Positions 1 through 36,173 of a DNA stretch of 36,173 nt are shown here, one piece after another. The translations under genes were made by a program, and so were the position numbers. Numbering within the stretch: the stretch's first letter is position 1; every line of letters starts with the position of its first letter. This DNA comes from a bacterium (GTDB taxonomy: Bacteria; Acidobacteriota; Blastocatellia; HR10): assembly GCA_041640655.1 (NCBI GenBank), contig JBEPZV010000026.1:1-36173 (forward strand), given 5' to 3'. The notes below the pieces were generated by a model. It ran no database searches, was not told the origin of the DNA, and worked only from the letters and a program-made list of their open reading frames with translations.

Positions 1-2396
1 CGATCCGAGAGGGAGTTGCCGCGATCGCGACGCCGATTGGTCGGGTCCGAGAGTTGGACGTTGCTGTCGAGCACGTTCACCTCGGGCGCGTCGTCAATGG
101 CGTGCGACCAGGTGTAGGAGGCGGTGAACTGATACCCGCGCGAGAAGCGCTTGATCAGTTGCACGGTGACGCCATTGTAGTTGGAGTTCCCCACGGATTC
201 GGCGAGGAAGACGTTGTCGAAGTCGGGGAAGCGTCGCGTCTGCGGATTCACTGCCGTGTCGAAGACCGGTCGCCCATCGGCCAGGGTCCGGATCGGGTTG
301 ATCGGGTTGATATTCCGCTGCACGGGAATGCGCGTCCCCTTGGCGAAGACGTAACTGAGAACGACGGACATCTCGGGGGTGAGCGCCCGCTCGATCTGCA
401 GATTCGCGTTGCTCGAATAGAGATTGGCGAAGTCCGGCGCCACGGCGTTGATGCTCACGCGCGGGAGCGGAAAGCCCGCGGGCAACTGATCGAACGTCTG
501 CGGGAAGGCCGGCGCGAAGGGACTCGTCCCCGAGACCGAGATGTCGCGGAAGCGCGGGTTCCCGTTGTTCAGGAGCGCGAGCCGATAGAAGTCGAGCTTC
601 GGGAAGTCATAGTAGATCCCCGCGCTCGCCCGCACGACCGTCTTGCGCTCCCGTCCGATCCCGTACGAGAGCCCGATGCGCGGCGCGAAGTTGTTCGTGT
701 CTACGTTGAAATCGCGCGAGAGTGGCAGCGGGGCCGTCGGATCCGGATCGGGCACATCATACAGCTCATAGCGCACGCCGTAGAGGAGCTTGAGGTTCTG
801 CGTCACGCGCCAATCGTCCTGCCAGAAGGCCCCCCAGAAGACGGCGCGCTCGCTGATCTCCGGATTCCCGATGCGCTGGCGGAAGGTCGTGTAGCTTCTC
901 GGATTCGTCCCGTTGACGGCGCTCAGGTAGGCATCAATGTTGGGGAAGACGTATTCGGCGAAGAGCGGCTCGCGTCGGAAATCGCCGTAGGTCGTCATCG
1001 CGAATCCGAATTTGAAGGCGTGATTGCCGCGAATGAGCGTGACATTGTCCACAAGGTCCACGCTGGTCTGGCGGAAGCGCTGGCCATCATCGGTCGGTCC
1101 GCCGAACTGCGCCACGCCCGAGATCGTGATGGCCGGGCCGCGGACGGCGTTCTCCGGATTGGCCGTGCGGAAGAAGCGGCGCCGCGCGTACTGGAAGCGC
1201 AGCTCGTTGATGGCGCGTGAGGAGATCGTCGAGGTGAGCTGCGTCGCCACCGAATCGGCCGCATCAATGAAATCCGTCGAGCGCGTCACCGAGAGGAGTC
1301 CGGCCGAGAGCGCCCCGCCGATGTTATTCGGCGAGCTGTTGCGGAAGAGGTTGTACCGGGCCATGAGGCGATGGCGCTCGGAGATCGTGTAGTCACTGCG
1401 CGCGATGAAGAAGTTGACCCGTTGCGAGGCCGGGACCACGCCGATCTGCTTCGGCGTCAGTCCGATGCGCGCCGCATTCTCCGGGGTGATGGTGATCGGG
1501 CGCGGGATGTCGCGCCGCGTGAATTCATACGCGCTGAAATAGTGGAGCCGATCGCGTCGGATCGGACCGCCCAGTCGCGCCGTCACCGTATCGGCCGCGA
1601 AATCGGGCTTCGGCTGCGTGGGCGACAACAGCGTGGGGCGCGCCGAGAAGGACTTGCGGCGGAAGCGATACCCGGCCTCTCCATGCACCTCATTCGTCCC
1701 CGAATCGGTGATGGCGTTGTAGACGGTCCCCGTCGTCGTCCCGAACTCCGGAGCGAAGCCGTTGTTGACGACCTGGATCTCGCGGATGAAGACTTCCGAG
1801 ATCGGCATCAAGCGAATGCCCGCGCGATCGGCCTGCGTGTTCGTATTGCCGTCCAGTTGGTAGTTGATCCGGTCAATGAACCCGTTCGTGTTCACCTTGC
1901 GAGGCACGCCGAATTCGGGATTGGGGCGCGCGCTCACCCCCGGCTGCAGGAGCATGAAGTTGTAGATGTTGCGCGAGACCAGGGGCAGGTTCCGCACCTC
2001 TTGCGTCGAGATCGTGTTCCCGTGCTCGATCTTCCCGATATCGGCCACGGGGACATCGGCCGTGACCGTCACCGCTTGCTCGATCTGTCCGACCTCCAGC
2101 GTGAAATCCACGACGGCCGTTCGCCCGGCCGTGAGGACGATGCCCGAGCGCACGGCGCGTTTGAAGCCCGCAGCTTCCACGCTGATCTCATAGCGACCCA
2201 GTGGCAGAAGCGTCGCGCGGTAAAATCCGCGCTCGTTCGTCGTCAGCGTTCGGGCGTAGCCCGTGTCCATATTGACGATGCGCACGGTGGCGCCGGCGAC
2301 GACCGCTCCCGAAGGGTCCAGGACGATCCCCTCGATGACGCCGTCGGTCGCCTGCGCCTGCACGAGCAGCAACATCGCCAGAACGATGCTCTTCAT
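1..2396 (-). CDS. TonB-dependent receptor, Oar-like, with N-terminal carboxypeptidase-regulatory-like domain (partial, runs off the window start)
   Basis: Absent from the ORF track because no stop lies in the window. My translation from ATG 2396 (RBS AAGGAGG): MKSIVLAMLLLVQAQATDGVIEGIVLDPSGAVVAGATVRIVNMDTGYARTLTTNERGFY...LPLGRYEISVEAAGFK...VDFTLEVG...VRNLPLVSRNIYNFMLLQPGV...NYQLDG...APEFG...N(F)APRIGLSY. This is a signal peptide, CarboxypepD_reg domain, plug and barrel, typical of Acidobacteria receptors. Confidence 0.9.
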   Translation of the reverse strand, partial: MKSIVLAMLLLVQAQATDGVIEGIVLDPSGAVVAGATVRIVNMDTGYARTLTTNERGFYRATLLPLGRYEISVEAAGFKRAVRSGIVLTAGRTAVVDFTLEVGQIEQAVTVTADVPVADIGKIEHGNTISTQEVRNLPLVSRNIYNFMLLQPGVSARPNPEFGVPRKVNTNGFIDRINYQLDGNTNTQADRAGIRLMPISEVFIREIQVVNNGFAPEFGTTTGTVYNAITDSGTNEVHGEAGYRFRRKSFSARPTLLSPTQPKPDFAADTVTARLGGPIRRDRLHYFSAYEFTRRDIPRPITITPENAARIGLTPKQIGVVPASQRVNFFIARSDYTISERHRLMARYNLFRNSSPNNIGGALSAGLLSVTRSTDFIDAADSVATQLTSTISSRAINELRFQYARRRFFRTANPENAVRGPAITISGVAQFGGPTDDGQRFRQTSVDLVDNVTLIRGNHAFKFGFAMTTYGDFRREPLFAEYVFPNIDAYLSAVNGTNPRSYTTFRQRIGNPEISERAVFWGAFWQDDWRVTQNLKLLYGVRYELYDVPDPDPTAPLPLSRDFNVDTNNFAPRIGLSYGIGRERKTVVRASAGIYYDFPKLDFYRLALLNNGNPRFRDISVSGTSPFAPAFPQTFDQLPAGFPLPRVSINAVAPDFANLYSSNANLQIERALTPEMSVVLSYVFAKGTRIPVQRNINPINPIRTLADGRPVFDTAVNPQTRRFPDFDNVFLAESVGNSNYNGVTVQLIKRFSRGYQFTASYTWSHAIDDAPEVNVLDSNVQLSDPTNRRRDRGNSLSD

Positions 2397-2410
2397 AGCC
2401 CCCTCCTTTG

Positions 2411-3589
2411 TTAAAGCCGCGCGACCAAATCGGCGAGTTGTCGTTCGACCAGTTGCAACGCCGAGAAGATCGCCCCGTAGAGTTGCGCGCGATCCTCCAG
2501 GGCCGAGACGACGACCGCCGGTTTGGCCGGAACGGTTCGCGCGATGGTCTCACGAATGGGCTCGGTGAGAAGCTCTCCCGCCAAGCTCACACCTCCCCCG
2601 AGCACGATCATCTCCGGATCTAAGAGCGTGGCCACGTTCGCCGCGGCCGCACTGATGTAGGCCGCGATTTCATCCACGAGCCGTCGGGCCGTCTCGTCAC
2701 CCCGACGGGCCGCCTCGAAGACCGCCTTGGCGTCCGGGGCACGGGATCGCCCCAGGAGCTGGCGGGCGCGCGCCGCCATCGCCGGTCCGGAGGCGCGCAT
2801 CTCCAGAAATCCCAGCTCGCGGAATTCCTCGCGAATCGCCTTCGGATCGAGGAGCATGTACCCGACTTCTCCGGCGGCGTGCGTCGAGCCGCGATAGAGT
2901 TCCCCGTTGATGAGCAGGCCCGCTCCGATTCCCGCGCCGATGGCGATGAAGGCGACGTTTCGGAGCCCTCGCGCGGCTCCGCGCCAGCTCTCGCCCAGCA
3001 CGGCCATGTTCACATCGTTATCCACGTGGACGGGGAGGCGCAGCGCGCTCTCCATCAGCTCGCGGAGCGGGACATCGCGCCAGCCCGGGAGATTCGGGGC
3101 ATGGCGAACGATCCCGCGCTCCACGTCGGTGATGCCGGGAGCACCGATGGCCAGCAGTCGCACATCGCGCCAGCGCACGCCGGCCGTCTTCACCACCTGA
3201 CGGCTGAGCGTCGCGATCTGCGCGACGATGGTGCGGACATAGGGCGGAGACTTCCGCGTCGGCTCCTCCGCGTGCGCGAGGAGATCGCCGTTGAGATCGG
3301 CCACCGCGACGCGCACGCGCGTCCCTCCGATGTCGGCGCCGAGCACATATCCGAAGCGCGCGTTGAAGCGCAGCAGCGTCGGGCGACGCCCACCGCTGGA
3401 GTCCCCGACGCCCTCTTCTCGCAAGAGTCCCGCGCGCAGCAGCTTCGCCACCAGGGCCGAGACCGTCGGCGGACTCAGCCCCGAGCGGCGCGCCAGCTCG
3501 GCGCGCGAGATCACCCCCGAGGCGCGCGCCAGCCGCAACAGCGCGAGCATGTTCAGTTGCTTGAGGAGTCCGTGATTGGCCGGCCCCAT
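2411..3589 (-). CDS. ROK-family transcriptional repressor (XylR/NagC-like)
   Basis: N-terminal wHTH (ISRAELARRSGLSPPTVS...GGRRP) and ROK sugar-binding motifs (GADIGGT, DNDVN, GIGAG, AGEVGY). Start placed at MGPANH (GGAGG upstream), downstream of the predicted promoter; the ORF track extends to 3769. Confidence 0.9.
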   Translation of the reverse strand: MGPANHGLLKQLNMLALLRLARASGVISRAELARRSGLSPPTVSALVAKLLRAGLLREEGVGDSSGGRRPTLLRFNARFGYVLGADIGGTRVRVAVADLNGDLLAHAEEPTRKSPPYVRTIVAQIATLSRQVVKTAGVRWRDVRLLAIGAPGITDVERGIVRHAPNLPGWRDVPLRELMESALRLPVHVDNDVNMAVLGESWRGAARGLRNVAFIAIGAGIGAGLLINGELYRGSTHAAGEVGYMLLDPKAIREEFRELGFLEMRASGPAMAARARQLLGRSRAPDAKAVFEAARRGDETARRLVDEIAAYISAAAANVATLLDPEMIVLGGGVSLAGELLTEPIRETIARTVPAKPAVVVSALEDRAQLYGAIFSALQLVERQLADLVARL

Positions 3590-3626
3590 CGCCTCCGCCG
3601 CCTGCGTGTGCCCGTGCCCGTCCATG

Positions 3627-3669
3627 ACTTTGTTCGGGAACATAATAAACTTTTCCTCGCCCATGTCAA
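3627..3669 (-). promoter_or_regulatory. Sigma70 promoter (TTGACA-16-TATTAT) overlapped by a 25-bp ROK/XylR-like operator
   Basis: TTGACA at 3669-3664 and TATTAT at 3647-3642. The imperfect palindrome ACTTTGTT-CGGGAACAT-AATAAACT at 3627-3651 covers the -10 and start region. Confidence 0.6.
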
Positions 3670-3724
3670 GCCCGGATCGGCGCAGCCCGATCAGGGGAAT
3701 GGCCACCTTGAGGAGTGGGCGGAA

Positions 3725-3785
3725 GAGGCGGAGCGTGACGCCGTCTGCACGAACGCGGCGTGCGACCACACGGATGGGCCGCCCC
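3725..3785 (+). repeat. 61-bp direct repeat, copy 1 (left flank of hairpin array)
   Basis: 53/61 identical to 4439-4499 by manual alignment. Confidence 0.85.
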
Positions 3786-4435
3786 CTTCGGGGGCTTGGG
3801 GATGATCATGCCGCCGTTGTCCTAGGGCTCGCCTGCGGCTCGCCCTAGGCTAGATTCGCACGCCTGCTTCGCAGGCTTGATACGGAAGACGCCGTCATCA
3901 AATGGGCTCGTCTTTGGCTCGCCCTGGGCTAGATTCGCACGCCCGCTCGCGCGGGCTTTGTGTGGGCGCGACCCAACTCTCGTTGTGAGATCAACCCAAT
4001 TCCGTGAGCCCGCCCGCGCGGGCGACCGAATGCAGCCCGGAGCGAGCGAAGCGAGCCCACGTTGTGAAACCGATCCCCTTCCACATGCGAGCCCGCGAAG
4101 CGGGCGTTCGAGTTCGGCCCGGGGCGAGCGGAGCGAACCCACGTTGTGAAACCAATCCAATTCCGCATGTGAGCCTCCGAAGGGGGCGACCGAATGTAGC
4201 CCGGGGCGATCGCGAGCGAGCCCAAGGTGTGAGTCAACCCCATTCCGCATGCGAGCCCGCGAAGCGGGCGACCGAAATTAGCCTAGGGCGAGCGAAGCGA
4301 GCATCATAAGATCACCCCCCTTCCACAGGCGAGCCCCCGAAAGGGGCGTTCGAATTTAGCCTAGGGCGAGCGAAGCGAGCCCTAGGAACGAGAGGCCCCA
4401 ACCAATGTCCAAGCCCGCGCACGCGGGCGGCCCAT
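3774..4435. repeat. REP/BIME-like array of double-hairpin repeats, ~81-bp period, 3 inverted plus 6 direct copies
   Basis: Core AGCCCGC-GAA-GCGGGCG..CGAA..TAGCCTAGGGCGAGCGAAGCGAGCCC. Plus-strand copies start near 4007, 4090, 4172, 4254, 4332 and 4412 (last one partial). Minus-strand copies end at 3796 (partial), 3877 and 3957. Confidence 0.85.
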
Positions 4436-4438
4436 GTG

Positions 4439-4499
4439 GAGGCGGAACGTGACGCCGTCCCCACGAACGCACCGTGCGACCGCGCGAATGGGCCGCCCC
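4439..4499 (+). repeat. 61-bp direct repeat, copy 2 (right flank of hairpin array)
   Basis: 53/61 identical to 3725-3785. Confidence 0.85.
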
Positions 4500-4531
4500 A
4501 TCGCGGACCGGAGGCTCCCCCTCACCCCCGC

Positions 4532-6445
4532 TCATGGACAGCCACAGCCCGGCGGCGTATTCGCCAGATTCTGGTCAACGATCGAGAAGATTCGCGTGGG
4601 CGGAGACACCCTCAACGCTGCCGTGCCCCTTTGCATGGTCAGAAGAATCAACCCCTGCATCAGGTTCCCACCGACATTCCGGAAAGCGATGTACCCACTA
4701 CCCGACTGCAATGAGAACTGGCCCGTGAAGGTCCCCGCCGAGGTCACAAAGCAATAGGTGTTGTTGGTTCTCAACTCCAGACAGTTGCCACTGCCCAGAT
4801 CATCACGGAGCGTGAAAAGCAGCGGTGGACCTGACGGCGGCGCTTCAAAAGCCCCCGCATCGCACAAGGGCCCTTGCGGGCGGCTCACCCCCCGCTGGTC
4901 GGTGCTGACCGGGCTACTACTCAAATCCGTGCAGTCCGTGACCGCATCAATGGCGGAACTGCCCGAGCCCAGCGCGTGGGTCTCGGTGGGTCCGCCGTTG
5001 TTGGCCAGGGGCTGGAGGTTGAGCTGGGGAGAGGTGACCTGCGTGAAGCCCGTACAGCTTCCGTCCGTCGCCAGGTTCGCGCCGGTGGCGTTGAAGGTAC
5101 CGCCCGCAAGCGAACAATTCGCGCCGGTCGGCGCGGTGTTATTGCCCACGATCGAGTTTTTGATGTTGAAGATGCCGGAGATGACTCTTATCCCCCCCGC
5201 GCCTGACGTACCTGCGGAGTTATTGGCAATGGTGACGAAACTGGCATTCACCGTGCCCGCGTTCCAGATGCCGCCAACGTCATCTGAACCGGTACCGCTG
5301 CTATTGCCCGAAATCGTCGTATTGGTGAGATTGAGCGTGCCAGAATTATCAATAGCCCCGCCATCATCGGCGCTGGTATTTCCCGACAGCGTGCTGCCCG
5401 TGATGGTCACCGTGCCGCCTAAGGCGTTGCCGATACCGCCGCCGAAGCTGAGGGCGCTATTTCCCGAGATAGTGCTGTTGGTGATGGTCACCGTGCCGCG
5501 GAAATTGTCGATGCCGCCGCCGACGTCGGCGCTATTTCCCATGAGCGTGCTACCTGTGATGGTCACCGTGCCGACGAAGTTGTAGATGCCGCCGCCGACG
5601 TCGTCGGCGCTATTTCCCATGAGCGTGCTACCCGTGATGGTCACCGTGGCGCCATTGTTGAAGATGCCGCCGCCGGAGTCGTCGGTGCCAGAACCATCCG
5701 CGCAGCCGTTTCGCACCGTCACGTTTTGCAGCGTGAGGTTGCCTCCGCCCTGCACATGGAAGATGCGGAATTCGTTCTGCTCAGCATTGCCGTCGAGGTC
5801 GCATCCGAACCCCATTCCTGTGCTCCGCTGGATCGTCGCCCCGTTGCCTTCAATGGTGATCTGGCTCGTGATGTCCAGATCGTCATTGTTCGCCCCGGAG
5901 TCGGTGGCATGCCCTCCCCCGTCGGCGTCGAGCGAGAGCGTGTAGGTCTCGCCCGACTGAAGGACGATGGTGTGAGGGCCGCCTCCCAGGGCGTTGGCCT
6001 CCATGATCGCTGCACGTAGCGTGCATGTGTGGACAAAGATTGTCACATCCCCTTCAGAAATCGTATATATAGCCTCACATTTACCATCCCCTGGATTAGA
6101 ATCTATAAGGTCTCCTCCAAATGGAGGCTCGAGGCCTCCCAACCTATCGTTCGGGCACGGGTTGAAGGGCTCGACATCTGGCCAGTCCGCTCCGCACCGC
6201 GCAATCACATGTTGCTCGAATTGCTGCTGCTCAAAGCTATCAATCCCTCCCGGCCAGGCGTGACTCACCGGTTCCATAAGCACAAGCACGCCCACCAGCG
6301 CCCTCTTCGCCAAACACTTTCTTTCGCTATCTGCCGCCGAAGATTTCCCCATTGCCCTCATGTCCATTACCCACCTTCCTGTTAAAAGTCTCGCCAGAAA
6401 ATTTCCTCTTAGAATCAGCTTTGACCACGGTGCGTGTTTTGGCAT
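4532..6445 (-). CDS. Secreted/surface beta-helix protein with CSLREA-like domain, GGGI (polymorphic-membrane-type) repeats and choice-of-anchor Q-like domain
   Basis: DSNPGDGKC...CTLRAAIMEANA (CSLREA-type), repeated GGGIxNxxGTVTITxSTxxGNSA, and PLANNGGPTETHALGSGSSAIDA...DQRGVSRPQGPLCDAGAFE (choice-of-anchor Q-type). RBS AAGGAGGT before ATG 6445. Confidence 0.8.
   Translation of the reverse strand: MPKHAPWSKLILRGNFLARLLTGRWVMDMRAMGKSSAADSERKCLAKRALVGVLVLMEPVSHAWPGGIDSFEQQQFEQHVIARCGADWPDVEPFNPCPNDRLGGLEPPFGGDLIDSNPGDGKCEAIYTISEGDVTIFVHTCTLRAAIMEANALGGGPHTIVLQSGETYTLSLDADGGGHATDSGANNDDLDITSQITIEGNGATIQRSTGMGFGCDLDGNAEQNEFRIFHVQGGGNLTLQNVTVRNGCADGSGTDDSGGGIFNNGATVTITGSTLMGNSADDVGGGIYNFVGTVTITGSTLMGNSADVGGGIDNFRGTVTITNSTISGNSALSFGGGIGNALGGTVTITGSTLSGNTSADDGGAIDNSGTLNLTNTTISGNSSGTGSDDVGGIWNAGTVNASFVTIANNSAGTSGAGGIRVISGIFNIKNSIVGNNTAPTGANCSLAGGTFNATGANLATDGSCTGFTQVTSPQLNLQPLANNGGPTETHALGSGSSAIDAVTDCTDLSSSPVSTDQRGVSRPQGPLCDAGAFEAPPSGPPLLFTLRDDLGSGNCLELRTNNTYCFVTSAGTFTGQFSLQSGSGYIAFRNVGGNLMQGLILLTMQRGTAALRVSPPTRIFSIVDQNLANTPPGCGCP
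5390..5672 (-). repeat. Intragenic tandem repeats (~75-81 bp) encoding beta-helix rungs
   Basis: The units starting at 5511 and 5586 are nearly identical in DNA (ATGCCGCCGCCGACGTC...GCGCTATTTCCCATGAGCGTGCTACC.GTGATGGTCACCGTG). GTGATGGTCACCGTG occurs four times. Confidence 0.8.
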
Positions 6446-6472
6446 ACTTTCTCACCTCCTTATTTTTGAAGT

Positions 6473-7255
6473 TTACTCGATTGACAGCAAAGTCTGACGA
6501 CCTACCGCTCGAAGGAAACTTTCCCTCTCTATCCTTCTCACAGAAGCCATTGCCCTCGCTCTCACGGGCTCTTCCAGAAAATCAAACTCCGGCTTTATAG
6601 TGCCGTTGTCCTCGACTTTTAACATGAACGCCGCTACTGCAAAGATCAGAGACTCGCCCTTGTGCCTTACGGCCAGTACTGTATCTTCGTGCCACCCGAT
6701 GTCGAGTTCGAAGTCCGGAGAAGTTTTCGCTTTAAGAATTTTTAGAAGCTCCCCAGTTATTTTCACGGCATTTCCCTGGCTGTGGTAAAAGCTGATGTTT
6801 ATCTCCCTGGCTCTCAGTTCCCCTGAGACGAAGAAGAGTTTTTTAATGTCGCGGGATTTCGCTTTACACGCCTTCAGTGCGGTGCTGGCGGGCAGGTAAT
6901 CAACCCCTCGGGACGTTACTGTCCCAAACCCGAAGGACACTTTGTCGGTACCCTTGATGATCATCCCTATGCTCGCTTGGAAGACCCGATTCAGGATAGG
7001 AGCAGCAATATCCAGACCGACCTTGTCCGTGAGATACCCAGAAACCTCCGGATGAATACCTTCATTCGGACTTCGTAACAGGCGGTCTATGCCATTGTCT
7101 GGGCAGTGGGCCAAGTCTTTGACGGTACCTATGCGGCGCCACTTGCCGTCAACCTTTGCGAGCAAGACACCCAGCAGGCTGCCGGATGTGGCCAGTTTTA
7201 GGGGAGCATAGCCAAGGTCATTGAGAAACTTTGTGAAAGGGTCTTTGCAGATCAT
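6473..7255 (-). CDS. Bacterial gasdermin-like pore-forming protein (bGSDM)
   Basis: 260 aa. N-terminus MICKDPFTKFLNDLGY fits the bGSDM pattern M-x-C-x-D-P-F-x3-L-x3-G-Y with Cys3. Colinear blocks IAAPILNRVFQ, FFVSGELRAREINISF and LIFAVAAFMLKVEDNG resemble the Runella bGSDM as I recall it. Short C-terminal tail; RBS AAAGGAGGT. Confidence 0.8.
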   Translation of the reverse strand: MICKDPFTKFLNDLGYAPLKLATSGSLLGVLLAKVDGKWRRIGTVKDLAHCPDNGIDRLLRSPNEGIHPEVSGYLTDKVGLDIAAPILNRVFQASIGMIIKGTDKVSFGFGTVTSRGVDYLPASTALKACKAKSRDIKKLFFVSGELRAREINISFYHSQGNAVKITGELLKILKAKTSPDFELDIGWHEDTVLAVRHKGESLIFAVAAFMLKVEDNGTIKPEFDFLEEPVRARAMASVRRIERESFLRAVGRQTLLSIE

Positions 7256-7377
7256 CCTGGACCTCCTTTCGGTTTGTTATGGCTTTTCAAACAGGCTCGC
7301 GTCAGGAGAAAGATCACCAGGTAGGCCAACCAAAGAGCCAGGCCGACCCCCACCACGATGCCGACGGATTTATCCAT
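7252..7377 (-). CDS. Small single-pass membrane peptide (41 aa), translationally coupled to the gasdermin
   Basis: Below the ORF-track cutoff. MDKSVGIVVGVGLALWLAYLVIFLLTRACLKSHNKPKGGPG*: a ~21-aa hydrophobic stretch then a basic tail. GAAGGA upstream; stop overlaps the gasdermin start (ATGA). Confidence 0.55.
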   Translation of the reverse strand: MDKSVGIVVGVGLALWLAYLVIFLLTRACLKSHNKPKGGPG

Positions 7378-7867
7378 GCCGGATATCCTTCACCTGTTCC
7401 GCCTCTGGTGGACCGACGTCGCCGACGCTGTCGTTGCAGTCGCCGGCCTCAAAACGGTCCCCGAAATTTTTCGCCTTCGCCGGGATCATCGGAAACTCCC
7501 GGCCTTTCGGTTTTCGGATCCATCGTCAAGATTAAGATTGCCTCTGGGCCGGGAGAGCAATAATTCCTCCGGACGGTATAGACATCCCTCGACCGAGGCA
7601 AGAGCTCATCGGCTCCCGGGAACGTCGTCCTCACCAGCTATGGCGCTTGGGCTGCCCCTGAGCAAGCTTTGTCAGAGCCGCGTGCGTTCTGGCGTTCGCT
7701 CCCTCACCACCAGGGCAACGTCCGCATGAGCGGCGGCACAGACTCCGGCGTCGGAGTCCCTCGACACCCTCAAGGACCTTCGCTCATTGTTTGTTTCAGA
7801 TGGAATTTTGCAGGGGCGTCACCCATCATGTCCTCCCTCGATGAGTTTCGACCACCCGACGGCGCCT

Positions 7868-7898
7868 ATTTTGCCCTTTTTTTTTTTCGCCCTGTCAA
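7868..7898 (-). promoter_or_regulatory. Putative sigma70 promoter with A11 homopolymer in a 19-nt spacer
   Basis: Minus strand: TTGACA-GGGCG-A11-GGG-CAAAAT, pointing toward the gasdermin operon. Confidence 0.45.
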
Positions 7899-8016
7899 GA
7901 GGAAAATTTCCAGACCAGTGCGGCGCCCGGCCGCCTTGGACGAACGCGCGGCGCCCGGAGATGGCGAAGGGGTGCGCTTTACAACGGGGGGCGACTCGAT
8001 TTACCATGCCGGAGGT

Positions 8017-9453
8017 ATGACGAAGGTGGGCATGGTCAGTCTCGGCTGTCCGAAGAATCTCGTGGACAGCGAGGTCATGCTGGGGCTGCTCGTGCGCGAG
8101 GGGTTCGCGCTCACGACGGAAGCGGCCGAGGCCGATATCCTCATCGTGAACACGTGCGCCTTCATTGATCCGGCCAAGATGGAATCCATCGAGACGATCC
8201 TCGAAATGGCGCGCTGGAAGGCGCACGGGCGCTGCCGCAAGCTCATCGTCACCGGCTGCCTGGCCGAGCGCTATCGCGAGCACCTGCAGCGGGAGTTGCC
8301 CGAGGTGGATGCGCTCGTCGGGACGCGAGAGATCGAGCGCATCGTCGAAGTGTGCCGCGACGGCGAGCGGGGAACGACGACCCGATCGCGACGTCGCCTT
8401 CCGATCCTCCCCCTGGCGCTCGCCTCTCGGTACGTGGAGGATGCGGCGCGTCCGCGTGTGCTGGCGACGCCGCCCTTCTCGGCGTATCTCAAGATCGCCG
8501 AGGGGTGCGATCACACGTGTTCCTTCTGCATCATCCCGACGCTGCGCGGGCCGTTTCGCAGCCGTCCCCTGGAATCCTTGCTTCGAGAGGCGGAGGCCCT
8601 GGCCGCGCGCGGCGTTCGCGAGCTGATCCTCATCGCGCAGGACACGACGCATTACGGTGCGGACTTGGGGATGAAGGAGGGCTTGGCCGCGCTCCTGCGG
8701 GCGCTGGCGCGGATTGAGGGGATTCGATGGATTCGCTTCCTCTACGGCTATCCGAATCACGTGAGCGAGGCGGTGATCGAAGCCGTCGCTTCCGAGGAGA
8801 AGGTGTGCGCCTACTTCGATATCCCCTTTCAGCACGCGAGCGCGCGTCTGTTGCGCCTCATGCGTCGAGGGGGGACGCGTCGCTCGTTCGAACGTCTCGT
8901 GGAGCGGATCCGGCGCCGTATCCCGGACGCGACGCTGCGGACCACGTTCATCATTGGATTCCCCGGGGAGACGGAGCGCGATTTTCGCGAGCTGCTCGAC
9001 TTCTGCCGGACCGTCGAGTTCGACTACGCGGGAGCATTCCTCTACTCGGATGAGGAGGGGACGGCGGCCTTTGGCTTGACCGCGAAGGTGTCTCGGGAGG
9101 TCGCGCGCGAGCGCTTGAGACGGTTTCAGCGCGAGCAAGCGCGTATCGCTTCTCGGCGGAGCCGTCGGTGGATCGGCCGAACGGTCGAGGTTCTGGTGGA
9201 GGGGAGCGTCGAGGGGGAGGCTTCCGATCGTCGTCCGCGCGCTTCTCCGAGGCCGCCTCTGCTGCGGGGGCGGATGGCCGGACAAGCGCCGGAGATTGAT
9301 GGCCGCGTGATCCTCGATCCGGGGGATGGGGTAGAATCGGCCCTGGAGCCACGACTTCCTCAGCCGGGGGAATTCGTCTCGGTCGAGATCGTGGACGCCA
9401 TCGGGTGTGATCTGATCGGGCGGGTGTGCGCGCCCGGGGAGGCTTCGCGATGA
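8017..9453 (+). CDS. rimO: Ribosomal protein S12 methylthiotransferase RimO
   Basis: SLGCPKNLVDSE, VNTCAFID, YLKIAEGCDHTCSFCIIP radical SAM motif, C-terminal TRAM (APEIDG). GGAGGT RBS before ATG 8017. Confidence 0.95.
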   Translation: MTKVGMVSLGCPKNLVDSEVMLGLLVREGFALTTEAAEADILIVNTCAFIDPAKMESIETILEMARWKAHGRCRKLIVTGCLAERYREHLQRELPEVDALVGTREIERIVEVCRDGERGTTTRSRRRLPILPLALASRYVEDAARPRVLATPPFSAYLKIAEGCDHTCSFCIIPTLRGPFRSRPLESLLREAEALAARGVRELILIAQDTTHYGADLGMKEGLAALLRALARIEGIRWIRFLYGYPNHVSEAVIEAVASEEKVCAYFDIPFQHASARLLRLMRRGGTRRSFERLVERIRRRIPDATLRTTFIIGFPGETERDFRELLDFCRTVEFDYAGAFLYSDEEGTAAFGLTAKVSREVARERLRRFQREQARIASRRSRRWIGRTVEVLVEGSVEGEASDRRPRASPRPPLLRGRMAGQAPEIDGRVILDPGDGVESALEPRLPQPGEFVSVEIVDAIGCDLIGRVCAPGEASR

Positions 9454-10034
9454 ACATGCGCGCGGCTGTTGCGAGCCTCGCTCACGTTCGGCGTCTCTCC
9501 GAAGGCGGCACGGCATCTCTGGCCGATCGCGTTGCGTGGTGGATCGCCGCCGGTGGGGGAGCCGGTCTGGCGCCGATCGCTCCCGGGACAGTTGGGGCTC
9601 TTCTGGGACTCGGACTCTTCGCGCTTGGCTCCTGGTTCGAGCGCGCGCTGGGCGTCGTTGGGGTGAGCTGGATCATCGCCGGTGTTCTCTTGGGCGTTGG
9701 CACGTGGGCGTCTTCCCGAGTGGTGCGGCTCTCGGGAATGGCGGATCCTCCGCAGATCGTGGTGGACGAGATCGTCGGTCAGTTCCTCGCGCTGCTCTTG
9801 AGCGTCGGTGGTCGTGCCCTCTTGCGAGGAGCCAGCGAAGGATCGGTGTCGTGGCCGGGATGGGGGATGCTGTGGGCGAGCTTCGGACTCTTTCGCCTCT
9901 TCGACATCTGGAAGCCGTATCCCATTCGGCGAGTTGAACGGTGGAAGGGGGGGATGGGGGTCATGGCGGATGATGTGTTGGCGGGGATCTGCGCGGGACT
10001 CGCGACCGTTCTCCTAGTCGAGATCATCCCGTGA
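9450..10034 (+). CDS. pgpA: Phosphatidylglycerophosphatase A
   Basis: G-x-A-P-x-APGTVG, DPPQIVVDEIVG, FRLFDIWKPYPI and GVMADDVLAG motifs. ATGA overlap with rimO. Confidence 0.93.
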   Translation: MNMRAAVASLAHVRRLSEGGTASLADRVAWWIAAGGGAGLAPIAPGTVGALLGLGLFALGSWFERALGVVGVSWIIAGVLLGVGTWASSRVVRLSGMADPPQIVVDEIVGQFLALLLSVGGRALLRGASEGSVSWPGWGMLWASFGLFRLFDIWKPYPIRRVERWKGGMGVMADDVLAGICAGLATVLLVEIIP

Positions 10035-10047
10035 AGGAGGGTCGAGG

Positions 10048-11298
10048 ATGCAGCCCATACGACCGCGACAAGCGGAGATCATCGCCGTCGGGTCGGAGCT
10101 GCTGACGCCCTTCCGCGTGGATACGAACTCCCTCTGGTTGACCGAACGGCTGAATGCGCTCGGGATCGAAGTCGCCGTGAAGATGATCGTCGGCGACGAC
10201 GAATCGCTCCTGGAGCGCCTCGTTCGCGAGGCCCTGGCGCGCTCGGAGGTGATCGTCGTGACCGGCGGATTGGGGCCTACGGAGGACGATGTGACGCGCA
10301 AGGCGCTCGCGCGCGCGCTCTCGCGGCCCTTGGTGCTCGATGAGCAGGTTCTGGAGCGGATTCGAGCGCGCTTCGCCCGTCGAGGACTCGCGATGCCGAA
10401 GATCAATGAGCGGCAGGCGCTCGTGCTGGAGGGGGCGGTCGTCTTGGAGAACCGACATGGGACGGCGCCGGGGATGTTCGTGGAGCAGGAGGGGCGCGCG
10501 CTCGTCGTGCTGCCGGGGCCGCCGCCGGAGATGCAAGCTATGTTCGAGAGCGAGGTCGTGCCGCTGCTGGAGCCGCTCGCCGGCGGCGTGAAGATTCGCC
10601 GTCGCACGCTGCGGATCGCGGGTCTGAGCGAATCCGCCGTGGATCAGGCGATCGCGCCCATCTACACGCAGTACGCGAATCCACAGACGACGATTCTGGC
10701 CACGACCGGCGGGATCGAGATTCACCTCACGGCCAGCGGGGTGACCGAGGAGGAGATCGAGGCGCGGCTCGATGAATTGTCGGATCGCATCGAACAGGCG
10801 CTTGGCGCGCGGGTCTTCACCACGCGCGGCGAATCCTTGGAGGAGGTGATCGGCCGCCTCGCTCTGACCAAAGGCTATACGATCGCCGTCGCCGAGAGCG
10901 TGACCGGCGGCCTCATCGCCAAGCGCCTGACCGATGTCCCCGGAAGCTCACAGTACTTTCGCGGGGGGATCACCGCCTACTCGGATGAAGCGAAGCGCGC
11001 GCTCCTGGGGGTTCCAGCGGATATGCTCGCCACGCACGGAGCTGTCAGCGCAGAGGTTGCCGAAGCGATGGCCCGACGCGTGAAGGAATCGTTGGGCGCG
11101 ACCGTGGGCGTGGCCGTCACGGGAGTGGCCGGACCCGGAGGGGGAACGCCGGAGAAGCCCGTCGGTGTGGTCTTCATCGGTTTGGCCGATGATGTCCATG
11201 TCGAGAGCCATCGGCATTGGTTTCCGGGGGATCGCACGCGCATTCGAGAACTGGCCGCTCAGGCGGCCTTGGCGCTCCTGTATGAGCGCTTGTTGTGA
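10048..11298 (+). CDS. cinA: Competence/damage-inducible protein CinA (MoCF-like domain plus NMN amidohydrolase PncC domain)
   Basis: AEIIAVGSELL, DTNS, TGGLGPTEDDVT, GTAPG, AVAESVTGG, GAVS and TGVAGPGGGTPEKPVG. Confidence 0.95.
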   Translation: MQPIRPRQAEIIAVGSELLTPFRVDTNSLWLTERLNALGIEVAVKMIVGDDESLLERLVREALARSEVIVVTGGLGPTEDDVTRKALARALSRPLVLDEQVLERIRARFARRGLAMPKINERQALVLEGAVVLENRHGTAPGMFVEQEGRALVVLPGPPPEMQAMFESEVVPLLEPLAGGVKIRRRTLRIAGLSESAVDQAIAPIYTQYANPQTTILATTGGIEIHLTASGVTEEEIEARLDELSDRIEQALGARVFTTRGESLEEVIGRLALTKGYTIAVAESVTGGLIAKRLTDVPGSSQYFRGGITAYSDEAKRALLGVPADMLATHGAVSAEVAEAMARRVKESLGATVGVAVTGVAGPGGGTPEKPVGVVFIGLADDVHVESHRHWFPGDRTRIRELAAQAALALLYERLL

Positions 11299-11321
11299 TA
11301 TGTCGAGATCCGCGGGCGGAT

Positions 11322-12005
11322 TCATGCCCTCTTCGAGGTCGGGCGCGCGGCGACTTTGACGCGCGCCGGTCGCAGCAGGCGATCGCCCATCATGTAGCCG
11401 CGCTGATATTCGTCAATGATGGTGTTCTCCTCATATTCGTCGGTCGGCTCGACAGCGAACGCTTCGTGGCGCGTGGGGTCGAACGGGCGTCCGAGCGTCT
11501 CCATGGGCCTGACGTTGAAGCGGGCGAGCAACTCCAGCAGCCGACGATGGATCACGGTGAGCCCTTGCAGCACTCCATCGAGATCGCGAAGCCAGCGCGC
11601 GGCTTCCAGGGCGCGCTCGAAATCATCCACGATGGGGAGGAACTCGGTCAGGACTTCGACAAGCGCCTCCTCCCGCATGCGCTCCCGCTCGCGCTCGATG
11701 CGCTTGCGATAGTTCTCGAATTCGGCGGCCAGGCGCAGCAGGCGCTCGTAGAGCGCTTCTCGCTCCTGCCGAAGTCGCGTGATCTCATCCTCCGGCGCAG
11801 GTGCGGCCTCCGGGCGGTGGGCGTCGAGGACCTCCCGACCGATCTCGCGAATGGTGGCGCTCAACTCCTGCGCTTCCGGTTCCGAAGATCCCTTGGCCTC
11901 GTGCTCCCGATCGGTCTCACGCGGGCGCACGGGATACTCCGCAGGCGCCTCCTCGTGATGCTCAACGAACCGGATCGGGATGCGACGCGCGTTCGGTTTC
12001 TCCAT
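11322..12005 (-). CDS. grpE: Nucleotide exchange factor GrpE
   Basis: RLAAEFENYRKR, LPIVDDFERAL, GRPFDPTRHEA and YQRGYMMGDRLLRPARVKV. Confidence 0.95.
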   Translation of the reverse strand: MEKPNARRIPIRFVEHHEEAPAEYPVRPRETDREHEAKGSSEPEAQELSATIREIGREVLDAHRPEAAPAPEDEITRLRQEREALYERLLRLAAEFENYRKRIERERERMREEALVEVLTEFLPIVDDFERALEAARWLRDLDGVLQGLTVIHRRLLELLARFNVRPMETLGRPFDPTRHEAFAVEPTDEYEENTIIDEYQRGYMMGDRLLRPARVKVAARPTSKRA

Positions 12006-12036
12006 CTCCTCCTCCAGCGGGCGAAGATCACGCTCT

Positions 12037-12066
12037 AGACTACCACCAGCTCTGAGGGGCTGTCAA
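12037..12066 (-). promoter_or_regulatory. Putative sigma70 promoter of grpE
   Basis: TTGACA (12066-12061), 18 nt, then extended -10 TG-G-TAGTCT (12045-12037). Confidence 0.45.
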
Positions 12067-12235
12067 TAATCGGGACCCTCGGCATCTTGAAGCGCGGAGG
12101 CGAGACGGCTCCTCACTCGCCTTGCACCTCTCGGACGAGTTGGTGTCCTCAAGGCGCGATCCGCAGACGGATCATGTCGGCCAAGGAAGGAGCGGTCTCG
12201 CCGTCTGAGTCACGCAGCGAAAACAGCGTGCGGGT

Positions 12236-12583
12236 TCACCACCGAGGGGATCGGCCCGATCCGCGCGGGGGACGGCGTCCCCCCCGGGAGGGCCCGCTTC
12301 CTCGATCATACCCGAACTGGTTCGCAGGGCGTTCCGGTCGAGGTCGAGCTTCGTTCACGATCAGGGTGCGGCCTTCGTATTCCCGCTGGTTCAACTGGCT
12401 GATGGCGGCTTCGGCCGCTTCGGCCGAGGCCAATTCGACGAATCCAAATCCCCGAGAGCGTCCGGTGATGCGATCGGTGATCACGTGGCTGGAGAGTACG
12501 GGACCAAAGGGCCTGAAGAGGTCCTCCAAGTCCTGACTGGTCACGCTGTAGGGCAAATTCCCGACATACAGTTTCACGGACAT
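12236..12583 (-). CDS. RRM-domain RNA-binding protein with Gly/Arg-rich tail
   Basis: RNP2 KLYVGNL, RNP1 RGFGFVEL, and GRTLIVNEARPR. Confidence 0.93.
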   Translation of the reverse strand: MSVKLYVGNLPYSVTSQDLEDLFRPFGPVLSSHVITDRITGRSRGFGFVELASAEAAEAAISQLNQREYEGRTLIVNEARPRPERPANQFGYDRGSGPSRGGRRPPRGSGRSPRW

Positions 12584-12718
12584 ACAGTCTCCTCTGCAGT
12601 GTTCTTCTCAGAAGCCGCCGGGGGCAGGGCGGAAGATAACGCCACGGCCTCTTCGCGCTCTGCGCGCGGGGATTCTGAGTCTCACTTGCCTTCGGAGTAT
12701 CGAGGCGTCAGGCCCTGT

Positions 12719-13576
12719 TCAGACGACACCTGCGGATACTTCGCCGACAAGCTCCGCATCGCAAACATCACGCCGCACATGCGAAGGTGTGAGTGTACCT
12801 CTGATGCCGCGGTGAGTCAAGCGGGAAACGTGGCGCGGGCCGGCCCAGCTGCGAAATCGCGCCGGGATGCGGACCTCTCGCATGCGGCGTTGGATGATCC
12901 GGCGGCGACGCTCGACGCGCTGCGGATGCTTGGTCGGATTGTACGTCTCGCGAGGATTCGGGATGATGGCGGCCAGAAAGGCCGCCTGCTCCGGCGTCAG
13001 GCGCGCGGCCGAGACGCCGAAGTACTGCCGCGCTGCCGCCTCCGCTCCGTAGATCCCATCCCCCCACTCGATCACGTTCAAGTAGAGCTCCAGGATGCGT
13101 CGCTTCCCAAGGAGCAGCTCCAACTCCACGGTGATCACCGCTTCGTGGAGCTTGCGGATCGGGTGGCGCGCTGTCGAAAGGAAGAGGTTCTTCGCCAACT
13201 GCTGCGTGATCGTCGAGGCGCCGCGCACGATCTCCCCCTCTTCGAGATTCTCCCGGAGCGCTTCCTGAATCTGCTCCCAATCGAACCCGTGATGGATGAA
13301 GAATCGGGGGTCCTCGCCGGCTAAGACGGCGCGCACAAGATGCGGGGAGACGCGCTCGTAGGGGATCCAGATCTGCACGCGCTTGGGCATCTGACCGCGC
13401 GCTCGCGCTTCCTCGGCGCGTTGCCTCATGAGGGCCGTCATCCTCGGATTCGCGGATCGCAAGCGAACGATGCGCACGAGGATGGTGCTGTGGTAGAGCA
13501 TGAGGCCGAGCAGCAGGAATCCAAGCGCTCGGCGGATCCACCGTCGTCCCCGGTGATGTGCTCGCCCCGATGGCAT
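12719..13576 (-). CDS. mtgA: Monofunctional peptidoglycan glycosyltransferase (GT51)
   Basis: EDPRFFIHHGFD, RGASTITQQLAKNLFL, RKLHE, KRRILELYLNVIEWG; one N-terminal TM and no transpeptidase domain. Start uncertain (ORF track 13657). Confidence 0.9.
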   Translation of the reverse strand: MPSGRAHHRGRRWIRRALGFLLLGLMLYHSTILVRIVRLRSANPRMTALMRQRAEEARARGQMPKRVQIWIPYERVSPHLVRAVLAGEDPRFFIHHGFDWEQIQEALRENLEEGEIVRGASTITQQLAKNLFLSTARHPIRKLHEAVITVELELLLGKRRILELYLNVIEWGDGIYGAEAAARQYFGVSAARLTPEQAAFLAAIIPNPRETYNPTKHPQRVERRRRIIQRRMREVRIPARFRSWAGPRHVSRLTHRGIRGTLTPSHVRRDVCDAELVGEVSAGVV

Positions 13577-13650
13577 CGGCTCACACTCAGCGCGCGTCCA
13601 GACGACGTTGTAGCACGATCGCGGCGCGGAAGGCAAAGGATTGCTCTCGC

Positions 13651-13680
13651 TTGACAAGCTTGGGAAGCCGGGCCTACCAT
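13651..13680 (+). promoter_or_regulatory. Putative sigma70 promoter of glgA
   Basis: TTGACA (13651-13656), 18 nt, TACCAT (13675-13680). Confidence 0.5.
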
Positions 13681-13704
13681 GACTTACTTTGTGGGATGCA
13701 AAGG

Positions 13705-15207
13705 ATGTCAGCGCAGATGAAAAGGCACGAGCGCCTCTCGATCATCTTCGCGGTTTCCGAAGCCGCCCCGTACGCGAAGACGGGCGGTTTGGCGGACGTC
13801 GCGGGCGCTTTGCCGCGGGCCCTGGCGAAGCTGGACGTGGAGGTGGTGGTCATCCTCCCCCGCTACCGAGGAGAGCGGGCTGGGGCTGTCGGTCATTGCG
13901 TGACTGAACGCCTGACTGTCCCCTTCGCCTTTGGGACGAAGACGGTCGCCATCTACGCGGATGAACACAAGGGCGTGCCCTTTTATTTCGTGGATGCGCC
14001 TGAGTATTTCGATCGTCCGGGCATTTATGGCCCGAATCCCGACGAGGAGTATCCCGATAACGTCGAGCGCTATGCTTTCTTCTCGCGCGCGGTGATCGAG
14101 TGGGCGCGTCAGCGCGAGCGCCCCCCGGATCTCTTCCATTGCAATGATTGGCAGACGGGATTCATCCCGCTCTATCTCCGGACGGCGTATGGCGCCGAGC
14201 CCTTCTTTGAGCGAACGCGGACGCTCTTCACGATCCACAACATCGGGTATCAAGGGCTCTTCTCCCCGACGCTCCTTGCGCGGTTCGGGCTCCCTCCGGA
14301 GGTCTATCGGACCGAAGGGGGGATCGAGTTCTATGGCTCGGCCAGCGCGATGAAGGCCGGGATCGTCTTCGCCACGGCGATCTCGACCGTGAGCCCGAAG
14401 TATGCTCAGGAGATTCAGACGCCGGAGTATGGACAGGGTCTGGACGGGCTGCTGCGCGCGCGCGCGGCGCGACTGGTCGGCATCCTCAACGGCGTGGACT
14501 ACGAGGAGTGGAATCCGGCCACCGACCCGTTCATCGCGGCCAACTACTCGGTCGAGGCCCCGGAGGGGAAGCGCTTGTGCAAGGCCGATCTCCTGCGAAC
14601 GTTGGGACTCCCCGAAGACCTCGATCGTCCGGTGATCGGCTCCGTCTCCCGATTGGTCGCGCAGAAGGGCTTCGACCTCGTGCGCGAGGCGGCCGAGGGA
14701 CTTCTCCACACCGGCATCGCGTACGTGCTGCTGGGGTCGGGCGACCGCGAGCTGGAGGAGTTCTTCCGTGACTGGCAGCGGGCCCATCCCGATCGCGTGG
14801 GGGTTTATCTGGGATTCCACAACGAGCTGGCGCATAAGATCGAAGCCGGAGCCGATATGTTCCTCATGCCCTCGCGCTACGAGCCCTGCGGGCTCAATCA
14901 GATCTACAGCCTGAAGTACGGGACCGTCCCCATCGTGCGCGCCACCGGCGGGCTCGACGATACGATCCAACCGTTCGATCCGACGACGCGATCGGGCAAC
15001 GGATTCAAGTTCTTCGAGTATCGGGCCGATCGGTTGCTCGCGGCCGTACGCGAAGCGCTGCGCGTGTACGCCGATCCCTCGCTGTGGCGGGCCTGTATGG
15101 AGAACGGCATGCGCGCCGACTTCTCCTGGGAACGTTCGGCCCTTCAATATCGGGAGCTGTATGAGCGCGTGATCGCCGGAGCAGGGCCCTTCGGAGAGCC
15201 CGCCTGA
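13705..15207 (+). CDS. glgA: Glycogen synthase
   Basis: SEAAPYAKTGGLADV, HCNDWQ, FTIHNIGYQG, SRLVAQKG and MPSRYEPCGLNQ. Start could be 13696, 13705 or 13717. Confidence 0.95.
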   Translation: MSAQMKRHERLSIIFAVSEAAPYAKTGGLADVAGALPRALAKLDVEVVVILPRYRGERAGAVGHCVTERLTVPFAFGTKTVAIYADEHKGVPFYFVDAPEYFDRPGIYGPNPDEEYPDNVERYAFFSRAVIEWARQRERPPDLFHCNDWQTGFIPLYLRTAYGAEPFFERTRTLFTIHNIGYQGLFSPTLLARFGLPPEVYRTEGGIEFYGSASAMKAGIVFATAISTVSPKYAQEIQTPEYGQGLDGLLRARAARLVGILNGVDYEEWNPATDPFIAANYSVEAPEGKRLCKADLLRTLGLPEDLDRPVIGSVSRLVAQKGFDLVREAAEGLLHTGIAYVLLGSGDRELEEFFRDWQRAHPDRVGVYLGFHNELAHKIEAGADMFLMPSRYEPCGLNQIYSLKYGTVPIVRATGGLDDTIQPFDPTTRSGNGFKFFEYRADRLLAAVREALRVYADPSLWRACMENGMRADFSWERSALQYRELYERVIAGAGPFGEPA

Positions 15208-15279
15208 GGCGAGCAGAAGGAGCACACGATGCGGTCGGAGGGCTTCCGCCCAGTATCTCAGTTTAAGGAGGGAGACGCC

Positions 15280-16916
<1,637 letters not shown>

Positions 16917-16945
16917 GCGTCCGCGGTCCGACGCGAGACCGTTCT

Positions 16946-17968
16946 TCAGTCCTTCAACGCCCGAATCGTCTCTCTCCAGAAGGCTTCATCGTCCAACGGG
17001 CGCGGCGGACGCAGCCCGTAGAAGACTATGCGGTCTGCGATCCCGCGGTATCGCTCGCGAAGCCGTTCGGCGATCTCCTCCGGGGGTGCCACGACGGCAA
17101 AGGTGTGCAGCATCTCCTCGGGGATTGCGTCGGCCAGTTCCGACCATCGTCCGGCAGCCGCCAGGGCGCGCAGCCGATCCGCATGCTCGGCGAAGCCGTG
17201 CAGCTCCAAGAGTACCCGATACGTGGGCGTCGAACCGTAGAAGCCGATCTGCGAGCGGGCGAAATGCCGGCTCTCCGCCCATTCCTCGGGGCCTCGACCG
17301 GAGGCGATGATCACCGTCACCACGATCTCCAGCGCCGAGCGGTCTCGGCCGGCTGCGCGCCATCCGGCTTCCAGCTCCGGCAGCACCAGCTCGCGCACGT
17401 ATCGCTCCGAATGAAGGGGATGCACGTGCACGCCATCGGCCACGCGACCAGCGAGCCGCAGCATCGCCCGGTTCACGGCCGAGATGTAAATGGGCGCATC
17501 GGGGTAGGGATTCGGCTCGGGCGTGAAAAAGGGCGTCATCAACGTCAGGTGATAGTGCTCGCTGCGGAAATTCAAGGGAGTGCCCTCACGCCATGAGGCC
17601 CAGATCGCCCGCACGGCGGCAATGTAGTCGCGCAGCCACGGCACCGGAGCCTTCCAGAAGAGCCCGAATCGGCGCTCGATATGTCCCTTCACCTGACTGC
17701 CAAGCCCCAAAATCATACGCCCCCGCGCCAAACGCTGAAGGTCCCAACCGATATACGCCATGACCATCGGGCTGCGCGGGAAGGCGATCGCTACGGCTGT
17801 CCCCAGCGTGATCCGCTCCGTGTGCTCAGCCGCCAGCGCGATCGCCAGAAACGGATCTCCACCCGTTTCGCCAAACCAAAGACCATCGAAGCCCAATGCT
17901 TCCACACGTCGCGCCAGCGCCGGAACTGCCTCAAGAGGCATTCGCGGGACGATGAGATCAACCTTCAT
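16946..17968 (-). CDS. LLM-class (luciferase-like) oxidoreductase, probably F420-dependent (TIGR03617-like)
   Basis: DPF...AAEHTERITLGTAVAIAFPRSPM...WDLQ...GRMILGLGSQVKGHIERRFG, HYHLTLMTPFF and FYGSTPTY. RBS AGGAGG before GTG/ATG at 17971/17968. Confidence 0.85.
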   Translation of the reverse strand: MKVDLIVPRMPLEAVPALARRVEALGFDGLWFGETGGDPFLAIALAAEHTERITLGTAVAIAFPRSPMVMAYIGWDLQRLARGRMILGLGSQVKGHIERRFGLFWKAPVPWLRDYIAAVRAIWASWREGTPLNFRSEHYHLTLMTPFFTPEPNPYPDAPIYISAVNRAMLRLAGRVADGVHVHPLHSERYVRELVLPELEAGWRAAGRDRSALEIVVTVIIASGRGPEEWAESRHFARSQIGFYGSTPTYRVLLELHGFAEHADRLRALAAAGRWSELADAIPEEMLHTFAVVAPPEEIAERLRERYRGIADRIVFYGLRPPRPLDDEAFWRETIRALKD

Positions 17969-18315
17969 CACAACCCCTCCTGACTTGACGATAGGCCACA
18001 AGCGGCGCATGATACCATGCCATGGTGGTGCGGTCCAAGGGAGAGCGTATGGACGTCCGAAATGCATCTTTTGGGCAAAAATGACCAATTCATTTCGCCA
18101 TGCGTGGGAGTTTTTGTGTCTTCCAGGCCGGAAATTTAGAGGCTCATTGGGGATTAATGTGTCAAAAGTTCCCGTTTGGATGTCCCTCAAGTCGAGGGCG
18201 GTGTCTGGGTAATTGCAGGAAATAGCTTGACTTGGATCAAAAGCGAGCGCAGAGCTTGTGCTTCAGGGCACGGGATTTGCTTAAAGATTCATGTACGCCA
18301 AGAGGGATGGGTTGT

Positions 18316-19395
18316 ATGGGAGCTTCGGGATGGAGGGATGTGTATCAGCGCGTGAGGGCATGGGCGGAGGGGACGTCGTTTGTCCTGGGGATCTTCGGGG
18401 AAGCGATTCGGTCCTGGCGCGAGCTGCGGATGATCGTGAGGGGGTTGCTCTGGACGGATCATGTCGTGTTGGCGCATTTGATCGTGACGCGGCGCTGTAA
18501 TCTCTCCTGCGGCTATTGCAACGAGTACGATCGGGTTTCGGCGCCGGTGCCTGTGGATGTCTTGCGGCGGCGGGTGGACAAGCTGGCGGAGTTGGGGGCG
18601 AGCATTATCACGATCAGTGGGGGAGAGCCGCTCTTGCATCCGGAGTTGGAGGAAGTCATCCGGCACATTCGGCGGCGAGGGATCATCGCCGGGTTGATCA
18701 CGAACGGATATTTGCTCACGCGCGAGCGGATTCGGCGGTTGAATGAAGCGGGGTTGGAATATTTGCAGATCAGCATTGACAACGTGGAGCCGGACGAGGT
18801 GTCGAAGAAGAGCCTGAAGGTGCTTGATCAGAAGCTCGTGTGGTTGAAGGAGTTGGCGCGCTTCAAGGTGAACATCAACACGGTCCTGGGCAGCGGGGTG
18901 CGCAATCCCGAGGATGCGCTGGTGATCGCGCGGCGGGCGGTCGAGCTGGGATTCTCCTGTTCGGTGGGGGTGATTCACGACGAATGGGGGCGGCTGCGAC
19001 CGCTCTCGGAGCGCGAGCGGGAGATCTTCCTGGCCGTGCAGAAGCTCGGGAAGTGGAGCTACAGTCGGGTGAACCGATTCCAGCGGAACCTGGTCGAGGG
19101 CAAGCCCAACCGATGGCGCTGTCGAGCAGGCGCTCGGTATCTCTATGTCTGCGAGGATGGGTTGGTGCACTACTGCTCGCAGCAGCGGGGGTATCCGGGG
19201 GTGCCGCTGGAGACCTACACGCGGGAGGATATGCGGCGGGAGTATTTGACCGAGAAAGCCTGTGCGCCCTACTGCACGATCTCCTGCGTGCAGCAGGTGG
19301 CGGAGTTGGACAACTGGCGCGATCCGCAGACGCTGGGGGTCAAGGTCTGGCGGATGCCAGTCTCTTCGGTGTACGAGGTGCGGCGCGCCGAATGA
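18316..19395 (+). CDS. Radical SAM protein with C-terminal auxiliary Cys (SPASM/twitch-like) domain
   Basis: [24 protein letters not shown], and C-terminal CRAG...VHYC...CAPYCTISC. Start uncertain (18307 or 18316). Confidence 0.88.
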
Positions 19396-19444
19396 GGGCG
19401 GCCGCCCCGGTTCGGGAGGTCTTCACGGAAGGAGGGGACGAGGT

Positions 19445-21514
<2,070 letters not shown>

Positions 21515-21518
21515 TGTC

Positions 21519-21556
21519 GAGGGGGGAGGGCTTCCCCCGAAGGGACCCTCCCTCAT
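21519..21556 (+). terminator. GC-rich hairpin after the radical SAM operon (possible terminator or REP-like element)
   Basis: GGGAGGG-CTTCCCCCGAAGGGA-CCCTCCC directly after the stop codon; no clear U-tract. Confidence 0.35.
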
Positions 21557-21895
21557 CTCAGGATTCGGGCAGCGAGTGGATCGTCCGATCCGACGAGTGG
21601 GCCACCTCTGAGGACCAGGCCGTCTCTTCTTCTGCCCCGCGTCGAGTCCCCGGCCACCTTGTCACCTCGGGATGGGGATGGACTTGTGGCGGCGCTCTCG
21701 GCGCACGCTCACTCTTCGATGGGACATCGAGAACATCGCCGATAACGTCTACGTCGTGGCTCGCCGGAGCCTTTTCACACCGGGGCAGTTCGCGCTCCCG
21801 CGTCAGGTATCGGCCTCGTTGAGGTTCTCATTTTGAGAACGGACTGGCGGCGCCTCGACGGGAGAGCCTACGGCTGGTTACCAAAAAGTGCCTAC

Positions 21896-21923
21896 TTGAC
21901 GCGTCTGCCGATGGGCTTACACT
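21896..21923 (+). promoter_or_regulatory. Putative sigma70 promoter of the heme-copper oxidoreductase operon
   Basis: TTGACG (21896-21901), 16 nt, TACACT (21918-21923); RBS GAGGAGGT follows. Confidence 0.5.
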
Positions 21924-21954
21924 GAAGGGCGGATGAGGTCGAGGAGGTGAGGTC

Positions 21955-22515
21955 ATGTCGCCAGTCGCCGTGTTTCGCCTCTTTTTGGGGCTTGCGATCG
22001 TCGTGGCGGTGGTCTTCTTGCTCGTGGCGCGGAGCACGCAGCGCGTCCGAGAGGTGGATTACAAGGCGGCGGGTCAGGCCCGAAAGGTCTTCTTCTTCAC
22101 GCTCACGGGCGTTCTGACGGCTTTTCTGGGGATCACGCTGCCGCGCATGCCCTATCCGAGAGAGGGCGTCATTCCCGATCGGGTCGTTCACGTCGTGGGG
22201 AAGCAGTTCGCCTTCGCGATCTCGGAGACGCCGATCGAGACGGACGCGCAATGGGAGGAAGTCACATCGTTCGCACCTCCGGTTCGGATCCCCGTCGGGA
22301 GTCTCGTGGAGTTCCGCGTGACGAGCTTCGATGTGAATCACGGGTTCAGCGTCTATTCCCCGCAGGGGCAGCTTCTGGCCCAGACGCAGGCGATGCCCGG
22401 ATACGTCAATCGCCTGCGCCTGCGGCTGAACGAACCGGGACGATATACCGTCCTCTGCCTGGAATTCTGCGGTTCGGCGCATCATCGGATGCGCGGGGTC
22501 TTCTTCGTGGAGTGA
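21955..22515 (+). CDS. Heme-copper oxidoreductase subunit II (CuA cupredoxin; cytochrome c oxidase subunit II family, NorS-like)
   Basis: Two N-terminal TM segments, DVNHGF, AMPGY and the CuA motif CLEFCGSAHHRM. Confidence 0.88.
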   Translation: MSPVAVFRLFLGLAIVVAVVFLLVARSTQRVREVDYKAAGQARKVFFFTLTGVLTAFLGITLPRMPYPREGVIPDRVVHVVGKQFAFAISETPIETDAQWEEVTSFAPPVRIPVGSLVEFRVTSFDVNHGFSVYSPQGQLLAQTQAMPGYVNRLRLRLNEPGRYTVLCLEFCGSAHHRMRGVFFVE

Positions 22516-22526
22516 AGGAGGGAGGT

Positions 22527-24008
22527 ATGGCGGACCAAGTCGTCGTGTCGCCGGTGTGGTCAGGTGTGGAGCAGCAGCGATGGCGTCGTCTGACGGCGAC
22601 GTGGATGCTCGCGATGTTGCTCTTGTTCCCCGTTCTCCTCTTGCTCGGAGCGTTCATGCGGATCGTGCAGGCCAACTGGCTGCCCACGCTGCTTCCGGAG
22701 TGGTTCTATGCCGTCATGACCTTGCACGGATTGGGGATGGTGGGGACGTGGTTCGTGGGGGCGATGGCCGCCGTGAGCTACGTCCTCACGCAATATGTCC
22801 GTCCCAGCCGGGCGATCTCCTGGGGGACGTTAGCGGCGACGGTACTGGGCGTTCTGCTGCTTCTGGTCACGACACTGGTCGGGCGATTCGGCGTCGGCTG
22901 GTACTTCCTGTATCCGCTCCCCTTCTATCCGGCGGGCGTGTGGCCTAACTGGGCGACGTGGATGTTCCTCTTCTCCCTGGCGATCCTGGGCGTGGGCTGG
23001 ACGGTGTGGGCCGTGGACCTGTTGCGGGCGATCGCCCGCTCGTATTCGCTGCGGGTGGCCCTGGCGTGGCACTATATCCGTGGGAGGACGGAGCCGGAGG
23101 TTCCTCCTGCTGTCCTGATCACCACCGTCAGCCTCATCTCGGCCCTCGCGGGTTTCCTCGCCGCCGTGATCATTCTCGTGCTCTCGGTGCTGGAGTGGGC
23201 GGGGACGGGGTTCACCAACGACGCGCTGCTCATGAAGAACCTGATCTTCTTCTTCGGGCACGTCCTGGTGAACATCACGATGTATCTGGGCGTGGTTCTG
23301 GTCTACGATGTCCTCCCTCGGTACAGTGCGCGTCCATGGAAGACCAATCGCATGGTCGCCATCGCCTGGAACACGGTGCTCTTCTTGGTCCTGTTCGCCT
23401 ATTTCCACCATCTCTACATGGACTTCGTGCAGCCGCAGTGGGTACAGGTCTTGGGGCAGGTGGCGTCCTACTTCATCTCCGTCCCGGCGGCCGTTGTGAC
23501 CATCTTCAGCGCGCTCGTGCTCGTCTACGGGGCGTCCATGCGGTGGACGCTCAGTTCGATCTTGATGTATCTGGGCGTCATGGGGTGGGCGATCGGTGGG
23601 GTCGCGGCCGTCATTGACTCGACCATCGCCGTGAATCTGCGATTCCATAACACGCTCTGGGTACCGGCGCATTTCCACACGTATTACCTGATGGGCGTTG
23701 TCCTCATGCTCTTGGGGTTTGCGGCTCATTTCGGGCAGGAGGTGAGCCAGCAGTCCGAGAACGGTCGGCTCACGAAGATCATTACGGCGCTCTTTGTCAT
23801 CGGGGGGTATGGCTTTCTCCTGATGTTCTATCTCGGCGGCGCTCATTCGGTCCCTCGGCGCTATGCCGTGTATCCGCAGGAGGTCTTGCAGGGAGTTGAC
23901 TACGCTCGGATCGCTCTGGGGTTCATCGCCCTCCTCTTTCTCGGCGTGGTGCTCTATCTCTGGGAGACGGGCCGGCGATGTCTCTTGGCCTTTCGCACAT
24001 CGCCGTGA
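22527..24008 (+). CDS. Heme-copper oxidoreductase subunit I (COX1 family), sNOR/NorY-like putative nitric oxide reductase
   Basis: About 12 TMs. Six His ligands are present: MTLHG, FFGHVLVN, FHHLYMD, AHFH. The helix-VI His+4 position is Asn rather than Tyr. RBS GGAGGGAGGT. Confidence 0.85.
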   Translation: MADQVVVSPVWSGVEQQRWRRLTATWMLAMLLLFPVLLLLGAFMRIVQANWLPTLLPEWFYAVMTLHGLGMVGTWFVGAMAAVSYVLTQYVRPSRAISWGTLAATVLGVLLLLVTTLVGRFGVGWYFLYPLPFYPAGVWPNWATWMFLFSLAILGVGWTVWAVDLLRAIARSYSLRVALAWHYIRGRTEPEVPPAVLITTVSLISALAGFLAAVIILVLSVLEWAGTGFTNDALLMKNLIFFFGHVLVNITMYLGVVLVYDVLPRYSARPWKTNRMVAIAWNTVLFLVLFAYFHHLYMDFVQPQWVQVLGQVASYFISVPAAVVTIFSALVLVYGASMRWTLSSILMYLGVMGWAIGGVAAVIDSTIAVNLRFHNTLWVPAHFHTYYLMGVVLMLLGFAAHFGQEVSQQSENGRLTKIITALFVIGGYGFLLMFYLGGAHSVPRRYAVYPQEVLQGVDYARIALGFIALLFLGVVLYLWETGRRCLLAFRTSP

Positions 24009-24847
24009 AGCGTGCACTCGTCCGAGCGCTTGGGATCCTGGTGGGGGTGCTCATTCTGCCCTCTCCCCTGTGGGCTCAGGTCGTGGGGGAGAAGACTGAT
24101 CGCCCGCCATCGGAGGGGCGGTACCTCTACCGATCCGTCCCTGATATTCCGATCCGGTCTGAACCTGTGGGGATGACATTGCTCTCGGCGTTGTGGCGGG
24201 AACGGCCGCTCCTTCTGACGCTCGTCTTCACGCGATGTGCGGGGGTGTGTTCGCCTATGCTTCGCTCGCTCAAAGCCGCGGCCGCTTCCGTGGGAGGGGC
24301 CGGACGGGACTACAGAATCCTTGTGTTGAGCTTCGATCCACGGGATACGCTCTCGGATATGGCCGAGCTTGCGGACCATGTGGGCGTTGCGGGAGATCCG
24401 GCCTGGATCTTCGGCGTCGCCTCGGCCGAAGACATCGCCCGGATCGTTCGGGCGACGGGATTTTGGTTCGAGTGGGAGGCGGCTTCGCGCCAGTACGATC
24501 ATCCGGCCATGATCATCGGCATTCGCGAGGGGCGCATCATGCGGTTTCTCATCGGGGGAGCGATCGCTCCGGTTCGCTTGAACGAGGTGATCCGGGAATT
24601 GCGGGGGGAATTCGTCCCCGCCTATCCCCTCCCGCGCAAGGTCCTCTTTCGGTGCTTCCAGTATGATCCGGCCAGTGGGCGATGGGCTCCGGATTGGGGG
24701 CTTCTGCTCCTGCTGCTGCCGGGGATGGTGACGATTCTGGGCACCATTTGGCTCTTCCGGCGGGAGAGCGCGCATCGGCTCTCGGCGGAGGCCTTGAGAT
24801 CACGCGAAGACGTCCCCGGCGCGAGCGATCCGGGATCTCGGCGTTAG
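24005..24847 (+). CDS. SCO1/SenC-family copper chaperone
   Basis: FTRCAGVC (CxxxC), SFDPRDT and YDHP; signal peptide and C-terminal TM. GTGA overlap with subunit I. Confidence 0.88.
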   Translation: MKRALVRALGILVGVLILPSPLWAQVVGEKTDRPPSEGRYLYRSVPDIPIRSEPVGMTLLSALWRERPLLLTLVFTRCAGVCSPMLRSLKAAAASVGGAGRDYRILVLSFDPRDTLSDMAELADHVGVAGDPAWIFGVASAEDIARIVRATGFWFEWEAASRQYDHPAMIIGIREGRIMRFLIGGAIAPVRLNEVIRELRGEFVPAYPLPRKVLFRCFQYDPASGRWAPDWGLLLLLLPGMVTILGTIWLFRRESAHRLSAEALRSREDVPGASDPGSRR

Positions 24848-24861
24848 AACTTCGCTCGGCT

Positions 24862-25344
24862 TCATCTGGCCTTCATCAGCTCGGCGAGATCGCGCAGCAC
24901 CTCTTCGGCGTGTATCTCCGGCTTCACTTTCTCGTAGACCTTCGCGACGCGTCCCTCCGGGTTGATGAGGAACGAGATGCGATGGGTGCCCATCGTCGTG
25001 CGCCCCATGAAGATCTTCTTCCCCCAGACGCCGTAGGCGCGAACGACCTCCTTCCCTTCATCGGCCAGGAGCGGGAAGGGGAGTTGATGCTTCTCGGCGA
25101 ACTTCTGATGGCTGCGTACGGAATCGGTGCTGACGCCGAGGACGACGACTCCCCGCCGCTTGAACGTCGGGAAGAGATCGCGAAAGGCGCAGGCCTCTTT
25201 GGTGCACCCCGGTGTGTGGTCTCTCGGATAGAAATAGAGGACGACCCATCGCCCGCGAAAGTCCGAGAGCCGATGCGGGCGCCCCTGTTGATCCGGTAGG
25301 GTGAAATCCGGAGCGAGATCGCCGATGTTCACCTTCGTCGCCAT
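24862..25344 (-). CDS. bcp: Thioredoxin-dependent peroxiredoxin BCP/PrxQ
   Basis: APDFTLPDQ, YFYPRDHTPGCTKEACAFRD and GVSTD. Confidence 0.95.
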   Translation of the reverse strand: MATKVNIGDLAPDFTLPDQQGRPHRLSDFRGRWVVLYFYPRDHTPGCTKEACAFRDLFPTFKRRGVVVLGVSTDSVRSHQKFAEKHQLPFPLLADEGKEVVRAYGVWGKKIFMGRTTMGTHRISFLINPEGRVAKVYEKVKPEIHAEEVLRDLAELMKAR

Positions 25345-25468
25345 AGGGAGATCATCTTAGCCATCGGCGACCCCTCTGTCGAGGGGAAGATCTCGCCGGT
25401 CGCGCGTTCTTTCCGGGCGGGGATGTGGTATATTTGAGGCGATCGAGGGTTCGCGAGGAGCGAGCGCG

Positions 25469-25663
25469 ATGGCCGAATTGAAGGCAGAGTTAGAGCGGCT
25501 TCGAGAACTCTTGCATCCGATACTCGCCCAGATCGAGGCGGGGATTGCGGCGGGGACGTATCCCGACTGGAGCGTCGTGAAGGAGCATCTGCTTCAGGCG
25601 CTCGAGTTGGTGCGAAAACTGGAGCGGGATCAGCTCTGGAGCGCCTTGGGGAGACAGCCATGA
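25469..25663 (+). CDS. Small hypothetical alpha-helical protein (64 aa)
   Basis: AGGAG RBS, upstream extended -10 TG-G-TATATT (25426-25434), host-like codon usage, amphipathic helices. Confidence 0.65.
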   Translation: MAELKAELERLRELLHPILAQIEAGIAAGTYPDWSVVKEHLLQALELVRKLERDQLWSALGRQP

Positions 25664-25722
25664 CGCCATCGGCCGCCCGTTCGAGGAGGATCGTCGGTGG
25701 GATGTGCCGGAGGGGATGAACG

Positions 25723-26178
25723 ATGAGCCTGCAAGAGCGCATTGAACGGGATTTCGTCGCGGCTCTGAAGGCGCGCGAGGAGCTGCGCGTGAGCACGCTC
25801 CGCATGGTGAAGACGGCGCTCACGCATCGGCAGGTCGCCGAGATGCGCGCGCTCACCGATGCGGATGTGATCGAGGTCGTCAGGAGCTTGATCAAGCAGC
25901 GGCGGGAGGCGATCGAGCAATATCGCCGGGGCGGGCGTCCGGATCTCGCGGAGAAGGAGGCGCGGGAGATCGAGATCCTGGAGGGGTATCTCCCCGCTCC
26001 GCTGAGCGATGCCGAGATCGAGCGCGTGGTCGTGGAGACGATCGCCGAGCTGGGGGCGAAGACGCTGAAAGATGTGGGGCCGGTCATGAAGGCGGTGATG
26101 GCGAAGCTGGCCGGGCAGTGGGTCGAAGGGCGGCGGGTCAATGAGATCGTGCGCGCGAAGCTCTCTTCGGAGGGATGA
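25723..26178 (+). CDS. yqeY: GatB/YqeY domain-containing protein
   Basis: ALKAREELRVSTLRM, KQRREAIEQY..GGRPDLAEKEAREIEIL..YLP and KDVGPVMK. Confidence 0.92.
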   Translation: MSLQERIERDFVAALKAREELRVSTLRMVKTALTHRQVAEMRALTDADVIEVVRSLIKQRREAIEQYRRGGRPDLAEKEAREIEILEGYLPAPLSDAEIERVVVETIAELGAKTLKDVGPVMKAVMAKLAGQWVEGRRVNEIVRAKLSSEG

Positions 26179-26190
26179 GGCGACGTCTCT

Positions 26191-26733
26191 TCAGGAGCGC
26201 AGGTAGCCCAGCTCGATCAATCGGGCGATGACGCGATGGGCGCTCTCTTCGGGTGTCTCCTCGTGGCTGTGGAGGACGAGCTCCGGCGCCGAGGGCTCCT
26301 CGTAGGGGTCCGAGATGCCGGTGAAATTCGCGATCTCCCCGCGCAGGGCCTTCTTGTAGAGCCCTTTCACATCGCGCGCGATGCAGACCTCCAGGGGGCA
26401 CTTCACGTAGACCTCCACGAAGCGGCCGATCAACTGGCGGGCGTACTGCCGCGTCTCGCGATAGGGGGAGATGGCGGCGACGATGGCGATGACACCGTTG
26501 CGCACGAGCAGCTGGGCCACATAGGCGATGCGCCGGATGTGAACATCTCGCTCCTCCTTGCTGAATCCGAGCTGCGGGCTGAGCTGCTGTCGGACTTCAT
26601 CGCCGTCGAGCACTTCGACCCTCAGGCCGCGCGCGCGCAGGTGAGCTTCCAGGAGGCGGGCGATCGTCGTCTTGCCGGAACTGGGCAAGCCCGTGAACCA
26701 GAGCGCGAAGCCGATCTCGCGAGAATCGGTCAT
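26191..26733 (-). CDS. cysC: Adenylyl-sulfate kinase
   Basis: [34 protein letters not shown] and [15 protein letters not shown] overlap with sat. Confidence 0.96.
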
Positions 26734-27893
26734 CCCCATCCTCCTTCGCGAAAGGCTTGGGCGAGGACTTCCGCGACTTCCGGACGCGTGAATTCTGGAG
26801 GGAGTGGCTCCCCCGCCCGCAATCGCCGTCGGACCTCAGTCCCCGAGAGGGTGAGACGGTCGCTCCCGCCATGCGGACACGTCTTGGCCGAAGCCATCCC
26901 CCCACATCGTCGGCAATAGAACGCGTTGTCGAAGAAGAGAGGGGTGATCCCCAGCTCGTGGGGATCGAACTCCTCGAAGATGCGGTGCGCGTCGAAGCTC
27001 CCGTAGTATTTTCCGACGCCCGCATGGTCGCGGCCGACGATGAAGTGCGTGCACCCGTAATTCTTCCGCACGATGGCGTGGAAGACGGCTTCGCGCGGTC
27101 CGGCGTAGCGCATCGCCGCCGGATAGACGCCGAGCACCACGCGCTCCAGGGGGTAGTAATGTCGGAGCAGGACCTCATAGCAGCGCATCCGCACCGGGGT
27201 GGGGATGTCGTCGCTCTTGGTCTCGCCCACGAGCGGGTGCAGGAAGAGTCCGTCCACGATCTCCAGCGCGCACTTCTGGATGTACTCATGCGCGCGGTGA
27301 ATAGGGTTGCGCGTTTGAAACCCCACGATCGTGCGCCAGCCGCGTTGCTGGAAGACGCGCCGCGCATCGGCCGGATTCAGCCAGTATGGCTCGTATTCCG
27401 GACGCTGCGGGCGATAGAACAGACGGATCTTCCCCGCGAGATACACGTCTCCGGTCTCGTACAGCCGTCGCACGCCCGGATGAGCCGCATCCGTCGTAGC
27501 GAAGACCAGACGCGCTTCGCGCTTTTTGTCCACGCGATACTTCTGCTCCAGATCGAGCAGACCGAGCACGCGGCCGCGCTGATCCGTGAGCACAAGGGGC
27601 TCCCCCTGGCCGAGCTTCTCCGCCTCCGTCGGCATCACGGCGAGGGTGATCGGGATCGTCCACGGCAGGCCATTGGCCAAGCGCTTGCGCTCGAGCACGG
27701 ATTCATAATCGTCCTTCCCCATGAAGCCTTCAAGGGGACTGTAGGCGCCCACAGCGATCAGCTCCACGTCTGCGATCGTCCACGCATCCAGAACAATACG
27801 GGGCAGGGTCTTGATCCAGTGCTCTTCGGGCGCTCGCTCATCTTGAATTCGGTTCACGAGCCGTCCACCATGAGGAGGAATGCCGACCTCCAT
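26730..27893 (-). CDS. sat: Sulfate adenylyltransferase (Sat type)
   Basis: [51 protein letters not shown] and Zn motif CRRC...CPH. RBS AAGGAGG. Confidence 0.96.
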
Positions 27894-27933
27894 CGTTCTC
27901 CTCCTTCGCCGTGCGATTTCGCACAAGCAGGCG

Positions 27934-27962
27934 ATTATATTCTCCTTGGCGCGATTTGCCAA
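27934..27962 (-). promoter_or_regulatory. Putative sigma70 promoter of sat-cysC
   Basis: Minus strand TTGGCA (27962-27957), 17 nt, TATAAT (27939-27934). Confidence 0.55.
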
Positions 27963-27998
27963 TGGTGCGCATTCGGTGAGCCTTCCGCTCGCCGCGCG

Positions 27999-28027
27999 TT
28001 GACAAACAGGGGCGTCTGTGTTACAAA
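27999..28027 (+). promoter_or_regulatory. Putative sigma70 promoter of the nuoC operon
   Basis: TTGACA (27999-28004), 17 nt, TACAAA with an upstream TG. Confidence 0.45.
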
Positions 28028-28074
28028 GTCGTGCTGTTTGAGAGGGTTCACCACACGCGAGCGCCAGGCGCCGT

Positions 28075-28683
28075 ATGGAGGAGAAGAAGGACAAGCCAAC
28101 GCCCAAGGGGGCTTCTGCGACGAAAGCGCCTCCGACGCTTCCGATCGTTGAGCTGAAGGATGATCCGATTCTCAACCGCTTACGGGCTCGATTCCCGACG
28201 GCCGTTCTCGAGGCCGTGGAGATCCTCGGTCTGCCCACGCTCACGATCGCGCGGGAGCAGATCGTGGACGTCTGTCGCTTCCTTCGGGATGATGAGGAGG
28301 CGCTGTTCGACTTTCTGACGGATCTGACGGCGCGGCACATCCCCGAGGCGGAGAAGCCCTTTCAGGTGATCTATCATCTCTATTCTTTCCCCCGGAACGT
28401 GCGCTGGCGGCTGAAGGTGAATCTGGCCGAGGGGGAGGCGTGTCCGAGCGTGGTCTCGGTCTGGAGCGCCGCCAACTGGATGGAGCGAGAGGCGTATGAT
28501 CTGGTCGGCGTGCGCTTCGAGGGGCATCCCGATCTGCGGCGGCTGCTCCTGCCGGAGGACTGGGAGGGGCATCCCCTGCGCAAGGATTATCCGTTGGAAT
28601 TCCGATACAACCGCTGGTGCGAGAAGCACCTGAATATGATCGCCTTCCGCGAAGGGACCGAATACAGCGGGAGATTTGAATAA
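28075..28683 (+). CDS. nuoC: NADH-quinone oxidoreductase subunit C
   Basis: [41 protein letters not shown]. Confidence 0.95.
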
Positions 28684-29825
28684 TGCACAAGCCGGAGATC
28701 GCCATCACCCGGGAACGCCTGCTCGCCGCGCGCGAGATGGTCCTCAACATGGGACCGCAACATCCCTCGACGCACGGCGTGCTGCGCGTGATCCTGAAGC
28801 TCGATGGAGAGACGGTCATTGATCTGGATTGCGACATCGGGTATCTCCATCGCGGTGTGGAGAAGATCTGCGAGAACCGCACCTATGTGCACATCGAGCC
28901 GTACTTCGATCGGCTCGATTACGTCGCGGCCGTCTCCAATGATCTCTGCTATGTGGAGACGGTGGAGAAGATCGCGGGGATCGAGGTCCCGGAGAAGGCG
29001 AAGTACATCCGTGTGATCCTGACCGAGCTGCAGCGGATCGCGAGTCATTTGCTGTGGCTCGGCACGCATGCGATGGACATCGGGGCGGTCACGATCTTCC
29101 TCTACGCGTTTCGAGAGCGCGAGGAGATCCTGAAGATCTTCGAGAACTACTTCGGCGCGCGCTTGACGGCGAACGCGTTCCGCATCGGCGGTCTGCAGTA
29201 CGACATCTACGATGGCTTCGAGGAGCAAGTGCGAGCTTTCTGTCGCATCTTCCCGGAGCGGCTCAAGGAGTACGAGACCATCCTCAATGAGAACCGCATC
29301 TGGTTGCAACGCACGGTGGGCATTGGCATCCTCACGGCCGAGGAGGCGAAGGACCTGGGCGTCACCGGACCTGTGTTGCGCGCCTCCGGGGTCAAGTGGG
29401 ACATCCGCAAGGCCTTCCCCTATGAGGTCTACGATCAGGTCGAGTTCGATATCCCGGTCGGCGAGAATGGGGACACGTACGATCGCTATCTCGTGCGCAT
29501 GGAGGAGATGCGCCAGAGCCGCTTGATCATCCTCCAGTGCTTGGACAGGCTGAAGAAGCTCCATCCGGGGCCGGTCTTGGGCAAGGTGCCGAAAGTCATT
29601 CGCCCGCCGGTCGGCGAGGTCTATCATTCCATCGAGTCGCCGAAGGGGGAGCTGGGCATTTACCTGGTGAGCAACGGGACGGCCTTTCCGGAGCGACTGC
29701 GCATTCGCCCGCCGTCGCTCATCAATCTGCAAGCGCTCAAGAAGATGGCCATCGGGCATCTGGTGGCCGATGTCGTCGCCTTGATCGGCTCGATTGACAT
29801 CGTGTTGGGGGAGGTGGATCGGTAA
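28683..29825 (+). CDS. nuoD: NADH-quinone oxidoreductase subunit D
   Basis: [36 protein letters not shown] and [11 protein letters not shown]. Confidence 0.96.
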
Positions 29826-29836
29826 GGAGGGGGGGC

Positions 29837-31102
29837 ATGGAGCTGTTCTGGACGGTCTGGAATCATCCGATCGTCTCCGCGTACATCGTGCGGCGGCTGC
29901 CGACCATTGTGATCGTGCTCTTTGTGATCCTCACAGTAGCGGCCTATCTGGTTTATGCCGAGCGCAAGATCAGCGCCTTCATCCAGGCGCGGCTGGGGCC
30001 GATGCGCGTTGGGCCCTATGGGTTGTTGCAACCGCTGGCGGACGCCCTGAAGCTCCTCTCGAAGGAGGACATCATCCCGGCGCGGGCCGAGCGCTCGATC
30101 TTCGTCATCGCGCCGATGATCTCGGTGGTCGCCTCGCTCGTCGTCCTGGCCGTGATTCCTTTCGGTCCTGGACGCGCGACGATCACCGACATCAACATCG
30201 GCGTGCTCTTCATCTTGGCCGTCTCTTCGGTCGGGGTCCTGGGGATCATCTTGGGGGGATGGGCCTCGAACAGCAAATATCCCCTCTTGGGGGCATTGCG
30301 GTCTTCGGCGCAGATGGTCAGCTATGAGGTCGCCATCGCGCTCGCTCTGGTGGGGCCCCTCATGTTCGCCAAGACGCTCTCGATGGTCGGCGTGATCGAG
30401 GCGCAGATGGCCGACGGCGTGTGGTATGTCCTCTATCAGCCAGTCGCCTTTCTGATCTTCCTCGTCGGCGGACTGGCGGAGACCAATCGCGCGCCGTTCG
30501 ATCTGCCGGAGGCGGAGTCGGAGATCGTGGCCGGGTATCACACCGAATACAGCGGCTTCCGCTGGGCGCTCTATTTCGTGGCCGAGTACACGAATATCGT
30601 CATCTCGGCGGCGATCGCGGCGACGGTCTTCCTCGGCGGATGGCACTTTCCCGGGCTGACGCGGCTGGCCGAGCCGGGGACGGGACTCTATGCGCTCCTG
30701 GCGGTGCTCATCTTCGCCGCGAAGGTGTTCGCCATCGTCTACTGTTTCATCTGGTTCCGATGGACGTTCCCCCGCTATCGGTACGATCAACTGATGGGCC
30801 TGGGGTGGAAATGGCTCATCCCGGCAGCTCTGGCGAATATCCTGGTGACGGGCGCCGTGCTCGTCCTGGCCCAGCATCTCGGTCTGGTGGAGACGGTGCG
30901 CACGGAAGCGGGGGAGCGACTCGTGAGTCTCTGGCCGTGGGGGAAGCTCTTCCTCATCGCGGCTTCGCTGCTGATCGGCGTGCCGATCGTGTGGATCGTG
31001 CTGGCGGTGATCAATCGCCGCTCGGCCGATTTCAATTTGCGCGTCCAGCGGCAGATTCGTCTGCCCGAGCGCGGCGAGGAGGAGATCTTCGCCGAAGTGT
31101 GA
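29837..31102 (+). CDS. nuoH: NADH-quinone oxidoreductase subunit H
   Basis: ERKISAFIQARLGP, GLLQPLADALKL, AQMVSYE, ETNRAPFDLPEAESE and PRYRYDQLM. Confidence 0.96.
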   Translation: MELFWTVWNHPIVSAYIVRRLPTIVIVLFVILTVAAYLVYAERKISAFIQARLGPMRVGPYGLLQPLADALKLLSKEDIIPARAERSIFVIAPMISVVASLVVLAVIPFGPGRATITDINIGVLFILAVSSVGVLGIILGGWASNSKYPLLGALRSSAQMVSYEVAIALALVGPLMFAKTLSMVGVIEAQMADGVWYVLYQPVAFLIFLVGGLAETNRAPFDLPEAESEIVAGYHTEYSGFRWALYFVAEYTNIVISAAIAATVFLGGWHFPGLTRLAEPGTGLYALLAVLIFAAKVFAIVYCFIWFRWTFPRYRYDQLMGLGWKWLIPAALANILVTGAVLVLAQHLGLVETVRTEAGERLVSLWPWGKLFLIAASLLIGVPIVWIVLAVINRRSADFNLRVQRQIRLPERGEEEIFAEV

Positions 31103-31118
31103 GTCAGGAGGCCCAATC

Positions 31119-31616
31119 ATGGCGGAACCGAGACGCAATTGGAAGCAGGTCCTCTCGCGGTTCCTGCTGCTGGATCTCATTAAAGGGCTGCTCGTCACGT
31201 TCAAATATCAGGCGCCGAAGCACTGCTACACCGAGCGATATCCGCTCGTTCGCCCGAAGATCGCCGAGCGGTTTCGCGGCGCGCCGCGCCTGAACCTGGA
31301 TCCGGAGACGGGCGAGAGCCTCTGCATCGCGTGCAACCTCTGCGCCATCGCCTGCCCGGAGGATCTGATCACGGTCGTCGAGGCCGTGCGCGAATACGTG
31401 GATCATGAGGGGAAGACGAAGAAGAAGCGCGTGCTGGTGGATTACACCTATGACACCTCGCGCTGCATGTTCTGTGGCCATTGTCAGGACGTGTGCCCGA
31501 CCTATGCCATCGAGCTGACGCAGGAGTTCGAGCTGGCCATCTATCGGCGAAAGGATTTCGTCTGGTCCTGGGAGATGTTGGAGAAGGGGATCGAGCAGCC
31601 GATCTACACGCGGTGA
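31119..31616 (+). CDS. nuoI: NADH-quinone oxidoreductase subunit I
   Basis: RFRG and two 4Fe-4S motifs, CIACNLCAIACP and CMFCGHCQDVCP. Confidence 0.95.
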   Translation: MAEPRRNWKQVLSRFLLLDLIKGLLVTFKYQAPKHCYTERYPLVRPKIAERFRGAPRLNLDPETGESLCIACNLCAIACPEDLITVVEAVREYVDHEGKTKKKRVLVDYTYDTSRCMFCGHCQDVCPTYAIELTQEFELAIYRRKDFVWSWEMLEKGIEQPIYTR

Positions 31617-31628
31617 GGGAGGAGAGAC

Positions 31629-32180
31629 ATGGAGTTGAAGGGCGCGCAGGTTCTCTTCTACTACGCGCTGGCGTTCTTCGTGCTCATCATGGCCGTCTCG
31701 CTCATCCGCGCGCGATCGGCCGTGCACGCGGCGCTCTATCTGATGGGCACGCTGATCGGGACCGCCGGTTTGTTCCTGCTCCTGCATGCGGAGTTCGTGG
31801 CGGGCGCGCAGATCCTCATCTACGTCGGCGGCGTGGTCGTCCTCTTCATCTTCGTCATCATGCTCGTGAACGTGCGCGAGGAGATCACCGAGGCGACGCG
31901 CTTGTTCACGCGGCAGGAGGCCGTGGCCTGGGCGCTGGTGGGTGCCATGACCGTGGCGACGATCATCGCTCTGCGGCGCGAGGCGAATCTGCTGCCGCCG
32001 GCGGTCGCCCCTTCGGAGGAGACGGCGCTCGCCCTCTCGGAGGATACGCAGCGGGTGGGGAGCGCGCTCTACACGCGCGCGGCCTTGCCGTTCGAGATCG
32101 CCTCGCTGCTGCTCCTGGTGGCCATCGTGGGATCGGTGATCCTGGCCCGCACGCGACGCCAGGAGGAGACGTTCGATTGA
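31629..32180 (+). CDS. nuoJ: NADH-quinone oxidoreductase subunit J
   Basis: AEFVAGAQILIYVGGVVVLFIFVIML and LPFEIASLLLLVAIVG. Confidence 0.95.
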   Translation: MELKGAQVLFYYALAFFVLIMAVSLIRARSAVHAALYLMGTLIGTAGLFLLLHAEFVAGAQILIYVGGVVVLFIFVIMLVNVREEITEATRLFTRQEAVAWALVGAMTVATIIALRREANLLPPAVAPSEETALALSEDTQRVGSALYTRAALPFEIASLLLLVAIVGSVILARTRRQEETFD

Positions 32181-32196
32181 GGGGTGAGGAAGGGAG

Positions 32197-32595
32197 ATGA
32201 ACGGCGTGATGGTCGGATGGGCGGTGCAAGAGACGACGTCGTTCGTGAGTCGGTTCGTGGAGGGGCTCACGGCTCCGAAAGGAGTCGTGGATTTCCTCGT
32301 GCTCAGTTTCATGCTCTTCGCCGTCGGCGTCCTGGGCGTGCTCTCTCGCCGCAACGTCCTCATCATTTTCATGTCCATCGAGCTGATCCTGAATGCGGCG
32401 AACTTGAACTTCATCGCGTTCACGCGCCACTGGCAGGCGATGGGGCGCATTTCGGAGAACATGGGGCATATTTTCGTGATCTTCATCATCGTCGTGGCGG
32501 CGGCCGAGGCCGTCATCGGCCTGGGAATCCTCATCGCGCTCTATCGCAATCGCCAGACGGTGGCCATTGACGAGATCAACCTCTTGAAATGGTGA
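32197..32595 (+). CDS. nuoK: NADH-quinone oxidoreductase subunit K
   Basis: [31 protein letters not shown] and INLLKW. Confidence 0.95.
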
Positions 32596-32601
32596 GCGGG
32601 C

Positions 32602-33075
32602 GTGAGCACACGGTGGTTGATCACCTTGAGGCTGTGGGATCGCGGAAGGAAGAGCTCTTGGAGAGCGGGGCTCTTCGGCGTGAGCCTGATGGCGATCGTG
32701 CTCGTCATCTCTGAGCAGGCGAACGCGCAAGCTCAGGAGGTGATGATCACGGGGCGGGAGATCGTCGAGCGGCTGACTCGGCTGGAGGAAGGGCAGAAAC
32801 GATTGGAGCAGCGCATCGCTGATGTGGAGACCCGCTTGGGACAGCGCCTGGACGAATTGCGGGAGTTTCTGCTGTGGGGGTTTGGGGTGACATTTGCGGG
32901 GATATTCGCATTGGTGGGATTTGTGCTGTGGGATCGGCGGACGGCGTTAGCGCCGGCGGTGCGGCGGATTGAGGAGTTGCAGGAGCGGGAGCGACGGCTG
33001 GAGGCGGCATTGCGCGAGTATGCGGCCAAAGCCCCCGAATTGGCCGAGGCCTTGAAAAAGGTCGGATTGATGTGA
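32602..33075 (+). CDS. Hypothetical membrane-anchored coiled-coil protein, copy 1
   Basis: Signal-like N-terminus (ANA-QAQ), coiled coil ERLTRLEEGQKRL, TM segment, WDRRTALAP, second coiled coil. Start uncertain. Confidence 0.75.
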   Translation: MSTRWLITLRLWDRGRKSSWRAGLFGVSLMAIVLVISEQANAQAQEVMITGREIVERLTRLEEGQKRLEQRIADVETRLGQRLDELREFLLWGFGVTFAGIFALVGFVLWDRRTALAPAVRRIEELQERERRLEAALREYAAKAPELAEALKKVGLM

Positions 33076-33549
33076 GGGGATGATGGTCGCGTTTTCATTG
33101 TCGAGAATGAGAGCATCTTCGTGCGATGAGGCGGGAGGGCGATGGGGGGCGAAGCTGTTACTCCTTATGGTCGTCCTCGTCTCGATCGGAGTGAGCGGAA
33201 AAGCCCAAGAGCGTGAAATCGTCATCACAGGGCGGGAGATCGTCGAGCGGCTGACTCGGCTGGAGGAAGGGCAGAAACGGTTGGAGGAAGGGCAGAGGCA
33301 GTTGGGACAGCGCCTGGACGAATTGCGGGAGTTTCTGCTGTGGGGGTTTGGGGTGACGTTTGCGGGGATATTCGCATTGGTGGGATTTGTGCTGTGGGAT
33401 CGGCGGACGGCGTTAGCGCCGGCGGTGCGGCGGATTGAGGAGTTGCAGGAGCGGGAGCGACGGCTGGAGGCGGCATTGCGCGAGTATGCGGCCAAAGCCC
33501 CCGAATTGGCCGAGGCCTTGAAAAAAGCCGGGTTGATGTGAGGGGATGA
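32745..33549 (+). repeat. Near-identical tandem duplication (~32745-33083 and ~33223-33549)
   Basis: From TTGGGACAGCGCCTG to TGTGAGGGGATGA (32836-33083 vs 33302-33549) I count about 4 substitutions. A 12-nt length difference lies upstream in the coiled-coil part. Confidence 0.92.
33080..33541 (+). CDS. Hypothetical membrane-anchored coiled-coil protein, copy 2
   Basis: Same core as 32602-33075 with a different N-terminal leader. Start uncertain. Confidence 0.75.
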   Translation: MMVAFSLSRMRASSCDEAGGRWGAKLLLLMVVLVSIGVSGKAQEREIVITGREIVERLTRLEEGQKRLEEGQRQLGQRLDELREFLLWGFGVTFAGIFALVGFVLWDRRTALAPAVRRIEELQERERRLEAALREYAAKAPELAEALKKAGLM

Positions 33550-33583
33550 GTCGAATGCTGGAAGGAGGGCGGGGATACGGACT

Positions 33584-35788
33584 ATGCTGAAACTGATCTG
33601 GCTGATTCCGGCGCTTCCACTTCTCAGCGCCCTCGTCCTTGGGATTTTCGGTCGAACGCTCAAGCTATCGGAGAAGACGATCTCGTGGATCGCGTGCGGT
33701 TCGGTCTTCCTCTCGCTGGTGATCTCGATCGGGGCGGTCTACGAATTCGCGACCTCGTATTGGCCGACGCACGGGCGGCCGTATCTCTCCCGCGAAGCCG
33801 GAGGGTTTCCGCATTCGTTCACATGGGTGCCCGGGGGCGAGGCGCGGTTGACCTGGGGACCGGAAGCGGGCACAACCGTCCCGCTTCGCATCGAGTGGTC
33901 GTACCAGCTCGATCAGCTCTCGGCCGTGATGATCCTCGTCGTCACGTTCGTGGGCTTTTGGATTCACGTCTTCTCGATCGGATACATGCGCGGCGATGGC
34001 GGATTCTATCGCTTCTTCGCGCAGATGAACCTGTTCATGTTCATGATGCTCGTGCTCGTGATGAGCTCGAACTTCCTGATGATGTTCGTCGGGTGGGAGG
34101 GCGTGGGGCTCTGCTCGTATCTGCTCATCGGCTACTACTTCCACTGGAACTACGCGGCCTATGCGAGCAAGAAGGCGTTCATCGTGAATCGGGTGGGGGA
34201 TTTCGGATTCCTGTTGGCGATGTTCGCGATCTTCTCGCTCTTTGGGACGTTGCAGTTCACCGAGGTGATGGAGCTGGCCAAGAACGATGCCTATCTGCCC
34301 CAGGAGGCGTTCGGGATGTGGGGCTTGGCCTCCTGGATCGCGCTCGGGCTCTTCATCGGGGCGACGGGGAAGAGCGCGCAGATTCCCCTCTACGTCTGGT
34401 TGCCGGATGCGATGGCGGGGCCGACACCGGTCTCCGCGCTCATTCATGCAGCGACGATGGTGACGGCGGGCGTCTATATGGTCACGCGTACGAACGTGAT
34501 CTTCCAGAAGTCGCCGACGATGATGTTCGTGGTCGCGCTGGTGGGCGTGGCGACGGCCGTCTGGGCGGCCTCGATGGGCTTCACGCAGACGGACATCAAA
34601 AAGGTCCTGGCCTATTCGACGATCTCGCAGCTCGGGTACATGTTCCTCGCGTGCGGCGTCGGCGCCTTCGCGGCCGGCATCTTTCACCTCTACACGCACG
34701 CCTTCTTCAAAGCCTTGATGTTCCTGGGGGCGGGATCGGTCATCATCGCCTTGCATCACGAGATGGACATGCGGCGCATGGGCGGATTGGCTCGCTTCAT
34801 GCCGATCACCTATCGAACCTTTCTGGCGGGGTGGTTGGCCATCTGCGGCATTCCGCTCTTCTCCGGATTCTTCAGCAAAGATGAGATTCTGTGGCGGACA
34901 TTCTCGACCGAGGTCATCCCGGGCGGGCGATGGCTGTGGCTGCTGGGGTTTCTCGGAGCGGGCATGACGGCGTTTTACATGACGCGGCTCGTCGCTTTGA
35001 CGTTCTGGGGCGAACCGCGCTTCGTCGTCGCCGGTGGCAGTGGAGCCTCGCACGAACATGGGGCGCATGCCGGTCACCAGGTGCGGGAATCGCCGCGCGT
35101 CATGACGATCCCCCTCATCGTCCTGGCCGTGGGGGCGACAGTCAGTGGCTTCATCGGATGGCCGGAGTCGCTCGGTGGGACGAATCGGTTCGAGAAGTGG
35201 TTGGAGCCCGTGATCTGGCATCGCGCGCCGGAGCCTGGAGGGCTGGGATTCGGACATGGACCGACGGCGGCAGCCCATGAGGCGCTTGTCGGCGTCGGGG
35301 CTCATGCGGAGGCGCATTCGGCGATGGAATACGTCCTCATGCTCGCCTCGATCGCGCTGGCGGCCGGAGTCATGTACGGATGCGCGATCCTCTATCTCCG
35401 GCGGCGCGACCGGCTGGAGGCCATCGTTCGAGCCATCCGCCCGCTCTACGTCGCGAGCGCGAACAAGTATTGGGTGGATGAGTTCTATGAGGGCGTCTTC
35501 GTCCGCGGGCTCGCGCTCGGATTGAGTCGGTTCTCCTGGCGCGTGGATGCGCGCGGCGTGGACGGTGGCGTCAACGGTTCGGCGTGGATGACCGTCTTCT
35601 GGAGCAAGGTCTCCGGGTGGTTCGACCTCTACGTGGTGGATTTCATCGTGAACGCGATCGGCGCGATGATGAAGCTCTTCTCGACCGTCTTCCGTATGGC
35701 GCAGACGGGATTCGCGCAGAACTATGCGCTCGTCATCACGACGGGGCTCTTTCTGCTCACCGCTGTGTATCTGATCCTGTCCTGGTAG
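33584..35788 (+). CDS. nuoL: NADH-quinone oxidoreductase subunit L
   Basis: FVGWEGVGLCSYLLIGY, KAFIVNRVGD, GKSAQIPLYVWLPDAMAGPTPVSALIHAATMVTAGVY and HAFFKA. Confidence 0.97.
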   Translation: MLKLIWLIPALPLLSALVLGIFGRTLKLSEKTISWIACGSVFLSLVISIGAVYEFATSYWPTHGRPYLSREAGGFPHSFTWVPGGEARLTWGPEAGTTVPLRIEWSYQLDQLSAVMILVVTFVGFWIHVFSIGYMRGDGGFYRFFAQMNLFMFMMLVLVMSSNFLMMFVGWEGVGLCSYLLIGYYFHWNYAAYASKKAFIVNRVGDFGFLLAMFAIFSLFGTLQFTEVMELAKNDAYLPQEAFGMWGLASWIALGLFIGATGKSAQIPLYVWLPDAMAGPTPVSALIHAATMVTAGVYMVTRTNVIFQKSPTMMFVVALVGVATAVWAASMGFTQTDIKKVLAYSTISQLGYMFLACGVGAFAAGIFHLYTHAFFKALMFLGAGSVIIALHHEMDMRRMGGLARFMPITYRTFLAGWLAICGIPLFSGFFSKDEILWRTFSTEVIPGGRWLWLLGFLGAGMTAFYMTRLVALTFWGEPRFVVAGGSGASHEHGAHAGHQVRESPRVMTIPLIVLAVGATVSGFIGWPESLGGTNRFEKWLEPVIWHRAPEPGGLGFGHGPTAAAHEALVGVGAHAEAHSAMEYVLMLASIALAAGVMYGCAILYLRRRDRLEAIVRAIRPLYVASANKYWVDEFYEGVFVRGLALGLSRFSWRVDARGVDGGVNGSAWMTVFWSKVSGWFDLYVVDFIVNAIGAMMKLFSTVFRMAQTGFAQNYALVITTGLFLLTAVYLILSW

Positions 35789-35798
35789 GGGGGAGGGT

Positions 35799-36173
35799 AT
35801 GTCGCCGGAACGTCTGGCCGAGTATCACCTGCTCTCGATCATCACGTGGCTCCCGGTTCTGGGTGCGCTCATCTTGATCTTCTTCTTCCATCGGGAGCGG
35901 AAGCAGGCGATCCGCATCTTCGCCAACGTGTGGGCGATCCTGAGCTTCCTGCCCTCGCTGCTGCTGTTGACCTATGATCGCCGATTGGGAGGCATTCAAT
36001 TCATCGAGGACGTGGACTGGATCCCGCAAATCGGCGCGCGATACCAATTGGGCGTAGATGGCATCTCGGTCGTGCTCGTGCTGCTGACGACCTTGATCGG
36101 CGTGATCGCCGTCGCGTGCTCCTGGGGCTTCATTCAGGAGCGGGTGAAGGAGTACTACGTCGTCCTGCTGCTG
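35799..36173 (+). CDS. nuoM: NADH-quinone oxidoreductase subunit M (partial, runs off the window end)
   Basis: Not in the ORF track. My translation: MSPERLAEYHLLSIITWLPVLGALILIFF...QFIEDVDWIPQIGARYQLGVDGISVVLVLLTT...VKEYY; follows nuoL. Confidence 0.92.
   Translation, partial: MSPERLAEYHLLSIITWLPVLGALILIFFFHRERKQAIRIFANVWAILSFLPSLLLLTYDRRLGGIQFIEDVDWIPQIGARYQLGVDGISVVLVLLTTLIGVIAVACSWGFIQERVKEYYVVLLL

Follow-up and report, generated by a model that had tools for sequence, protein, structure and literature searches.

A divergent gasdermin without a protease neighbour lies beside a CSLREA-type beta-helix gene on a strain-specific island of an acidobacterium

The window, i.e. the whole 36,173-nucleotide stretch of DNA that was analysed, carries at 4532-7377 on its minus strand three co-oriented ORFs coding for 41, 260 and 637 aa. 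These ORFs and the features around them are the following.

2411..3686, minus strand: ROK-family regulator/kinase (Pfam ROK, E 1.7e-52), a flanking core gene kept in 6/6 congeners
3770..4500, unstranded: repeat array of ~80-bp units in both orientations, within the inserted block
4532..6445, minus strand: predicted secreted right-handed beta-helix protein, 637 aa, with a CSLREA motif, a choice-of-anchor Q domain and a C-terminal beta-sandwich
6446..6472, minus strand: 27-nt spacer with an AAGGAGG Shine-Dalgarno sequence, read directly from the sequence
6473..7255, minus strand: divergent bacterial gasdermin, 260 aa, with Cys3 and a C-terminal tail at ~221-260 (PADLOC and fold)
7252..7377, minus strand: candidate 41-aa gene that encodes a single hydrophobic helix and shares ATGA with the start of the gasdermin gene
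7378..7919, unstranded: inserted spacer of ~540 bp preceding the cassette, without a recognisable gene or RNA family
8017..9453, plus strand: rimO-like radical-SAM methylthiotransferase (Pfam UPF0004, Radical_SAM and TRAM_2), a flanking core gene kept in 6/6 congeners

An earlier sequence-only reading of this DNA had described three tightly packed genes joined by an ATGA overlap and a short gap with a ribosome-binding site, lying between a repeat array and a divergent rimO gene. This layout was found again, with the stop/start overlap of the 41-aa and gasdermin ORFs at 7252-7255. Since the Pfam domains of rimO begin at residue 119 of an ORF starting at 7669, the true start of this gene was placed at ~8017. 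The gasdermin and beta-helix genes are probably co-transcribed, and nothing resembling a terminator was found between them. P0002, a database protein 99% identical to the beta-helix protein, begins at Met27 of this ORF, and with this start the gap to the gasdermin gene would be 105 nt, not 27. In 7378-7919 neither a sigma-70-like site on the minus strand nor an Rfam match was detected, and the ORFs at 7358-7729 (plus strand) and 7449-7634 (minus strand) had no Pfam or PHROG matches.

The 41-aa ORF reached a maximum Kyte-Doolittle value of 2.74 (19-residue window), and was the sole hydrophobic upstream ORF among the six gasdermin loci examined. It had no family match passing threshold and no counterpart in the other five loci, and no such transmembrane peptide was encoded upstream of a 68%-identical gasdermin (locus L024, see below). 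The suggestion that it is a conserved gasdermin partner is therefore not supported, and its status as a gene is uncertain; it is listed as a candidate only.

Comparison with six congeners showed that 3687-7919 of the window is a 4.2-kb strain-specific insertion between the ROK and rimO genes. These two genes were directly adjacent in five of the congeners (G062-G066) and lay on separate contigs in the sixth, and the gasdermin was found in 0/6. In G063 (94–96% identity) and G066 (92–94%), the sequences corresponding to 2000-3686 and 7920-10000 were contiguous with a 5–7 bp overlap. An independent metagenome contig of 437 kb (L023) carried the same island, with 32 differences in 17,255 bp and none within 3687-7919. 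The GC3 of the island was 0.54–0.62 and that of the gasdermin gene 0.59 (GC 0.51), against 0.74–0.85 for host genes. The empty site in relatives and the deviant composition identify 3687-7919 as a horizontally acquired island; a search for an integrase, a tRNA and long direct repeats at the flanks was negative. The array at ~3770-4500 consists of repeat families D1–D6 and inverted pairs, which belong to a dispersed family of the genus with dozens of copies in G000, G063 and G066. Two matches to the Rfam family Acido-Lenti-1 (RF01687) fell within it, one at 4332-4386 (minus strand) with 37.2 bits, just over the gathering score of 37, and one at 3821-3877 (plus strand) with 24.4 bits.

The middle gene encodes a real gasdermin, as had been proposed from the sequence. 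The PADLOC model bGSDM (PDLC02986) matched residues 2-220 with E 1.5e-18 and 65.2 bits, covering profile positions 1-223 of 257, and sequence matches in the PDB were obtained to 8sl0 and 7n51 (E ~5e-4). The AF2 model (pLDDT 73.2, pTM 0.72) has a predicted gasdermin fold. In a Foldseek search three solved bacterial gasdermins (bGSDMs) ranked best, namely 7n51 from Vitiosangium (E 6.9e-15, TM 0.69), 7n50 (E 1.5e-11) and 7n52 (E 1e-10). Gasdermins of mammals and Trichoplax came next, with weaker matches to 8jyv, 8jyw and 8jyz. On the NCBIfam equivalog model prok_gasdermin (NF051890, curated cut-off 100 bits) the protein scored 37.8 bits and its two relatives 55.7 and 70.8 bits; the scores of four canonical gasdermins from the phylum of this bacterium were 206–218 bits. 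The protein therefore belongs to a divergent subfamily and not to the equivalog.

This clade is very rare, with only two full-length relatives among 1.8 billion representative proteins, one of them in Hydrogenobacter thermophilus (P0122). Cys3 was invariant in 3/3 members and no other cysteine was conserved within the clade. Conservation was highest in residues 1-32 (62% invariant) and in the tail, residues 221-260 (57%), compared with 30% over residues 1-220 as a whole. The tail aligns with those of canonical bGSDMs; in the model its residues 225-260 had pLDDT <50. Between the window and L024 genes dN/dS was 0.22 at dS ~0.9, with dN lowest in residues 205-260; the start context and Shine-Dalgarno sequence were also conserved between loci, and the ORFs were intact and full-length in three lineages at 43–68% identity. 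The gasdermin is thus under purifying selection. The clade has passed between hosts that differ greatly, and this is hard to reconcile with a need for a protease specific to one host.

The 637-aa protein matched the NCBIfam model choice_anch_Q (NF041518) at residues 476-535 with 76.7 bits (cut-off 25). Its match to CSLREA_Nterm (TIGR04214) at residues 140-151 scored 15.4 bits, under the cut-off of 25, with the second half alone of the motif matched. The AF2 model (pLDDT 80.7) comprises a helix at 40-55, a low-confidence stretch at 56-110, a beta-helix at ~120-535 (pLDDT mostly >90) and a beta-sandwich at 542-624. The hydrophobic helix at 40-55 gives the protein an N-terminus that, judged by eye, resembles a signal peptide. 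Beta-helix proteins headed its Foldseek results: the best solved match was Rhombotarget A (9cdv/9cdu, E ~1e-7), with tailspikes next and then the adhesin PfbA and pectate lyase. Neither family profiles nor the structure search revealed a protease-like or signalling domain. By GC3 the gene combines a foreign-looking 5' part (0.54 for aa 1-150) with a host-like repeat body (0.78 for aa 151-535).

Two loci of the clade are available with genomic context, the window itself and L024/L022, which lies in an unrelated low-GC genome. At L024 and L022 a CSLREA protein with a signal peptide is encoded 20 nt downstream of the 68%-identical gasdermin, the L024 spacer again containing AAGGAGG, and the partner matched CSLREA_Nterm with 31.6 bits (cut-off 25). 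A blastn alignment of the window with the L024 locus was limited to window positions 6473-7275, with nothing else in common. At the protein level the two partners share, within the part available, only the CSLREA motif region (18/42 identities), the L024 partner being cut by the contig end, and their N-terminal architectures differ. Of the two neighbours whose recurrence the sequence-only reading had proposed to check, the CSLREA gene was thus found again and the transmembrane peptide was not. The two paired lineages may descend from one ancestral cassette.

To our knowledge, all characterised bacterial gasdermins are activated by a protease encoded adjacently. In 4/4 canonical gasdermin loci of the same phylum a CHAT, C14 or trypsin-like protease gene was found on the same strand, either directly downstream of the gasdermin or one gene further, and the beta-helix gene occupies this slot at the present locus. 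A protease gene was found neither in the island nor anywhere else in the 36-kb window. Six-frame searches and Pfam scans agreed here with the sequence-only reading, which had seen no caspase/CHAT, trypsin, subtilase or NLR-like gene; in Pfam no protease or NLR-type domain was detected at E<=1e-5 in 42 of the 72 window ORFs of >=150 aa, the other 30 being presumed shadow frames overlapping the 42. Six-frame searches of the genome gave 4 CHAT, 8 Trypsin_2 and 8 Peptidase_S8 matches, none on the contig of the window (C26), and no Peptidase_C14 match anywhere. Orphan proteases, which had been proposed as a target of such a search, are thus encoded elsewhere in the genome. They include four TPR-CHAT proteins of 958–1328 aa, two of which are followed by S8 subtilases, and a TPR-CHAT/S8 locus on contig C30 gave weak, partial DNA matches in the four congeners tested. 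CHAT proteins occur in all seven genomes of the genus, and since six of these have no gasdermin, they are not specific gasdermin partners. PADLOC found no defence gene beside the island among 31 window ORFs scanned. Its sole matches in the window, 9–11 kb from the cassette, were a weak match to an oxidoreductase model (C3a156, 16946-18190) and partial pVip matches (18232-21514) to two radical-SAM ORFs.

The most likely mechanism is that of an autoinhibited gasdermin cleaved in trans, and we consider it somewhat more probable than its alternatives together that the locus is a horizontal island bearing such a gasdermin, cut by a protease encoded elsewhere, with the beta-helix gene as the second gene. 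The gasdermin would be cytoplasmic and N-terminally lipidated at Cys3, as in characterised bGSDMs, and its C-terminal tail of ~35–40 residues would hold it inactive. Removal of the tail would permit oligomerisation and the formation of pores in the inner membrane, leading to cell death or lysis. The cut would have to come from a protease encoded elsewhere because the island encodes none; candidates are the four TPR-CHAT proteins, a subtilase, a trypsin-like enzyme, or a housekeeping or phage protease. The beta-helix partner would be exported to the surface by the Sec pathway and might be a sensor, cargo or passenger.

Alternatively, the two genes might form a self-contained module in which the secreted CSLREA protein functionally replaces the protease, an explanation that we regard as unlikely. 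The partner might act as an envelope sensor that is perturbed, e.g. by phage adsorption or envelope damage, and relays this to the gasdermin, or, as a cargo or matrix protein, it might depend on gasdermin-mediated lysis for its release; activation could be independent of cleavage or depend on a universal housekeeping protease. The CSLREA gene lies in the protease slot and in 2/2 clade loci with context, where no other flank is common, and its first 450 nt share the low GC3 of the gasdermin gene, suggesting joint arrival. The spread of the clade across phyla speaks for an activator that is either universal or transferred together with the gene, and among the Foldseek matches 8jyv and 8jyw are structures of cleavage-independent eukaryotic gasdermins. 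However, a partner with a signal-peptide-like N-terminus would sit outside the cytoplasm, apart from the gasdermin, and no protease-like or signalling domain was found in it. The differing N-termini of the two partners, the restriction to two lineages and the conserved tail, which suits classical proteolytic release, also speak against such a module. It is still less probable that the cassette is a hitch-hiking or decaying orphan, in which a protease has been lost, the adjacency of the beta-helix gene is meaningless and the whole is neutral cargo. That 7/50 bGSDMs have no neighbouring protease, a count given by Johnson et al. (preprint 10.1101/2021.06.07.447441), agrees with this, as do the solitary position outside defence islands, the absence from all six congeners and the mosaic composition of the beta-helix gene. 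The relic explanation offered in the sequence-only reading is nevertheless disfavoured by the low dN/dS and by the conservation of both Cys3 and the C-terminal tail; the intact ORFs of three lineages, the conserved start context and the recurrence of the CSLREA neighbour, at a base rate of ~5 such genes per genome, argue in the same direction.

Two further possibilities appear very improbable. The order of a small transmembrane ORF, a pore former and a beta-helix protein resembles a phage or tailocin module with a holin-like peptide, a lysis effector and a tailspike or depolymerase, and tailspikes were indeed among the Foldseek matches (5w6f, 6nw9 and 6f7k, E 2e-4 to 8e-4). On the other hand, none of six island or partner proteins matched a PHROG family, no match was found in 50,697 phage records, 72,556 plasmids or IMG/VR contigs, and the island has no other phage gene. 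The apparent signal peptide and the choice-of-anchor Q domain are typical of cellular surface proteins, and the best structural match, Rhombotarget A, is itself a cellular protein. Delivery of the gasdermin to other cells via the surface protein, as a weapon between bacteria or kin, is equally improbable: the sole point in its favour is that the gasdermin occurs together with an adhesin-like protein exposed on the surface. The gasdermin itself bears neither a signal peptide nor a marker of a secretion system, its N-terminus is of the cytoplasmic bGSDM type with Cys3, and the island is free of immunity genes, genes for secretion systems and domains for toxin delivery.

In its fold, similar size, N-terminal cysteine and short tail the protein is like the gasdermins of the systems from Runella, Bradyrhizobium, Vitiosangium and Lysobacter, which are paired with caspase-like (C14/CHAT), trypsin-like or subtilase proteases. 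Unlike in these, a secreted CSLREA beta-helix gene lies downstream in place of an adjacent protease, the gasdermin falls below the NCBIfam cut-off and the locus is outside a defence island. Gasdermin-fold proteins without a dedicated protease are also known from Trichoplax (GSDM) and Neurospora (RCD-1), whose activation is independent of cleavage and involves a partner allele or a regulatory disulfide; of the cysteines, only Cys3 is conserved in the present clade. The 637-aa protein resembles CSLREA/choice-of-anchor Q/polymorphic-outer-membrane-protein-like proteins, a group that includes Rhombotarget A of Acinetobacter (PDB 9cdv), in its choice_anch_Q domain, its CSLREA-type motif at the start of the beta-helix and its apparent signal peptide. 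In the preprint of Johnson et al. (10.1101/2021.06.07.447441) the bGSDM family is characterised by a cysteine near the N-terminus and by a short tail at the C-terminus, with no large C-terminal domain of the mammalian type, and like the 7/50 counted there, the present gasdermin has no dedicated protease gene next to it. The sequence-only reading had suggested that the architecture may be undescribed; a missing protease neighbour is in itself not new, as this count shows, and what is new are the insertion, the rare divergent clade and the recurring CSLREA neighbour. Our literature search found no CSLREA-family member as a gasdermin partner and no joint mention of 'gasdermin' and 'CSLREA'.

Preferring cleavage in trans, we hold as a doubtful, broader idea that a rare hot-spring gasdermin subfamily swapped its protease for a CSLREA protein, yielding a hitherto undescribed two-gene module for cell death or lysis. 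It would be set off either by a universal protease, of the host or of a phage, acting on the highly conserved tail, or by a cleavage-independent signal from the envelope partner. Standard annotation overlooks this divergent clade, whose members score below the NCBIfam cut-off and of which one named relative is annotated as hypothetical. The choice_anch_Q/CSLREA family is very large (4661 of 8000 scored candidates at E<=0.001). Genes of the CSLREA type are rare within a genome (~5 in G000; none detected elsewhere in G001). If the partner is functional, the locus would give this very large, function-less family its first biological context. With its 4.2-kb insertion, purifying selection on the gasdermin, a non-protease partner that recurs and few candidate proteases elsewhere in the genome, it offers a compact, delimited test case for the control of gasdermins that have no protease neighbour.

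The cassette consists of three co-oriented ORFs, between an array of ~80-bp repeats in both orientations on its left and a divergent rimO-like gene, with Pfam domains from near 8017, on its right:

7252-7377, minus strand, 41-aa ORF with one hydrophobic stretch
6473-7255, minus strand, gasdermin ORF, 260 aa
4532-6445, minus strand, beta-helix ORF, 637 aa

An ATGA overlap joins the 41-aa ORF to the gasdermin ORF, and 27 nt containing AAGGAGG separate the gasdermin and beta-helix ORFs. In P0002, a database protein 99% identical to the beta-helix protein, the gene caller placed the start at Met27 of the ORF, with which the gap becomes 105 nt. Since the ORFs, overlap, spacer, repeats and divergent rimO-like gene were all found, the layout described in the sequence-only reading is real.

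The 260-aa protein matched the bacterial gasdermin (bGSDM) profile in PADLOC (E 1.5e-18), and showed weak sequence similarity to the solved Vitiosangium bGSDMs (E about 5e-4). An AlphaFold2 model built from 5 sequences (pLDDT 73.2) was most similar to three solved bacterial gasdermins (7n51, with E 6.9e-15 and TM 0.69, then 7n50 and 7n52), followed by eukaryotic gasdermins. A Pfam search with the protein gave no match, and the NCBIfam gasdermin model, whose cut-off is 100 bits, scored it at 37.8; PF26164 is the Pfam family precomputed for its two full-length relatives, P0001 and P0122. By profile and modelled fold, the protein is assigned to the gasdermins as a divergent member.

HMMER, run in full over 1.84 billion representative proteins, returned 4 hits at E<=0.001, among them these two full-length relatives: P0001 (68% identical to the window gasdermin) and P0122 (43%), a Hydrogenobacter thermophilus protein annotated as hypothetical. 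The other two, a 62-aa fragment (P0123) from the same gene as the window gasdermin and a 679-aa repeat protein judged to be a spurious match (P0124, E 1.3e-4), were left out of the alignments. No further relatives were found by word-index searches with the window gasdermin or a three-sequence profile, by tblastn against plasmid and phage collections, or among IMG/VR viral contigs scanned with the gasdermin alignment. The 100 relatives of the window's genome contained two distant gasdermins and no more, and 400 sampled genomes of the phylum yielded two others matching the bGSDM profile at E<=1e-5. As judged from these searches, the gasdermin clade is tiny, rare and divergent.

P0001 is encoded on two contigs with a GC of about 43-46% each, the 3.4-kb metagenome contig L024 and the 4.5-kb contig L022 from a MAG labelled Bathyarchaeota (G001). 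Despite this label, L022 (4544 bp) has genes led by Shine-Dalgarno sequences, and encodes a membrane regulator of the LuxR/GerE type and a Sec-type signal peptide. Gasdermin was found in 0/60 relatives of this MAG, and the bin assignment of the short contig may be wrong.

The claim that no protease gene lies in the window was borne out by a genome-wide six-frame search (3.13 Mb in 128 contigs, 89.8% complete) and by Pfam and PADLOC scans of the window ORFs. The genome search gave zero matches to Peptidase_C14, and its matches to CHAT (4), Trypsin_2 (8) and Peptidase_S8 (8) were all outside the window's contig. Among the 72 window ORFs of at least 150 aa, the 42 searched against Pfam matched housekeeping families only; the remaining 30 overlap the chosen 42 in other frames or on the other strand and were taken as shadow frames. 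PADLOC, run on 31 window ORFs, detected no defence gene beside the cassette. Its window hits were a weak match to an oxidoreductase model (16946-18190) and partial matches to viperin models (18232-21514), 9-11 kb off the cassette, and the latter probably reflect a shared radical-SAM core only. The region 18232-21514 contains two adjacent radical-SAM genes, the second with an HMPTM-type N-terminal zinc ribbon.

Four other gasdermins of the same phylum (206-218 bits on the NCBIfam model) served as positive controls, and each had a same-strand protease gene downstream. The method therefore detects proteases where they are present.

Genes downstream of four gasdermins of the same phylum, by genome
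G137: two CHAT genes
G121: GH19 gene, then C14 caspase
G474: TPR-S/Trypsin_2
G176: Trypsin_2, then nuclease, then TPR-S/S8

In the G121 locus (L044, G121:C486, 1-4100), the gene between the gasdermin and the C14 caspase-like protease encodes a chitinase/lysozyme-like glycoside hydrolase of family 19. The G176 locus (L046, G176:C11, 1765-8738) comprises gasdermin, trypsin-like protease, non-specific endonuclease and TPR-S/subtilase genes with flanking transposases, and is reminiscent of nuclease-protease pairs as far as these are described in PMC12799240.

Next to the close homologues on L022 and L024, where the sequence-only reading had allowed for a protease, a CSLREA gene was found downstream instead. 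Here 20 nt containing AAGGAGG separate the gasdermin gene from that of a signal-peptide protein, whose ORF is cut by the contig end, where a CSLREA N-terminal motif is reached (31.6 bits, cut-off 25). In blastn the window aligned with these loci over 6473-7275 alone, i.e. the gasdermin gene and 20 nt of leader (74%). The flanks differ from those of the window (a LuxR-type membrane protein and, by reading the translation, a gatB-like ORF), and the window and L024 partner proteins align around the CSLREA motif only (18/42 identities). In the window's genome there are about 5 CSLREA-type genes (choice_anch_Q hits, 2), and no other such gene was detected in the L022 genome. Because CSLREA-type genes are this rare, a chance adjacency to gasdermin would be unlikely, at roughly 0.2% per genome.

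In this clade, the protease slot is occupied by a CSLREA gene. Read from the gene order, a gasdermin without its own protease appears paired with a predicted secreted CSLREA beta-helix protein in 2/2 lineages with visible context. The basis of this pairing is thin, as the two lineages may share one ancestral cassette. Contig C201 of G001 was considered as the continuation of the L022 partner gene but set aside, since the large beta-helix protein that it encodes is a different one and matches choice_anch_Q only weakly (22.7 bits). For the L024 partner, the ESM Atlas gave no usable match to the N-terminal domain, and a PDB sequence search returned one designed-protein hit only, which was spurious.

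The 637-aa protein of the window has a choice-of-anchor Q domain (76.7 bits) and a sub-threshold CSLREA motif (15.4 bits). Its model runs from an N-terminal hydrophobic helix, consistent with a signal peptide, through an extended right-handed beta-helix to a beta-sandwich at the C-terminus, and nothing protease-like was recognised among its domains. The closest solved structure is Rhombotarget A of Acinetobacter, with tailspikes, an adhesin and pectate lyases next. Six proteins of the island and partner set had no match in PHROGs.

The other neighbour named in the sequence-only reading, the small TM peptide, was not found with the homologues. No ORF of at least 20 aa with a hydrophobic stretch lies upstream of the L022 gasdermin, the small TM ORF is absent from all 5 other gasdermin loci, and the 41-aa ORF had no family match. 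The TM peptide is best described as a putative, lineage-specific gene.

Window 2000-10000 was used as a DNA query against the 6 congeneric genomes. In the two closest congeners, G063 (94-96% identity) and G066 (92-94%), 2000-3686 is contiguous with 7920-10000 with a 5-7 bp overlap; the flanking core genes ROK and rimO also adjoin in three more distant congeners, and lie on separate contigs in the sixth. Since the flanks are contiguous in congeners and gasdermin was found in 0/6 of them, window 3687-7919 is a 4.2-kb insertion, and its junctions were aligned. An assembly artefact as the source of this island is excluded, because the arrangement is the same on a 437-kb metagenome contig assembled independently (32 differences in 17,255 bp, 0 inside the island).

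From left to right, the island contains the ~80-bp repeats, the genes for the beta-helix protein and the gasdermin, the 41-aa ORF and, upstream of the cassette, a further 540 bp (7378-7919). In this unassigned segment no recognisable gene or RNA family, and no sigma-70-like promoter on the cassette strand, was found; it may serve as a promoter or regulator site, or be what is left of the transfer vehicle. Neither an integrase nor a tRNA is present at the island. Base composition agrees with the insertion.

GC3 of island and host genes
Gasdermin: 0.59
Small ORF: 0.62
Beta-helix gene, first 150 codons: 0.54
Beta-helix gene, repeat body: 0.78
Nine host genes: 0.74-0.85

By GC3 the beta-helix gene is a mosaic, foreign-like in its first 150 codons and host-like in its repeat body, which suggests recombination inside the gene during or after transfer. 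The first 150 codons encode protein about 85-90% identical to the database protein P0006. The repeat array (3770-4500) matched Acido-Lenti-1 of Rfam, one copy, at 37.2 bits, just passing the gathering score of 37. Dozens of copies of the ~80-bp repeats, in both orientations, occur in the window's genome (contigs C3, C7, C11, C13, C21, C27, C29, C41, C76 and C92 among others), G063 and G066; within the genus, a REP/MITE-type element seems a better description of them than a single sRNA gene.

All 3 members of the gasdermin clade are full-length and share Cys3. Conservation peaks at the two ends, with 62% of positions invariant in residues 1-32 and 57% in the tail (221-260), compared with 30% over residues 1-220 overall. 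Between the window and L024 genes dN/dS was 0.22 (dS 0.88), with the lowest dN at residues 205-260. According to the preprint of Johnson et al. (10.1101/2021.06.07.447441), characterised bGSDMs are kept inactive by a palmitoylated N-terminal cysteine and a C-terminal peptide, and are activated by cleavage in the loop preceding this peptide. The conservation pattern fits such a tail-cleavage mechanism, the tail itself being modelled at pLDDT <50, too low to show how it packs. The window gasdermin is real, under selection and horizontally acquired.

Activation in trans, as suggested in the sequence-only reading, has candidates elsewhere in the genome, which encodes four TPR-CHAT proteins (958-1328 aa), two of them followed by an S8 subtilase. 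TPR-CHAT is the architecture found beside many bGSDMs. In the two paired loci (C27:2581-7326 and C30:9783-13898; L047 and L049), which have no gasdermin close by, the subtilase carries a prodomain of the fervidolysin type. CHAT proteins occur in 7/7 genomes of the genus and are therefore not dedicated partners. Because its DNA was matched only weakly and partially in the 4 congeners tested, the C30 locus may be accessory too. Since the gasdermin clade is found in very different hosts, a universal, phage-borne or cassette-carried activator would be no less plausible than a host-specific one.

Protease-less bGSDMs as such are not new, 7/50 having been counted in the Johnson et al. preprint. Literature searches found no publication linking gasdermins to CSLREA proteins, and searches on orphan, protease-independent or cleavage-independent bGSDMs found no description of this architecture. 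What stands of the proposed protease-less operon is its layout, its gasdermin, the lack of a protease and the CSLREA pairing; the TM peptide as a conserved partner does not. The interest of this pairing would rise if the Hydrogenobacter locus has the same CSLREA partner.

Follow-up and report, generated by a model that had tools for sequence, protein, structure and literature searches.

A divergent bacterial gasdermin encoded beside a β-helix protein, and without a neighbouring protease gene, in a hot-spring bacterium of the Acidobacteriota

The stretch of DNA analysed here (hereafter the window) comprises 36,173 nucleotides from a member of the Acidobacteriota, and carries on its minus strand, at 6473..7255, a gene for a 260-residue protein (P0001) that we read as a divergent bacterial gasdermin (bGSDM) from its open frame and translation, from PADLOC and PDB phmmer searches, and from an AlphaFold model compared with known structures by Foldseek. 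The initial annotation had placed a 260-residue frame at these coordinates, and both the frame and its limits stand; what it missed is the strand, which is the minus strand, the plus strand of 6473-7255 being interrupted by stops throughout. The translation runs for 260 codons from ATG to stop and begins MICKDPFTKF, in agreement with the opening first reported (MICKDPFTKFLNDLGY), with the codon for Cys3 at 7247-7249, the stop codon at 6473-6475 (both on the minus strand), and a ribosome site (GGAGG) 6 nt ahead of the ATG. The local dip in composition had also been read correctly: the count of 25 G or C in 60 at 6421-6480 is exact on recount, and the gene as a whole has a GC content of 51.2%, lower than that of either flank (65.6% on the left, 63.3% on the right), and a GC3 of 0.59, against 0.7-0.85 in most neighbouring genes.

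A spacer of 27 nt (6446..6472), which contains an AAGGAGG ribosome site, separates the gasdermin gene from a downstream gene on its own strand (4532..6445) for a 637-residue, putatively exported right-handed β-helix protein of the CSLREA/choice-of-anchor Q type (P0002), and the arrangement of the two genes looks operonic. On the upstream side, the list of open reading frames gives a possible 41-residue single-pass membrane protein (7252..7377, minus strand), whose stop overlaps the gasdermin start (ATGA) and whose top 19-residue hydropathy window reaches 2.7. Pfam returns only weak, chance-level rows for this small frame, and it has no upstream counterpart at the second locus of the gasdermin clade described below, so that we doubt it is a real gene.

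These genes sit within a 4.2-kb insertion (3687..7920), between a ROK regulator gene and rimO, that is specific to this genome. Positions 2400-9500 were compared with six genomes of the same genus (G001-G006): the ROK flank (up to 3686) and the rimO flank (from 7920 or 7946) meet directly or with an overlap of a few bases in G002 (95% identical) and G005 (93%), are separated by 27-36 nt in G001, G003 and G004, and lie on separate contigs in G006. It is because the flanks adjoin in relatives that we take 3687-7920 to be inserted. Both junctions carry a direct repeat, imperfect and some 45 nt long, that is a degenerate version of the 5' end of the ROK gene, and no integrase or tRNA was found in the insertion. 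From left to right, the insertion holds an array of repeats of about 80 nt, the β-helix gene, the gasdermin gene and the doubtful 41-residue frame, and ends, before rimO, in about 540 nt without a convincing gene. The repeat array (3720..4500) was delineated with Rfam, TRF (period 82) and repeat families D3, D4 and D6; its units of roughly 80 nt occur in both orientations, it is flanked by a 61-nt direct repeat, and its repeat family is multi-copy in the genus, with dozens of matches in the genus genomes. The family resembles the Acido-Lenti-1 RNA motif of Rfam (RF01687; 37.2 bits at 4332-4386 on the minus strand and 24.4 bits at 3821-3877 on the plus strand).

The gasdermin gene is absent from all six same-genus genomes and from 34 further relatives; across a sample of the phylum, 4 of 401 genomes, this one included, match the bGSDM model, one of them weakly. 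The other genes of the window are, by Pfam, housekeeping genes (ROK, RimO-like, PgpA, CinA, glycogen synthase, thioredoxin, PurA, sulfate activation and oxidases), and no defence island surrounds the gasdermin gene, PADLOC giving only weak, generic radical-SAM/oxidoreductase rows for the 30 other open reading frames of the window. The insertion is also represented in metagenomes. Near-identical DNA (99.8% over 17 kb) is found on a 437-kb metagenome contig, and 20 runs from 16 studies, all labelled as hot-spring or sediment metagenomes, contain 92% or more of the words sampled from 4500-7950, with 12 of the 20 being possible sources of the present DNA; no RNA run is among those listed. Contigs free of any difference cover 5882-8175, and hence cross the right junction, in two runs that are not flagged as source and come from different studies; among the joints listed, no read joint skips the whole insertion, and no listed piece spans its full stretch. 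For thermostability of the gasdermin, which had been raised as a possibility, the hot-spring labels of these metagenomes are no more than a hint.

The executioners of pyroptosis have their prokaryotic counterpart in the bacterial gasdermins. Three models describe the family: PDLC02986 in PADLOC, NF051890 (prok_gasdermin) in NCBIfam and PF26164 (Bact_GSDM) in Pfam. The PADLOC model matches residues 2-220 of P0001 over profile positions 1-223 of 257 (E=1.5e-18, 65.2 bits), and P0001 is the sole such locus across the genome. The NCBIfam model gives 37.8 bits (E=1.6e-9), below its cut-off of 100, and the Pfam search is silent for P0001 as well as for its closest relative, P0003, though the latter bears a precomputed PF26164 label. 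The description of the protein as divergent is well founded on these grounds, the long branch described below included, and the forecast that it would be annotated as hypothetical is plausible: with a sub-cut-off NCBIfam score and an empty Pfam search, an automatic pipeline would probably assign that label. In a phmmer search of all PDB chains with P0001 as the single query, the Vitiosangium bGSDM (8sl0/7n51) was recovered over residues 2-217 at E of about 5e-4, and no other credible chain was found; the Runella bGSDM chain did not appear in this search at E<=10, and does match at the level of profile and of fold (7n52).

The relationship also holds when it is approached from the opposite end. 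A clade-only profile, built from P0001 and P0003 (68% identical), was run against 1.84 billion representative proteins and returned 12 matches at E<=0.001: P0003, P0004 (264 residues, E=2.8e-46), one fragment, and nine proteins from outside the clade. Each of these nine, 261-272 residues in length, scores between 1e-48 and 1e-70 on the bGSDM model, and since all the non-clade matches of the clade profile prove to be bGSDMs, the family relationship holds in both directions. A word-index search among proteins of comparable length yielded one relative for P0001, two for a 12-row alignment, and 11 for a canonical bGSDM (P0006). Two further candidates were discarded along the way: P0005 is a 62-residue fragment identical to the tail of P0001 and is no additional clade member, and a Cytobacillus match (L012, 37% over 73 residues) lies inside a 1435-residue nucleotidase-like frame and is spurious. 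No relatives of P0001 were found in viral contigs, and a PHROGs search with five proteins gave no match.

The predicted structure points the same way. From an alignment of 24 rows (three clade members, 19 canonical bGSDMs and two bGSDMs from genomes of the same phylum), AlphaFold produced a model of P0001 with a pLDDT of 82.2, a pTM of 0.80 and 15 strands, in keeping with the β-rich character noticed in the translation. As 21 canonical bGSDMs contributed to that alignment, this model is not independent of them; given two sequences only, AlphaFold returned an unusable model (pLDDT 33.2). In a Foldseek search of the 24-row model against the PDB, ranks 1-15 are all gasdermins: the top match is the Vitiosangium structure 7n51 (E=2.5e-15, TMq 0.73), followed by Runella 7n52, Bradyrhizobium 7n50 and the Vitiosangium pore forms 8sl0/9a84, with Trichoplax, mouse GSDMA3 and GSDMD, and human GSDMB at later ranks. 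An independent check is offered by the ESM Atlas, whose single-sequence model of the exact protein reaches a TM of 0.70 to a Bact_GSDM cluster, its nearest, with the GSDME and pejvakin clusters next (TM 0.55). A Foldseek comparison with bGSDM structures had been proposed as the check on the initial reading, and among predicted structures it returned the gasdermin N-terminal fold. Sequence models and predicted fold thus agree with that reading: the minus-strand gene at 6473-7255 encodes, as far as such models can tell, a genuine bacterial gasdermin, and an unusually divergent one.

By both sequence and fold, the nearest known protein is the bGSDM of Vitiosangium sp., for which structures exist of the inactive form (7n51) and of the active oligomer or pore (8sl0, 9a84). 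The two proteins are of similar length, their N-terminal cysteines align, and each ends in a short peptide rather than a large C-terminal domain. In contrast, they share only about 18% identity in a structural alignment, the tail of P0001 is unrelated to that of Vitiosangium and specific to its own clade, and the P0001 gene, unlike that of Vitiosangium, has no protease gene next to it. The bGSDM of Runella zeae (7n52; Foldseek E=1e-11) resembles P0001 in having, according to the available text of its description, a cysteine near the N-terminus, a loop, and an inhibitory peptide of about 20 residues. The same text reports that an adjacent Roc-COR-CHAT protease cuts the Runella protein after Leu247, at a Leu-Gly site (10.1101/2021.06.07.447441), whereas the corresponding loop of P0001 is rich in Arg and Ala, and the four CHAT genes of its genome lie on other contigs.

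The cysteine and the tail deserve a closer look, as both had been singled out in the initial annotation and both are indeed present, the cysteine aligning with the family column. Cys3 falls in a conserved Cys column, occupied in 12 of 12 rows of the 12-row alignment and in at least 90% of the 24 rows; the two same-phylum bGSDMs start MGN... and do not show it there. At 260 residues, P0001 has no large C-terminal domain, and the PADLOC match stops at residue 220, leaving residues 221-260 (6476..6595, minus strand) as the presumed autoinhibitory peptide. Within this tail, residues 227-243 (6527-6577, minus strand) form a loop, presumably the site of cleavage or recognition, that is predicted with a pLDDT below 50, the residues after it being predicted better than the loop itself. 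This loop is the best-conserved part of the protein within the clade: between P0001 and P0004, 13 of 17 loop positions are identical, compared with 82 of 220 in the body (residues 1-220), and 12 of the 17 are invariant across P0001, P0003 and P0004, the clade sequence at residues ~227-243 reading EEPVRARAMASVxRxE. No conservation of the loop region is seen among the canonical bGSDMs of the 12-row alignment. A loop that is conserved and yet predicted to be disordered fits either a site read by a specific partner or a cleavage site. In the available text of the preprint by Johnson et al., cleavage of bGSDMs occurs in a loop of about 12 residues just ahead of the C-terminal peptide, the layout being a flexible loop that is cut, then an inhibitory peptide of about 20 residues that caps a palmitoyl tunnel; Cys3 is palmitoylated, and truncation of the tail is toxic (10.1101/2021.06.07.447441).

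In a maximum-likelihood tree of 24 sequences, P0001, P0003 and P0004 group together with support of 100/100 on a stem of 2.8 changes per column, a result that speaks of divergence and not of a rooted history, since the sample of canonical bGSDMs is small. With three members among 1.84 billion representative proteins, the clade appears as a rare, deeply diverged and long-branched one. Its reading frame is intact in all three members, which, together with the difference-free contigs in the two runs outside the flagged possible sources, indicates that the gene is maintained.

The bGSDM-protease defence system consists of a gasdermin together with an adjacent caspase-like, trypsin-like or subtilisin-like protease. 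Here, Pfam, NCBIfam and PADLOC searches found no protease gene inside or adjoining the insertion, the gasdermin gene being followed on its upstream side by the 41-residue frame, 540 nt and then rimO. Elsewhere in the genome, and all on other contigs, there are four CHAT loci (open frames of 959-1333 residues) and six Trypsin_2 loci; no Peptidase_C14 was found in the genome, which is 89.8% complete. In the same phylum, two clear canonical bGSDM genes are each directly followed by a trypsin-like gene, with an HV motif visible in the translations and, in one of them, a weak MarP-family match. The gene under study therefore fits the bGSDM protein family but not the bGSDM-protease system, as the adjacent protease and the defence setting are both absent. 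It is not alone in this: in the available text of Johnson et al., 43 of 50 bGSDMs adjoin a protease gene and the remaining 7 of 50 do not (10.1101/2021.06.07.447441), and P0001 is like those seven. A phrase search found no literature that takes protease-less bGSDMs as its topic.

What, then, is the gene that stands next to the gasdermin? P0002 scores 76.7 bits on the choice_anch_Q model of NCBIfam (NF041518, cut-off 25) and 15.4 bits on CSLREA_Nterm (TIGR04214), below the cut-off of 25. It has a hydrophobic leader, a CTLRAAIMEAN motif and many repeats of the form GGGIxN...TVTITxSTxxGNSA, and its look-alikes in the ESM Atlas belong to the Chlam_PMP, Beta_helix, CSLREA and choice-of-anchor Q clusters. 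In its choice_anch_Q match, its repeats and its look-alikes, it thus resembles the CSLREA/choice-of-anchor Q surface proteins (TIGR04214, NF041518; Chlamydia Pmp-type repeats, PF02415). Searches of Pfam, PADLOC, PHROGs and the PDB with P0002 gave no match, and none of the libraries, NCBIfam included, gave a protease signal. A complex prediction for P0002 (residues 66-637) with the gasdermin scored 0.00 in a run without controls, which speaks neither for nor against a complex.

The one other clade locus that was read is that of P0003 (L017), on a 4.5-kb contig and on a metagenome contig of 3.4 kb, which extends the locus by another 495 nt. It differs from the present locus in composition (about 45% GC, against 51-60%) and in its upstream genes, which are gatB, a low-GC frame and a membrane LuxR-type regulator, and the two gasdermins are 68% identical. 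The next gene downstream of P0003 (P0025) again lies on the strand of the gasdermin, 20 nt away and behind an AAGGAGG, and encodes a classic signal peptide; it is cut off by the contig end after 347 residues, before any choice_anch_Q region, and reads ...GKCSLRAAVMEANA. P0025 scores 31.6 bits on CSLREA_Nterm (cut-off 25), and its N-terminal 310 residues have no match in Pfam or the PDB. The two neighbours align by BLASTP over 42 residues (E=6e-5), their N-terminal regions differ, and they have little in common beyond the CSLREA motif. Considering that the genome (3.1 Mb) has two choice_anch_Q loci and four CSLREA loci over the cut-off, such genes are rare, and their repeated adjacency to a gasdermin is unlikely to be due to chance; at the same time, two loci of common ancestry count as one observation of conservation, and not as two. 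No such neighbour is described in the available text of the preprint for the seven protease-less cases, and among the matches listed, no literature links gasdermins with CSLREA or choice-of-anchor proteins. Some further observations concern the P0003 record. Its contig is labelled as part of an archaeal MAG, and 100 other genomes of that MAG's family gave no match; P0003 is on record in 10 contigs, the longest of 22,123 nt; and another contig of its genome carries a weak choice_anch_Q match (L018, 37% GC) that does not overlap L017.

Our preferred explanation, which we consider reasonably probable, is that P0001 is a pore former autoinhibited by its tail, and that it would be freed either by a non-adjacent protease encoded elsewhere in the genome or by a protease of a phage. 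The gene of a rare and diverged clade would have reached this hot-spring bacterium within the 4.2-kb insertion. By homology, its full-length product would be a soluble, cytoplasmic and autoinhibited precursor, in which an acylatable Cys3 (probably self-palmitoylated and buried) and the last ~15-35 residues keep the pore-forming body closed. A cut in the exposed loop at ~227-243 would remove the tail and free the body, which could then insert into the cytoplasmic membrane, oligomerise to large ring pores and kill the cell. Since no protease is encoded beside the gasdermin, the activator would have to come from another part of the genome, the four large CHAT proteases being candidates, or from an infecting phage. 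It is from the family that we infer pore-forming activity, autoinhibition by the tail and its cleavage, as well as the trigger and any contribution to phage defence. This trans-protease model leaves the conserved β-helix partner unexplained.

It is this partner that invites a different proposal, one we advance tentatively and hold to be rather unlikely: the gasdermin and the exported CSLREA/choice-of-anchor Q β-helix protein could make up a self-contained module of two genes that lacks a dedicated protease, in which the gasdermin serves the β-helix protein as its lysis or release factor, or the β-helix protein is an envelope sensor that licenses the gasdermin. At both readable clade loci, the next gene on the same strand follows after a spacer of 20-27 nt with AAGGAGG and encodes a CSLREA motif after a hydrophobic leader, each partner scores over the cut-off of one of the two domain models (CSLREA_Nterm for P0025, choice_anch_Q for P0002), and the pairing is shared by loci that otherwise differ, in the position occupied by the protease gene in canonical operons; chance adjacency, twice over, of genes so rare in the genome would be unlikely. 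Yet there are only two loci, which may descend from one ancestral pair, the partner at the second is incomplete at 347 residues, and the partners are alike in little beyond the motif. Moreover, both partners appear to carry an export leader of their own, so that a pore should be unnecessary for their exit from the cytoplasm; contact between an exported protein and a cytoplasmic gasdermin would not be easy; and the gasdermin has kept the cysteine and the conserved tail loop that are hallmarks of protease-gated autoinhibition.

Could the gene instead be an orphan passenger, parted from its protease when the insertion formed, and now silent or inert and decaying? The lack of a protease and of defence neighbours would suit this idea, as would the foreign composition (51% GC, GC3 of 0.59) and the gene's presence in none of the six same-genus genomes, but the frame is intact behind a strong ribosome site, the protease-less layout recurs at the second locus, the tail loop is conserved across the clade, and two runs of different studies, neither flagged as a possible source, have difference-free contigs over the gene; we regard this passenger reading as improbable. 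Some eukaryotic gasdermins open independently of cleavage, on a physical or redox cue. An opening of this kind, or else a loop that serves as bait for a phage protease such as a prohead protease, would accommodate both the missing cognate protease and a loop that is conserved yet predicted to be disordered, and reviews on gasdermins do use the term cleavage-independent activation. Against both ideas, no relative was found in viral contigs and no PHROG matched, and we judge the pair to be very improbable. Release of the tail by a protease acting in trans stays our preferred reading.

To our knowledge, the bacterial gasdermins examined to date are all activated by the product of an adjacent protease gene. 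What is new here is a divergent gasdermin with no such protease and with a β-helix partner that is suggestive, on evidence from two loci. If P0001 were merely cut by a CHAT protease of its host, it would be an ordinary, though divergent, member of a known family. If the two genes did form a module, on the other hand, they would represent a separate gasdermin lineage, in which pore formation is coupled to a cell-surface protein, either releasing it or answering its sensing of the envelope; such a logic, in a hot-spring bacterium, would be unlike that of the protease-gated gasdermins known from bacteria to mammals. The origin of the DNA in hot springs also makes P0001 a candidate heat-stable gasdermin for work on structure and pore assembly. 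A clade that is maintained with no protease of its own, with a conserved loop and a recurrent β-helix neighbour, offers a means to test whether gasdermins may be gated in trans, by the protease of an invader, or by a partner that is not a protease at all.

The 4.2-kb insertion that carries the gasdermin and β-helix genes is flanked by an imperfect direct repeat of ~45 nt (3652-3695 and 7880-7925); the copy on the right duplicates the 5' end of the ROK regulator gene in degenerate form (…CGCCC(A)TGTCAAG…). We posit that this junction repeat might have been left behind by an insertion event, either site-specific or driven by homology; a search of the inserted DNA for an integrase and for a tRNA found neither. 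To the left of the β-helix gene, repeat analysis revealed an array of ~80-nt units (3720-4500; two on the forward strand and about five on the reverse), itself delimited on either side by copies of a 61-nt direct repeat, at 3725-3785 and at 4439-4499. One unit (4332-4386, reverse) matches the Acido-Lenti-1 RNA of Rfam at 37.2 bits, for a gathering score of 37, and another (3821-3877, forward) at 24.4 bits. The family recurs in dozens of copies across the source and sister genomes, and in four sequencing runs the summed contig depth over the array is ~5-40x that of its flanks. A 142-aa open frame inside it (3822-4250, reverse) returned no match in a family search, and is probably not a gene.

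Upstream of the gasdermin gene lies a 41-aa open frame (7252-7377, reverse; starting MDKSVGIVVGVGLALWLAYLVIFLL) with one strongly hydrophobic helix, whose stop codon overlaps the gasdermin start (ATGA). No counterpart was found at the second clade locus, where the part in common with this region is limited to the ribosome-site DNA (AAACC.AAAGGAGGT). This locus, a 4.5-kb contig (L011, identical to L017) encoding a 68%-identical gasdermin and a Sigma70_r4/GerE-type regulator, is assigned in the database to an archaeal (Bathyarchaeota) MAG. The gasdermin gene occurs in none of 100 other genomes of the assigned archaeal family, and the binning of this contig may be wrong.

Elsewhere in the window, the gene at 19262-21514 (forward) encodes a radical-SAM protein of 750 aa that carries a zinc ribbon of the HMPTM type. 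Its matches to the 'pVip' models of PADLOC are weak (E about 1e-13); rather than indicating a viperin, these look like generic radical-SAM similarity. As for candidate trans proteases, contigs C27, C30 and C34 of the 3.1-Mb source genome carry open frames of 959-1333 aa for four large proteins with a CHAT domain, two of them on the same contig.

The β-helix gene is itself repetitive: four tandem DNA repeats of ~78 nt (5358-5685), 67-72% identical to the reference copy, code for successive helix turns of the protein. Metagenome contigs contain joints here that skip 123 and 159 nt, and it is on these grounds that we consider that the number of repeats may differ among strains.
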